Assembly (NCBI GenBank): GCA_963733035.1
Contig: CAVTBU010000006.1
Location: 96,001-160,000, forward strand
Source: Pirellulales bacterium
GTDB taxonomy: Bacteria; Planctomycetota; Planctomycetia; Pirellulales; PALSA-1355
Direction of reading: 5' to 3'
DNA length: 64,000 nucleotides
Position numbers and translations under genes: made by a program. Numbering within the stretch: position 1 is the first letter of the stretch; each line of letters starts with the position of its first letter. The notes beneath the pieces are model-generated. The model had not been told where the DNA came from and did no database searches. It saw only the letters and a list, made by a program, of their open reading frames with translations. Positions 1-64,000 of this stretch are shown piece after piece.

Positions 1-60
1 CTACGGTCCGTGTCGTTTTTCAGCCGCCATTCTCTCGTTTCCGGCTGGAGTCTATATCTC

Positions 61-1686
61 ATGGTCGCCGAACTCGAACCTGCTCCAGAAACTCCGCCTC
101 GTCGAAATTTGCCCCGGCGAACGTGGATGCCCATTGGTGCGCTCGTGGTAGCAGCCATTGCGTTGGTGGGCGTGCAGTTCATTTCCGAAAGCCTGCTTGA
201 CCTCGGGTCGAGGCGGATCGTGAGCTTTGTCATCGCCGTGGTGACAGCGATCGTCGTGGCGGCCTGGTTTTTTCTTGCTTCGGGGATCTCCTGGAGGTAT
301 CGAGCGGTTGGCGGCGTGTTGTTGATCGGCGCGATCTCGCTGCTCGTGGTCAGCATTCGCCGTGTTGAGTTTTCCGGCGACATGGTCCCCACGTTTGACT
401 TTCGTTGGATGCAGGACCGCATGGCGGCGCTCGAGGAGCATCGCACCCGCAGCGAAACGACGCTGAAGTTACCAGATCTGACGCAAGTCGAGATTAGCGG
501 CGAGGACATCCTCGAATACCGAGGGCCGCATCGCGATGGGATCGAACCGGGCCCGGCGCTGGCACGCGACTGGACAAAAGTGCCGCCCAAGCTGCTTTGG
601 AAGCAACCAGTAGGTGGCGGCTATGCGTCTTTCCTGGCAGTCGGACCGGTCTTGGTGACGATCGAACAGCGTCGCGACAAGGAGGCAGTTGTCGCCTACG
701 ACGCCGATACCGGAGCCGAGCGGTGGGTCTATGAATATCCGGCACTGTTCAGCGAGACGCTTGGCGGCGATGGACCACGCGGGACCCCCACCTTTCACGA
801 TGGAAAGATCTATGCTCTGGGGGCAACCGGACAGTTGACGGCAATTGACTTTGCCAGCGGCAAGGAAATCTGGCAGGTCAACATTCTGAGTGAAAACGAG
901 TGCGGCAACCTCGACTGGGGCATGAGCGGTTCGCCGCTGATCTACGACGGCGTGGTGGTCGTAAATCCGGGCGATCAGAAAGGCACCGAGGCCAGCCGCG
1001 CGATCGTGGCTTACGACCTCGTCGATGGGAAACGGCGCTGGGCCGCGGGCCGCGCCAAGTCGAGTTATGCTTCACCGATGCTGGTAACGCTGGGTGGCGC
1101 ACAGCAAGTATTGATCTTCGACGGCGTGGGCGTGGCCGGCTGTGACCCGACGGACGGACGCGAATGGTGGCGTTTTCCGTGGAAGAGCGACTTTGATATC
1201 AACGCCGCTCAGCCGGTGGTGCTTGATGAAGAAAGAGTGTTGATCACTTCGGCTACCGGCACGGCACTGTTGCGCGTTACCGCGGATGGCGACAAGTGGG
1301 CGGTCGACCAGGTCTGGCAGAGTCGGCGGATGAAGGGGGGCTATGCCAGCCCCATCGCTCGTGAGGGTTATCTCTACGGGCTGGACGGAAGCATCCTGGC
1401 CTGTCTCGACTTGGCAAATGGCAAATTGAAATGGAAGGACCGTAGCGGCCAGTTTGGCCACGGCCAAATACTGCTGCGCGACGATTTGCTCTTGGTGCTC
1501 GGTGAAGCCGGTGAATTAGCCCTGGTCGAAGCGAGCTCGGAAAAGTTCAATGAGTTGGGACGCATTCAGGCAGTCGAAGGCAAGACCTGGAACGTACCGG
1601 TGTTGGTCGGAAATCGGATCTATGTCCGCAATCACTTGGAGATGGCCGCATATGAATTGCCGCTCGCGGGCGCGCAGGTGCCGTGA
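61..1686 (+). CDS. PQQ-binding-like (BamB-type) beta-propeller repeat protein with N-terminal transmembrane helices
   Basis: ORF 10..1686; ATG at 61 is the more likely start. Three N-terminal hydrophobic segments, then the planctomycete-typical YRGPHRDG...LLWKQPVGGGYAS, GPRGTPT, SSYASP and KTWNVPV Trp-docking repeats. Confidence 0.85.
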   Translation: MVAELEPAPETPPRRNLPRRTWMPIGALVVAAIALVGVQFISESLLDLGSRRIVSFVIAVVTAIVVAAWFFLASGISWRYRAVGGVLLIGAISLLVVSIRRVEFSGDMVPTFDFRWMQDRMAALEEHRTRSETTLKLPDLTQVEISGEDILEYRGPHRDGIEPGPALARDWTKVPPKLLWKQPVGGGYASFLAVGPVLVTIEQRRDKEAVVAYDADTGAERWVYEYPALFSETLGGDGPRGTPTFHDGKIYALGATGQLTAIDFASGKEIWQVNILSENECGNLDWGMSGSPLIYDGVVVVNPGDQKGTEASRAIVAYDLVDGKRRWAAGRAKSSYASPMLVTLGGAQQVLIFDGVGVAGCDPTDGREWWRFPWKSDFDINAAQPVVLDEERVLITSATGTALLRVTADGDKWAVDQVWQSRRMKGGYASPIAREGYLYGLDGSILACLDLANGKLKWKDRSGQFGHGQILLRDDLLLVLGEAGELALVEASSEKFNELGRIQAVEGKTWNVPVLVGNRIYVRNHLEMAAYELPLAGAQVP

Positions 1687-1799
1687 GCGGTTGTTCCACC
1701 GAGAAGGTCTTTTCGGGGCCTTCACCGAGCCTACCGCTGCCGTTTCGCGCTTTCATCCGCATTGGAATCTTCATCACAAATAATCCATAACGATCTGCC

Positions 1800-2234
1800 A
1801 TGCCTCCCGTTTTTCGTCGACTCGATCACATTTCCATTGGTGTCAGGGATTTTGAAGCGGCACGTCGATTGTTCGTTGACGTGCTCGGGGGCGAGCCGCT
1901 CCGCGACGTCGGCAAGAACGAGGCCGAGAATTTTCAGTGGACGACGTTCCTGCTAGGTGGCAAGAAGATGGAACTGGTGGCCGCTATCACGCCTGGTGAA
2001 GGAGGCGTAGGTCGCTACGTCGAGAAACACGGCGAAGGCTACCACCACATTTCAATTAGCGTCGAGAGTCTGGAAAAGGCGATCACGTACTTCGAGTCGC
2101 AAGGGCTTCGCGTGCTTGCGCCAAATACCCAGGACCCGAATTGGAAGCACTGCTACTTGCACCCACAAGATACCCATGGCGCACTGATCCAGGTCTTCGA
2201 AGAGAACGAAAAGACCCTTGGGCATGCGCAGTGA
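1800..2234 (+). CDS. VOC/glyoxalase family protein, methylmalonyl-CoA epimerase-like
   Basis: LDHISIGV, MELV, GEGYHHISI and LHPQDTHGALIQ motifs. Confidence 0.85.
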   Translation: MPPVFRRLDHISIGVRDFEAARRLFVDVLGGEPLRDVGKNEAENFQWTTFLLGGKKMELVAAITPGEGGVGRYVEKHGEGYHHISISVESLEKAITYFESQGLRVLAPNTQDPNWKHCYLHPQDTHGALIQVFEENEKTLGHAQ

Positions 2235-2319
2235 GCGCACGATAAAAGACGACGCGTAGATGTTCCCAGCAACGCCGTTAACTGGACTTTTGATTTCGGG
2301 TCCGTGCGGCTCGCGGTTG

Positions 2320-3690
2320 CTATTGTTTCGTCGCGACGCTGGTGGGGGCGATACAGTAGATTCGAGCGCTGGTGCGAATGAGGAGTTTGTCGCCCACGAC
2401 GACTGGCGTGGCCATGCCCATATCGTCCGGTGCGAGCGGGTTCTTGTGTAGCACTTCAAATTCCTGGCCGCCTTTGATGACGAATGTGACGCCGTCTTCG
2501 TTCAGGCAGAACAGCTTGCCGCCGTATGCCAAGGGGGAACTCGTGAAGGCCCGGCCGTTGGGAATGCGTTTGCGAGGATAGACTTCTTCGCCCGTCTTGG
2601 GATCATAGGCTGTCATGAAGCCGCGATCGTAGAGGATATTCATCACGCCTTTATAAATGATGGGCGTGGGATGGTAGGGCCCCATTTTGGCCGAGGACCA
2701 AACGACGTAGTCGTTGGTCGTAGCTGGCTCGACGGGTGAAATGTCGCCGCTGGCGCCCGGACGTATCGCATACACGGGATTCTCACCCCACAGGACGTGT
2801 CCGGCGATCAGGTAGAGCAGGCCGTCGTACGCAAACGGCGTGGGAATGGCCAAGATGGATTTGCCCTTGATCTTCCAAAGCAGATTGCCGTCGAGATCGT
2901 AGGAACGCGCCCAGCCGACACCGGATGTAACGATTTCGGTGCGCAGGTCGTTTTTCCAAATGAACGGCGTCGCGTAGTTTGTCTTTTCATCTTCGCGATC
3001 GACGCGCAGCTTTTCCTCGCCGGTCTTCTTGTCGAGTGCCAGCAAATACGACTGCTGTTCGTTGTCATTGACGAGGTAGATGCGATCTTTGTGCAGTACC
3101 GGGGAGATGGACGTGCCCCAACCATATTGCGTTTCCTGGGGTGGCAATAGTTTGTTCCAAAGGGGCTTGCCGTCCATATCGTAGACAAATAGCCCGATGT
3201 TGCCGAAGTAGGCATACACGCGCTCGCCGTCGGTAGTGGGCGTTTCAGAAGCCAACGTGTTCTTGAGATGATGAGGCTTGGGCGGAATTGCCGTATGCGC
3301 GGTCTGCTCCCAAAGCTTCTTGCCGGTGTTTAAGTCCAGGCAAAGGACCTTCCACTCATGCGGATCCTTCGGCTTGGGATACTTGTTGGCATCGACGTCC
3401 TCGATGTACAGACCTTTGCGAGGTTCGGTCGTCTTGCCGGTGTTGACACAAGTCGTCAAGTAGACGCGACCATCCCACACGATCGGCGACGACCAGGCCA
3501 ACCCCGGCACGTCAGTCTTCCAGAGGACATTTTCCGTGGCCGTCCAATGGTCGGGCGGAAGCGGGCCACTTTCGTCCGGCATGCGCCCGGCCAGGAACTG
3601 AGGCACGTTGATTTCCGCCCCCAGCGCTGACTCAATGAGCAATCCGGCTCCCACTGCGGCCATAACTGCCAGCGATACGATGCGCGTCAT
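2320..3690 (-). CDS. Secreted PQQ-binding-like beta-propeller repeat protein
   Basis: Signal peptide MTRIVSLAVMAAVGAGLL; ENVLWKTDVPGLAWSSPIVW, ASETPTTDGERVYAYFG and FTSSP repeats. Confidence 0.85.
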   Translation of the reverse strand: MTRIVSLAVMAAVGAGLLIESALGAEINVPQFLAGRMPDESGPLPPDHWTATENVLWKTDVPGLAWSSPIVWDGRVYLTTCVNTGKTTEPRKGLYIEDVDANKYPKPKDPHEWKVLCLDLNTGKKLWEQTAHTAIPPKPHHLKNTLASETPTTDGERVYAYFGNIGLFVYDMDGKPLWNKLLPPQETQYGWGTSISPVLHKDRIYLVNDNEQQSYLLALDKKTGEEKLRVDREDEKTNYATPFIWKNDLRTEIVTSGVGWARSYDLDGNLLWKIKGKSILAIPTPFAYDGLLYLIAGHVLWGENPVYAIRPGASGDISPVEPATTNDYVVWSSAKMGPYHPTPIIYKGVMNILYDRGFMTAYDPKTGEEVYPRKRIPNGRAFTSSPLAYGGKLFCLNEDGVTFVIKGGQEFEVLHKNPLAPDDMGMATPVVVGDKLLIRTSARIYCIAPTSVATKQ

Positions 3691-3889
3691 CGGCTCGACT
3701 CCCACGAAGTGAAAAATGCGTGAAATGGATCGCCTCGCCTCGGTTGTGCTCCGTGCCGGGGTACCGTGCGGACGTGGTTGATGCTAACCGCCCATTTCGA
3801 CGAGCGTCAAGCATTTGTCGCAGAATCTCATCAGGGGCGTGCGCCTCGACGCTCGGGCGTGGTCGTGAATTGTCGGAAAAACGTCGCGG

Positions 3890-6800
3890 TCAGGGTGCCT
3901 CGATCGTTACTGCCATCACCACGGGGGCCGTGGCATCCGGACCTTTGACCAGTTCGATTCGATCGATTGGGTCTGTGCGTTTGGGTCGGATGGAAAGGTA
4001 ACGCAATTGACGCCCCTCCAGATCAAAAGCGAACTTCGACGCGGGCACGTCGACGCGTCGAATATAGTCTGCCAGATGGATGCCGTTGCAGAGCTCGTGA
4101 TCTTCGGTCGTGCCGTCTGCATAGTGCAAACGCACAATCAGGCTTACCGATCCTTTCTTACCGAGTGGATGGCCCCAACCGCTAATGCCGCCAAGGAGGT
4201 GGATCGCTTTGGCCGGCGCGTGGCAGGGCAGGCCGACCGACTTGGGCATTTCGGCGGTTAGCGAGCCGTTTGGACTAAACAGTAGGACGGCATTGGGTAC
4301 CCTTTCACCTTGCGGATCAACCAGTTGGAAGGGAACCCCGGCAAACGATTTCGGTTTCCAGTCGTCAAATACGAGTCGCTCGACCGGAGCATCAAGGTTT
4401 TGGAACATGCCGCGCGTGCTGACGGACGTGGCGACCTTGTCCAGCGGCAGCGGCAGGTACTTGCCGCGCTGGGTGAGAAACTCGAGTAGATCCACTAGCG
4501 CCTGCGGTTCAATCTGCTTTTCGAAGCCCTCGGGCATTAGCGACTTGGGAGACGCGACCAACTGATCGATGTTCTCGCGAAGCACGGCATGCTTTTTTCC
4601 TTCAGCATCAAAAAGCTCCACCGCCGCCTTGGATTCGGCCGCAAGCAGGCCCGTCAGAACCTGGCCGTCGGCCGTGGCCAGCGTATAAACACGGAAGTTG
4701 CCTTCAACACTTCGGCTGGGGTCAAGAATGTTTTCCAGGAGCTCACCCTTTGAATGCACCGCCATGCCAGTAAGGTCGGGACCGATGCGCGTACCGTCGC
4801 TGCCATGCACGTGGCACTTGGAGCATTGCTTGAGAAAGACTTCCTTGCCGCGCACGGCGTCGCCAGTTTGCGATGCTAGAGGCAAGAGCTCGGTAAACAC
4901 CTTCCTCCGGTCGGGGCTGGGCAGTACGCCGCCCCGCGACAACAACTCCTTGGCCTGCTTGCGAATTGCCGAATTGGGGTTCTCGGAGAGAGCCCGCTGT
5001 TGATCGAGTGAGAGATCGCTCCAGCGCAGCTTGCCGTCGGACAGGGCGTTGAGCAGCGTGCTGGTCCAACTTGGCCTCGCGAGCAGCACGCTCACTCCGG
5101 TCGCTCGAACCGCAGGCGTCAGCGCCGGCAATCGCTCCGCCATCCGTCGGCCAACGTCAGCCGATTGGCTTGCGGCCAGAGAGTTTAACAGGCCTTTCGC
5201 CAGTTCCGGGTCCATTCGCGGCGTAATCACCGCCAGCAGCGAATCGACGGTTTCGACATCGTCGCCGCGCAAGGCCATCAGATTTCGCGCCGCGTCGACT
5301 CTCTGTTTCGAGCCAACGGAATCGTCGTCGATGCGCGAAATGAAGGTGGCGACCAATTCCGCGGCCAATCTGTCGAAGTGGTGGCTTCCCCAGCGCTCGA
5401 CCAACTGAACCATGAGCGCTCGACCTTCCAGGCTAAGGCGGGGCACGATACCGTCAAGCGCTCCCTTCACGCGGTCCAATGCGGGAGGTTGTTCGATTGG
5501 CCAACCTGCGGCTGTCCCGCGGACCACAACTTCGGCCATGGCGGGCGGCATCTTGGCGAGCGGCGCGACGAGCCAGACGACCGAATCGTGGGGTCCGCTC
5601 CGCGCCCGGTGCTCCGTGACGATTTGGGAGATCCGCAACAGATTCTCGTGCGGAGGGTCAACGTTGGCGGCCGCGGACAAGAACGTTTCACTGTTGGTCG
5701 CCGCCGCACAGATCACGGCATCCTCGATCCAACGATCCCTAGCAGTCGACTCATCCTGCGCGAGATCGACCAGGATCGGGCCGAGTTCGCTGCGCGGAGG
5801 GCCATCGGCCATGGCCAAAAGGGCTGCAAGCCGAACTTGCGGATCGCTGTCGGCCAACAGCCCACCTTCAATCATCGCCGCGAGGGAACCCTCATTGGCC
5901 GGCAACACTTGAATCGCGTTACGCCGTACGCCGGCGGACGGATGCTTCAACGCCAGGAAAGCAGCCGACATTGCCTCGGGTTGCGAGCCATCGAGTGCAC
6001 TCAGTCCGTGCATCGTCCACAGCGCATGAATGGCACCGACGTTCAATCCGATTGCATCGACCGTATGATCGCTCGCCAACTCGATGAGCGCCGGTAGCAC
6101 ATCGAGTTGATTGCGCTCGACCAGCAGTCGTTGGGCGTGCCGCCGCCAGAAGAGGTTGGAATGGGCGAGCGCTTTGACGAGATTTTCGGGCGCGGTCTCA
6201 GACAGGTTGAACCGAGTGGGGGGCTCGCGGTCTGGTGCGTCATACACTACCCGATAGATTCTCGCGTGCCGCTTGTCGCGCAGATCGGTCTCGTAGGCGC
6301 GTCCCTTACCGGTGCTGAAACCAAGAGGCGTGGGATTGTGTTGCACGATGAAGTTGTACCAATCGACGACCCACATATTGCCATCCGGGCCCACGTCGGC
6401 CATTGTCGGCGCGCACCATTCATCGTCGCTCGACAGTAAATTGAAGGGACTCGTCGAACGAAATCCGGCGCCCGCCGGCGCGAGAACGAACGTACCGACC
6501 AGGTGGCCCGTCGGGCCGCAGACGAACGCGGTACGGTTCCAGTACTCGCGCGGATAGCGGCGGGCCGTATACAGAGCATGGCCGGCGGCGGCAGTGTAGC
6601 CGCCGAAGTGGTCCATTTGCCGAACTTTCACGGTGCTTGGCTTGAATAAGTGCGTGTCGGCGATCGATTCGAGCACTAGCGATGGAGTCCAGCCTCGCAC
6701 ACGTTCGTAGTAGCGATTCGGAATTGGCATGAAGACGCTGGGATTGCGATTCGCCGTGGAGGCGAAGATCAATCCGTCCTCGCTGATTCCCAGGCCCCAG

Positions 6801-7621
6801 GTGTTATTGTCGGTGGAGCGGACGAATTCGAGTTCCGAGCCGTCGGGGCGAAATCGAAGAATGCCCTGACGAAAGCGATGTTCATGATCGCCCACGACGA
6901 GTCGCGAGTCGTTGTAGCCCTGAGTAGCCCAAATCCAATTGTCCAGGCCATATCGCATGTTGCTGGGGCCGGCGTGCGTATCGCGCTGGTTCCAGGTGCC
7001 AAAGAGCACGCGCCTCTCATCAGCCACGTCGTCGCCATTGGTGTCTTTCAGAAACACGGTCTGCGGACCGTCGAAGACGATCACACCGCCATTGGCGAAC
7101 GTCAGGCTGGTTGGAATGCTCAGTTGTTCGGCGAAAACGGTGAATTTGTCGGCCCGGCCGTCGAGGTCGGTGTCCTCGCAAATACGAATTCGATCGCGCC
7201 CCTCGCCGGCCGGCTGTTGCTCGTTCGGGTAGTCGTACGTCTCACAGAGCCATAAACGCCCACGCTCATCCCAATTGACGGCAATCGGTTTGCCGCCCAA
7301 GTCGGGTTCGGCGGCGAACAGTTCAACATGAAATCCTTCGGGCACGATGAAGTGTTTGAGCGACTCCTCGGGCGGCAACGGATCCTGCATCTGACTGCGT
7401 GCCTCGCCTTGCACGCCCCACTTTTCGCCTGGCGTGTAGTTAGGAATTTTTTTGCCAACGTCGGTGTAGGTGAACGGAGCCACATCCGTCCGGCGCGGCG
7501 TCATCCTGGGGATCGGAAAATCGACCGTGGTCGTCGTCTTTTCGCTGGTTTCCGCAGCTGACGAACAATTGGTCGCGAAAAACAATCCCGCGCAGATTGT
7601 CGACAGAATCAAGCGACGCAT
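3890..7621 (-). CDS. PVC-type heme-binding CxxCH protein (membrane-bound dehydrogenase domain, HEAT repeats, cytochrome c, C-terminal beta-sandwich)
   Basis: VPEGFHVELFAAEP...WDERGRLW, DTDLDGRADK, LFWRRHAQRLL, GDAVRGKEVFLKQCSKCH, IGPDLTG, ILDPS and SLMPEG motifs. Confidence 0.9.
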   Translation of the reverse strand: MRRLILSTICAGLFFATNCSSAAETSEKTTTTVDFPIPRMTPRRTDVAPFTYTDVGKKIPNYTPGEKWGVQGEARSQMQDPLPPEESLKHFIVPEGFHVELFAAEPDLGGKPIAVNWDERGRLWLCETYDYPNEQQPAGEGRDRIRICEDTDLDGRADKFTVFAEQLSIPTSLTFANGGVIVFDGPQTVFLKDTNGDDVADERRVLFGTWNQRDTHAGPSNMRYGLDNWIWATQGYNDSRLVVGDHEHRFRQGILRFRPDGSELEFVRSTDNNTWGLGISEDGLIFASTANRNPSVFMPIPNRYYERVRGWTPSLVLESIADTHLFKPSTVKVRQMDHFGGYTAAAGHALYTARRYPREYWNRTAFVCGPTGHLVGTFVLAPAGAGFRSTSPFNLLSSDDEWCAPTMADVGPDGNMWVVDWYNFIVQHNPTPLGFSTGKGRAYETDLRDKRHARIYRVVYDAPDREPPTRFNLSETAPENLVKALAHSNLFWRRHAQRLLVERNQLDVLPALIELASDHTVDAIGLNVGAIHALWTMHGLSALDGSQPEAMSAAFLALKHPSAGVRRNAIQVLPANEGSLAAMIEGGLLADSDPQVRLAALLAMADGPPRSELGPILVDLAQDESTARDRWIEDAVICAAATNSETFLSAAANVDPPHENLLRISQIVTEHRARSGPHDSVVWLVAPLAKMPPAMAEVVVRGTAAGWPIEQPPALDRVKGALDGIVPRLSLEGRALMVQLVERWGSHHFDRLAAELVATFISRIDDDSVGSKQRVDAARNLMALRGDDVETVDSLLAVITPRMDPELAKGLLNSLAASQSADVGRRMAERLPALTPAVRATGVSVLLARPSWTSTLLNALSDGKLRWSDLSLDQQRALSENPNSAIRKQAKELLSRGGVLPSPDRRKVFTELLPLASQTGDAVRGKEVFLKQCSKCHVHGSDGTRIGPDLTGMAVHSKGELLENILDPSRSVEGNFRVYTLATADGQVLTGLLAAESKAAVELFDAEGKKHAVLRENIDQLVASPKSLMPEGFEKQIEPQALVDLLEFLTQRGKYLPLPLDKVATSVSTRGMFQNLDAPVERLVFDDWKPKSFAGVPFQLVDPQGERVPNAVLLFSPNGSLTAEMPKSVGLPCHAPAKAIHLLGGISGWGHPLGKKGSVSLIVRLHYADGTTEDHELCNGIHLADYIRRVDVPASKFAFDLEGRQLRYLSIRPKRTDPIDRIELVKGPDATAPVVMAVTIEAP

Positions 7622-7783
7622 CGCGTTTCAATCCCAGGCTAGTCGAGGTCCGGCTGAGTGTCGAAGGAGGGCGAGATTCATCTTAGTTGAGTCGTTGGCC
7701 TGCCAAAAGCGGGCTCGACAACCTTAGAATTGTACAATTCGATTCGACCCGTCGGTCGTCGCTGGCTATCACGAACGTAATCA

Positions 7784-9013
7784 ATGGCTGAAAACATGCA
7801 ATTATCCCGCGATGGCTGGCTTCTCTTCATCACCCGCAGCCTGCGGATGTTCGCCTATGGTTTTCTGTCGGTGGTACTTGTTTTGTACCTCACGGCCGAA
7901 GGGCTGAGCGAGCGGCAGATCGGCTTCTTGATTACGATGACGCTCCTAGGCGACATGGCGGTGTCGCTCTGGCTGACAACGGCGGCAGACCGGATCGGAC
8001 GCAAACGGATCCTGATGTTGGGTGCCTGCATGATGGCGGCGTCTGGCGCTGTGTTTGCCCTGACGAGCGATTTCCTGTTTCTCATCGTCGCGGCGACTAT
8101 TGGAGTGCTTAGCCCCAGCGACAAGGAGGTCGGGCCGTTTTTGGCAATCGAGCAGGCGGCGCTCGCACAAACGGTTTCGGACGAGCGACGTACCGGAGTG
8201 TTCGCCTGGTATCATCTGGCCGGCTCAGTGGCTGCGGCACTGGGCGCCTTGGTCGGCGGCTTTGCCGCGCAGCGGTTCCTCGATTTGGGAGTCACCGGGG
8301 CGGCCGTTTATCGTCCGCTTGTGGTGGCATATGCCGGGGTGGGAGTCGCTCTTGCGTTTGGTTTTGCGTGGCTAAGTTCAGCCGCCGAAGCGGCACGCTC
8401 GGAAAGGCCATCCGATCGCAAGCTATGGCTCGGCCTTCATCGCTCGCGCGGCGTTGTGTTGCGGCTTTCGGCCCTGTTCGCCCTCGACGCGTTCGGCGGT
8501 GGATTCATCCTGCAAAGCATCATGGCCTATTGGTTCTATGTCCGCTTTCATCTCGAGCCCGCCACGCTGGGAAGTATTTTCTTCGTTGCCAATCTTTTCG
8601 CCGCGGCGTCGGCTTTGGCGGCCGCATCGCTAGCCCGAAAGTTTGGCTTGATTAACACGATGGTTTTCACCCACCTGCCCTCGAATGTGCTGCTCATGCT
8701 CGTGCCGCTGATGCCAACCGTGGAGTTGGCGATCGCGGTACTGTTGGTGCGGTTCAGTATTTCGCAGATGGACGTGCCGACGCGGCAGTCATACACAATG
8801 TCAGTCGTCGATCCGGATGAACGCTCGGCTGCCTCCGGCGTGACGACCGTGGCTCGCAGCATTGGGGCGGCGATTTCTCCGACCCTGGCCGGTTACCTGC
8901 TGGCCGACCCGCGGCTGCTGAACTGGCCGTTTTTTATCGCCGGAGGAGTGAAGATCGTCTACGACCTGTGGCTTTATCGTGCGTTTGTCAGGCACGACGT
9001 GCTGACGCACTAG
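7784..9013 (+). CDS. MFS transporter
   Basis: About 12 hydrophobic segments; motif A ADRIGRKR; SQMDVPTRQSY. Confidence 0.9.
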   Translation: MAENMQLSRDGWLLFITRSLRMFAYGFLSVVLVLYLTAEGLSERQIGFLITMTLLGDMAVSLWLTTAADRIGRKRILMLGACMMAASGAVFALTSDFLFLIVAATIGVLSPSDKEVGPFLAIEQAALAQTVSDERRTGVFAWYHLAGSVAAALGALVGGFAAQRFLDLGVTGAAVYRPLVVAYAGVGVALAFGFAWLSSAAEAARSERPSDRKLWLGLHRSRGVVLRLSALFALDAFGGGFILQSIMAYWFYVRFHLEPATLGSIFFVANLFAAASALAAASLARKFGLINTMVFTHLPSNVLLMLVPLMPTVELAIAVLLVRFSISQMDVPTRQSYTMSVVDPDERSAASGVTTVARSIGAAISPTLAGYLLADPRLLNWPFFIAGGVKIVYDLWLYRAFVRHDVLTH

Positions 9014-9038
9014 ACGGTTTATCGTGGGGTGTCGAAAC

Positions 9039-9833
9039 TCACTTGACCACTTGCACTTGAGGAACGTGCAGATTGAATCGTTCCGCGAGGATGGCAATCA
9101 GTTCCGCGTCATCGCCAATCGTTTTGCAGTATGCGGCACCATCCGGGTGCAACTCCGTGAAGTCGCGTCCCACGAGAAGGTACCGCACGTCCGGTAGCGG
9201 GCGCTGTGCCATCAGTTTCTGCCTGAAGATCGATTCTGGGTGCATCGAAACGAAGAAGTTCGGCGGTTCGAAGTCGATCAGTGGATGGTCGTCACGCGTA
9301 AGCGTGTAAAGGTCGATACAACCATCCGTAATTGGCGCTTGCAAAACCCACCAGCGATCGTTCTCGCGGGCGAGGCGATACTCCCAAGCGCCTTGCCGGC
9401 ACGGACCTTCTTCAAACGGGATTGGTTCCAACAACCCATGTCCGCCAAAACCGACGTCACACAGCCACGACCGCCCATCGGCTTCGACTTCAAGGGCCAT
9501 GTGGGTCAGCGGTAGCATGCGCTCGGCACGAAAGCGGACTCGCGCCAAAAGCCGCTTGAGGCGGAAACCTATTGATTCAAGTGCGCTTGCCAGCAGCATG
9601 TTTTGTTCGAAACAGTAGCCGCCGCGTTTGGCTTGCACGAGTTTGGCCTGCAGACCTTCTGGATCGAGACGAATCGGCAGCCCGGCAAGAACATCGAGGT
9701 TCTCAAAGGGAATGTGCGTTGCATGCGCAAAATGAATCGCTCGCAGAACCTCGGCAGTAGCCTGGCGGGGGCCTGCATATTCAATGCGAGAAAGGTAGGC
9801 GTCGAGTTCAATTGCCGAGTTTTCGGTGGCCAT
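9039..9833 (-). CDS. nat: Arylamine N-acetyltransferase
   Basis: LDAYLSRI, HIPFENLDV, RGGYCFEQN (catalytic Cys), THM (His) and DVGFGG (Asp). Start assigned to ATG at 9833. Confidence 0.92.
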   Translation of the reverse strand: MATENSAIELDAYLSRIEYAGPRQATAEVLRAIHFAHATHIPFENLDVLAGLPIRLDPEGLQAKLVQAKRGGYCFEQNMLLASALESIGFRLKRLLARVRFRAERMLPLTHMALEVEADGRSWLCDVGFGGHGLLEPIPFEEGPCRQGAWEYRLARENDRWWVLQAPITDGCIDLYTLTRDDHPLIDFEPPNFFVSMHPESIFRQKLMAQRPLPDVRYLLVGRDFTELHPDGAAYCKTIGDDAELIAILAERFNLHVPQVQVVK

Positions 9834-10034
9834 GGGGATACCTTCGGTGCCTTTAGTCGGTGGTCGAATGTAGCAGCCACGTTGTCGGTTTCGCGAGCTG
9901 CGGATCGATGGGGACGCACAATGTGGGTCGTGAGGTCTTTGCGAATCGGGTGTTGGACTGGTTTTTGCAATGACACCGCCAGCGGGTTGCTCGGCATCTT
10001 GCCGGTTGCTACTGTCGAGGGCAAGGAGAAACCC

Positions 10035-12029
10035 ATGCCAACTATTCATGCTTATTTGCGATGGTTCTTTACGTGGGCAATTGTCGTCTTGGGAGTCTTT
10101 GGGCCCGCCGGCTTTGTCACGGCTGATGATTTACGTCCGCTTGAATACCACAATCCGGGCCTCGTCGTCGACTTAGGTGTCGGCCTGTGGGCCTGGCCAG
10201 TGCCGTGCGACGCTGACGGCGACGGTGACTACGATCTGATCGTCTCCTGCCCCGACAAGCCGTACAACGGCGTGTGGTTGTTCGAAAACACCACTGGTGA
10301 CACGTCACAGCACAAGTTTCCGGTCTTCGAGTCGCCTAAGCGACTTAGCAAAACGGTGCACTACGTGCTTCCCAGCTACGTCGACGGTCACTTGCGAGTG
10401 CTTTCTCCCGGATTCGGATATCCTGACTTTTTGCGATCGGGCTTGGACCGCAAAAAGCCTCTGCCAGCTCCCAAGATAATCCACAATGCGACCGGCAACG
10501 CTCCAGGCCTCCGCAACAAGATTCGCCACAACGAGTGGCGCTATGCCGATTACGATGGCGACGGAGTGACCGATCTCATCGTGGGTATCGAAGACTGGAG
10601 TCATTATGGCTGGGACGATGCCTGGGACGCGCAGGGACGCTGGACGAACGGGCCCTTGCATGGGTTCGTTTATTGGTTGCGGAATACCGGCAGCGATGAA
10701 CAGCCCGATTACGTCGAACCGGCGCTCGTGATGGCCGGGGAAAAGCCGGTCGATACGTTCGGCTGTCCCACGCCCAATTTCGCCGACTTCGATGGCGATG
10801 GCGATCTGGACTTGTTGTGTGGCGAGTTCCTCGACGGTTTCACGTATTTCGAAAACCTGGGTTCCCGCATTTCGCCGCGCTACGCGGAGGGCCGGCGCGT
10901 ACTCGCCAGCAACGGCGAGCCGCTCGCGATGGACTTGGAAATGATCGTGCCGATTGTGTTCGATTGGGACCGCGACGGTGATCTGGATCTAGTCGTCGGC
11001 GACGAGGACGGTCGCGTGGCGCTCGTCGAGAATACCGGTTCATGGAGCGACAACGGTACACCGCGATTTCTGAGTCCGCGCTACTTCCAACAGCAGGGAG
11101 AACTGCTCAAGTGCGGGGCACTTGCGACGCCGGTCGGTTGCGATTGGGATGGGGATGGCGACACCGATCTCGTTTCCGGCAACACAGCTGGATACATCGA
11201 GTGGTTTGAGAATTTGAGCGGTGCTGGCGTGGCCGTGCCCAAATGGGCGGCACCGGTGCGTTTGCAGGCGGGCGGCGAGACATTTCGCGTGATGGCCGGT
11301 CCCAACGGCAGCATTCAGGGGCCCTGTGAAGCGAAATGGGGATATACGACACATTCGGTCGCCGATTGGGACCTGGACGGTCTGCCGGACATCGTGCTGA
11401 ATTCCATTTGGGGCCGCGTCCAGTGGCTGAAAAACGTTGGTACTCGAGAGAAGCCAAAGCTGGCGACCGCCGCGCCGGTCGAAGTCGACTGGCCGGCCGC
11501 GCCGCCCAAGCCGACCTGGACCTGGTGGACCCCTAAACACAATGAGCTGGTCACCCAGTGGCGCACCACGCCGGTGGTGCATGATTTCACGGGCGATGGT
11601 CTGCCGGACCTGGCGATGCTCGACACGGAAGGCTACCTGGCGCTCTTCGAACGCACCAGGCACGACGGCCAGCTCGTGCTCCTGCCGCCGCGGCGGGTGT
11701 TCGTCGATGAGCAAGGGGAGCCGCTGCGTCTGAATTCCAACGCCGCCGGCCGGAGCGGCCGCCGCAAACTGTGCGTTGTCGACTGGAACCGCGACGGCAA
11801 GTTCGATTTTCTGCTCAACTCCGCCAATGCCGATCTGCTGGAACAAGTTGAACAGCGCGACGGGCAATGGGTATTCCGCGACGCGGGCTCGATCGCCCAG
11901 CGGAATATCGAAGGCCATGATGTTAGCCCGGCCGTCGTCGACTTTGATGCCAACGGCATCCCCGACTTTGTCGGAGGCGCCGAGGATGGGCACTTCTACT
12001 TCTTGAAGAATCCACGCGCTTCTGACTAG
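10035..12029 (+). CDS. Secreted FG-GAP/VCBS repeat protein
   Basis: AAGGAG RBS before ATG 10035; signal peptide; about 9 DxDGDGDxDL-type Ca-binding repeats. Confidence 0.88.
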   Translation: MPTIHAYLRWFFTWAIVVLGVFGPAGFVTADDLRPLEYHNPGLVVDLGVGLWAWPVPCDADGDGDYDLIVSCPDKPYNGVWLFENTTGDTSQHKFPVFESPKRLSKTVHYVLPSYVDGHLRVLSPGFGYPDFLRSGLDRKKPLPAPKIIHNATGNAPGLRNKIRHNEWRYADYDGDGVTDLIVGIEDWSHYGWDDAWDAQGRWTNGPLHGFVYWLRNTGSDEQPDYVEPALVMAGEKPVDTFGCPTPNFADFDGDGDLDLLCGEFLDGFTYFENLGSRISPRYAEGRRVLASNGEPLAMDLEMIVPIVFDWDRDGDLDLVVGDEDGRVALVENTGSWSDNGTPRFLSPRYFQQQGELLKCGALATPVGCDWDGDGDTDLVSGNTAGYIEWFENLSGAGVAVPKWAAPVRLQAGGETFRVMAGPNGSIQGPCEAKWGYTTHSVADWDLDGLPDIVLNSIWGRVQWLKNVGTREKPKLATAAPVEVDWPAAPPKPTWTWWTPKHNELVTQWRTTPVVHDFTGDGLPDLAMLDTEGYLALFERTRHDGQLVLLPPRRVFVDEQGEPLRLNSNAAGRSGRRKLCVVDWNRDGKFDFLLNSANADLLEQVEQRDGQWVFRDAGSIAQRNIEGHDVSPAVVDFDANGIPDFVGGAEDGHFYFLKNPRASD

Positions 12030-12059
12030 TCGGACAACACGTGAAGGAGGAACTCTCAC

Positions 12060-13493
12060 ATGCGGACTTGCATTCACTTGGCACTCGTTGCCATTTGCCT
12101 TGGTAGCGCACAAGTTCGCGCCGCCGACACGCCGCGTCTCAACGTCGTGTTGATTCTTGCCGACGACATGGGGTGGGCCGATTTGGGATGCATGGGGTCG
12201 ACGTTTTACGAGACGCCGCGTCTCGATCGTTTGGCCCGCGAGGGAATGCGGTTCACGCAGGCCTATGCGGCTTGTCCGGTTTGCTCGCCCACCCGCGCGG
12301 CTTTGATGACTGGGCGCTGGCCGGCTCGCGTTGGCATCACCGACTACATTCCCGGCTCTCGCGTCGGCAAGTTGCTGCCGGCTCCTTATTTGCACCAGTT
12401 GCCGCATGAGGAGGTGACTGTTGCCGAGGCATTGCGGCCGGCCGGCTATGCCACCGGCATGTACGGCAAGTGGCATTTGGGCGGCGAAGGCTACCTGCCC
12501 GATACCCAGGGCTTTGCCGAGGCCGACAGCGGCAAGGACGGTCGCGGCTTTAGCGGCGTCCACCGGGCCGATCCGCTTACCGAAAAGGCGCTTGCGTTTT
12601 TGGATCGGCACCAGGACGAGCCGTTCTTCCTCTATCTGCCGCACAACTTGGTGCACACGCCGCTTTTGGCCAAGGAGGCTTTGCGGGCGAAGTACGAGCA
12701 GAAGGCGGCCGGACTCAAGCATGCCGAGACGGAGCGCTTTCGGCCTGAGCGCGATCGGCAGGACCGCCGCGTGCAGGATCATCCCGTTTATGCGGCGATG
12801 ATGGAAGACATCGACACACAGGTTGGCCGCGTGCTCGATAAGCTCGCTGAACTGGGCATTGCCGAACGGACCGTCGTCATCTTCACTTCCGACAACGGTG
12901 GGCTGTCGACGAGCGAAGGATCGCCCACCTCGAACGCGCCGCTCCGCGCCGGCAAAGGGTGGCTCTATGAAGGGGGCATCCGCGTGCCGCTCATCGTCCG
13001 CTGGCCCGGCGTTGTCGAACCCGACAGCACTTGCGATGTACCAGTCGTCACGACCGACTACTTTCCCACCGTTCTCGAGATGTGCGGAGTCGCTCGGCAC
13101 CCCGAATGGCACCGCGATGGTGTCAGCATCGTGCCGTTGCTCAAGCAGTCCGATACGCTGGCGGCTCGGCCGCTGTACTGGCACTATCCGCACTACGGAA
13201 ACCAGGGGGGAATTCCGGGCGGAGCCGTGCGCGACGACGATTGGAAACTGATCGAATTCTTCGAGGACGACCACGTCGAACTGTACAATCTGGCCGACGA
13301 TTTGGCCGAACAGCACGATCTGGCCAGTTCCCAGCCTGAGCAGGCCCAGGAGCTTCGCGACCAATTGCACGCCTGGCGAGCGTCGGTCGACGCCAAGATG
13401 CCCTCGCGCAATCCGAATTACACCGGGAAGACCGAGATTCCGGGCCGTGAGCGGCGTCCGGCGGCACAAAATCGTCGGGACCGCGAGAAGTGA
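12060..13493 (+). CDS. Sulfatase (formylglycine-dependent, arylsulfatase A family)
   Basis: RBS GAAGGAGG; signal peptide; NVVLILADDMG, CSPTRAALMTG, GKWHLG, FTSDNG and GKGWLYEGGIRVP motifs. Confidence 0.95.
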   Translation: MRTCIHLALVAICLGSAQVRAADTPRLNVVLILADDMGWADLGCMGSTFYETPRLDRLAREGMRFTQAYAACPVCSPTRAALMTGRWPARVGITDYIPGSRVGKLLPAPYLHQLPHEEVTVAEALRPAGYATGMYGKWHLGGEGYLPDTQGFAEADSGKDGRGFSGVHRADPLTEKALAFLDRHQDEPFFLYLPHNLVHTPLLAKEALRAKYEQKAAGLKHAETERFRPERDRQDRRVQDHPVYAAMMEDIDTQVGRVLDKLAELGIAERTVVIFTSDNGGLSTSEGSPTSNAPLRAGKGWLYEGGIRVPLIVRWPGVVEPDSTCDVPVVTTDYFPTVLEMCGVARHPEWHRDGVSIVPLLKQSDTLAARPLYWHYPHYGNQGGIPGGAVRDDDWKLIEFFEDDHVELYNLADDLAEQHDLASSQPEQAQELRDQLHAWRASVDAKMPSRNPNYTGKTEIPGRERRPAAQNRRDREK

Positions 13494-13589
13494 CTTCCGG
13501 GGCGGGGCATGCCAGAATAGTGCAAACCGGCGGCTTCCCATTGCGGGCCGACGTGGTTGCCGGATTGTGCGATCTTCGAGGCGGGCGAG

Positions 13590-14594
13590 ATGACCTTTGC
13601 TGGTACGTCCGAGAATGCCGACCACAGGCGGCGCGGGTTTACCCTCGTCGAGTTGCTGGTGGTGATCGCGATTGTGGGCGTGTTGCTGTCGCTGTTGTTG
13701 CCGGCCGTGCAATCGGCGCGCGAGGCGGCGCGGCGTGCTTCCTGCACCAACAACCTGCGGCAGTTGGGTGTGGCAATGCAGAACTTTCACGATACCAACG
13801 GGTATTTGCCGCCGGGACGCAATGGCCCGCCGCCGCATATTTTCTCGGCGCAGGCTTATCTGTTGCCGTTCGTCGAGGAAGGCTCGCTCCAAGGGCAGAT
13901 CGACTTCGATCAATCGCCCACCACGGTCGTCATCGGGGGCGTGGTCTACAGCGGCGCGGCCAACGCGTGGGCCGGCGCCCAGGCGGTGCCCGTGTTGCAA
14001 TGTCCCAGCGATACCGAACCAGGCCGCGTGTATGGTTCCGATTACGGCGCGACGAACTACGTGGCCAACGTTGGTAGCGGACGGATCGACGTGGGCACGA
14101 TCACCAAATCCGACGGCGTGTTCTTTCGCGAGTCGCACGTCGGCTTCAACCAGATTACCGACGGCACGTCGCACACCGTGGCTTTCAGCGAACGCATGCT
14201 CGGTCCCGGCACGACGTACGCCGCCGGAACGCCGCTGCCTGGACAGTTCGTGGGCCTTTATATCCTCGAACTGTTCAGCGCATCGCCGGTTTCCGATACC
14301 AACTGCGGACAACCGACCAATGGTTCCTGGTACGCAGCTCGCGGGGCGAAGTGGATCTTGGGCAACTATGGCAACACGCTCTACAACCATCACCTCGCTC
14401 CGAATGCGAACACTTGGGACTGCATGAACCTGCCGCAGCAGCAGGGCTACCTGGCGGCTCGCAGTTATCATCGCGAAGGCGTGAACGTGCTGTTTTGCGA
14501 CAGCAGCGTGCGGTTTGTTGACGACACAATCTCGATCAGCTTGTGGCAGGCGATCGCCACCCGCGCTGGCGAGGAGATTGTCGAGGGCTTTTGA
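13590..14594 (+). CDS. DUF1559 protein with prepilin-type N-terminal cleavage/methylation motif
   Basis: [49 protein letters not shown] and [18 protein letters not shown] motifs. Confidence 0.93.
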
Positions 14595-15159
14595 GCGCGG
14601 TTGCGGCCTGGTCTGTTGCGTGGCCGGCCGCAAGTGCTCATCATCTTGCCAAAGCTGCTGGCCGGAATTCAACGGCCCCCCGCGGCGCGTGCACATTTTT
14701 CCGTGCCTGGCGCCCGTTGGCGGCGTGACTTTCCATCGGCGCCGAAGCGCAAACTGGCCTGCTTCGGATTTTCAAAGATTTCGAGTGGCTCAATTTTGGT
14801 GCACATTGTTCGTGATTCTTTTTCTTTTCCATGGGAGCCCGAAAAATTGTCGAGCGAGTCGGGGTTATTTTTCGCAATTTGCCCCGTGTGAACATCACCT
14901 TCGAACCGTTCACCTCGAATCGAGAATCGGCCGACCGTACGCTACCCTAGGTGCTGGCCCGATTGAAAGCGGTGAAAAGCGCGGAGTGACGCTTGCAAGG
15001 CGGAGTGCCAGAAGAATCGATGCCACGTTGGTCGATCTAGTCCCCGCGGTCATGGCGGCAGCGATGTGTTTCGCGTAAAACGACTCGTCGAGCCGTCGAA
15101 TGCGAAACTCTCATGAGATCGAGCGAGGCGTTGGTTCGCGTGATTGAGATCTCCCACTG

Positions 15160-16364
15160 ATGGATCAAAGCGCCGTGGACATTGCTGTTTTGGGAGCCGG
15201 GGTCGGTGGCGTCACGGCTGCGATTGCGCTGGTTCAGCGCGGCTTTGAGGTCTCGATCTTTGAACGAACGTCGGCACCTGCGCATATCGGCGCGGGAATG
15301 GTTCTGTGGCCCAATGCCAGCTTCGTGCTGCACAAACTGGGGCTGTTGTCTGGCGTGGCTGCTTGTTCGGGTCGCCCCGAAACCATGCGGCGGATCAGTT
15401 CCGAAGGAGAGCGGCTGGGCGAGTTGGATCTCAGGGCGATTGATCGCAGGATGGGGTATCCGAGCTATTCCATCCTGCCGCGGACCTACAGTCGGTGTTG
15501 CTGAGCGAGTTGAATCGCCTGGGCGTTGAGGTCCAGTACGACCATGCGGTTGCCGCGATCGAAGCGGACGGGCAAGGTCGAACAGGCGTTACGTTCGAGA
15601 ACGGACGAAGACTGACACCGCGGATCGCCGTGGGTGCCGATGGCAGAATGAACTCGCGGGCTCGCCAGTACGTGCATGGCGAGAATTCGCCCGTGTATCA
15701 AGGGTTCATCAATTGGATCGGGACCTTCGAATGCGAGGCGGACATCGTAGACGAAATGGCGATTCTCGATGTATGGGGCGTCGGCGAGCGGTTTGGTGTC
15801 GTTCCCGTTTCACTCAAGAAGGTGTACTGGGCAGGCGGGGCAGCCGAACCGACCATCGCGGCCGACAAAACGAAGGACAATCGAGACGAGCTGCAGCGGA
15901 AATTCGCGGGTTGGCCCGCGCCGATTCCGGATTTGATTGCCAGAACGCCGGAAGCGTCCATCCGCAAGATCCACGTTCACGATCATGATCCGATCGAGAT
16001 TTGGCATCGAGATAATGTCGTGCTGCTGGGGGACGCGGCGCACGCGCCACTGCCGACGTCGGGCCAAGGTGCCTGTCAGGCGATGGAAGACGCTTGGCAG
16101 CTGGCAAACTGCCTGGCCGCACATCGCCATTCGCACCCAGCGGCATTCGCCGACTACACAGCGCTGCGGCGCGACAAAACGGCGGGAATCATCCGCGCCG
16201 GCCGGGCATTCGCGGACTCGCTGTTCCGCCGAGACGAGGAGTTCTGTCGCCTGCGCAACCGGCGCAGCAAAGAGGCCGACTACACGGCCACGGCCGAAGG
16301 CATGGCGAAAGCCTGGAGTCAGGGTTTGCCCATCGACGAAAACCGAGGCAGCCCAAGTCGCTGA
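15160..16364 (+). CDS. FAD-dependent monooxygenase (salicylate hydroxylase/UbiH-like); frameshift near 15480
   Basis: GAGVGG Rossmann motif in ORF 15160..15504; GADG and LLGDAAHAPLPTSGQGACQAMED in ORF 15495..16364. The frames join with a one-base indel at SIL(R). Confidence 0.88.
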
Positions 16365-16386
16365 CCTCACTTCCCCGTTGCGTGTT

Positions 16387-17152
16387 TTAAGCCGGATCGA
16401 CCGTGAAGTGGTCACTGGAGGTGGCTACGTCGATTTGGCCGCTTTGGGCGTAGGGGTCGAACTGGCTGAGGAGTTTGGCCAGCGGCAGCTCGTTGAGGTA
16501 GTTGGCGAACAGGAAGCGGAGGATCTTTTGGCGGTTCTCGGTCGAGTCGGGGAAACGGATTGCGTAGGGGGCGGCCGTGCGGCGATACTCGATGCCCTGG
16601 CGAGTGAGAGCAGTGGCGACGTCTTCGGCTGTGTAGTAGGGAACCGGTCGGCCCAAAAGCGCAAAGCCGGCCTTCCACAGACCGAGCAGCATGTTGTCCC
16701 AGGGGGCGATTGCCGTCAGCAGTTTTCCGCCGGGCGCAATTGCGGCGACAAGCTTGTGCAGCGTGTCGTCCAGGTCGTCGACGTAGTACAAGACGTGGTT
16801 GGCCAGGATGAGGTCGAACCGCGGTTCGCCGGCGTCGGGTGGAGTTTCGGCGATCGAAATGGGGCGCCGAGTGAAGCTGGCGAGCCGCTCGGTTGCTTCC
16901 CCGCGGCGCTCGCGCACCGGCTCGACGAGCATCAGCTCCAGCGCTTGTGCACCGCCAGTGCAGGGTCGCGAGGAGCTGCTCGGTGAACGAGCCCGAGCCG
17001 CACCCGAAGTCGAGCATGCGAATCGCCGTGCGGCCATCGGCAAAGCCGGCCAGCTCGCGGGCGTATTCCGCCGCGTCGCTTTCGGCTTCGGTGGCGTGCG
17101 CCATGAAGAACTCGTAGTCCTTATGGATCGGCCCGAAATCCTTGGCTGCGAT
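16387..17152 (-). CDS. Class I SAM-dependent methyltransferase; frameshift near 16950, start codon unclear
   Basis: MLDFGCGSG in one frame; LVEP and FDLILANHVLYYV in the other. The N-terminus reads (I)AAKDFGPIHKDYEFF from an ATC at 17152 preceded by GGAG. Confidence 0.8.
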
Positions 17153-17383
17153 GGCTGCGCTCCGGCTTGCGGCGAGGGTAGACGAGGGGAATTAAACCAC
17201 AAAGGCACGAAGACACAAAGAAGAGACACGAACCAGGAGTAGGTGAAGAGGTCGCTGGTGCAGTTCAAAGGCGATTTCGTCAAGGCGCCAACTGTGGCTA
17301 GTAATGATCGCGGCCAGGTTGACCTTCCCCACGATTCGTGGCGCGCGACAGAACTGGCATAATGCCGGTGAAAGGAGCGTGTC

Positions 17384-17665
17384 ATGGGTCGTCGAGTGTA
17401 TTCGCGTGAGTTCAAGGTGTCGGCGGTCAAGTTGGTGAACCAGCAGGGCTATACGGTCGTGGAGGCGGCCAAGAGCCTGGGCGTGGACGCCGCCTCGATC
17501 CGCAATTGGCTGAAGAAGTTCGGGCCGGAAGTGGGCGTCAGCGCGAGCGGTGACTCGGCTTTGCGGGCGGAACTGCGGCGGCTGCGGGAGGAGAACAAGC
17601 GGCTCCTCATGGAGCGTGAGATTTTAAAAAAAGCGACGGCCTTCTTCGCCAAGCACCAGCCCTGA
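17384..17665 (+). CDS. IS3 transposase OrfA (HTH plus leucine zipper)
   Basis: RRVYSREFKVSAVKLV...LRRLREENKRLLMEREILKKATAFF; RBS AAGGAG. Confidence 0.93.
   Translation: MGRRVYSREFKVSAVKLVNQQGYTVVEAAKSLGVDAASIRNWLKKFGPEVGVSASGDSALRAELRRLREENKRLLMEREILKKATAFFAKHQP
17626..17633 (+). other. Programmed -1 ribosomal frameshift site (A7G) for OrfAB
   Basis: AAAAAAAG at the end of orfA (LKKA), the standard IS3 slippery position; orfB is in the -1 frame. Confidence 0.85.
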
Positions 17666-17688
17666 GATTCGCGTTCATCAAGGATCAC

Positions 17689-18669
17689 ATGCGGGAGTTT
17701 CCGGTGAACGTGATGTGCCGAGTTTTGCAGGTAACCAGGAGCGGTTACTACGCCTGGTGGAAGCGTGCGCCGAGCGTAACCGCCGAGCGGCGGGCGAAGC
17801 TGACCGACCAGATCCGCCGCGTGCACGAGCGGAGCCGCGCGGTGTACGGCTCGCCGCGCGTGCATCGCGACCTGATCGCAGAAGACGTTCGCTGCTCGAA
17901 GAACACGGTGGCCAAGCTGATGCGTGCCGCCGGTCTGCGTTCGAAAATGCATCGCCGGTTCCGCGTCCGGACGACCGAAAGCCGTCACGCCCATCCGATC
18001 GCTCCGAACCGGCTGAATCGGGCGTTTTGCCAGCCGCAGCCCGATCGGGCCTGGGCGGCCGACATCACGTACGTCCGCACGGCCGAGGGCTGGCTGTACT
18101 TGGCGGTGGTGATCGACTTGTGTTCGCGGAAGATCGTGGGCTGGGCCACCAGCGATTCGCTGGCTGCGGACTTGTGCTTGCGGGCGCTGCGGTTGGCGAT
18201 CGAGCAGCGGCGGCCGCAGAACGAGGTGTTGCATCACAGCGATCGGGGCGTGCAGTACGCCTGCGACGACTACCAGGGCTTGCTCACGCGGTATGGCCTG
18301 CAAGCCAGCATGAGTCGCCGTGGCAACTGCTACGACAATGCCGTCGCGGAAAGCTTCTTCGGCACGCTGAAGACGGAGCTGGTGTATCACGAACAGTACA
18401 CGACTCAAGAGGTCGCTCGACAAAGCCTGTTTGAATACATCGAAGTGTTCTACAATCGTCGTCGGCGTCATTCGTCGCTGGGGCACTTGAGCCCGGTGGA
18501 GTACGAAGAAAGCCTCGCCAGCGGCGCCCCAGCCTTCCGGCGGACTCTGGCAGATACCGCTCTCCAAGCATCATCCGCCCACGAGCACCGCGACCGCGCA
18601 AGACCCGCGAAGGGTCTCGCGGGTCGCCAACCCAATACCCCAAACTCAAACCCAATGTCCAACAAATAA
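17689..18669 (+). CDS. IS3 transposase OrfB (DDE integrase core)
   Basis: YGSPRV, WAADITY, HSDRGVQY, GNCYDNAVAESFF and YNRRRRHSSLG motifs. Confidence 0.95.
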   Translation: MREFPVNVMCRVLQVTRSGYYAWWKRAPSVTAERRAKLTDQIRRVHERSRAVYGSPRVHRDLIAEDVRCSKNTVAKLMRAAGLRSKMHRRFRVRTTESRHAHPIAPNRLNRAFCQPQPDRAWAADITYVRTAEGWLYLAVVIDLCSRKIVGWATSDSLAADLCLRALRLAIEQRRPQNEVLHHSDRGVQYACDDYQGLLTRYGLQASMSRRGNCYDNAVAESFFGTLKTELVYHEQYTTQEVARQSLFEYIEVFYNRRRRHSSLGHLSPVEYEESLASGAPAFRRTLADTALQASSAHEHRDRARPAKGLAGRQPNTPNSNPMSNK

Positions 18670-18840
18670 CCCCACAGCGCGCCCACCAAACGTGGGTAGG
18701 TTCAAGGTGGGCCCTCTTCACTCTTTAATTTCGTGTCTTTGTGACTTTGTGGTTCCCTCCGAATTTTTCCATCCGCCGGCGGAACGAGCTTGGCGAGCGG
18801 TTTTGGGTTTGGCTCTGCCAGATGCGACCGGTGCCGACCG

Positions 18841-19389
18841 TTATTCCGGTTGTTTGATGGCGCCTTCGACGGGGCTTTTGGCGCCTTCGGTGTATTTGGC
18901 GCCGATGAGGTCGTAGGTCTTGGCGGCGCGCTCCTTGAGTTTCTTGAGGCCGACGACAAAGTCTTCTTCCTGAAAACTCTCGTCGCAGAACGAACAGCAG
19001 CTTTCGAACGTCAGGCCGAACCGCTTCCACTGCAGCATGCCGCCGGGCGTAACCTCGTCGGTCACCGGGCACCAGATGGTGCTCATGGCCTGCATGAAGT
19101 TATTCATGAAGCGCTGCTTCTCGGCCGCCTTGGCATATTTGTCGGGATCGGCCAGGAACTTTTCCTTGGCGTCGGGCTTGCTGCCGCGGTAGGTGACGCC
19201 CTTGTACTCCCAGGTTGGCAGGCTGGGGTCGGACGCCTCCAGGTACACGGGGCACAGATCGACGGACTTTTGCTTCTCGGGAATCTTCACCTTGTCGAGC
19301 ATCACGGCGTCGGCCGGTAGTTGGGCCCAGGCCGGAACGGCCAGGAGCAGGGCAATTGCCGCGGCAAACGAAAAACGAGCGAGCGTCAT
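18841..19389 (-). CDS. Secreted protein with two YHS/TRASH-like repeats
   Basis: Signal peptide ending AVPAWA; CPV...YKGVTY...KEKFLADPDKY and CPVT...FESCCSFC. Confidence 0.7.
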   Translation of the reverse strand: MTLARFSFAAAIALLLAVPAWAQLPADAVMLDKVKIPEKQKSVDLCPVYLEASDPSLPTWEYKGVTYRGSKPDAKEKFLADPDKYAKAAEKQRFMNNFMQAMSTIWCPVTDEVTPGGMLQWKRFGLTFESCCSFCDESFQEEDFVVGLKKLKERAAKTYDLIGAKYTEGAKSPVEGAIKQPE

Positions 19390-19599
19390 AGTGTTTCTCC
19401 CACGATGGCCGACGATCTGCCGGCGCGATTCTCGATGATTGGCTGGTGCAGGCAAGATTCTGGTGCGGTACCTACCAGCATACCCTATTCGCCTGGTGGG
19501 CGGCAAAGCTCCCCACGGCTCACTATATGCCAACTTGCATCGTCCTTTTGCCATCGCATCCGGGCGCTTGGGCAGGCGGTTGAATTTTTCCCCAGGCTG

Positions 19600-21528
19600 C
19601 TAATCGGGCAAGCTGATCGCGACCAGTTTGCGATCCATGGTGGCCAGCACCACAAACTGTTTGCCGTCGACCATATAGGTCATCGGCGTGCCGCTGGGAG
19701 CGGCCGGCAATTCGACCTCGGCCACGATCTTGCCGTCGCTCTTGTCAAAGGCGCGCAGCACGTTGCTGCCGCCGCCGGAGCGTCCGCCGCGTCCGCCGGC
19801 GCCCTGGCCGATGAACAGCAGGGTCTTGGTGAGCACCGGTCCACCGCCACCGCTGCCGAGCGGGCCAACGTCTTTGCCGACCATTTCGCTGACCTGCTTG
19901 CGGGGGCCGTCGCCGTGCGGAACCATCCAGGCGTGATCGCCGCTATTGAGGTCAATCGCCGTGATGCGTCCCCAAGGCGGCTTGAAGAGCGGCAGGCCCT
20001 TGGGACCCGTGACCGGCTGGCCGAAAGCGCCGCCGCCGCGGATGAACGTCAGGTTGCTGCGGGCGGGATCGGGACGAGTCAGGATGACGGAAATTGGCGA
20101 GGAGATCGAGGGGACGTAGAGCATCGAGCTGTCGGGATCGAATGCCGCGCCCCACCAGTTCGCGCCGCCGGCCCAGCCCGGCAGATTCAGCGTTCCCTTT
20201 TCCGTGGGCGGGGTGAAGATCGGACCGTGATCGTACTTGTCGAGAATCTGCTTCGCTTCGGCGTGCAGCTCGGGAGTAAAGTCGATCAGGTTTTCCTCGG
20301 TCGCACCCTGAGTTTCGTAAGGGGCGGGCTTGGTCGGAAAAGGTTGCGTCGGCGAGAGTTGTTCGCCGGGCACTTTGCTGGGCGGCACCTCGCGCTCTTC
20401 GATGGGCCACACCGGCTTGCCGTTGGTGCGATCGAACACGAAGGTGAAGCCGGTTTTGGTGATCTGGGCCACGGCCTTGATCGGCTTGCCCTCGACGGTG
20501 ATGTCGCACAGGATCGGCGCCGCCGGCAGATCGTAATCCCAGACGCCGTGATGCACGGTCTGGAAATGCCAAATGCGTTTGCCCGTTTCGGCGTCGACGC
20601 ACACCAGCGACTCGGCAAACAGGTTGTCGCCCAGCCGCTGACCGCCGTACCAGTCGTTGGTTGGCGTGCTGAGCGGAAGGTACATGTAGCCGAGTTCTTC
20701 ATCGGCGCTCATCAGCGTCCAGACGTTGGTGTTGCCGGTGTATTCCCACGAGCCGTCCTTCCACGTGTCGTTACCGAACTCGCCTTCGCGCGGAATCGTG
20801 TGGAAGATCCAGGCCGGCTTGCCGGTACGGACGTCGAACGCCTGCACGTCCCCCTTCGGCGCCTCCTTCATTTGCGGTCCGTCGGAGATTAACGCGCCAA
20901 CGGCCACGACGTCGCGACAGACGATGGGGGGCGAGGTGACGGTGTAATTGCGCGGCGCGTCGGCGCGGTCGATGGCCGTCGTAAGATTCACGCGACCGTC
21001 TTCACCGAACTGGCTGATGCCCTTGCCGGACTTGGCATCGATGGCATACAGAAAGCCGTCGTGCGCGGCCAGGAAGATGCGTTCCTCTTTACCGTCGGTC
21101 CAGTATTCCACGCCGCGATGGACGAAGCCCAGGTTCGTGGGCCGGCCGGCCTTGTACGACTCGGGATTAAAGACCCACAGCGTATCGCCGGTGCGGGCAT
21201 CGATGCACGCGACCTGCGCCAGCGAGGTGCTGGTGTAGAGCTTGCCGCCGACCATCAGCGGAGTGTATTCGTGGGCAAAGGAAAACAGTCGCCGGTTTTC
21301 GTCCTGGATCGGAATGTCGGGCGACTCCCAGGTCCAGGCGATGGCCAGCTTGCCGGCATTCTGGGCATTGATCTGATCGAGTGGCGAATACTTGGTGCTG
21401 CCCGAGTCACCGCTGTAGTGACGCCACTCGCCGACGGGGTCAGCGGCCTTGGCGCTTGCGGCTGAGCCTAGGAGCAAACAGAACAAGAGCGGGCCGGATA
21501 GCGCAGGCGTTAAACTTCTGGCAGTCAT
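19600..21528 (-). CDS. PQQ-dependent dehydrogenase (soluble quinoprotein glucose dehydrogenase-like)
   Basis: Signal peptide; [46 protein letters not shown] and GTPMTY motifs. Confidence 0.9.
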
Positions 21529-21745
21529 GATTCTTCGAGCCCCTGGTTGGTCGGCGTTTTTCGGGCGAAGCGGCGGAACCGCCGCGAGCAAAAATTATGA
21601 CCTACCGACAAACCGCCATCAATCCACGCAGCAGGCTTTTCGGCCGATCTCGCTGCTGGCTGCGCACGACGGGATCTTGCCCGCGACTGGCGGCAACACA
21701 GGCAAAGTGCCCGACAGAGGGGCATGCGCTGGGTGACGCGGCGTG

Positions 21746-23500
<1,755 letters not shown>

Positions 23501-23892
23501 GGAGTCTTCACAATTGGCCAAACGCGGTGAAACCACCCCCTGCAAAAAAGCTTGCCAACCGGAAGCTAGTCTCTGCCGCATGCGCTGGACCCCCGCCCGC
23601 AGGAATTCTTGCCCCGACCTTCGTGCCAGCAAAAACCTAGCATACGGCCGGGATTTGAGGGGCGTACCGCCAGCGATCAGCTTGCTGGCCGTTTGACCAG
23701 CATGTCGATCGCGCGGCCCTCGCCCGCCGCGAGGTAGATTTGATAGGTCGCGCCGCAGACGTCCTTGGCTAGGCAACCGGAGCAAGCGAAGCACGCCGCC
23801 ACGCGTTGAATCGGCTTGGCACACGAAGTGCGTCCTTCTACGAACCAGACACTTCGTGATCCATTGACTCCTCATGCAAGGAGACCCGAAAG

Positions 23893-24894
23893 ATGAGACT
23901 CAATTCTCACTCAGGTGGCTCCTGCCTGGTGCTGTTGGCCGTGGGCGGACTGCTGTTGGCGGCGCCACGGCTAGCGAGCGCCAAAGCAGGCGAGCCACCA
24001 CAGGAAGAAATCGACACGCTGACCCAGGCGGAGAATGTCCAAAGCGAAGCGGAGCAGGCGCCGCAAGACAGCGCGACGCTGCCATCGAAAGCGGCGGTCG
24101 AGGAATCTGAAACATCTGCCCTGCGGGGCTTGACTGGCGTCGCAGGTTTGCGCGGCGTCGCCATCACGCCACGTCGCTTGGGCTTGAAGTTCAAACGGGG
24201 CGATCAGGGTTTGCAAATCGAGCAGGTATTCAAAGGCAGCGCCGCTGACAAGCTCGGATTTCGCCAGGGCGATCAGGTTGTTTCCGTCGGAGGACGGCCG
24301 GTTTCAAACGGCCAGCAATTCGCGCTCGCCATGCAACACGCGGTGCACGCCGGGGCTCGTGACGACCGTTTGAGCATACCTGCGGTGGTTCGCCGTGACG
24401 GCGCCGAGCGCACGTTGCATTGGACGAATGGGACCCTGGCCGTGGCCGGCTACGGAACGCTGCTGACGCGATATGGCTATTACCTGCCGCCACAAATCGT
24501 GACGAGCTATCGTGACTCCGGCGACGGCCCGTTCATTCCGGGCAATCCTGACAGCGGTTACCTGGGCGTGGAACTCGATCCACGGTTTCGGACCGCGATT
24601 GTCTTGCGGGTGTTGCCGGGCACGGCAGCCGAACGAGCCGGTTTGCAAGAGGGAGATCATATCTGGGCGATCAACAATCATCGTATCGATTCGACCAACG
24701 AACTGATTTACTGGCTGGGACGGATGATGCCAGGCGACCAGCTGGAAGTGCATTTTGATCGGTCGCACCGCGTGGAGGTCACGCTCGGCAAGCGCGCTCA
24801 GGCAGACACGACGGCGACACCGGAAGCGCGAACGAGCGAATCAGCTCAGCCCGAACGTACGAGTTCGCCCGGCACGCGGAATGGTTCTCCCTGA
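23893..24894 (+). CDS. Secreted tandem PDZ-domain protein
   Basis: Signal-like N-terminus; LGLKF...[20 protein letters not shown] and YLGVEL...[19 protein letters not shown]. Confidence 0.85.
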
Positions 24895-25131
24895 ATCGGG
24901 CGAAATGACGACGTCGCGGCGCGCGAAACGAAACCACGCGCGGAATGTCGCGGTATAAGCGGTAAGCACGGGCATCTCGCGGCCAGCACGGGCTTGGTTC
25001 CCGATGCGGGATAGCGCGCATCAAAATGTCAAGTTCGCGCTCGTGATCACGAGTGACGTTGTCGTTAGAATATGCGGCACGGAAAATTCGTCGGCACGCA
25101 ATTTCCCAGGTCGCCCAGCGCGGAGGAACCC

Positions 25132-26118
25132 ATGCGCACGCTGCTGCTCGCTTTGTGGATCACGCTTTCACTTGGAGCGGTTGGCATTGCGGGGAATGAA
25201 GAGACTGATCCGCGCGGGTTGGCCAAGGTCGTGGCGCCGTTCGTGGACAATCAAACCGTGGCGGTGTTTCACGTCGATCTGGCGACGTTTGACGCGCTGG
25301 AGACGGTGGACTTGCTGGCGGAGTTCCTGCACATGGATCCCGCGGACCGAGATCGCCTGCAAGCCGACGTCGCGCCGATCAGCGTGGTGGCGCAGACCCT
25401 GTCGGCCGATGCACACGCCGACGTGTTCGCGGTGGTGAGTGTTTCGGATCTGGCGAGCTTGCCGCTGTTTTTCGTGTCGCCGCTCGACCCGGGCGCTGTC
25501 TCGCCGCCGATCGCAGTGGAACTGCGACGCGCGTTGGCCGGTCAGTTCAGGGCGGAAGTGGCTACCGAAGAGATTGCCGGCGCCCTGGTGACTGGCAGCA
25601 CGCGGACGATCGAGCGGCTCAAGCAGAAGTCCGCCGTCGAACGGCCCGAGATCGCGGCCGCCTTTGCGGCCGCCGGGGAAACGGCAGCGCAGATTCTGAT
25701 CGTGCCGACACCCGATGCGCGGCGGGCGATCGAATTGTTGATGCCCAAACTGCCTGAATCACTGGGGGGCGGCCGAACGAGCCAGATTACCAGGCATCTG
25801 AAGTGGGCGGCCGTGGGCGTGAATCTGCCGCCGGGAGATACATGCGTGCGCGTCGTCGTGGAGGCCGAGAACTCCACATCGGCCGAGTCGCTTGTCGATT
25901 CGTTTTCCGCGCTGATCAAAGGCTTGGAGGATCGGCGTGTCGACGGCAAAGATGCTGTCGAGTTGGACAACCTGACGGCGCGGCTCGCTCCACAAGCCGA
26001 CGGTGCGCGGCTGACGGTCGAAGTGTTTCCCGAGAGCGGTGAGGCGGCAAAGTTCGGGGTGCTATTGTCGCCGTTATTGAAAGTGGCCCGCGGTGCACTG
26101 CCGGTGAAGGGCCCGTAG
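25132..26118 (+). CDS. Secreted hypothetical protein (planctomycete type)
   Basis: RBS GGAGG; signal peptide; VAPFVDNQTVAVFHVDL start resembles the N-terminal half of long DUF1559-fused proteins, but no DUF1559 domain follows. Confidence 0.7.
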   Translation: MRTLLLALWITLSLGAVGIAGNEETDPRGLAKVVAPFVDNQTVAVFHVDLATFDALETVDLLAEFLHMDPADRDRLQADVAPISVVAQTLSADAHADVFAVVSVSDLASLPLFFVSPLDPGAVSPPIAVELRRALAGQFRAEVATEEIAGALVTGSTRTIERLKQKSAVERPEIAAAFAAAGETAAQILIVPTPDARRAIELLMPKLPESLGGGRTSQITRHLKWAAVGVNLPPGDTCVRVVVEAENSTSAESLVDSFSALIKGLEDRRVDGKDAVELDNLTARLAPQADGARLTVEVFPESGEAAKFGVLLSPLLKVARGALPVKGP

Positions 26119-26401
26119 TCGGCGTTTCGCGCGATGGTTCACGTGCTCGTCGTGTCAACCTTGCGGTAGTGGTGTTTGCCGCAGGTATCGAGTGGTCGAT
26201 TGCTGCGATCTGGCCTGGCCTAAATAAATCGCCATTGATGCCGAAAACACCGGATAATCACCGGCCGCGAAGTCGCTCGACGTCTTTTTGGGGGTCCCGC
26301 GACGGAAAGTTTGTGACGCGAGCCCCCGCGCGGACTACATATTGACAGTGGCCGTCCGCCGGAGGACGCTGCCGCGACGGAAGGCTGCGGGAATCGTGCG
26401 C

Positions 26402-29400
26402 ATGGAATATCTGTTTGGCGGTTTGTGCCTGCTCGTCGCGGTGACTGTCGTGGGGCACGGGCTGTGGGTACTGTTTTCGCTCCCCTTTCGCGACGCGAGC
26501 ACCGCGTCGCAGGGTGGCTTGTGGCCCAGCACGTTGCCGCGCCGCTGTCCACGGTGCATGCTGCCGCTGGTCGATTCCTGGTGTTACGTATGTCATTGGC
26601 CGGCTCCTGCCGGATCGGAGCCTCCCAACACATTGCAGGCCATCAATGCGCTGACGGCGCAGCTCGAACAACTCGAGCGGTTGGGCGCGCTCGATGTCGA
26701 GACGGGTCAGCAGATGGCCGCCACGTTGGCGGCCGCGCGGTCGCGGCTGCGAGAGGTGGCTGCCGGAAAAGAGACAGCCAGCGAGCCTGCGGTAATGGCC
26801 GAAGCCGCGGACGAACCCCTCGTCGCGGCCTCGGCAAGCGCGCCGCCGCCGGTGATGACAACCTTGTCGAGCAGGGCTGAATCACACGCCGAACCTTCCC
26901 CTGAACGTTCCGCGGCGCAGCGCGTCGCCGACTACGTTTCCCGATCGCAATCGCCCTCGTCGGGTTGTCGAGCCGGTCGTACCACGCCGATCGTGGACCG
27001 ACTGGCTGGCTGCCTTCATGGAAGAACGCAACATTCGCTGGGGCGAACTCGTGGGCGGGTTGTTGATTGTCGGTTGCTCAATCGCATTGGTGATCAGCTT
27101 TTGGGCCCAGATCGAATCGCGTGGGTGGCTCAAGTTTTCGCTGTTCAACGGCGTGACGGCCGCCATCTTTGGCGTGGGCTTCTACAGCGAACATCGCTGG
27201 CGTCTCAAAACCACTAGCCGGGGATTGCTGACGATCGGCTGTCTGCTGGTGCCGCTGAATTTTCTGGCCATTGCCGCGCTGTCGAGCACGCCGGGCAGCG
27301 GCGAGCTGCTGACGATTGTCGGCGAAGTGTTGTCGGCCGGGTTGTTCGCGGGGCTGGTGTACTTTGCCGGACGGGTCCTGATCGAGCGCGACGAAATAGC
27401 ACTCACCGCCGGATTGATAGTGCCGGCGCTCTCGCAATTGCTCGTAAGGCGGTTCGTCCATCCGGGCGCCGAATTACCGATGCTGGTGGCTATCGCGTGC
27501 GTGCCCACGCTCTCTTACCTGGCGGCTACCTTTTGGCACTTGCGATCGTTGAGCGCCGAGTTGATGCCGGACGAGGCGCGGGTGAACGGCCTGTTTCGGT
27601 TTCTCGGCCTGGCGACCTTCGCCGTCATCTTGCCGCTGGCATTGTTGCTGTACAAAACGGGCCAGCCGGTTCAGACGCTACGCCAGATGCCCGCCTTGGC
27701 GGCTCTGTTGGGTTTCGTGCCGCTGTGCGCGGGACTCTTGCTGTGGCAGAAGTTGGCCGGCCGCTCGCTGGTTAGTCTGAGAACGGCGGGCACCAGCGTG
27801 GCGGCCTTAGGGGCGATGGTTACGCTGTCGGGCCTCGTCATTGGCTGGCCCGAGCCAAGCGCGCTATTGCCCGTGGCATTGCTTGAATTCGCGATCTTTA
27901 CGTTTGTCGCCTGGCGATTCGCATTGCCGGCAGCGCACCTGCTGGCGGCACCGTGCCTTGGTTTGGCCTTTCTGCTTGCTGGACATCTGCTGGGCGGTCA
28001 GATCACCTGGACAGGCATGGATTCTCGCACGTTGGCCGCGGCCATCGTGAGCGGTGAGAGCGGCATGCTGCTGGCGCCGCTCGTGTTGGCGTACGCTGGC
28101 GCTACCCTTCTCGCGCTGCGATTCGAGGCTGTCGCGCGGCGCGAACTCGGCGCGGCGACCTGTGGTCTGATGGGCACAAGCGTTGCGCTTGTGAGTTGGT
28201 TCGGGTTTGGCCCGCGCGGTGTGCCGCTGGGAACCGAATGGGTCTATTTGCTGTACGCGGTCGGCTGTCTGGCCGTCAGTTCGCGAGTACGCTACGCCAC
28301 GCCGGCCTGGATCGGATCGGCGCTGTTGTTGGGCAGCGTGGTACAGGCGGTTGCGTTCCGTTTCGGACCATCGCTGGAGATTGCCCATTCGGCCGTGGGA
28401 GCGTTGCTGCTGTATGCCTCGTTCAGCGCGGCGCTGGCCCTGGCGACGGCCATTCGCGGAATGGTCGTTGCGGACAGTTCGCTGGCGGGAGTTGCCTGGC
28501 GGGCGTCGCTGGTCGTGTCGGCGCTGGCTGCGACGGCGCTGGTGTTGCTCATGCCCGAGACCACTGTCGGTTGGCAGGCGGCGTACTGGTTTTGGGTGTC
28601 GGCGTTGTGGGGAAGCGGCGCTTTGGCGCTCGGCTGGGTTCCGCTGGGCGTGATGTTTCAGGCAGCATTGGCCTTGACGGCGATGCTCGCCGCCGTGACG
28701 CCGCTGGCGGACCGTGCGTGGTTCAATCAATCGACGCGACCGTGGCTCGATCCGTGGACGCTGCAAACAGTTGGCCTGGCTTGGGTCGCGCTCAACCTCG
28801 CTTGGACAGCGCTACGAGCCGTGTGTGCGCGACGTGATCGTTTGTTCGCGCCAAATCCGTTGCTGGTGCGCGCTGGCGATTCGCTGGCTTCACCTTGGAT
28901 GGTGGTCGATCGTGTGCTTACGGTGGCGCTGGTGGCCTTGCTCGGCACGCTGGGAGCCTACGCGGCGCTGCCCGGCGTGCTGACCGAGATCATGCCCGTG
29001 AGCAATCCTTCGGCGTTTGACCTCGCTGGCTTGCAGAAGCTTGGTATCTCGCACCAGCACGCGGGCGACTGGGGCAGTTGGGCGCTGCTTGCCGGGTTAC
29101 TGTCGTTGTTGCTGGTGATGCTGCGGTCGCATGCGTCGCACGGATGGATGTACTGCGCGATTCTGGTCACTGCTTGTGGTTGCCCGTTGTTGGCCTCGTG
29201 GTTCGAGGGGCAAAGGGCCGTTGCCAGCGGTTTGGCATGGGGGTCCGGGCTGTGGCTCTTGGCCGGATCGTGGGGAGTTTGGTGCCGCACCGCTGTCGTT
29301 CGATTGGCTGGGCGACTCGGTTGGCCGACGCGGTCGGGCGACGCTCGGGCGCGTCAGGAGTCGACGCTGCTCGTCTTGGTCCTGGGACTGGCAGCGCCAC

Positions 29401-32400
29401 TGGGCCTGGCGCTCATGGTCGCATCAAACGCACTCACCCGCACGCCACACCTGGGGTTGCTCGGTCGTGAAGCGGGGATTTACTGGTTGGGTGCGATTGT
29501 GCTGGTCATGGCGGGCGGTGTCGTGTCGGCGCGCGACCAGGCGGAAGCGCGCGGCAGGGCGGGGGGGAATCGCCCCAATTGGCCCGTCGATAGCGGTGCG
29601 CTGTTGCTGCTATTGGGCGTCATGCCTGTGGTGGCGGTTATGCTCTACCACGTTGCGATGGCCCTCTCGCTAAGTCCGATTGAAGGACCCGGAACGCAGT
29701 CGATTTTCGGCCGACTGGGACTGCCGCTGGCGTATAGCGGTCCTTTACTGTTGATTTCGCTGGCACTGGTGGGCTACGGGCTACGCGAGCGATCGGGCGG
29801 TTTTGCTTTGGCGGGCGGTTTCGCGCTGGGCGGGGCGGCAACGACGGCTTATCTGGTGGCCCATGATTTCGCCCTGATGGAGGTCGGCACTTGGGTTCGC
29901 GTGGCCCAGCTCGATGCCATCGTGGCAGCAGTGTACACCGTCGGTTGGATCGCAATCCCGGCCTGGGACGCGCGGCGCGAGGGACGATATGGTTTGACGG
30001 CGAGCGGGCCGCTGTTCGGGCGCAAGCCCTTGTTGCACCGGTGCTGACGACGCTGCCGCTGGCATGGAGTTGGGCGTCTTTGGTGCGGTATCCGGCGCGC
30101 TATCCCGACGCGGTGGTGCCACCTGAAATCGCCGACGTGTGGGGAGCGATCGGTTTGCTGCTGACGGCGGTGAGCGTTTGGGCCGCGGCCGTTGCGACGG
30201 AGCGGCGGTTAAGCAAGCTAGCCACAAGCACGCTTTTGGTGGCGCTAGCGATCTTTGCCTCGGGCGTTGCCGCGCAGTGGGATGGCGGCACGTGGCTGGC
30301 CTACCACACGCTTTATATCGGCCATGCATCGATTGCCGTAGTGCTGTTAGTTGCAGCGTGGCGCGAGACACGAATGACAATCGAGTCGTCCGACACGCCG
30401 GCAATCGAAGACACGCTGGCACCGACCGGGGCAATGTGGCCGCTGCTGCAAACCGCCATCTTTCTAGGGCTCGCCGTGCGCCAGGCAAGCGACTATCTGT
30501 GGTGGGCGGTCGGTGGGTACGTTCTGAGCGGATTGGTGCTGCTGCCGGCGCTGGCCTGGCTCTACCAACGGCGGCGCTATTTGTATTTCGCCGCGCCGCT
30601 GGTGAACCTGGCGGGCATCGCCACCGTGGCCGAGTGGAACTGGATTGCGGATTTGCCGGAGCTGCTGTACTGGAACATCGTGCTGTTGGCCGTGCCGGCG
30701 CCGGGCTGGCTGTTGGTCGAACAGATGTCGATCCGGTGGCGAACGTTCAAGCCGTGGTACAGTCTGACGCCCATGCATCGTACGGCCACGCGGCTGGCGG
30801 TCGTCATCCTCACGCTTGTGGTTGGTTTCGGATTGCTCGGTGACGCCACGGGCGCCGGCAAGCCTTTGCCGCTGTTTGCGTTAAACTGGATCGCACTGGG
30901 AGCGACATTCGTGGCGGCCTTGGCTTGTCTTTACGACGCTGATGCTCGCGACGCGGTGGCCGTGTTGTATGTGCTGGGGCTCGTGGCTTGCGGCGTGCTG
31001 CTCGATGGCTTCAATCTCTCGCCGCCTTGGTTGCTGTGGACCGGGACGATGGTGCTGGCCGCCTACGCGCTGGCGACGAGTTATCTGTGGAGTCGACGCC
31101 AGGAGCTGCAAGACATTTCCCAGGCCCTCGGTATTCCCCGAGGCAACCGCGGCGAGATGGCCGGTCTGGGGTGGCTGGTGCCGTGTAACACGCTGTTGAT
31201 TGTGGCCGTCGTGGCGATGACGTTCGTCGTCGAGTTGACGAATCTGCGGACGGATCTGCGCGTGCTGGCTTCGCAAGCGACGCTCGTGCAGGTGCTCAGC
31301 TTGGGATTGCTCGCGCGGGGCGAGCGTCGCGGTGTGTTGCAGTTCGCGGCACTCTCGCTGGGGGCAGTCGGAGCCGTGTTCTTTGGTTGGGGATGGCTCG
31401 ACCCGCGGTCGTCGTTCACGCTCTTGCATGCGCTAGTTGTCGTGGCGGCTGCGACCGCCGGCATGGCGGCGTTCTACGGGCTGGGACTGTCGAAGCTGCT
31501 ATCCGAGATGAATGAATGGCTTCTAGCGGCGCAGAAGCTGATGCCCCCGCTGGCCGCAGTGAGCGGCGGGACGGTGGTGGCTACACTGGGCCTCGAAGTC
31601 TATCAGTTCGCCACGTATGGCGCGGTGGCAATGGCCTGGCCGGCGGTGATCGTGGTGGGAGTCACGCTGGCAGGACTTGCCTTGGCGTTGTTGGCCGCGG
31701 CGGTCCTGCCGGGACGCGATCCGCTACAACTCTCGGAGAAAGCCCGCTCGGCGTACGTTTATGCCGCGGAAGTCATTTTGGCCCTGTTGTTCGTGCATAT
31801 CCGCGTGACGTGTCCCTGGCTTTTCTCCGGATTCTTCCAGCAGTTCTGGCCGCTGATCGTGATGGCGATTGCCTATCTTGGCGTGGGAGCCGGCGAGCTG
31901 CTTCGTCGCCGCGAGCAGCACGTGTTGTCCGGGCCGCTGGAGAATACCGGTGCCATGCTGCCTGTGCTTCCGGTGATCGGGTTTTGGGTGGCCGACTCGC
32001 GCGTGGATTATTCGCTGTTGCTGTTCGGCGTGGGCGTGCTGTATGCGGGCCTGTCGATTGCGCGGCGATCGTTCGGCTTTGGTGTTTTGGCGGCCGTGGC
32101 GGCCAACGGCGGCTTGTGGTACCTGCTCAATCGGCAGGACGGCTGGGGTTTTCTGGCGCACCCGCAGGTGTGGCTAATTCCACCCGCCTTGTGCGTGTTG
32201 GCGGCGGCCTATCTCAACCGGCGGCAACTGACAGACGGGCAGATGACGGCCATCCGCTATTTTACTTCGATGGCGATTTACCTTTCGTCGACGGCCGACA
32301 TCTTCTTGAACGGCGTCGCTCAGAATCCTTGGTTGCCGATGGTACTCGCGGTCCTGTCGATCGCGGGCATCCTGTCGGGCATCTTGTTGCGAGTCCGTGC

Positions 32401-32605
32401 GTTTCTGTTCTTGGGCACGGGTTTCCTGGCGCTGGCGATCTTTACCATCATCTGGTACGCGGCGGTTGACTTGGATCAGACCTGGATCTGGTATGCAAGC
32501 GGCATCATTCTGGGCATCCTACTGCTGGTGCTGTTTGCCGTCTTTGAAAAGAAACAACAGGACTTGCTCGAAGTGGTCGAGCGACTGAAGCAGTGGGAAG
32601 GTTAG
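26402..32605 (+). CDS. Giant polytopic membrane protein (~2060 aa) with N-terminal Zn-ribbon-like motif; split by frameshifts near 26970 and 30020
   Basis: Three overlapping same-strand ORFs (26288..27217, 27018..30047, 29891..32605) that are continuously hydrophobic; CPRC...CYVC near the N-terminus; MEERNIRWGELVGGLLIVGCSIAL block. Confidence 0.75.
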
Positions 32606-32667
32606 CGTGGCGCCGCTGACCGACACCCGGCATGCACCACTTGGGAAGCGCGGCGACCGGGCGACTG

Positions 32668-33690
32668 TTAAAAGTGAGGTCGTGCGGGGTGATGGACCGC
32701 GGTGGGCGCTTGCCGACGGTGTCGTGGCCGTACGACGTGCGTGGCCAACCCGCAGCGTTCTAACAGCCAAATGACCCAGAAGGTGCCGTCGAGTTCCCAC
32801 CAGCGATGGGAATTCGTGGCGCTGGCCGGGTCGGCATGATGATTGTTGTGCCAGCCTTCGCCGCTCGTGATAAACGCCACAAACCAATTGTTGCGGCTGT
32901 TTTCCTGCGTCTCGTAGGTGCGGTATCCGTGCATATGGCTGAGCGAGTTGACGCTCCACGTGATGTGCCAGACGCACACCGTGCGCAGGAAGACTCCCCA
33001 AAACAGGAAGCTCAACCCGAACTGCACACCACCCAGCGCCGTGCCGGTGCTGATCGAGCCGGCCACCAATCCCGCCGTGAAGTACAAGGCCGCGTGCCCG
33101 AGGTAGATGTACACGCCCAGCATGGTGCGCTGCAGCCGCATGTAGAACGGATCGCGCAGGACGTCGCGGGCGTAGCGGTCGTAGGCGCTGAAGCAGCGGA
33201 CGTCGTGATTCTCGACGAGCAGCCAGCCAATATGGCCCCACAAGAAACTCACCAACGGGCTGTGCGGGTCGGGGGTACAATCCGACTCGTTGTGGTGCAT
33301 GCGGTGGGTGGCGACCCAGCTTCCCGGCGCGTCTTCCATGCAGCACAGCGCGACGACCGTTAGGGCGTGTTCGAGCCACAGCGGGCATTGGAAACTGCGG
33401 TGTGTCAGCAGGCGATGGTAGGCAATGTTGATGCCCAGCCCGCCGTAAAAGTAAATGCCAGCGACGAGCAGTACGACGCCGGTCCAGCTAAACAGCCAGG
33501 GCCACAAACAAGCCAGTGCCAACAGGTGAATCGCGACGATCGGCACGGCATAGCGCCAGGCGATTCTCTTGCCGGTGGTCGACGGCCGCTCGAGCCTGGA
33601 CGTCCGCGGCGCTGAACCGAGTGCGTTGTGATTGACGGGCGCAACGGGACCTTCGGCCACGTTCGCCCGTGGGGCCTGCAGAGCATCCAT
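32668..33690 (-). CDS. Acyl-CoA/fatty acid desaturase (delta-9 type)
   Basis: His boxes HRLLTH, HRMHH and GEGWHNNHH; DPHSP; WSVNSLSH. Confidence 0.95.
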   Translation of the reverse strand: MDALQAPRANVAEGPVAPVNHNALGSAPRTSRLERPSTTGKRIAWRYAVPIVAIHLLALACLWPWLFSWTGVVLLVAGIYFYGGLGINIAYHRLLTHRSFQCPLWLEHALTVVALCCMEDAPGSWVATHRMHHNESDCTPDPHSPLVSFLWGHIGWLLVENHDVRCFSAYDRYARDVLRDPFYMRLQRTMLGVYIYLGHAALYFTAGLVAGSISTGTALGGVQFGLSFLFWGVFLRTVCVWHITWSVNSLSHMHGYRTYETQENSRNNWFVAFITSGEGWHNNHHADPASATNSHRWWELDGTFWVIWLLERCGLATHVVRPRHRRQAPTAVHHPARPHF

Positions 33691-34032
33691 GTCTTGTGCT
33701 TTCGAGCAGCAGCCGTGCTCGGCGTCTGCAAAAAGATTGTTTGTTAGGCACGCCCCTCAAACTGCGATCATAGAGGACCGCTTGCTTGAGAGCGAGCACT
33801 TTGCGCACCGTGAGGGATCATAAGCGCCGCGTAAGTTGGCCGTGCCAACAACATGCTGGTCGCAATTCGCCCGCTGTTGGTGGCAGCAGTGTTTCCCTCG
33901 ATACCTCAGCTTCCCAGAGTGACGCAGATGGGGCAGGCGGGGTGGTTTGGGGGCTGAGATAAAAGCTCGCGTATGGAGCGCCGATCAAAATGACAAGTTT
34001 GTTACCAAGCTCGCTGCCGGCGCATTGGTGAT

Positions 34033-35061
34033 TCAATCCTCGTCAAAGAGCGACGCATCGTCGACGAGCGTTTGTAACTCTTGCCGCGCGGCGCGAGGGT
34101 CGCTGACCACGGCTAACATTAGCTGCTCGAGTGGTTCGGGTTCGAGCCGGGCGATGTGCATCAGCACTTCCGGCAGCGGGTGACCTGCGGGCAGAACCGC
34201 CAACAGCCGTCGCCACGCCTCGGGCCCGGCTTGCAACAGCCAGGTTTCGTATTCGAGCTGATCGGCTTCGTCCGTAGCTTGTTCGTAGGTTTCGTCGTCG
34301 AGTGCGTTCAGGCCGTGCAGGCAGATGAGCTCGGCCGTACCTTTTGAAAGCTCATGCAGCAACAACGGCCAACAAATGGCTTTGCCAACGACGTGAAAAC
34401 GGTCGCCGTCGCGCCGGACGCCTCCATAGCCGACCACCGCGGCCCGCGTGACGCGGCCCACCGCGGTGCGCGGCGTGCGCAAGTGTCCGAAGGCCACGGC
34501 GTGGGTGATTTCCGCCACCAGGCGATCTTCGTCGATACCCCAGATCATCGCGGCCGCGCGCTTGGCGACTTCGGCAAGCTCACGCTCATGACCTCGCTCC
34601 AGTCGCAGCATCTTGAGGTGCAGCCAAATCATCTGCACGTAGTGGAGCGGTGGAATCCCAATGATGCCCTTCTTCCAACCTCGCTGGCGAAGGTAGTGTT
34701 TTGAGGCCCTCGCCAGTTGACCTCCGTAGCAAGCGAGTAACGGATGACGATGGAACGGGTGCCGTGGACGTCGCGTGCGATGCCAGAACCAAAACGGCCA
34801 ACCGTAGAGCAGCGGAATGTCGCCGATGAAGTAATTGAGGTGAAAGGCGACAATTGTCTTGTCATACAGCTTTGTCAGACCGGGCTGGATCGCCTCGAGT
34901 TCGTCGGCCACCAAATGATGCGCGGTGAGAAACGTGTGAGCGGCCGCGCCTTGAATTAACAAATTGAGTGTGAGCCGCTTGTTGATCTGCTGCAAAAGTT
35001 CGTCGGAATAGGCGGCACGGCTTTCCGTTCTCCTCCCATCGCTGGAATCCGAATGTCGCAC
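34033..35061 (-). CDS. Uncharacterised 342-aa protein with an HExxKGxxE motif
   Basis: Long ORF with protein-like composition; INKRLTLNLLIQGAA, WPLLLHELSKGTAELICLHGL and EYETWLLQAGPEAW blocks. GTG start 9 nt after the upstream stop. Confidence 0.75.
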   Translation of the reverse strand: MRHSDSSDGRRTESRAAYSDELLQQINKRLTLNLLIQGAAAHTFLTAHHLVADELEAIQPGLTKLYDKTIVAFHLNYFIGDIPLLYGWPFWFWHRTRRPRHPFHRHPLLACYGGQLARASKHYLRQRGWKKGIIGIPPLHYVQMIWLHLKMLRLERGHERELAEVAKRAAAMIWGIDEDRLVAEITHAVAFGHLRTPRTAVGRVTRAAVVGYGGVRRDGDRFHVVGKAICWPLLLHELSKGTAELICLHGLNALDDETYEQATDEADQLEYETWLLQAGPEAWRRLLAVLPAGHPLPEVLMHIARLEPEPLEQLMLAVVSDPRAARQELQTLVDDASLFDED

Positions 35062-35070
35062 GGCGGTTTG

Positions 35071-35295
35071 CTAAGCCTTGGGTTGCGGCTCGGGGCGGCC
35101 CGTGGGCCACGTCGGATTGAAGGGATCCAGATCCGGTTTTTCCTTTGGCGGCGGATCGGGGGTTGCCGGTTCGGTGTCGGGCTCGACCTTGGGCGTTTCC
35201 GGCGGCGCCGACGGCGCGCTGCTCCCCAATCGGAAAAACGAAACCTGATTCCAAAAGGGAATCGGGGGGCGTGCTCGGTGCTGTATCATTTCCAT
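35071..35295 (-). CDS. Small Pro-rich, probably disordered peptide ending DPFNPTWPTGRPEPQPKA
   Basis: 74-aa ORF tightly coupled to the downstream gene; P/E/T/K/D-rich C-terminal two thirds. Confidence 0.65.
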   Translation of the reverse strand: MEMIQHRARPPIPFWNQVSFFRLGSSAPSAPPETPKVEPDTEPATPDPPPKEKPDLDPFNPTWPTGRPEPQPKA

Positions 35296-35510
35296 GGTCC
35301 GACCGTGTCGTGTGAGGGCCCTCGTATTCTAGCCCTTGTTAGCAACTCAGCCACACCGCTATAGCGGCGACGGGCTGCCAGGGCCGTGCCCGGTACTTGC
35401 TCCGCTGACGGGCATTTTGCTCGTTTCGGCGCGAACCTTCGCCATGTGCGATGACTCAGGCAATTACTTCATTTTCCCATACTTTGGATACGTTTTCCTG
35501 AGGGGCCGCT

Positions 35511-35978
35511 ATGGATCGAGATTTCATCGAACGTTACGCGGCTGGCGGCGACCAACTTCGGGCATCGATTGCCGGGCTGACGCCGGCCCAGTTGCAGGCC
35601 TTTCCCGTTCCTGGGACGTGGAGCCTTCAGCAGATCGTGCTGCACATGATGGACAGCGACCTGATCGGTGCCGATCGGATGAAACGTGTCGCCGTCGAAA
35701 AGCAGCCCCCCACGCTGATCGGCTATGATGAATCCGCCTTTGCGGGCGGTTTGTTCTACCAAGAGCTTGACCCGCAAGTGGCTTGCGATGTGTTTGAAAA
35801 GAATCGCCAACTCACGGCGGAAATCTTGCGGCGGCTACCGGCCGAGGCGTTCGAGCGCACGGGCCATCACGACGAACACGGTGAAGTGACGCTGGCCGAA
35901 CTGCTGAAGACCTATGTCGAACACCTCGAACATCACTTGCGGTATATCGAAAAGAAACGAGCGATGGTCGGCGGATAG
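35511..35978 (+). CDS. DinB family protein
   Basis: PGTWSLQQIVLHMMDSD, GYDE and HLEHHL motifs. Confidence 0.9.
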   Translation: MDRDFIERYAAGGDQLRASIAGLTPAQLQAFPVPGTWSLQQIVLHMMDSDLIGADRMKRVAVEKQPPTLIGYDESAFAGGLFYQELDPQVACDVFEKNRQLTAEILRRLPAEAFERTGHHDEHGEVTLAELLKTYVEHLEHHLRYIEKKRAMVGG

Positions 35979-36004
35979 TTGCCGGATGGGAATCCGTGGG
36001 CCTG

Positions 36005-36924
36005 TCAAAACGCACTGCGGCACTCGTCTTGCCCGGGCGGATCGATTTGGATGGTGACGTGTTCGATGCTGAAATCGTCGTGCAGCATGACGCGCAAGTT
36101 TTCGAGCGCCGTCTGGTGATCTTGTCCTGGCTGAAGAACGACATGGGCCGATAGCGAGTCCAGGCCGCTGGTGATCGTCCAGATGTGGAGGTCGTGCACT
36201 TCGGATACGCCCGCGACCTTGGACATCGCGGATTGTACCGCGTTCAGGTCCAGGTGGCGGGGAGTGCTTTCCATCAAGATGGCGATGGCCTGTTTCACCA
36301 GGTCCCAGGAGGAATAGATCACCAGCACGCCGATTGCAATCGATGCCGCGGGGTCGGCCCAATTCCAACCAAAGGCCCAGATCAATCCGCCCGCTCCCAG
36401 CGCGGCGACGCTGCCCAGAGCATCGGTGAAGATGTGCAGCCAGGCGCCGCGGACGTTGAGGCTGGCATCCTTGCCGGCGTGCAGGATCATCAGCCCGATG
36501 ACGTTGATCACGAGCCCGCCGGCGGCGATCGACATCATGAGCGCCCCGGCGACCGGTTCGGGCTCGGCCAGCCGGCGAAACGCCTCGATGAAGACCAGGA
36601 TGGAAATTGCGATCAGGGTGGCGCCGTTGGCCAGGGCCGCAAGAATCTCGGCACGATGGTAGCCGTAGGTGAGTTTTGAATTGGGGGGACGCTGGCTGAT
36701 CCAGGAAGCAAACAGGCTCAAGCCGAGCGCCGCGGCGTCGGAAAACATATGTCCGGCGTCGGCCAACAGCGCGAGCGAATCGGCCAGGTAGCCGCCGACG
36801 ATCTCGGCGAACATGTACGTGATCGTGAGGCCCAGGGTCCAGGCCAGGCGCTGCGCCCCGAGGCCCGTCCGTTCTTGACGGCCTCGCGATCCAGTCCGTG
36901 CGGATGATGGTGGTGTTGGCCCAT
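36005..36924 (-). CDS. czcD: Cation diffusion facilitator (CzcD-like Zn/Co/Cd efflux); frameshift near 36870
   Basis: His-rich N-terminus MGQHHHHPH in one frame; SLALLADAGHMFSD, TYGYHRAE, NVRGAWLHIFTD, VHDLHIW and HVTIQ in the other. Confidence 0.88.
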
Positions 36925-36935
36925 TGCCTGGCAAT

Positions 36936-38028
36936 CAATCTGGTCGGCGTGCTTCCCGGCTGCCGCCCTGCCGCAGCGCGGCACAAATCGGGTATCGTAG
37001 GCTCCGCGCACGTCGACGCCGCTGGGACTCATTTGTTTTGATTCGACCAACTGGTCGGCCAACTTTTGCCAACGCGCGTGAGACATCGTGCCGACGCCTT
37101 CCTGTTCGGCCACGCTGTCGAACACCAAGGGTTCCAACGTCTTGGCTCCATACGCGAGAATGTCGAGATCCATTTGCGGGTTGAGCTTGTGAATCAGGGC
37201 GTTCGTTTTATCGGGCGACTGCAAATACTTTTGCCAGCCACGGACCGAGGCCGCGACCATTTTTTGCACGAGCTCGGGGTTGTTTCGCACGGTCTCGTCG
37301 TTGGTGAACAACGTGCTGGTGTACGGATTGAAGCCTAGCTCGGAAAGCATCAACACGCGCGGATCGCCGCCGCTCTTGCGGGCGACAAACGGCTCGCTGA
37401 AGACGTAGCCTTGCTGGGCGTAGTTCTTGTCGCGCAAGAACTGCGCCACGTTGCCGGCATAGGGCACGATTTTCACGTTCTTCTTGTCGAGCTGGAGCTC
37501 TCGCCGCAGGAACTGCGTGAACGCGTTACTACTGGAGACGGCCAGCGTGATGTTCCGCAAATCATCAAAATTGCGGATGCCCGAACTCTCGTGTACCAAG
37601 ATGCAACGGGGGCTGATTTGCAACGGCGCCATCACGGCCACGATCGGGGCGTCTTGCGCCCGGCCAAACAAGACGTTGTCGCCGTTCACCACGCCAAAGT
37701 TGACGGTTCCGCGAGCCACCTGCTGCACGACGGGTGCATCGGGGCCGCCGGGCAGGATTTTGACGCTCAGCCCGGCGTCTCTGTAATAGCCATGGGCGAG
37801 CGCCGCGTAGTAGCCGCCATGCTCGGCCTCCGGAAACCAATTGAGCTGTAGCGTGACCGGAGTTAGCGAAGGATCGTCCCTTTCCGGGTTCGCTTCGCTG
37901 GCGTCCATTTGCGCACGCGGATCGGAGTTCGACGCGGTCCGCGACGAGGAACTGGCGCCGCATCCCAGTTGCCACAGTAGCGGGAGCAGGATCAGCACAA
38001 GGGCTGGCCGGGCAGCGAGTCGGGACAT
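36936..38028 (-). CDS. ABC transporter substrate-binding lipoprotein, NMT1/THI5-like; 3' end uncertain because of a probable frameshift
   Basis: Lipobox-like LWQLGC; LQLNWFPEAEHGGYYAA and GFNPYTSTL motifs. As assembled the ORF runs into the czcD N-terminus. Confidence 0.85.
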
Positions 38029-38042
38029 GGGGAAGAATCTCC

Positions 38043-38849
38043 TTATTCGGTATGAGTCGAGCCGCGCTGGTTCGTCACGTGCCAGCGAGCCAGGATCGTG
38101 ACTCCCAGCAGACTGACAGTAGCAAATATGACAATCGAAAGCAGCGTCGAACAGATGACGCCGGCAAACACGTAGGAAGTGTCCAAGTTGCCATTGGCAC
38201 GCGTGATCAGCGTGCCCAGGCCATACTGTTGACCTTGAAATCCGGCGTAAATCTCGCCGACGATTGCGCCGATGACCGCCAGTCCGCAAGAAATTTTGGC
38301 GCCGGTGACCAGGTAGGGCACGGCATTGGGCAAGCGCAGCTTGAGGAGGACTTGCCAGCGCGAGGCATTGTGAACAGCGAACAGTTCGAGCAAGTTCGGA
38401 TCAACCTGCGTCAGACCCGTCGTGGCGCTGGTAATGATTGGGAACAAGCTCAGGATGAACGATACGGCCACCACGCCCTGGAAACCGTATCCAAACCACA
38501 GGATGAGCAACGGGGCCATGGCCACAATCGGCACGGTCTGCAGAAAAATGGCATAAGGGTAAATGCTGCGCTGAATGATTCTTGATTGGGAGAAGACCAG
38601 ACCTAGTGCCGTCCCCAGCACGAGGCTCAGTAGAAAACCGGCCAGCGCGGCGGCTCCCGTGAGCGGCGTCGCCCGGCCGAGTTCCGCGGCATGATCCCTG
38701 GCGGCGTTCCAAACCCGCGCGGGACCGGGCACCAGATAGGCAGGCAGCTCCCACAGCATGGTGACCGCCTGCCAGAGAGCCAAGATCAACAGAAAGAAAA
38801 CGAGCGGCGGCAGTGCGACGCGCAGCAACCAACTTCCGGCTGACTTCAT
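38043..38849 (-). CDS. ABC transporter permease (NitT/TauT family)
   Basis: QTVPIVAMAPLLILWFG, LRLPNAVP and GAIVGE motifs; ATGA overlap with the ATPase gene. Confidence 0.93.
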   Translation of the reverse strand: MKSAGSWLLRVALPPLVFFLLILALWQAVTMLWELPAYLVPGPARVWNAARDHAAELGRATPLTGAAALAGFLLSLVLGTALGLVFSQSRIIQRSIYPYAIFLQTVPIVAMAPLLILWFGYGFQGVVAVSFILSLFPIITSATTGLTQVDPNLLELFAVHNASRWQVLLKLRLPNAVPYLVTGAKISCGLAVIGAIVGEIYAGFQGQQYGLGTLITRANGNLDTSYVFAGVICSTLLSIVIFATVSLLGVTILARWHVTNQRGSTHTE

Positions 38850-39619
38850 GTTGCCGCCTCCTCGAGCCGCGCCATGACCTCGCCGCACAGTCGCGCGAAC
38901 TCACCTTGCGAGCGCAACTCCATGCGCCGCGGATAGGGGAAGGGCACGGAAATCTCCGCCACCACGCGCCCCGGTCGAGGACTCATGATCAGGATGCGCT
39001 GGCTCAGGAACACGGCTTCGGCAATGTTGTGCGTTACGAATACACCGGTCCAGTTGCGCCGTTCCCACATGCGGATCAGCTCTTCATTCAGCTTCTGCCG
39101 GGTAATGTCGTCGAGCGCGGCAAATGGCTCGTCCAGCAACAGCAAGTCAGGTTCAACGACGAGTGCCCGGGCCAGCGAAACGCGCATCCGCATGCCGCCC
39201 GAGAGTTGACTGGGAAACCGCCGGGAAAACTCGGCCAATCCGACCAGCTCGAGCGCTCGGCGGGTTGATGCGCCGCGGTCGACACGCGAGCGACCGGCGA
39301 GCTCCAGCGGCAAGGCCACGTTGGCCTCGACGCGGCGCCAAGGAAGCAGCGTCGGGTCCTGAAAGACAAAGGCCAGCCGGATGTTGCGCCGCCGTGCCTT
39401 GGCAGGCTTTTCGCCAGCCAACGCGATCTGCCCAGCGGTTGGTTCCACCAGGCCGGCGAGCAGTCGCAGCACGGTGCTTTTGCCGCAGCCCGAGGGGCCG
39501 ACAATCGACAAGAACTGCCCAGCCGGCAGATCGAAGTCGAAATGGTCCAGGGCCCGCACGCCACCGCGGTAGGTGACGGCGAGCCCCTTGGCATGGACTA
39601 AAGCTTGACCTGAAATCAA
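38846..39619 (-). CDS. ABC transporter ATP-binding protein (NitT/TauT family)
   Basis: GPSGCGKST, LSGGMRMR, LLLDEPF and VTHN motifs; TTG start 39619 after GGAGG. Confidence 0.93.
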   Translation of the reverse strand: MISGQALVHAKGLAVTYRGGVRALDHFDFDLPAGQFLSIVGPSGCGKSTVLRLLAGLVEPTAGQIALAGEKPAKARRRNIRLAFVFQDPTLLPWRRVEANVALPLELAGRSRVDRGASTRRALELVGLAEFSRRFPSQLSGGMRMRVSLARALVVEPDLLLLDEPFAALDDITRQKLNEELIRMWERRNWTGVFVTHNIAEAVFLSQRILIMSPRPGRVVAEISVPFPYPRRMELRSQGEFARLCGEVMARLEEAAT

Positions 39620-39834
39620 TTTAACGCCTCCCCGTGGCGGCCCGTTTGGCCGCCGCGCGGCCGCAGTATACGTAACGTTTGGGCAAAACGCGACGACAGT
39701 TCGTGGCGGGCGCGCCTCAGACAGCCAGACCCACTCCTCCGTGGCCATTTATTGCTTGCCGCTTGCCAGGAGGTATTATTCAAAGAGGGTTTTGAACCCA
39801 CGCTCGTCGAAATTGTCCCCGGGATTTCCAGCTC

Positions 39835-40919
39835 ATGGCGCATCGTCTGTTCTTCGCCACGCTGCTGCTGGCGGCAGTGTGTGGCTGTGGGCAAGATTCC
39901 GTTCCGACGGATTCGACGCAAGCCGCACTCCAGCAACTCCGGAGCGGGCAATACGACGACGCCATTGCCACGGCAACCGAAGCCATTCGACAAAATCCAC
40001 GGAATGCCGCCGCGTACCTGTATCGCGGACGAGCATATCACTTTCGCAATGCGATGGGCGATCATCAGTTGGCCGTGTCCGACTTGGGTGAAGCCATCCG
40101 TCTGGCGCCCGAATCGTCCGATGCCTACTACAGCCGGGCGCTGGTTTATCGAGATATCGGCCAAACCGACCTGGCGTCCAAGGACGAAACAAAGGCTCGC
40201 GATCTGGACGGGTTGCTCAAGGAGACCTACCGACATCTTCCTGACCTGACACCCCGCTCGACAATCGCCAAGGCGCGCGAACCAGACGGACGAACCAAGC
40301 AAGACGAGTCGAAGGTGGTCGGTGCTCTGCCGAAGGATGTCGACGAACAAAAGCAGCTATACGAGGAACTAAAGGACAAGTTCGAGCCCGGCTTTGGCGA
40401 GCTGCGTACACAGCCGCTTGATGGCTCGGCCGACGATGCGGGCAGAGAACACACCGAATCGCTCAGCGAGCGCTACCGCCGCCTGCTTGGGCAAGACGGA
40501 GCGACCGGCGAAGCCGCGCCGCGGGGCTTTGGCGGCCAGGTGCCGGATCAATTTGCTCAGCCAGCCGCCGAGCCGTCGACGACGCCTTCCGCGGCACCGG
40601 GGACAGCGAACGACATGGGAGGGAGCACGGCCGCGCGTCGGCCGCGTGGAAACCTGCCAGGTCCTTTGCAGCCACAGCCGATGCAATCGCCGTTTGCTCC
40701 GCGGAACGTGACGCAACCCGCCGCGCAAATGCCGCCGGGAGTGCGATCTCCCTTTCCGCAGCGAATTCAGGGTGCTACCGGCTACGTTCAGCCGGTGAAT
40801 CCGTTTGGTGCGCAAGCTGCGCGCAGCGGACGGTGACGCGGCCGTTCACCACGCCCGCCAAGCCCGGCTTCTCGAATCCCGTGGTTCGGCCGCCGAATCC
40901 GCGCGACTATTTGCCGTAG
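39835..40919 (+). CDS. TPR-repeat lipoprotein with a Pro-rich disordered tail; probable frameshift near 40825
   Basis: Lipobox AVCGC; TPRs AIRQNPRNAAAYLYRGRAY and AIRLAPESSDAYYSRA. The called ORF stops at 40836, but a second frame continues PFTTPAKPGFSNPVVRPPNPRDYLP to TAG 40919. Confidence 0.75.
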
Positions 40920-40930
40920 GTCATCAGCCC

Positions 40931-42043
40931 CTAGGCGTCGAAGACCATTTCCGCGAGCTCTGCGCGGTGGTGCGCCGCGTCGCCGCAGAGAATTTCCAGG
41001 GCTTTGGAACGCTTGTAGTAGAGCTGCAAGTCGTGCTCCCAGGTGAAGCCGATGCCGCCGTGGACTTGGACGCCGCGGTTGGCTACTTCGCGCGAGGCGT
41101 CGGAGGTGTAGGCCTTGGCAATGCCGACCGCACGGGGCCTTTCGTCCGGGTTGGCATCGATGGCCCAGGCGGCGTAGTAGATCGCCGACCGCGAGCTTTC
41201 GGTCCACAACAGCATGTCGGCACACATGTGCTGCACGGCCTGGAACGAACCGATCGTCTTGCCGAACTGCTGCCGCGTTTTGGCGTACTCGACCGAGTCT
41301 TCGAGAATCCACTGCATGCCGCCAAGCATGTCGGCGCAAGCACACAGGGCGGCTACATCGAGCGAACGGGCCAAGGCGGCTTCAGCTTGTTTGCCTTCCG
41401 CTAAGATATCGTCACCAGCCACTTCGACGGCTTCGAACGTCACATCGGCAATCTTTCGCGTGGCGTCGAGTCCCGGCGTGGGATGGATCGTCACCCCGCG
41501 GGCGCTAGCCGGTACGCAGCCCAGCAAGAGTCCTTTGGGAGAACGGGCGACGAAAACCAGATGATCCGCGACGTTCGCATCGAGCACGAACGACTTGCGG
41601 CCGTTGAGCGTCCATGTGCCATCCACCAGCTTGGCGTCGAGTACGACGTCCGCCAGGTTCCAGCCGGAGTCAGGTTCGAGCAGCGCGACGGCCCCCTTAC
41701 TTTCGCCGTTGGTGAGCTTTTCGAGATGCGGGGAATTTGGGTTCGTGGCGGCGATTAAAGTTGCGGCCCAGACGGTTCCCAGGAACGGTCCGGGGAAGCA
41801 TGCCCGTCCCATTTCCTCGGCCACGACGGCCAATTCGACGGTGCCGAGGCCTAGCCCGCCGGCGGCTTCGTCAAGGTGAATGCCGAGCCAGCCTTGATCG
41901 GCCACGGCCGACCACAGCTCGGGGTTGAAGGCGGTTTCGGTGGCCATCAGTTCGCGCACGCGCTTGGGCGGGCACTCGCGAGTGAACAAGTCGCGGGCGC
42001 TTTTCTGCAACAGCCGCTGCGGTTTCGATAGATCGAATTCCAT
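40931..42043 (-). CDS. Acyl-CoA dehydrogenase family protein (degenerate, beta-type subunit)
   Basis: EEMGRA, RQQFGKTIGSFQAVQH and QVHGGIGFTWEHD motifs; lacks the canonical EPxAGSD and C-terminal ExGT motifs. Confidence 0.92.
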   Translation of the reverse strand: MEFDLSKPQRLLQKSARDLFTRECPPKRVRELMATETAFNPELWSAVADQGWLGIHLDEAAGGLGLGTVELAVVAEEMGRACFPGPFLGTVWAATLIAATNPNSPHLEKLTNGESKGAVALLEPDSGWNLADVVLDAKLVDGTWTLNGRKSFVLDANVADHLVFVARSPKGLLLGCVPASARGVTIHPTPGLDATRKIADVTFEAVEVAGDDILAEGKQAEAALARSLDVAALCACADMLGGMQWILEDSVEYAKTRQQFGKTIGSFQAVQHMCADMLLWTESSRSAIYYAAWAIDANPDERPRAVGIAKAYTSDASREVANRGVQVHGGIGFTWEHDLQLYYKRSKALEILCGDAAHHRAELAEMVFDA

Positions 42044-42096
42044 GATGCGGTCCTTTAACGTCGTTATGCGGTATTTTTTGTGTGATTGTTGACTGA

Positions 42097-43265
42097 TTAG
42101 TAGCTGCGCGGCAGGCCGAGCACGCGTTGGGCGATGATATTGCGCTGGATCTCGCTGGTGCCGGCTTCGATCGTGTTGCCGCGTGAGCGGAGATAGTTGT
42201 AGACCCAGCGGCCGTCGTCGTAATCCGTCAGTTGTGCGTAGGGACCGAGCACTTCCATGGCGATCTGAGCCATCCGCTGATTGAGTTCGCTCCAGTACAG
42301 CTTCTGAATCGAACCCTCGGGACCCGGCGCGCGGTCTTATTGAGCATGCTCAGCGAGCGGGTTGTGTTGAGCCGGAAAACTTCCAAGTCGACGAATGCCT
42401 GTGCGAGCCGTTGCCGGATGACCGGATCTTCAATTACTGGCCGGCCGCCGCGCTTGATTTTGCGCGCCTGGGCAACGACGGCGTCGAGGTTTCGCTTGAA
42501 CACGACATACAATCCGGTGCCGAGGTTGGCGCGCTCGTTAGCCAGGGCGGTGATGGCGACGTTCCAGCCTTCGTTGACCTTGCCGATCAGCGCGCTAGCG
42601 GGCACGCGAACGTCGGAGAAGAACATTTCGTTGAAGCCGGAGTCCCCCGACATCATTTTGAGCGGCCGCACGGAGATTCCCGGTGTCTTCATGTCGACCA
42701 GCAGCGCCGTGATGCCCTTATGCTTGGGAGCCGTCGGGTCGGTGCGAACGATCAACAAGCACTGCTGGGCGATGTGGGCGTAGCTCGTCCAGATCTTCTG
42801 GCCGTTGACGACGAAGTGATCACCGTCGAGAACGGCCTTGGTTTCGAGCCCCGCCACGTCGCTGCCGGCGTTGGGTTCGGAAAAGCCCTGGCACCAGATT
42901 TCCTCGCCCGAGAGGATTTTGGGCAAATAGCGTTTCTTTTGCTCTTCGGTGCCGACGGCGATGATCGTGGGACCGACCAGGCCTTGGCCAATGGTGCCCA
43001 TGCGTTCGGGAGCATCGTGCAGCGCCATCTCTTCCTGGAAGACAGCCTGTTCGATGAATGAGGCACCGCGGCCGCCATATTCCTTGGGCCAGGAAACGCC
43101 GGCCCAACCGCCGTCGTACAGCTTCTGCTGCCAGTCGGCCAGATATTGGTAGTAGGCCGTGGTGTTGTCGGCCGTTTTGACCATCTTGGGCGGCATGTTG
43201 GCTTTGAGCCAGGCCCGCAATTCGTCGCGAAACCTGGTTTCGCTTTCGGTGAGTCCCAGATCCAT
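42097..43265 (-). CDS. Acyl-CoA dehydrogenase family protein (alpha-type subunit); frameshift near 42335
   Basis: WCQGFSEPNAGSD, NGQKIWTS, FNEMFF and LANER motifs. The second frame gives RSRGNTIEAGTSEIQRNIIAQRVLGLPRSY to TAA 42097. Confidence 0.92.
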
Positions 43266-43307
43266 GACGTGCCTTTCTTAGTGGATGTACCGTTGGAAAT
43301 GCAGGGT

Positions 43308-45326
43308 TTATGAGTTCGCTGCGTCCGTGGCGGACGACGTGGGTTCAATTGCTTGCCAAAGCAGTTCGGCAACGTCCATGACCTTGACGTCGCGATCTCC
43401 CTTCTTGGCGTTGATGCCGTCTTCGAGCATCGTCATGCAAAACGGGCAGCCCACGGCCACGACGTCGGCGTCGGTTTCCAGGGCCTGGCGGGCGCGTTCT
43501 TGATTGACGCGCTGGTTGGGCGGCTCGTCGATGAAACTCATGCCGCCCCCTCCGCCGCAGCAGAATCCGTTCGAGCGGTTCTGTTCCATTTCGATGGGCG
43601 CGTCGCCGGTGGCGATTTGCACGACTTGCCGCGGGGCGTCGTACACGCCGTTGTGGCGGCCCAGGTAGCAGGGGTCGTGGAACGTGACTTTTTGATGGCT
43701 GGGCATCTGCCCACTGAGCTTGCCTTCCTCGACGAGTTTGGCGAGGTACTCGCTGTGGTGATAGACCTCGTAGTTGCCGCCCCACTGCGGATACTCGTTG
43801 CCCAGCGTATTGAAGCAGTGAGGGCAGCTGGTAACGATCTTTTTGACGTTGTGCCGATCGAGCGTGGCGATGTTTTCCTGCGCGAGCGTTTCGAACAGGA
43901 ACTCATTGCCGATGCGCCGGGCCGGGTCGCCGGTGCACTTTTCCTCGCGGCCCAGGATGGCGAACTTCACGCCGGCCTGCTGGAGCAGCTGGGCCAGGGC
44001 GCGGACGATCTTCTGATTGCGCTCGACCAGCGCGCCGCCGCAGCCGACCCACAACAGCACTTCGGCATCCTTGGCTTCTTCGACTGTGGAGATGTTGAGC
44101 CCGGCGGCCCAATCGACGCGACTGAACGCCGTGCCGCGCATCGGGTGACCGCGCGATTCAAGCGAACTGATGGCCTGCTGCATCGTCTCGGGGAACTCGG
44201 CGTCTTCCATTACCAGATAGCGGCGCGTATCGACGATCTTGGGCATCTGCTCGATCGACACGGGGCAGGCCTGCACACAGGCGGCACAGGTGGTGCATTC
44301 CCACATCGCCTCGGCACTCAAGGCCGGCGTGGCGCCGATATAGGATTGCGAGAAGTCGGCTTCGGGAGCGCGCATCTGGTGCTGCAAGTCGAGGATGATG
44401 TCGCGCGGCGAAAGGATCTTGCCGACGCGATTGGCGGGACAGACTGCCGTGCAGCGTCCACACTCGGTGCAGGCGTCGAAGTCGAGCAGGTCTTTCCAGG
44501 TGTAGCCGGCCAAGGTATTGATGCCGAGCTTTTCGTCGTGCTCGAAGTCGAGCTTCCGCAGTGAAGCGCCGATCGGAGCCAATCGGGCCGTGTAGATGTT
44601 GAGCGACGAGTTGAGCACGTGGGCCATCTTGCTGAAGGGGGCCCAGGCAATGAAGGCAAACACCAGCCCCATGTGCGTCCACCAGCAGGTGCGATGCGAA
44701 ACGAGCAAGGCTTCGTTGCTCATGAACGGCTTGGACGCTTTGGCCACCAGATTGCCGAAAGGCGACCAACTGGCCCAGGGGTCGTTGGTGGCCGCGATCC
44801 GCCAGCCTTCGACCAGGAAGCCCGTGATCAGCATCGCGAAAATGGCCAGCAGAATAAGGGTCGATTCGGTGGTGTAGACCAATTGTTTCGGCCGCAGAAT
44901 CCAGCGGCGCAAGCCGGCCATCGTCACACCAATGATGGCCAGAGCGCCGAAAGAGTCCACGAACAGCGATTGGAAATAGAGGTAGAATCGGCCCTTCATG
45001 ATCGGGATGCCAAAGTCGTAGTCGATCATCACCACCACCGTGGCGATGAACAGCACGACAAAGCCCCAGAAGATCAGGGCGTGGAACGTGCCGGGGTAGG
45101 CCTGCCGCCAGGTGCGGAGTTGCAGGCCGGCGTATTGTACGAGCAGCTTGATGCGCTCAGCCGGTCGGTCAAAGCGATTTTCCGGCGAGCCTTTTCGCCA
45201 GAGGCGGATGCGGCGATAGAAACCGTAGCCGCAGACGGCCACGGTCGGCACCAACAGCGCGTACATGATCCACACATGGTGGATGTTCCACAGAATTTCG
45301 CGGGTCGCGTTCTGAGGATCGTTCAT
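43308..45326 (-). CDS. FadF-like membrane Fe-S oxidoreductase (NarI-like TM region, 2x[4Fe-4S], 2 CCG domains)
   Basis: TM N-terminus with conserved His; CTECGRCTAVCP and CTTCAACVQACP; EKCTGD, CPHC, HDPCYLGR, CCGGGG and CPFC. Confidence 0.9.
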   Translation of the reverse strand: MNDPQNATREILWNIHHVWIMYALLVPTVAVCGYGFYRRIRLWRKGSPENRFDRPAERIKLLVQYAGLQLRTWRQAYPGTFHALIFWGFVVLFIATVVVMIDYDFGIPIMKGRFYLYFQSLFVDSFGALAIIGVTMAGLRRWILRPKQLVYTTESTLILLAIFAMLITGFLVEGWRIAATNDPWASWSPFGNLVAKASKPFMSNEALLVSHRTCWWTHMGLVFAFIAWAPFSKMAHVLNSSLNIYTARLAPIGASLRKLDFEHDEKLGINTLAGYTWKDLLDFDACTECGRCTAVCPANRVGKILSPRDIILDLQHQMRAPEADFSQSYIGATPALSAEAMWECTTCAACVQACPVSIEQMPKIVDTRRYLVMEDAEFPETMQQAISSLESRGHPMRGTAFSRVDWAAGLNISTVEEAKDAEVLLWVGCGGALVERNQKIVRALAQLLQQAGVKFAILGREEKCTGDPARRIGNEFLFETLAQENIATLDRHNVKKIVTSCPHCFNTLGNEYPQWGGNYEVYHHSEYLAKLVEEGKLSGQMPSHQKVTFHDPCYLGRHNGVYDAPRQVVQIATGDAPIEMEQNRSNGFCCGGGGGMSFIDEPPNQRVNQERARQALETDADVVAVGCPFCMTMLEDGINAKKGDRDVKVMDVAELLWQAIEPTSSATDAANS

Positions 45327-46288
45327 TTCGCGCTACGCAGCCGCTCGATCAGCGGACCGACGACCTTCTGATAGTCTTCCACTAGTCCGAAGCTGCAGTG
45401 CTTGAAGATGGGAGCGTCGGCGTCGCGGTTGATCGCGCAAATGACTTTTGAGTCGGCGATGCCCATGATGTGTTGGCTGGCGCCGGAAATGGCGATGGCC
45501 AGATAGAGTTGGGGCGCGACTTTTTTGCCGGTTTGACCAACTTGCCAGGAGGGTGGCACCCAACCGGCATCGCAAGCGGCGCGCGAGGCGGCCATTTGGG
45601 CGTTCATCGTGTCGGCCAGCTTTTGCAATTCTGCAAACGGTTCCGGGCCCCCCAAACCGCGCCCGCCCGAGACGATTACCTGGGCGTCCTCCAGCCGCGT
45701 TCCGCCCTTGGCTTCTTCGTGCCGCTCGACGACTTTGACTTGCGGCTCGGTGAGTTCGAGCGAGGCATGTTCCACATCGCCAACGCCGCGGCCGGACGCC
45801 TCCGCCGGCTCGATGGCCCGGGCGCGCACCCAGACGACGGCGGGCATATGCTCCAACTCGATGACGGCGGTGGCCTTGCCACCATAGACGCCGCGCGTCA
45901 CGCGGACCTTGCCCCCTTCCGCGTGAACCGCGACGGCGTCCCCCGCGGCACTTCCGCCCAAGCGATGGGCGAGCCGCGCCGCAATTTCCTGACCATAGGT
46001 GTCGTTGCCCAACAGCACGACCTGAGGAGCGAGTTGTTTACAAATCGAAGCGAGCGCCGTCAGATAGGTTTCTGGGTTGTAGTCGGCCAACAGCGCGTGA
46101 TCCGCCACGACGACCGCATCGGTTACGGCGCGAGCACCCGCGATGAGCGCTTCGTCGGCCGCGCCGACAAGGACGGCCCGCAGCTTGCCGCCTAGCGATT
46201 CGGCCAGGCGATGGCCGGCCCCGAGAATTCCCTGCGCCGCGCGATCCAGTCCGGCGCGGCCCCACAGACAACAAACAACATCTTGCAC
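45323..46288 (-). CDS. etfA: Electron transfer flavoprotein alpha subunit
   Basis: [18 protein letters not shown] and [28 protein letters not shown] motifs; GTG start 46288. Confidence 0.95.
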
Positions 46289-46319
46289 GAGACGGCCTCT
46301 TTCGGCAGCAACGGTGAAC

Positions 46320-47120
46320 TTACATGGAACGGAGAACGTCGGAGATTTGGCGGGCGAACGCGTCGATCTTGGCTTCCAGCGTGTCGCCTTCGATGAACTC
46401 GCACTGCGTTTCCTTGTGAGGAATGAAGAGCTCAACCACCTGCGAGTACTCGTGCGTCTTGCTCGGATCGGCGCCCAGGTCGGCCAGGTTCCATTTCTCC
46501 AGCGGTTTGCGATACGACTGCATGACGTCGCGGGTTTTGGGAATGCGCGGAACGTTCTTGTCGTGGTTGGTGACCGTAATCACCAGCGGAGTGGGGGCTT
46601 CGATCACCTCAAAACCGCTGTCGGTTTGACGCTTGACCTTGACGGTGCCGGAAGCCGAGCCCGGCTCGAAGCCTTCGGCAAATGAGATGCAGGGAATGCC
46701 TAGTTCCTCGGCCAATAGTCCCCCAGTTTGTCCCGCTCCCCAGTCGCCGGCTTCGCGACCGACCATCACAACGTCGTACTCGCCCAACTTGCGAACCGCC
46801 GCGGCCAGCGCCTGGGCCACGAAGAGCGGATCTGGATTACTATCCGCCTCGTTAACCACCAGCACCGCTTTGTCGGCTCGCAGGGCGAGTGCCTTGCGGA
46901 GCACGTCCTCGGCACCCTCGGGCCCGACGGTCACCGCGGTGATTTCGCCGCCCTGGGTGTCGCGGATTTGCAGGGCCGTTTCCAGCGCGTTCTCGCAAAA
47001 GATGTTCGTCACCAGGTTGGCACCGCCACGCTCGGCTTCGCGCTTGGCCGAGTCGACGCGGAAATCGCGGGCTGGAATCTCGGGATCGAGAATCTGTTTC
47101 AAACAAACGACAATCTTCAT
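46320..47120 (-). CDS. etfB: Electron transfer flavoprotein beta subunit
   Basis: MKIVVCLKQILDP, NALETAL, GREAGDWGAGQTG and PRIP motifs. Confidence 0.95.
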   Translation of the reverse strand: MKIVVCLKQILDPEIPARDFRVDSAKREAERGGANLVTNIFCENALETALQIRDTQGGEITAVTVGPEGAEDVLRKALALRADKAVLVVNEADSNPDPLFVAQALAAAVRKLGEYDVVMVGREAGDWGAGQTGGLLAEELGIPCISFAEGFEPGSASGTVKVKRQTDSGFEVIEAPTPLVITVTNHDKNVPRIPKTRDVMQSYRKPLEKWNLADLGADPSKTHEYSQVVELFIPHKETQCEFIEGDTLEAKIDAFARQISDVLRSM

Positions 47121-47133
47121 GCTGCTGTGAGTC

Positions 47134-47745
47134 CTAGCACTCGTGGCGGAGTAAGCCGCACGTGGCGATGCTGATGATTTCCTGGACGATCTGTTCGTGG
47201 TTCAACGTACCCTCGGGCCGATACCAGCGCGGCAGCCAGAGCAGCGTGCCGAACAGGCTGAAGGTGGCCACGGTGCTGTTCACATCGCGCAACTTGCCCG
47301 CCGCCCGCAAGGCCTCGAGCGTATCGCGGACAAAGTCCATGTAGACGCGTTTGCGATCGAGAATCTGTTTGCGATGTTTGGGTTTGAGACCTTCGATCTC
47401 ATCGGTGAGGATCGTGATCGATTTGTTCTTATCCCCTTCGGTGAGCAAGCGGGCATGCCGTGCGATGATGCTCTTGAGCCGCTCCTCGGGATCCTCGCAG
47501 GCGCGTGAGGGCTCGATGACCATCGTTTCGAGCTTCTCCATCGCGTAGTTCATGATCGCGTAAAGCAGATCCTCCTTGCTTTCGATGTAGTAGTAGAGCC
47601 CGGCCTTGGTCAGGTCGACGGCCGCGGCGATGTTGCTCATCGACGTGGCGTCGAACCCCTGCGCGTGGAAGATTTCGGCGGCCTTGGTGTAGATGTCGAT
47701 CGTACGATCGCATTCCGGGGCGATGGCGGGTTTTTTGGCACACAT
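47134..47745 (-). CDS. TetR/AcrR family transcriptional regulator (KstR2-like C-terminal domain)
   Basis: GFDATSMSNIAAAVDLTKAGLYYYIESKEDLL HTH; WYRPEG C-terminal motif. Confidence 0.93.
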   Translation of the reverse strand: MCAKKPAIAPECDRTIDIYTKAAEIFHAQGFDATSMSNIAAAVDLTKAGLYYYIESKEDLLYAIMNYAMEKLETMVIEPSRACEDPEERLKSIIARHARLLTEGDKNKSITILTDEIEGLKPKHRKQILDRKRVYMDFVRDTLEALRAAGKLRDVNSTVATFSLFGTLLWLPRWYRPEGTLNHEQIVQEIISIATCGLLRHEC

Positions 47746-47822
47746 ACAGGCGGCTTCTCGCTTGGGGGGAGTATCGCGGCAACGCGAGGAGATCTCGCCC
47801 GCCGGGACAGTGAGGGAATTCT

Positions 47823-47866
47823 ACCGACCGTCCGGTTAGTAAATCTCAAAAAATAGCGCCCGTCAA
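47823..47866 (-). promoter_or_regulatory. Putative sigma70 promoter and TetR operator for the tetR-etf-fadF-ACAD operon
   Basis: Minus-strand TTGACG (47866-47861)-17 nt-TTTACT, immediately followed by the palindrome ACCGACCGTCCGGT (47823-47836). Confidence 0.6.
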
Positions 47867-48332
47867 GGTCTGGGAGTAGCCGAGGCCCGTTGCCGAGCGA
47901 TTTGTTTCAGCCCGGGACGAGAAGGAATGCGTGTTTCGCGCCTTGCTAACGCGGGCTGGCTGCCGACCGATGCTGCCCAGGCAGCGGGACGAGGCGTCGG
48001 TAAGCCTGATTAGAGCCGCGCATGAGAAAGCCCGACTGCAGCGGAAACGACTCTGGCGACACTTAGAGCCCGCTGCACATCGGGCTTGGGATCGCGTCGA
48101 CTTTTTGGGGAGGACGCGTTCGCGCCAGAGACAATTCGCAATGCCTATGCCAGTCGTTTGATCACGACGAAGTGCGCAGAACGTAAGTTATTTAACAATA
48201 GCTATTTATGGCGTTACGGTGGCAGTCGCTTCATTTGCCACGCGGTGAGTTCCGTCGCAAAACTGCCATCGCTCTGACGACACCGCGCCGTCAAGGCGGT
48301 TGCGCATGGCATGAGATGCGGAGGCCTGAAGA

Positions 48333-48605
48333 TCAGGCGCTGCCGTCGGTGGGCCGCGGCGCGTTGCGAAGTTGCTCGAGTGAACGGCCCAGCCGCTTTT
48401 TCGGCTGTTTGCGCGCGGGAAGCTCACTGCTGAGCGAGATGGCCTTGGGGGCCGCGTCGTGGAGCACGGCCGCCAGTTGTGGGTGCAATTCCTCGCCCTC
48501 GGTGACTCCGCCGATTTGCTCCACGGCATCGGAAAAGCCCAACAGTACGCTGCGACGAACGCTATCGCGAATCCAGCCGAATACTCCCAAATTGCCGTTG
48601 CTCAT
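48333..48605 (-). CDS. Small hypothetical protein (planctomycete type)
   Basis: MSNGNLGVFGWIRDSVRRSVLLGFSDAVEQIG...KKRLGRSLEQL; protein-like amphipathic helices. Confidence 0.7.
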   Translation of the reverse strand: MSNGNLGVFGWIRDSVRRSVLLGFSDAVEQIGGVTEGEELHPQLAAVLHDAAPKAISLSSELPARKQPKKRLGRSLEQLRNAPRPTDGSA

Positions 48606-48819
48606 GTCGTCACCCGTCGAGTTCCGAAGTTTAGATTTCCAGCCGCGCCGCTGTCTTGCGGCGCGGGCCGCAGATAGTAATCGGCGTCGACCCGTCGGAA
48701 AAGACCAATCACCAACAACCAGCAAACAGCTCGGCGCACTAGAAAAAAACCAGCCGCGTCCCGAAGGGGCGACGCGGCTGGCAGCGTTGCTATCAATCGC
48801 TACGGGTTGCCAGGTTCGG

Positions 48820-49557
48820 TCAGGCGCGCGCCCGACGACCGTGCTTTCGCCAACCGAGCGTCCCTAGGCCAATCAAGCCCAGGAACATCAGGACGACCGC
48901 GCTTGGCTCCGGAACGCCGATCGCGGCAAACGCGGCGACGCCGTCGTTGAAGTCGGCACCGGAGATGCCGTTGGTGCCGATGGCGTAAAACACGTTCGAC
49001 GTACCGTACGTGGTCGAGCCAGTCGAACGGACCTCAAATCCAACGGCGTACAATCCAGCGAGCGCGCCCACGGGCAGGTTGACTGTCACGGCGTTGTGAA
49101 AGCCAAGGTTGCCGTTGTAACCACCACCCGCGGCCAGATCGCCACCGGTGACCAGCGTCGAGTCTTTGTCGACGTCGAATGCCACGCCACTGCGAACGAT
49201 GGTCGCAGTGACGGAGGCATCGGTGAAGCCGTCCACGGGATTCCAATACAGCAGAGGACCGATGATGTCGAAGCCCCAGGTCGAACCGATGTCGATGCCG
49301 TTTGGCGGATCGGTGGTGGCAAACGCGGCGGTGAACTGCAGCGAGTTGGTCGTCACGGAATTGATCGCGTAAGAACCGGGCTCGAAGACCGAGTCGTCTT
49401 GTCCGACCGGATCCAGGACCGGTCCGTAATAGACGCCTGCGGTGGAGGTGAAGTTGCCGGCGCCGTTGACGTAGAACGACTGGTGCAATCCGTGGGCAAA
49501 GGCGGACGTCGGTGCCGCGAGGGCAGCGCAGACCGCTAGCGCAGAACCAATATTCAT
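48820..49557 (-). CDS. PEP-CTERM surface protein with mature N-terminal His
   Basis: Signal peptide ending AFA|HGLH; C-terminal VPEPS, TM and RKHGRRARA. Confidence 0.88.
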   Translation of the reverse strand: MNIGSALAVCAALAAPTSAFAHGLHQSFYVNGAGNFTSTAGVYYGPVLDPVGQDDSVFEPGSYAINSVTTNSLQFTAAFATTDPPNGIDIGSTWGFDIIGPLLYWNPVDGFTDASVTATIVRSGVAFDVDKDSTLVTGGDLAAGGGYNGNLGFHNAVTVNLPVGALAGLYAVGFEVRSTGSTTYGTSNVFYAIGTNGISGADFNDGVAAFAAIGVPEPSAVVLMFLGLIGLGTLGWRKHGRRARA

Positions 49558-49621
49558 GGGAGACGCTCTCTGTTATTCAAAGTTTGTTGATGTTTTCAAA
49601 AACGTTGCGAAGCTGGAGGGC

Positions 49622-50341
49622 TTAGGACTTGCGCAGCCGCAAGCTCCGCAGGCCGTGAACCGCCAGGCCAATGCCGGCCAACAGCGCCAAGATGACACTC
49701 GATGGTTCCGGCACCGTGATGGCGGCCGCATACAACTGGCCGGCGATGATGGGCAGGTTGCCCACAGGCAGGCCGTTGTTGAAAACCGCGACAAACGGAT
49801 CGGACGGCGTGAATGGGTGGCCGGAGCTGTCGATACCCGTCAATTCCATCGCAACGGCATAGGTTCCGATGGGAACACCCGACGGCACGTCCCATTCGTA
49901 ATACAGTTGATGCTCATAGGTCCCGAGATTCGTTCCGTCGAATTCGCCGATGAGGAAGCCCGGTTGAAAGCCGGAACCACCCGTCACCGTGACTGAACCG
50001 GGGACCGAAATATCCTGCGGTGAGATGTTCATATCGACCGGCGAGGGAATTGGGGAGCCGCTGCCTACGGTGTACCAAAGTGGTCCCAGCACATCGAAGG
50101 TAATGCTTGCGCCGCCGCCAATGCCACTTTGCACATCGAAACCCGGATGGTCGGTGCTCTTGTAAGTGGCAGTACCCAGCAAGGCTTGCACCGTGTAAAT
50201 CGGCAGGCCGCCGGCAGCCGGATCTTCCGAGGTGAGGACCAGCTTTCCGTTGTCGTTACTGATCAAAAAGCCGTGGCCGTGGGCCACGTTGGCCGAGGCA
50301 GCGGTTACCGCGACGAGTGCGGCGAGGGTGAATTTATTCAT
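49622..50341 (-). CDS. PEP-CTERM surface protein with mature N-terminal His (paralogue of 48820..49557)
   Basis: RBS GGAG; signal peptide then HGHGF; FDVLGPLWY mirrors FDIIGPLLY; C-terminal VPEPS, TM and basic tail. Confidence 0.88.
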   Translation of the reverse strand: MNKFTLAALVAVTAASANVAHGHGFLISNDNGKLVLTSEDPAAGGLPIYTVQALLGTATYKSTDHPGFDVQSGIGGGASITFDVLGPLWYTVGSGSPIPSPVDMNISPQDISVPGSVTVTGGSGFQPGFLIGEFDGTNLGTYEHQLYYEWDVPSGVPIGTYAVAMELTGIDSSGHPFTPSDPFVAVFNNGLPVGNLPIIAGQLYAAAITVPEPSSVILALLAGIGLAVHGLRSLRLRKS

Positions 50342-50373
50342 CAAAACTGTCTCCTAAATAATCGAGGATATTT

Positions 50374-51128
50374 TCATTCGTAGTTAATCATGGAGGCATC
50401 GGTTATGGGCATTGCAAAGTTGTGACCGGTCGTAAAGTTGGATTGCCTCCACGACTCGATGTCTTGCTCAACCCAGCGTTGGATGGTCTCCTTAGAGATC
50501 GTTTCCACGTGGCCGTCTCCGTAGAGGTAGTTGGCCGCTTCAGAGTGACGATCGATGTTGATCTCGGCCAGGATATTGACCCACACCACATCGTGCAGGA
50601 TGCGCGGCGCAAATACCACAGCGACGTGTGGACGTGCTCGGTCGAAATGTTCATGGGACGCTGATCGGATCCCTCGAAAATCATCAACAGCCGGTGCGTA
50701 TCCTGCGTGCGGTTGATGTTCGTCACACTGTCATCGACTTTCGGATTCGATACGTACTCGTTGATGACGTACGACGTTCCGGGTGGATCGGTCAACAGCC
50801 GGTCGTGACCGGTCAGGTCGTCCTGGCAGATCCGAATCGCGTCGACGCTCTCCAGAAAGGGAGCCAGCGTCGCTACCCAAGACTCGTTCTTGAGTACCGT
50901 GCCGTCCGCAGCGAAAACGTCCTGATGATACGTGAACGGAAACTGGCCGGCGTGCACGTCGACGAAGGTTTGGATTGCGATCCCGATCTGCTTCAGATTG
51001 CTGATGCAATGCGTGCGGCGCGCGGCAGCGCGCGACGCCTGAATGGCGGGCAACAACAGCCCGACGAGCACACCGATGATGGCGATCACCACCAGCAGCT
51101 CCACCAACGTGAAACCTCGACGATTCAT
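50374..51128 (-). CDS. DUF1559 prepilin-like protein; frameshift near 50610
   Basis: [38 protein letters not shown] and EHVH motifs; second frame [17 protein letters not shown] (H-X9-DG motif). Confidence 0.88.
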
Positions 51129-51303
51129 CGTGAGGACTCCCAATCCGTAAAGAAGGCCGGCAAGTCCGCCCTCCGACGAGGCAAGCGATGTGACGATCGG
51201 ACAGGACCCGAAAAATCAACATCGATTGACGCGCAGGTTCGCCGAAGCAAATCGTCCCGGCGACGCGGAATGCCATTGCGAAATGGCCACGCGAAAGATG
51301 CCG

Positions 51304-51948
51304 CTAGGCGCGCGGCGGCGGAACGGCAGGCAGATCGGAAAGGGAGAGGTGTGTATCGTCGGCGACGTCGACACGACCCGCCAGCGTCCACTCAAACTCC
51401 CACAGCGTGGGGATTTCAACGGGCAGATTCGCGCCGCTGCTCAGCCATAGCGTCGTCAAGCCTTGGCACTTCTGGGCTTGAATGCCGCTGACCCAGACGA
51501 TGCGAGCCTTGTTTGACGAGGTGGCCTGTTGATGTTCGTGTTGGTGGTCGGCCTTGTGAGCGCACGATCCGCCGTGGCCGCAGGCTTTGCAGTTTTTGGC
51601 CAGCTGTGATTTGTTCTTGCAGCAACTCTTTGCTGCCCGCGCGTCACGCCGCGCTTCGGCCTGGAGCGCCGCGATGGTGGAGGCGGTCAGGCGGATGCCG
51701 TGCTGGCGTACCCAGGCGAGCCGTTCGGCCGCCGAGTAACAACAGCAGCTGTCCCAGCATTGGGCCGCCGAATTGCAACCGCAGGCATGCCCTTGGCAGG
51801 GGTAGGGGGTCGAGGCGTCCTGAGCGACCGTGGGCATCGGGAGCGGATATCCCGTCATGCTCGCCACGTACGCCAGCAGCGCCAGGCCGGTGACCATCCG
51901 GCGGCAGCTTAGCGGCGAAAGCGAGAAAACTCGGCGGGAAAACATCAA
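51304..51948 (-). CDS. Cys/His-rich exported or membrane-anchored protein with C-terminal PAVPPPRA
   Basis: N-terminal hydrophobic segment; CQGHACGC, CWDSCCC, SCC, CKACGHGGSCAHKADHQHEH and KCQG motifs. Confidence 0.75.
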   Translation of the reverse strand: MMFSRRVFSLSPLSCRRMVTGLALLAYVASMTGYPLPMPTVAQDASTPYPCQGHACGCNSAAQCWDSCCCYSAAERLAWVRQHGIRLTASTIAALQAEARRDARAAKSCCKNKSQLAKNCKACGHGGSCAHKADHQHEHQQATSSNKARIVWVSGIQAQKCQGLTTLWLSSGANLPVEIPTLWEFEWTLAGRVDVADDTHLSLSDLPAVPPPRA

Positions 51949-52154
51949 TGATCAGTCTGGGAAGTTTGGCCACGCATTCGACATGGGGGGTGTCGAACTG
52001 ACACGTGTAGCCATGGGAGAGAAAGAAGATCCTTCGACAAAGCCTCAAGCGTCCGTGCGGAGCGAAGCTTTTACAGAATCACGAGCAGTACTCGGTAGCG
52101 AAGGTTTCTTGTCGAAAGCAGACAGTCCGGCTCCAGGGGAGCCAGATTTCAAGC

Positions 52155-52183
52155 AACCTAGTCGTGGGCGATGCCCGTGTCAA
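52155..52183 (-). promoter_or_regulatory. Putative sigma70 promoter for the Cys-rich/DUF1559/PEP-CTERM cassette
   Basis: Minus-strand TTGACA (52183-52178)-17 nt-TAGGTT (52160-52155). Confidence 0.65.
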
Positions 52184-52458
52184 GCATTTCCCGTCGGGCG
52201 GACTTTGTCTGCCTGTCCGGTGATACCTGAGAGCTGGCCTGCTGGTTTCACGTTTGGGCCGTGGGACTGAGAAAGTCGTTCGACACCGCAGGTTTCGGGC
52301 GATTGCCAGTGCCTGGTGCGAACCGGTGTCGCCGGCCGATTGTCGGGCTGTACGACGGCTCTCCGGGCCGGGGAATTTGGCATGATATACTTTCTTGTTC
52401 GGGCCGGCGGCAACGTTGCCCGTCGTGGCCAACTTGCGTGTCGCTTGAGCTTTCCGGC

Positions 52459-53073
52459 ATGATTCTGCTGATCGACAACTACGATTCGTTTACCTACAAC
52501 CTCGTGCAGCGGCTGGGTGAGCTCGACCCGACGCTGGAGTTGGAGGTGCACCGCAACGATCGCATCACGCTGGATGAGATCGCGGCTAAGGCCCCGACGC
52601 ATTTGATCATTTCGCCGGGGCCGTGCACGCCGAGCGAGGCGGGCATCTCGTGTGCCGTGGTCAGTCGGTTTGCCGGCCAGTTGCCGATTCTGGGCGTGTG
52701 CCTGGGACATCAATCCATCGGCCAGGCCACCGGGGGGAAGATCGTCCGCGCCAAACGATTGATGCACGGCAAGACCGATTGGATTTATCACGATAATCAA
52801 GGGCTGTTCGAGGGGCTGGAAAATCCGCTGCAGGCCACCCGCTACCATAGCCTGGTGATCCAGCCCGACACGTTGCACGCGGACTTTGTCGTCTGCGCCT
52901 GGAGCGATTCGCCGGACGGCTCGCGCGAGATCATGGGCATTCGGCACCAGCGCTATCCGCTGTTTGGCCTGCAGTTTCATCCGGAAAGTTTTCTGACGCA
53001 TTCGGGTGCGAAGCTCCTCGAGCGGTTTCTCGCCACCGCGGTTGCGCCCGAGGCCAGCGCGCCACTTTCGTAA
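52459..53073 (+). CDS. trpG: Anthranilate/aminodeoxychorismate synthase component II (glutamine amidotransferase)
   Basis: MILLIDNYDSFTYNL, ISPGPCTP, GVCLGHQ, RYHSL and QFHPES motifs. Confidence 0.95.
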   Translation: MILLIDNYDSFTYNLVQRLGELDPTLELEVHRNDRITLDEIAAKAPTHLIISPGPCTPSEAGISCAVVSRFAGQLPILGVCLGHQSIGQATGGKIVRAKRLMHGKTDWIYHDNQGLFEGLENPLQATRYHSLVIQPDTLHADFVVCAWSDSPDGSREIMGIRHQRYPLFGLQFHPESFLTHSGAKLLERFLATAVAPEASAPLS

Positions 53074-53084
53074 AGCCTGCCGAC

Positions 53085-54290
53085 ATGCTCAGCGTTTCCG
53101 AAGCCCTCGACCGCGTCTTGGCACGGGCCAAGCCGCGCCCGGCCGTCGGTTGTGCCAGTTGCGACGCGCTGGGGCTGGTGCTGGCCGAAGAGATTGCCAG
53201 CGACGTTGATTCGCCGCCGCACAATAAGTCAATCGTCGATGGGTACGCGGTCGTGGCCGCCGACCTGGCGGGCGGTCGCGCGGAGCTTGAAGTCCTGGAA
53301 GAAGTGACTGCCGGCGACGTGCCACGCCGCGCGGTTTGCTCGGGCACGGCCGTGCGGGTGATGACCGGCGCGCCGGTTCCCGAGGGAGCCGATGCCGTGG
53401 TGATGGTTGAGCAATCGGAGTTGATTGGCGATCGCGTGGTGCTGACGCCGCCAAGAGTGGCGGCCGGACAGAACATCATGCCGCGCGCCGCTTCGATGGC
53501 GCGGGGCGATCGCGTGTTGGCGGTTGGTCAGGCGCTGCGTGCCATTGAAGTGGGACTGCTCGCGGAGGTCGGTCGCACTTACGTGCAAATCATACCCCGA
53601 CCGCGGTTGGCGGTGTTGTCGACGGGCAATGAGCTCGTTCCGCCCGACGTCGTTCCCGGGCCAGGTCACATTCGCAATAGCAACAGTCCGATGCTCGTAG
53701 CCGCGGCTCGTACCGCCGGCGCGGCGAGTGTCGATTTGGGCATCGCCCGCGACGAGCCCGATGCGCTGCGCTCGATGATGGCGGCCGGCTTGGAAGCCGA
53801 CGTGTTGGTCATTTCGGGCGGCGTGTCGGCGGGCGTGCTGGATTTAGTGCCTGGGGTGCTCAAATCATTGGGTGTCGAGCAGGTGTTTCACAAAGTGTCA
53901 ATCAAGCCGGGGAAGCCGCTGTGGTTTGGAGTGCTGGCGGCCGAGGCGGGCGACAAGCTGGTGTTCGGTCTGCCGGGCAATCCGGTGAGCAGCCTGGTTG
54001 GTTTCGAGCTGTTCGTGAAGCCGGCGATTGCGGCGCTGGCCGGGCGAGCGACCGAAGCCAGCGCAATCGAGGCGACGTTGACCCAAGAGTTCACCCATCG
54101 CGGAGAGCGGCCGACGTATCATCCGGCCATTTTGCGGTGCGAAGAGGGGCGATGCGTGGTCGAGCCGCTACGGTGGCGCGGGTCGGGCGACCTGCGGACG
54201 CTGGCACGGGCCAATGCTTTGGCTTGCTTTGGCCCGGGAGACTACACTCGGGTTGCCGGTGAAACGGTCACCGCAATCCGGCTGGACTAG
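53085..54290 (+). CDS. moeA: Molybdopterin molybdotransferase
   Basis: SIVDGYAV, VMTGAPVPEGADAVVMVE, STGNEL, SGGVSAG, KPGKP and GLPGNPVS motifs. Confidence 0.95.
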   Translation: MLSVSEALDRVLARAKPRPAVGCASCDALGLVLAEEIASDVDSPPHNKSIVDGYAVVAADLAGGRAELEVLEEVTAGDVPRRAVCSGTAVRVMTGAPVPEGADAVVMVEQSELIGDRVVLTPPRVAAGQNIMPRAASMARGDRVLAVGQALRAIEVGLLAEVGRTYVQIIPRPRLAVLSTGNELVPPDVVPGPGHIRNSNSPMLVAAARTAGAASVDLGIARDEPDALRSMMAAGLEADVLVISGGVSAGVLDLVPGVLKSLGVEQVFHKVSIKPGKPLWFGVLAAEAGDKLVFGLPGNPVSSLVGFELFVKPAIAALAGRATEASAIEATLTQEFTHRGERPTYHPAILRCEEGRCVVEPLRWRGSGDLRTLARANALACFGPGDYTRVAGETVTAIRLD

Positions 54291-54371
54291 CGAGCCGTAG
54301 TGCGTTCACCTCGATTGCGGCCGGGCGAGCCGGTCTGGGCAAATTCCGGCGATCCCCCTACGCTTAGAGAT

Positions 54372-56048
54372 ATGGGAACTGCCCAAGTCTCGCCCCGAGC
54401 CAAGAGCCGCGCCGCGCCGACTGTATCGGCGCCGGTAGACGCCGCCGAGCCTTGGTGGCGCCGCACGTTGGCCGTTGCGCTTTCGGGGCAGTTATTGCTA
54501 TGGGCCGCTTTCCCGCCGCTCAACCTGGCACCCTTGGCTTGGCTGGCGCCGGTGCCGTGGATTTGGCTCGTCCGCCGTGGGACGCTACCCGGCAAGCGGC
54601 CGTATCTCGCGCTTTGGTTTGCGAGCTTTGTGTTCCACCTGGCCGTGTTCTATTGGGTTACGTTGCCGCACTGGGCAACGAGTTTCGGCTGGCTGGCACT
54701 GGCGTTCTATCTGGGTTTGTATTTCCCGGTGTTCGTGGGCTTGAGCCGCGTCGCGGTGCATGTATTGCGCGTGCCGGTCATCGTCGCGGCGCCGGTCATC
54801 TGGACGGCCTTGGAGTTTGCCCGCGCGCATTTGCTCACGGGGTTCAACATGGGAGCGCTGGCGCACACGCAGTATCGCTGGCCCGAAGTGTTGCAGATCA
54901 GTGATCTGGCGGGTGGCTATGCAGTGAGCTTCCTGATTGTGCTGGTTGCCGCGTGCCTCGGCCGCATGCTACCGGTCGAATCTCACCGACGCGCGTGGTG
55001 GCCACTGGTGCCACTGACGGCGGTCGTGGCGGCGACGTTGGCCTACGGGCATTGGCGCCTGGGGCAGGACACGATCATGCCGGGTCCCAAGGTGGCGCTC
55101 GTGCAGGGGTCGATCGACATCGACATGAAATACGATCCGGAAGAGGAAGACACTATTTTTTCGCAGTACTTCGGTTTAACGAAGGATGCCGTCTGGGAAA
55201 ATACGGATCTCGACCTGATTGTCTGGCCAGAGACGATGTTTCGCGACGCGTGGCTGACCTTCGACGAAAGTTTTCATCCGCCCGAGGGGGCAGGTTGGAC
55301 TCCGGCCGAGGCAGAGTCGGCGTGCCAAGCGAGGATCGCTCGCATCCTCGCGCCACTCGACACGCCGGCGCTGATCGGGATCGACACCTGGAACTATCGA
55401 ACGGGTGGAGTGGACCACTTCAACACGGCGCTATTCACCGATCGATCGGGACGCGTGATAGGGCGCTATGACAAGTGCCATCTCGTGCCATTTGGTGAGT
55501 ACGTTTGGTTTGCCGATATATTTCCGTGGCTCTACAAGCTGACACCTTTGCATGGCGGTTCGCTGCCGGGCGACGGGCCACGTTGCATCGAGAGTCGCGG
55601 CGTACGTTATGCTCCCAACATCTGCTATGAGAACACGCTGCCGCACCTTATCAGCCAGCAGGTGATCGAGCTGCGCGATGCAGGTCAGGAGCCGGAGGTG
55701 CTGGTTAACCTGACCAACGATGGGTGGTTTTGGGGGTCGGCCGAACTGGACATGCACCTGGCCTGCGCGGTGTTTCGAGCCATCGAGTGCCGCAAGCCGT
55801 TTCTGGTGGCCGCCAACACGGGGTTCTCGGCGGCAATCGACTCGACCGGCACGATCAACCAACAGGGTCCCCGGCGCGACACCGCGGTGCTGATCGAGCA
55901 GGTCGGCCTGGACAACCGGCACAGTCCCTATCTGGTGCTGGGAGACCTGCCGGCGGGCTTGTGTCTGCTGGCAACCTGCGCGGTGGCCATCGTGGGCTGG
56001 CGGGCCGGCCGGAGGAGGCCGCAAAAGGGCGCGAAATCGGCCGACTAA
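54372..56048 (+). CDS. lnt: Apolipoprotein N-acyltransferase
   Basis: Multi-TM N-terminus; IVWPET, YDKCHLVPFGEY, ICYE, TNDGWF and ANTGFS motifs. Confidence 0.95.
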   Translation: MGTAQVSPRAKSRAAPTVSAPVDAAEPWWRRTLAVALSGQLLLWAAFPPLNLAPLAWLAPVPWIWLVRRGTLPGKRPYLALWFASFVFHLAVFYWVTLPHWATSFGWLALAFYLGLYFPVFVGLSRVAVHVLRVPVIVAAPVIWTALEFARAHLLTGFNMGALAHTQYRWPEVLQISDLAGGYAVSFLIVLVAACLGRMLPVESHRRAWWPLVPLTAVVAATLAYGHWRLGQDTIMPGPKVALVQGSIDIDMKYDPEEEDTIFSQYFGLTKDAVWENTDLDLIVWPETMFRDAWLTFDESFHPPEGAGWTPAEAESACQARIARILAPLDTPALIGIDTWNYRTGGVDHFNTALFTDRSGRVIGRYDKCHLVPFGEYVWFADIFPWLYKLTPLHGGSLPGDGPRCIESRGVRYAPNICYENTLPHLISQQVIELRDAGQEPEVLVNLTNDGWFWGSAELDMHLACAVFRAIECRKPFLVAANTGFSAAIDSTGTINQQGPRRDTAVLIEQVGLDNRHSPYLVLGDLPAGLCLLATCAVAIVGWRAGRRRPQKGAKSAD

Positions 56049-56117
56049 ACCACCGTGATGGGGGTCGCCGGATTTGGCCTCCCAAATCCCGCATCCTTCC
56101 GGAAATGAAACTTTTGA

Positions 56118-56147
56118 TTGACTTCTCAGCGAGCTCGAAATTATACT
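56118..56147 (+). promoter_or_regulatory. Putative sigma70 promoter upstream of the coiled-coil/mreB/pbp2 cluster
   Basis: TTGACT-18 nt-TATACT. Confidence 0.55.
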
Positions 56148-56351
56148 GAGTGTTCGTTCGTATGCGCTGAGTTATCTCCTGTCGCAGCACTGACTTGGCT
56201 CTCGCTGGAGCGGCGGACGAAGCAACTCTTTTCCAACGTCTGACCCTGACCAATTCCGTCGACCCCTTCAATCGGAAACGTCAAGCGCGGCTCAGCCCGA
56301 GACAGACAAGAGGCAAACCTTCTCGGCTAGTGTGCTTGCGGGAAACACGCT

Positions 56352-57182
56352 ATGAACTTCATCGGCAAGATCTTTGTGGTGCTCATCTTTGCGATGAGCC
56401 TGGTGTTTATGTCGTTCGCGGTCGCCGTGTACGGCACGCACCAGAACTGGAAGGAAAAGGCCGCCGCCGAGGCGCAGCGCGTGGCCAACCTGCAAACGAC
56501 AGTTGCCGAGCGCGAGACGGAGCGGGATCGGCTAAAAGCCGAACTGGAGACCGAACTTGCGGCACGTAATCAAGCGCTGGGAAAGCTGGAGGAAGAACGC
56601 AAGGAACTGGCCGTTCAGCGGGACGAGCTCGCCAAGGAGCGCAACGCGCTGTTGATCAAGGACAAGGCGGCGGTGGCCGCTTTGGACACGGCGCAGCAGA
56701 ACCTGGCCAGGCTGACCAAGGAGGTCGAGGGTCTGCGCGGCGAAATTCGCGATGCCCAGGGTAAACGCGACGAGCACTTCGAGCGGGTCGTCGAGTTGAC
56801 CGATCAGATTCATCAGGCTCAGGGAGAAGTCAAACGACTGGAAGAGCGGCGGATTCAACTTGCCGCGCAACTGGCCTCGGCCAACCTGGTGCTCGAGCGG
56901 AACGGACTGAACAAGGACATGCCGGTCGACGGCATACCGCCGCGGTTGCGCGGAAAAGTGCTGGCGATCAATCGCGACAACATGGTTGAGGTTTCGTTGG
57001 GTAGTGACGACGGTCTACGGGCCGGTCATACGCTGGAAGTGTTCCGCGGCAGCAAGTATCTGGGCCGCGTCGAAGTTTTGCACGCCACGACCGACCGAGC
57101 GGTGGGCAAGATCATTCCGGGTTATAAGAAGGGCATTATTCAGAAGGACGACGATGTCGCTACTCGGTTCAAAGTCAGCTAA
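56352..57182 (+). CDS. Membrane-anchored coiled-coil protein with a C-terminal small beta-barrel (MreC/FlgT_C-like pattern)
   Basis: N-terminal TM, ~150-aa heptad region, then GKVLAI...VEVSLGSDDGLRAGHTLEVFRGSKYLGRVEV. Confidence 0.8.
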   Translation: MNFIGKIFVVLIFAMSLVFMSFAVAVYGTHQNWKEKAAAEAQRVANLQTTVAERETERDRLKAELETELAARNQALGKLEEERKELAVQRDELAKERNALLIKDKAAVAALDTAQQNLARLTKEVEGLRGEIRDAQGKRDEHFERVVELTDQIHQAQGEVKRLEERRIQLAAQLASANLVLERNGLNKDMPVDGIPPRLRGKVLAINRDNMVEVSLGSDDGLRAGHTLEVFRGSKYLGRVEVLHATTDRAVGKIIPGYKKGIIQKDDDVATRFKVS

Positions 57183-57456
57183 GAAGAAGAAGGGCGACGA
57201 CGCGGCCGCCGCCGCTTCGCCGAAGCCCAGCAAGGCGGACAAGAAGGCCGCGAAGGCCGAGAAGGCTGCCGCCAAAGCCTCGGCCAAAGCTGCCGCCGCC
57301 TCCGCGCCCGCGGCGGGTCGGGGCATTGCGGTCGAAAAGCCCAAAGCCAATATTTACACGGCCCTGTTGGTGCTGTCATTTGTGGCGATCGTCGTCGGCT
57401 GCATTTGCCTGTATGCCGAGATGAGCGCCTACCAGTTCGAATTCAAAGCGCGCTAA
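57154..57456 (+). CDS. Small Lys/Ala-rich protein with a C-terminal TM helix
   Basis: ATG 57154 after AAGGA, overlapping the upstream gene; SKSAKKKK...KKAAKAEKAAAKA then KPKANIYTALLVLSFVAIVVGCICLY. Confidence 0.75.
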   Translation: MSLLGSKSAKKKKGDDAAAAASPKPSKADKKAAKAEKAAAKASAKAAAASAPAAGRGIAVEKPKANIYTALLVLSFVAIVVGCICLYAEMSAYQFEFKAR

Positions 57457-57526
57457 CCAAGGAATCTTCAAGCCACAAGGACGTTACGAAGCGCGCCCCG
57501 TCCCAATCCTCCTACCGGGAGCAAGG

Positions 57527-58576
57527 ATGCTCCATCGATTGCTAGGACTACTCGGATCTGATCTGGCCATTGACCTGGGCACGGCCAACACGCTGGTGAG
57601 CGTGGTGGGCGAGGGGCTCGTGCTCAATGAGCCGTCGATCGTGGCCGTCGAAGAGGGGACCAGCCGAATCCTTTCCGGTGGATGTGCCGTCGGTCACCTG
57701 GCCAAGCAAATGCAGGGTCGTACGCCGCAGTCGATCTCCGTCGTGCGCCCAATGGGTGACGGCGTGATCCACGACTTTCAGCTTTGCGAGGCGATGCTCC
57801 GCTACTTCATTCGCAAGGCGCAGCGGCAGGGCTACCGTGCTCGTCCCCGCGTGCTGGTAGCGGTGCCTGGCTGCATTACGCCCGTCGAACGTCGGGCTGT
57901 GTTTAACAGCACGCAACGCGCGGGAGCGCGCGAAGTGCTGGTCGTTTCTGAAGCACAGGCCGCGGCATTGGGAGCCGGGCTACCCATTGCCGAACCCGTG
58001 GCCAGCATGATTTGCGACATTGGCGGCGGCACCACCGAGGTGGCCGTATTGAGTTTGGGCGAAATCGTCGCGCAACAATCGGTGCGCGTGGCAGGCGATG
58101 CCATGGACCGCGCGATCGTCGACTACTTGCGCCGGCACTACTCGTTGCGAATCGGCATGTCGGCTGCCGAGCAATTGCGAATCAGCATCGGCAGTGCGGC
58201 GCCGCTTACCGACGAACTATCCGATGACGTGCGTGGCGTCGACGCAATCAGCCGATTGCCGCGCCGCGCCACGATCACCAGCGAGGAAATTCGCGATGCC
58301 CTGGCTGGTCCGCTGGGGCAAGTCGTCGAGGCGATCAAAAACACGCTCGACGAATGCAGCACCGACCTGGTTTCCGATCTGGTCGACAACGGCCTGGTGT
58401 TGGCCGGAGGCGGGGCGCTGCTGCCCGGTCTCGATCAGTTTCTTTACGAACAAACAGGACTGCCGGCGCGGTTGTGTGGCGACCCCATGACGGCCGTCGC
58501 CCGCGGCGCGGCGATCTGTCTGGAGCACTTTCACCGTTGGCGCGGCGCCATGCAGTCGTTCGACGACGACGTTTGA
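57527..58576 (+). CDS. mreB: Rod shape-determining actin homologue MreB
   Basis: Amphipathic N-terminus; AIDLGTANT, NEPS, ITPVERRA, DIGGGTTEVA, AEQLRI and LAGGGALL motifs. Confidence 0.95.
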   Translation: MLHRLLGLLGSDLAIDLGTANTLVSVVGEGLVLNEPSIVAVEEGTSRILSGGCAVGHLAKQMQGRTPQSISVVRPMGDGVIHDFQLCEAMLRYFIRKAQRQGYRARPRVLVAVPGCITPVERRAVFNSTQRAGAREVLVVSEAQAAALGAGLPIAEPVASMICDIGGGTTEVAVLSLGEIVAQQSVRVAGDAMDRAIVDYLRRHYSLRIGMSAAEQLRISIGSAAPLTDELSDDVRGVDAISRLPRRATITSEEIRDALAGPLGQVVEAIKNTLDECSTDLVSDLVDNGLVLAGGGALLPGLDQFLYEQTGLPARLCGDPMTAVARGAAICLEHFHRWRGAMQSFDDDV

Positions 58577-58664
58577 AGCCAGCGAGGATTCGGGAACGGA
58601 ACTGCGGGGCATTTCATTTGCCACGCGTTGATGGGATCAACAGGAACTTGTCGTCACGTTGCCG

Positions 58665-60842
58665 ATGCCTTTCCAGCACTACGATATCGACTGGCATGCG
58701 ATCGCCGACGAGCAGCGCGATGAAAAGGCGGGCTCTCGTCCGCGGCATCGCTTGCGGTGGATACTCTCGCTCTACGCGGCGGCGTTGTTGTTGGTGCTCG
58801 GTCGCGCGGTGCAATTGGAGTTGAGCGGGGGCGCCGAGTTTCGCCGGATTGCCAGCCGTCCGATTGAGAAGCTGGTTCCGCTGCCGGCGGAGCGAGGCCG
58901 AATCTTGGCCCGAGACGGCACGGTGCTGGCCGCTGATCATGAGGCGTGGGCCCTGGCCATGCACTACCGCTACCTGCAATCGCCGCTCGATGCGCGCTGG
59001 CTGAGGCGTCAGGCGCGCAGCGGATGACCGGAGGGCGGCGGCGCGATCCGGCGGCCCTGGTCGCCGTGGAAGATAAGTTGCGAACCGAGATCCGGCAATT
59101 GCACCGCAAGCTGGCCGAGCTGTCTGGCGTCTCCGAAGCGCAGTGGAACCGGCGGACCGCGCGGATTGAGCGTCGCGTTGAACAGCTGGCCGAAAACGTC
59201 AACCGCCGTCGCCGGGAGAAATTCGTCGAACAAACTTCCACCGTACCCGACGAATCTCCGCTGGGCGTGGTCGGAATCGTGGCGGGCTTGTTTGCCCCAC
59301 CGGAGCAATTGCCGCCGGTCGAACTGATCGTCGCCGAACAGACAAGCTACCATCGCGTCGCCGATGAGCTGTCGCCACAAGCCGCGGAACAGATTCTCCG
59401 CGCCGGCTGCGTTTCCGGGCGTGAGGGTCGTGCGGTACACACGTCGCCACTATCCACACGCGGCATTGGCCGCGAACATCCTGGGTCATGTGGGTTCCCG
59501 TTCCGCGGCTCAGGCGACCGTAGTGGACTCCGAGCCGGCTGCGGAGGCTCGCGAGGCCGTTGGGCTGTTGGGCGTTGAAGGCCAGTTTGAAGCGCGCTTG
59601 TCGGGTACGAACGGCACTGAGCTGAGAATTGCCAGCCGCGGAGGTGAGTTGCTCGAGTCGCGCGTCCAGCGGGTGCCGATCACGGGGAGAGATCTCGTGC
59701 TCACGCTGGACGTCGAGCTCCAACGTTTCGCCGAACAGTTGCTGGATCGGTTCGCACGTTATCAAGACTTGCAGCCAGCCGGCGCGCCGGCGGCGGAGCG
59801 GGGGGGAGCCGTATTGGTGATGGACGTGCATTCCGGAGAGATCCTGACGGCCGCCAGTCAGCCTCGCTTCGATCCCAATTGGTTTGCCACGGGCGACGCG
59901 CGTGTCGAAGCGGTGCTCAACGATCCGGAGCGGCCCCTTTTCGACCGCGCGACACGGATGGCCATTCCGCCCGGATCCGTGTTCAAGTCGCTGACCGCGA
60001 TGGCGCTTATCGAACATCGTGTGGCCCGCCCGGAAACGGTCTTTACTTGCCAGGGCTACCTCGACGATCCAGACCGCATGCGGTGTCAAATCTTTCGCCA
60101 TCATGGCATTGGTCACGGTGACGTAACGATGGCCGATGCATTGGCGCAAAGCTGCAACGTGTACTTTTTTCATCATGCCAGGACGCTGGACCCCGAAACG
60201 TTGCTGCAGTGGGCCCAGCGCTTCGGATTTGGCAAGCAGGCAGCCACGGACATCGGCGAACTGACGGCCGGGCATCTGCCCACGGCCGGTGAACTGGCGC
60301 GGCCCGGGACCAGTGAGTACCTCGCGATTGGGCAGGGGACGCTGACCGCGACCCCGCTTGAGGTACTTCGCCTGTATGCGGCGATTGCCAACGGCGGGTA
60401 TCTACTTTCACCGCGATTTACTCGCACCGCGGTTTCCCCCCAGGCGAGTCCGTCTCCGGCGAGGGAAAGTCGCTTGCCCGGCGACCTTCGCGTTTCGGGG
60501 CTGGATCCGGCGACGCTGGCGGCGGTGCGGAAAGGACTCGAGCGCGTCGTGGAGGATCCGGCTGGCACGGCGTTCGACAGCGTGCGACTGCCGGACCTGG
60601 CGATCGCCGGGAAGACGGGCACGGCCGAGACTGGAAGTAGCGGACACGACCATGCCTGGTTTGTCGGATATGCTCCGGCCGAGGCTCCTCGCGTGGCATT
60701 CGTGGTAGTGTTGGAGCACGGCGGCAGTGGCGCGGAGACCGCCGGCCCCATCGCACGAAGTCTGGTTCAGCGGATGCGGCAATTGGACTACTTCGGGGTG
60801 TCTCGGACCGCCACCCGACCGTTCCCGCCAGGCAAGGGTTAG
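58665..60842 (+). CDS. mrdA: Class B penicillin-binding protein (PBP2/MrdA-like); frameshifts near 59020 and 59400
   Basis: TM then AERGRILARDG; RHYP, LGHVG and GRDLVLTLD; catalytic SVFK (SxxK), SCN (SxN) and KTG motifs; HAWF. Confidence 0.88.
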
Positions 60843-61167
60843 GCTCTGCGTCGATCCGCACCTGGTCGAGGCGTCAACCACATGTTTTTGGGCCTCAAAA
60901 ATGGACGGCTGTAGAGCGAAAATCGGGCCTCGGAAAGCCGGCATTCTTGGCCGGTGGGTCGGCTTCGGTGCGTGTTGCGTAAGCTATTATTTGCTAGTGG
61001 TTTATAAACGCTCCTGGAGGCTCGTCGGCCATTGTGAAAAGCAGCCTTGAACGGTATATTGACGGCTTCTCTTTGTGGGGCCGGCCAGGGCTTGAGGGCG
61101 GCCCCAAAATCGTTGGCCAGAACAGGCTGGCCAGACTGCTCCCGCGTGCCCTCCGAAAGGACTGAAA

Positions 61168-63966
61168 TTGGCCACCAACGGAAACGAGCCCCCTGACGAT
61201 TTTGCCCCACCTACCGATGGTGTCGGGTTGGGCGGCCGGATGATTGAGCTATCGATCGAGGACGAGCTTAAGGACAGTTATCTCATCTATTCGATGAGTG
61301 TCATTGTCAGCCGCGCGCTGCCCGACGTGCGTGACGGACTAAAGCCTTCGCAGCGTCGCATTCTGGTCGCCATGAACGACCTGAATCTCTCGCCGGGTGC
61401 CAGCCGCGTGAAGTGCGCCAAGATCTGCGGCGATACCAGCGGAAACTATCACCCGCACGGCGAAGCAATTATCTATCCCACGCTGGTGCGCATGGCCCAG
61501 GATTGGAACATGCGGCACGTGTTGGTCGACAAGCAGGGGAACTTCGGTTCGATCGCCGGTCTGCCGGCCGCCGCCATGCGGTATACCGAAGCACGGATGT
61601 CGTCGATCGCGGCGCTGATGCTCGACGATCTGAAGCTCGATACCGTTGACTTCATTCCGACATACGACGAGCGACACAACGAACCGACGGTATTGCCGTC
61701 GAGATTTCCAAATTTAGTGGTCAACGGTGCCAACGGAATCGCGGTTGGGATGGCCACTTCGATTCCTCCGCACAATCTGGGCGAAGTCTGCGACGCGCTG
61801 GTGCGACTGATCGACGACCCGAATATTTCAATCGACGAGTTGATGGAAGTCTGCCCTGGCCCCGATTTTCCGACGGGCGGCATCATCTGCGGTCGCAGCG
61901 GCATTCGCCGCGGCTATCACACCGGTCGCAGCACGATGGTGGTACGTGCCCGCGCGAATCGAAGAATTCGGCAAAAACCGTTTTCGCATCGTGGTTTCGG
62001 AGATTCCGTTCCAGCAGGCGCGAGACCGCGTCGAGGAACGGATTGCCGCGCTGGTGAACGACGACCGCATTAAGGGTATTTCGGCCATTCGCAACGAAAG
62101 CGATCTGAAAGAGCCCGTGCGGTTGATTCTGGAGCTAAAGCGTGACGCCGATCCGGAAGTCGTGCTGAACCAACTCTACCAGTTCTCCCCGCTGCAGGAA
62201 TCATTCTCGATCATTTTCCTGGCCCTGGTCGACGGCAAGCCGCGGACGTTGTCGTTCAAGGCGCTGCTCGAAGAGTTCATCCGCCACCGGCTGACGGTGA
62301 TTCGCCGCCGCACGCAGTTCCTGCTAGCCCGCGCCGCGCCCGCAAGCACACGGTGGAAGGATTGCTGCTGGCGCATGCGAACATCGACGAGATCATTCGC
62401 GTGATTCGATCCAGCGCGAACCAGGCGGAGGCCAAGGCCCGCCTGATGGGCATCGAGGCGCCAGCATCCATGATGAAACGGGCGCTCGGCGATGAGGGTT
62501 TTGCCGTGTTTCAGTCGGAACGGGGCGTGCGCGACACCTATACGCTCACGCCCGTGCAGGCCGAAGCGATTTTGCGAATGACGCTGGGGCAACTCGTCAA
62601 CCTGGAACAGGAAAAACTGGGGGGCGAGTACCGGAAACTCCTCGAGGAAATCATTGAATACCTGCGGATCTTGTCGGACGACAAGATCATTTTGGGCATG
62701 ATTCGCGACGATTGCGTCGAATTGAAGCGGAAGCACGCCGACGAGCGTCGGACCGAGATCAGCGGCGAGGAGATCGGGTCGATCGACCTGGAAGACCTGA
62801 TCGCCGAAGAGACAATGGTCGTGACGATCAGCACCAACGGTTACATCAAGCGTACGCCGGTCAGCGTTTATCGTGCTCAGCGGCGCGGCGGCAAGGGCAT
62901 GAAGGGGGCGAAGACGGAGGAGGAAGATCCGATCCGCCACCTGTTCGTGGCCAGCACGCACGACTACCTGATGTTCTTCACGAACCGAGGAAAAGTCTAC
63001 TGGCAGAAAGTCTACGACCTGCCGCAGTTGAGCCGCGACAGCCGCGGACGCGCGGTTGTCAACCTGTTGAATTTCGCCGAGGGCGAGCGTGTTGCCGATT
63101 GCCGCGCGGTTCGCGACTTCAACCAGCCCGATCACTACCTGCTGATGGCAACCCGGAGCGGGTTGGTAAAGAAGACGGAGCTGGCGAAGTTCAGTCGACC
63201 CATGAAAGGGGGCATCATCGCCATCAAGCTCCGCGAGGACGATGAGCTGGTCGACGTGGCGATCACGAAGAAGGGGGATGAAATCGTTCTGTCCACGGCC
63301 AAGGGAATGGCCATTCGCTTTAGCGAGGCCGACGCACGACCGATGGGCCGCAACACCAGCGGCGTGAAAGGCATCACCCTGGCTTCCGACGATCATCTGG
63401 TCGGCATGGTCGTCGCCGAACCCGATGCCACGCTGCTGACGGCTTGCCAAAACGGCTACGGAAAGCGGACGTTGTTCGGCGCGAATATTTCGACCACTGG
63501 CGAGGACGACGCGACCGAGGAAGAATTCGAGTCCGCAACCGCTGAGGCCGAGGGCGAGGAGGGCGAAGTTTCGTCTGGGAGTCGTTACCGCACGCAGCGC
63601 CGTGGCGGCAAAGGGCTGCGCGACATCAAGACCACGGACCGCAACGGCCCGGTGATCGGCGTGGTGAGCGTGCGGGATGACGACGAGATTCTGATGATGA
63701 CGGCGCGGGGCAAATTGCAGCGGGTCGTGGTCGGCGAGATCAGCGTCATTGGCCGCAATACGCAGGGCGTACGCATCATGAGCCTTGACGAAGGGGATAC
63801 ATTGGCGGCGGTTGTACCGGTCCCCCGCGAAGAATCAGAAAACGCCAGCGAGCTTGGTTCCGCCGGAGCCCCGGCCGTCGAGGGCGAACAGCCGACCGGG
63901 GATACTCCCGCGGCTAAGGATCCTCCCGCGGCTGAAAATGCCGAGGGTCAGCCCGACGCGGACTGA
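61168..63966 (+). CDS. gyrA: DNA gyrase subunit A; frameshifts near 61955 and 62335
   Basis: [28 protein letters not shown] (catalytic Tyr), GIAVGMAT and PDFPTGG motifs; GyrA-box QRRGGKG at 62878-62898; beta-pinwheel repeats; acidic tail. Confidence 0.96.
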
Positions 63967-64000
63967 AGTCCATCGCCGCCGGACTAGGAGTGTCGAACGA

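Follow-up and report, generated by a model that had tools for sequence, protein, structure and literature searches.

On the minus strand of the window (the whole stretch of 64,000 nucleotides that was analysed), a small reading frame for 74 aa is followed at close distance by a larger one for 342 aa (Table 1). The elements on which a preliminary description of this locus was built, namely the two frames, the 9-nt gap, the tail of the small protein and the quoted strings, are all present there: the small frame ends in DPFNPTWPTGRPEPQPKA, and both INKRLTLNLLIQGA and HELSKGTAE translate from the window as quoted.

Table 1. Features of the gene pair and its products (positions refer to the window, residues to the respective protein)
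Feature	Position	Strand	Remark
Small ORF, 74 aa, ATG start, TAG stop	35071..35295	-	Homologues upstream of large gene
Arm rich in Pro/Glu/Ala/Thr, residues 28-56 of small protein	35128..35214	-	Composition conserved
Docking motif DPFNPTWPTGRPEPQPKA, residues 57-74 of small protein (putative)	35074..35127	-	Conservation and predicted interface
Spacer, 9 nt, from TAG stop of small ORF to GTG start of large ORF	35062..35070	-	
Large ORF, 342 aa, GTG start, soluble alpha+beta protein	34033..35061	-	Unannotated family
Segment B, residues 10-82, helix INKRLTLNLLIQGAA	34816..35034	-	K28, R29, N33, G38 nearly invariant
Segment A, residues 92-203: FW, HPF, E155, backing helix, first strand	34453..34788	-	
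Segment C, residues 213-333: beta hairpin, [Q/H]ExxKG helix, D267/E272 helix, C-terminal helical bundle	34063..34425	-	
HELSKGTAE, residues 236-244	34330..34356	-	Position of zincin HExxH helix
D267...E272, second helix after sheet	34246..34263	-	Candidate position of gluzincin third-ligand Glu

In the window, the two frames are in register across the spacer, with a TAG between them. Such a shared frame, interrupted by one or two stops, is seen at three of the eight motif-bearing loci (the window, L008 and L009), which is about what chance would give; at the remaining five planctomycete loci the two ORFs occupy different frames, and the idea of read-through of the in-frame TAG was rejected on this ground. 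One further locus, L061, has small and large ORFs arranged alike and in the same frame, with TGA as the stop. A nonsense mutation just past PKA is a plausible path from a fused to a split form.

The surroundings of the pair are unrelated to it: a fatty-acid desaturase gene lies downstream, a divergent DinB_2 gene upstream, and a cation-efflux gene and an ABC importer farther out. A simple scan revealed no promoter-like site at the locus, and no mobile-element genes were found near the pair. We rejected the idea of a genomic island, given a GC content of 0.58-0.64 at the pair and 0.59-0.66 in its surroundings, as well as that of a third partner gene, because the neighbours are different at each locus and no gene recurs. 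Two long plus-strand ORFs of the window are without a Pfam match, one of 1009 aa (27018-30047) and one of 904 aa with many hydrophobic stretches (29891-32605); the C-terminal part of the 904-aa protein is syntenic and adjoins the pair in the relatives L002 and L003. At one other locus (L006:2749-3931, plus strand) the pair is divergently flanked by genes for a PF05618 'putative ATP-dependent zinc protease' and a RimK ATP-grasp ligase, a neighbourhood that does not recur elsewhere.

The large protein and its family

What kind of protein does the larger gene encode? Neither window protein has a match in Pfam, NCBIfam, PHROGs or PADLOC. When 20 long relatives were compared with Pfam, only sub-threshold matches emerged, and no Pfam family was matched by more than one of 45 aligned family members; against PDB sequences, the large protein by itself returned nothing at E<=10 and the family profile only noise (E 0.31-1.1). 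HMMER, run exhaustively against 1.84 billion representatives, recovered 601 representative clusters (50% identity) at E<=0.001, 102 of these at E<=1e-30. A word-indexed collection yielded another set of 569 matches, which are called 'hypothetical' wherever they are named at all, the named ones stemming from Planctomycetota such as Lignipirellula cremea and strain CA13. Family members reach large multidomain size (400-1484 aa).

Among Planctomycetota, the distribution of the large protein is patchy. Homologues occur in four of 41 close relatives (own genome counted), in nine of 401 genomes and six of 187 genera of the order, and, in an even draw of 401 genomes from the phylum with five candidates scored per genome, only in the genome of the window itself. 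Relatives outside this phylum come from phage-like and metagenomic contigs, one of them being encoded next to a split DnaE-type polymerase on a viral contig of 88 kb. In cultured phages, tblastn with the window large protein gave no match, and a search with the relative P0042 matched only its unrelated N-terminal part, in jumbo Pseudomonas phages. Viral contigs scanned with P0052 and P0066 returned nothing, a QELSKGVME pattern found no viral contig beyond one already known, and none of 80 loci retrieved by a pattern scan of genome contigs encodes a family member. Two of the phage-like contigs, L011 and L062, have a GC content of about 0.31-0.36, and the neighbours there comprise a protein with squalene-cyclase-like repeats (on the opposite strand), a GGDEF protein, a kinase-like protein and a split DnaE-type DNA polymerase III alpha.

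Comparison by blastp shows that the order of three segments is B-A-C in the window protein and A-B-C in phage-type relatives (P0052, P0070, P0042, P0056), a difference that amounts to a segment swap and not to a circular permutation. The KR..N..QG helix stands at the N-terminus in all 33 B-A-C representatives; a DNA-polymerase-A-like reading of its KRxxxNxxxQGxAA pattern was rejected, as fold and spacing are unfit. At L084, a locus from a 236-kb metagenome contig (minus strand, oriented 2301-3540), one in-frame TGA interrupts the family gene within the variable A-B linker, between GPGGG and VQGA, and read-through lengthens the longest frame of the locus from 306 to 413 codons; this could be a recoded stop in a large phage or a split gene.

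Conservation was counted over 150 family representatives, with per-position totals of 133-139. Two residues are invariant, E237 (139/139) and K240 (138/138), and high counts are also found for E272 (136/138), G241 (135/138), E155 (133/136), D267 (132/138), R29 (131/133), N33 (131/134) and E244 (125/138). Of the HExxK motif that had first drawn attention, the Glu and the Lys hold throughout, but the His is not a family feature, because position 236, H in the window, is Q in 78, H in 50 and K in 8 of 139 sequences.

The AlphaFold2 model of the window large protein reaches a pLDDT of 94.0 and a pTM of 0.92, and that of the A-B-C relative P0052 a pLDDT of 92.8 and a pTM of 0.92. The fold search suggested at the outset was run with Foldseek on both models; it gave no PDB match at E<=0.001, to which a second look at PDB structures added nothing, and one match in BFVD, to an uncharacterised protein of an uncultured Caudovirales. 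An ESM Atlas model of the homologue P0228 was poor (pLDDT 0.38), and its structural neighbours were disregarded. Structural searches other than Foldseek returned weak matches only, which recur on one theme: YbeY (1oz9, 1xm5), selecase (4qhf), M32 carboxypeptidases (3hq2, 5giv, 1k9x), DUF885 (3iuk) and MATCAP (7z5g), together with glycosidase N-domains, which we take to be zincin-like in the sense of SCOP fold d.92.

The modelled fold is helical with a small sheet. A backing helix (159-174) is followed by strands 181-185, 211-218 and 221-228 and by helices 231-250, 256-266 and 269-288, an order that agrees with the zincin core of backing helix, three-stranded sheet and two helices as outlined in the zincin passages of PMC5512222. 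On the helix that directly follows the sheet, [Q/H]-E-L-x-K-G takes the place of the zincin HExxH; D267 and E272 belong to the long helix after it. The earlier suggestion of a variant zincin is consistent with this element order and with the weak but recurrent structural neighbours, but not with a classical HExxH-type metal site: two His zinc ligands are not to be had in a family whose position 236 is variable and whose second ligand position is the invariant K240. A Glu adjoining the first-ligand position is present in E237, and its place on the modelled helix suggests that it is the equivalent of the zincin catalytic Glu; E272 and D267, on the second helix and 32 residues past K240, lie at a candidate third-ligand position. 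Taken from the models, these points would fit a zincin ancestry of the domain.

A proline-rich motif that travels with the domain

The small protein begins with a non-conserved N-terminal stretch, continues with a disordered Pro/Glu/Ala-rich arm and closes with a conserved motif. The hydrophobic N-terminal stretch PIPFWNQVSFFRLG, initially regarded as a feature, has no counterpart in the many relatives that measure 48-60 aa and start with MPETxPEAPP; the minimal peptide has 48-50 aa (MPETxPEAPPAEPE...). What is kept in the arm is its composition (P 0.34, E 0.15, A 0.12). The small protein has no Pfam match, and in particular none to a DNA-binding domain.

An upstream ORF with PxPKA beside homologues of the large gene had been proposed as a check, and tblastn located one directly upstream at eight of nine species loci (the own locus, L002, L003 and L006-L010), L004 being without. 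A profile made from the eight peptides retrieved 76 small proteins that other pipelines had called as genes, including CA13_25180, whose gene adjoins that of the large-protein homologue CA13_25170. The motif, with the consensus PFxPxWPxxRPxPxPKA, is present in 75 of the 76; its P, F, P, W, P, P, P and K do not vary among the 75, and the final A is found in 74. As an exact C-terminus, PKA holds for 49 of the 75, the other 26 having an unconserved extension of 1-57 aa past it; extensions of this kind occur, for instance, at L006 and L009. Within the 18 codons of the tail, 192 synonymous pairwise codon differences stand against 135 nonsynonymous ones, and the invariant Pro/Ala columns make use of up to all four synonymous codons, from which it follows that the tail is under constraint at the protein level. 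A six-frame scan of the genome found one strict motif match, the window's own.

In many phage-type relatives, P0070 among them, motif and domain are found in one chain, which runs from a Pro/Ala/Glu/Lys-rich arm through [DSN]PFxPPxPxxxPKPK[A/N] and about ten residues into the domain. The strict pattern occurs in-chain in 16 of 150 representatives and a looser one in 36 of 80 full-length A-B-C representatives, or, when these are divided by length, in 26 of 45 with extensions of at least 40 aa versus 10 of 35 without; when the extensions were shuffled 200 times, 0.3 of 45 matched on average and 3 at most. The in-chain sites are N-terminal in 37 cases, C-terminal in 5 and internal in 2, and the highest copy number is three, at a spacing of about 50 aa, in P0060. 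Conservation ends sharply at the A/N of the motif, and the residue past it is variable.

Similar layouts are seen in metagenomes. A degenerate pattern retrieved 80 loci, 9 of which carry a family gene; among the 7 that could be evaluated for the motif, it is in-chain and N-terminal in three and in-chain and C-terminal in one. At L018 and L031 it sits at the very end of an upstream protein of about 460 aa, encoded in another frame, and at L061 a divergent variant is found in an upstream ORF. The 460-aa protein has no PHROG match and may be a cargo recruited by the tag. It ends in ...DPFKPEKPAVEPKPKA-LMED and contains repeated '...GRWPEAE...' units.

Tag and domain thus travel together in four layouts, and fusion and neighbour arrangements of this kind are classic evidence for a direct functional link between the two. 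The pair of a peptide and a dedicated partner is real, conserved and unannotated, and the earlier mention of similar proteins with PxPKA sequences in uncultured phages has been confirmed, both by motifs in the same chain and by a motif in an upstream protein. Could the small ORF instead act through its translation? A Pro-rich stretch of 18 residues with an invariant Trp, placed at the end of an ORF and 9 nt before the next start, might stall the ribosome and so control translation of the large gene. We regard a leader of this type as very improbable, because the motif is part of mature chains in fused relatives, including the five sites that follow the domain; it also ends the upstream protein of about 460 aa, the Pro-rich arm before it is conserved too, and the tail is predicted to bind the domain.

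Predicted docking and proposed function

A complex of the pair was predicted from the family alignment for the domain and a peptide alignment covering residues 28-74. The score was 0.88 (0.89, 0.88 and 0.88 in the individual runs), compared with 0.00 for the best of three controls. In a calibration, 116 of 157 solved complexes attained that score, as did 2 of 215 mismatched pairs; these counts apply only roughly to the present pair, for which custom alignments were used. The runs share at least 94% of contacts, with a partner pLDDT of at least 61. On the peptide, the confident predicted contacts are made by residues 56, 58-64 and 67-74, which correspond to the conserved motif, and apart from L56 none is made by the arm (residues 28-56). 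On the domain, they involve N33, I36, Q37, strand 211-217, K240-T242, E244-I246, L248, H249, D267, E272 and 295-301, and only 7 of the 29 most conserved domain positions lie in the predicted interface; K28, R29, H48, H106, E155 and E237 are conserved polar residues outside its confident part. The last residues of the peptide are modelled beside K240/G241, one helical turn from E237. Summed over 46 interface positions, the mean net charge is -1.5 in planctomycete-type and -5.1 in phage-type proteins, and the peptide is near neutral in the former and Lys/Arg-rich in the latter, a trend that is supportive of docking and no more than that, the relatives being non-independent.

How might the two proteins work together? 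We envision that the two window genes encode, in split form, a two-module protein of a kind often met in uncultured phage-like contigs. Its module 1 would be a flexible Pro/Glu/Ala-rich arm that ends in a linear motif of 15-18 residues (PFxPPxPxxxPKPK[A/N] in the phage type), and module 2 an alpha+beta domain of zincin-like element order, in which [Q/H]ExxK would have taken the place of the HExxH ligands, with the 'catalytic' Glu and a second Glu, on the helix that follows, kept invariant. The motif would dock in a groove, against strand 211-217 and along the ExxK helix, and its invariant Lys-Ala end would then adjoin K240/G241, E244, D267, E272, N33 and Q37. The 74-aa and 342-aa proteins of the window would form a heterodimer, fused relatives might establish the contact intramolecularly or head to tail, and a larger upstream protein ending in the motif would be recruited through its tag. 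This scenario of a split two-module protein, with the motif docking in a zincin-like groove as a cognate tag, has in our estimate an even chance of being right; co-occurrence, fusion forms, coding constraint and the predicted interface were all observed in this analysis.

We infer that the conserved function is binding itself, whether the peptide docks in the cleft or plugs it, and not canonical Zn-dependent proteolysis. The cleft is probably non-canonical and non-proteolytic, because both His ligands have been lost across the family and most split peptides already end at PKA. In the model, the acidic cluster of E244, D267 and E272 is placed by the invariant Lys of the peptide, and binding alone would explain much of the conservation. 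Docking alone, however, leaves the absolute invariance of E237 and K240 unexplained.

This invariance, the conserved polar residues outside the interface, the sharp A/N boundary and the multi-copy chains together make an atypical self-processing peptidase a serious rival, possible if on the whole unlikely. The tail would then be the substrate of a zincin-derived enzyme, metal-poor and Glu/Lys-based or with a non-canonical metal site, that cuts right after PK[A/N]. Fused phage proteins would thereby free their Pro-rich arms or neighbouring domains, and in split forms the variable tails past PKA would be trimmed, the product remaining bound. E237 and K240, along with the near-invariant R29, N33, E155, D267 and E272, do look enzymatic, and the modelled peptide end lies beside K240/G241, one helical turn from E237; the halt of conservation at A/N would mark the cut, the 26 extended split peptides would supply trimmable tails, and P0060 with its three motifs resembles a multi-unit precursor. 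Both zinc-binding His positions are gone, however, 49 of the 75 split peptides offer nothing to cut at PKA, and we know of no precedent for a Glu/Lys zincin. Autoproteolysis by zincin-like domains, on the other hand, has been proposed for phage polyvalent proteins in the passages of PMC5512222 that treat them.

Conceivably, the zinc site of a zincin scaffold has been swapped for Glu...Lys to give a new tag-and-catcher chemistry, either that of a metal-independent self-processing peptidase or that of a covalent catcher; in both cases phages would carry the system, and Planctomycetota would have domesticated it as a cassette of two genes. Such a chemistry is improbable in our view. In its self-processing variant, Pro-rich peptides of about 45-50 residues would be released with a ...PxPK[A/N] end, and multi-copy precursors (P0060) together with the P-x-P-basic-aliphatic end might then be likened to apidaecin-type proline-rich peptides, which act on the ribosome; in its covalent variant, the catcher would lock the tag through the invariant Lys.

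Alternatively, the small protein might restrain an effector in the manner of an antitoxin or of a zymogen propeptide, its tail serving as a pseudo-substrate plug that keeps the domain, which would act on other cellular or host targets, switched off until the peptide is degraded or displaced. The small, disordered upstream protein and the tight 9-nt spacing before the larger one would suit this arrangement, as would the patchy occurrence within order and phylum, the link of the family to phage-like contigs and the prediction of the peptide in a conserved groove; moreover, with no second motif copy in the genome, the cleft has no other target of like motif there. We nevertheless consider it quite improbable, since neither window protein matches a PADLOC defence model, the small protein lacks the DNA-binding domain usual in type II antitoxins, and there is neither a compositional island nor a mobile-element gene nearby.

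A large family that is nameless in Pfam, NCBIfam, PHROG and PADLOC is now defined by its 601 representative clusters, and it gains a testable handle in a proline-rich tag of 15-18 residues that is fused with the domain or encoded in a neighbouring gene. If the zincin ancestry is true, the family shows the fate of a protease cleft when both His are replaced and the catalytic Glu is kept; such a cleft may serve as a peptide receptor, act as a pseudo-substrate latch or have become a hydrolase without precedent. The pair of tag and domain could explain the latching, assembly or processing of some large phage proteins, and the peptide, being short and having a receptor of its own, might be put to use for orthogonal docking. 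In Planctomycetota, we see it as a sporadic two-gene cassette of probable phage ancestry.

Relation to known systems

The preliminary description had likened the pair to tag-conjugation systems (Pup/UBact) and to RiPP precursors with their maturases, on the strength of a disordered small protein that has a fixed C-terminal motif and a dedicated partner; of the 75 motif-bearing relatives, 49 do end at PKA. Pup and UBact depend on an ATP-dependent, glutamine-synthetase-like ligase (PafA/Dop), and the tag acts through its free C-terminal residue; RiPP systems include a modifying enzyme of recognised type or an RRE domain, and genes for tailoring or export recur beside them. Here, by contrast, searches of Pfam and NCBIfam found no ligase, ATP-grasp, YcaO, radical-SAM or RRE family in the large protein, whose predicted fold consists of helices and a small sheet; the neighbours include none of Dop or proteasome type, no third gene recurs, and the motif is absent from all other proteins of the genome. 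The motif is often internal, N-terminal to the domain in the same chain (it is in-chain in 36 of 80 phage-type proteins), which would not be expected of a C-terminal conjugation tag or a RiPP core, and both readings now seem scarcely credible.

Type II toxin-antitoxin modules combine an antitoxin that has a DNA-binding domain with a toxin of known family. The present pair resembles them in its small, partly disordered upstream protein, which is predicted to lie in a groove of the downstream protein, and in its tight spacing and patchy distribution; it differs in that it shows no DNA-binding domain, no known toxin fold and no PADLOC match, and in that single-chain fusions with one to three peptide copies exist. 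In matrix metalloproteinase zymogens, a PRCGxPD 'cysteine switch' plugs the cleft as part of the pro-peptide. The likeness would be that a short conserved Pro-containing motif on a flexible N-terminal arm occupies the cleft, as it does in our model; in the present family, however, the plug may come from a gene of its own, stand at the C-terminus or occur in several copies, and the cleft is without a zinc site.

Literature searches on the motif with phage, and on zincin-like with proline-rich topics, brought up no account of either motif or family. A close parallel is provided by the zincin-like MPTase domains of polyvalent proteins (Iyer et al., 2017, PMC5512222), which, according to the passages on them, are likewise phage-borne, often reside in large multidomain proteins, would, to judge by the models, share the same core with a Glu on each of the two post-sheet helices, and have been proposed to act on their own chain. 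The zincin sections of that paper give HExxH and HExxxH forms only, and a matching uncharacterised domain could be contained in its supplementary alignments. Compared with the forms in those sections, HExxH is replaced here by [Q/H]ExxK with an invariant K, no member examined has a Pfam or PHROG match, and there is an obligate companion linear motif, for which those sections hold no description. What is new, if the models are right, would be a zincin-like scaffold that bears a new motif and is bound to an obligate cognate tag.
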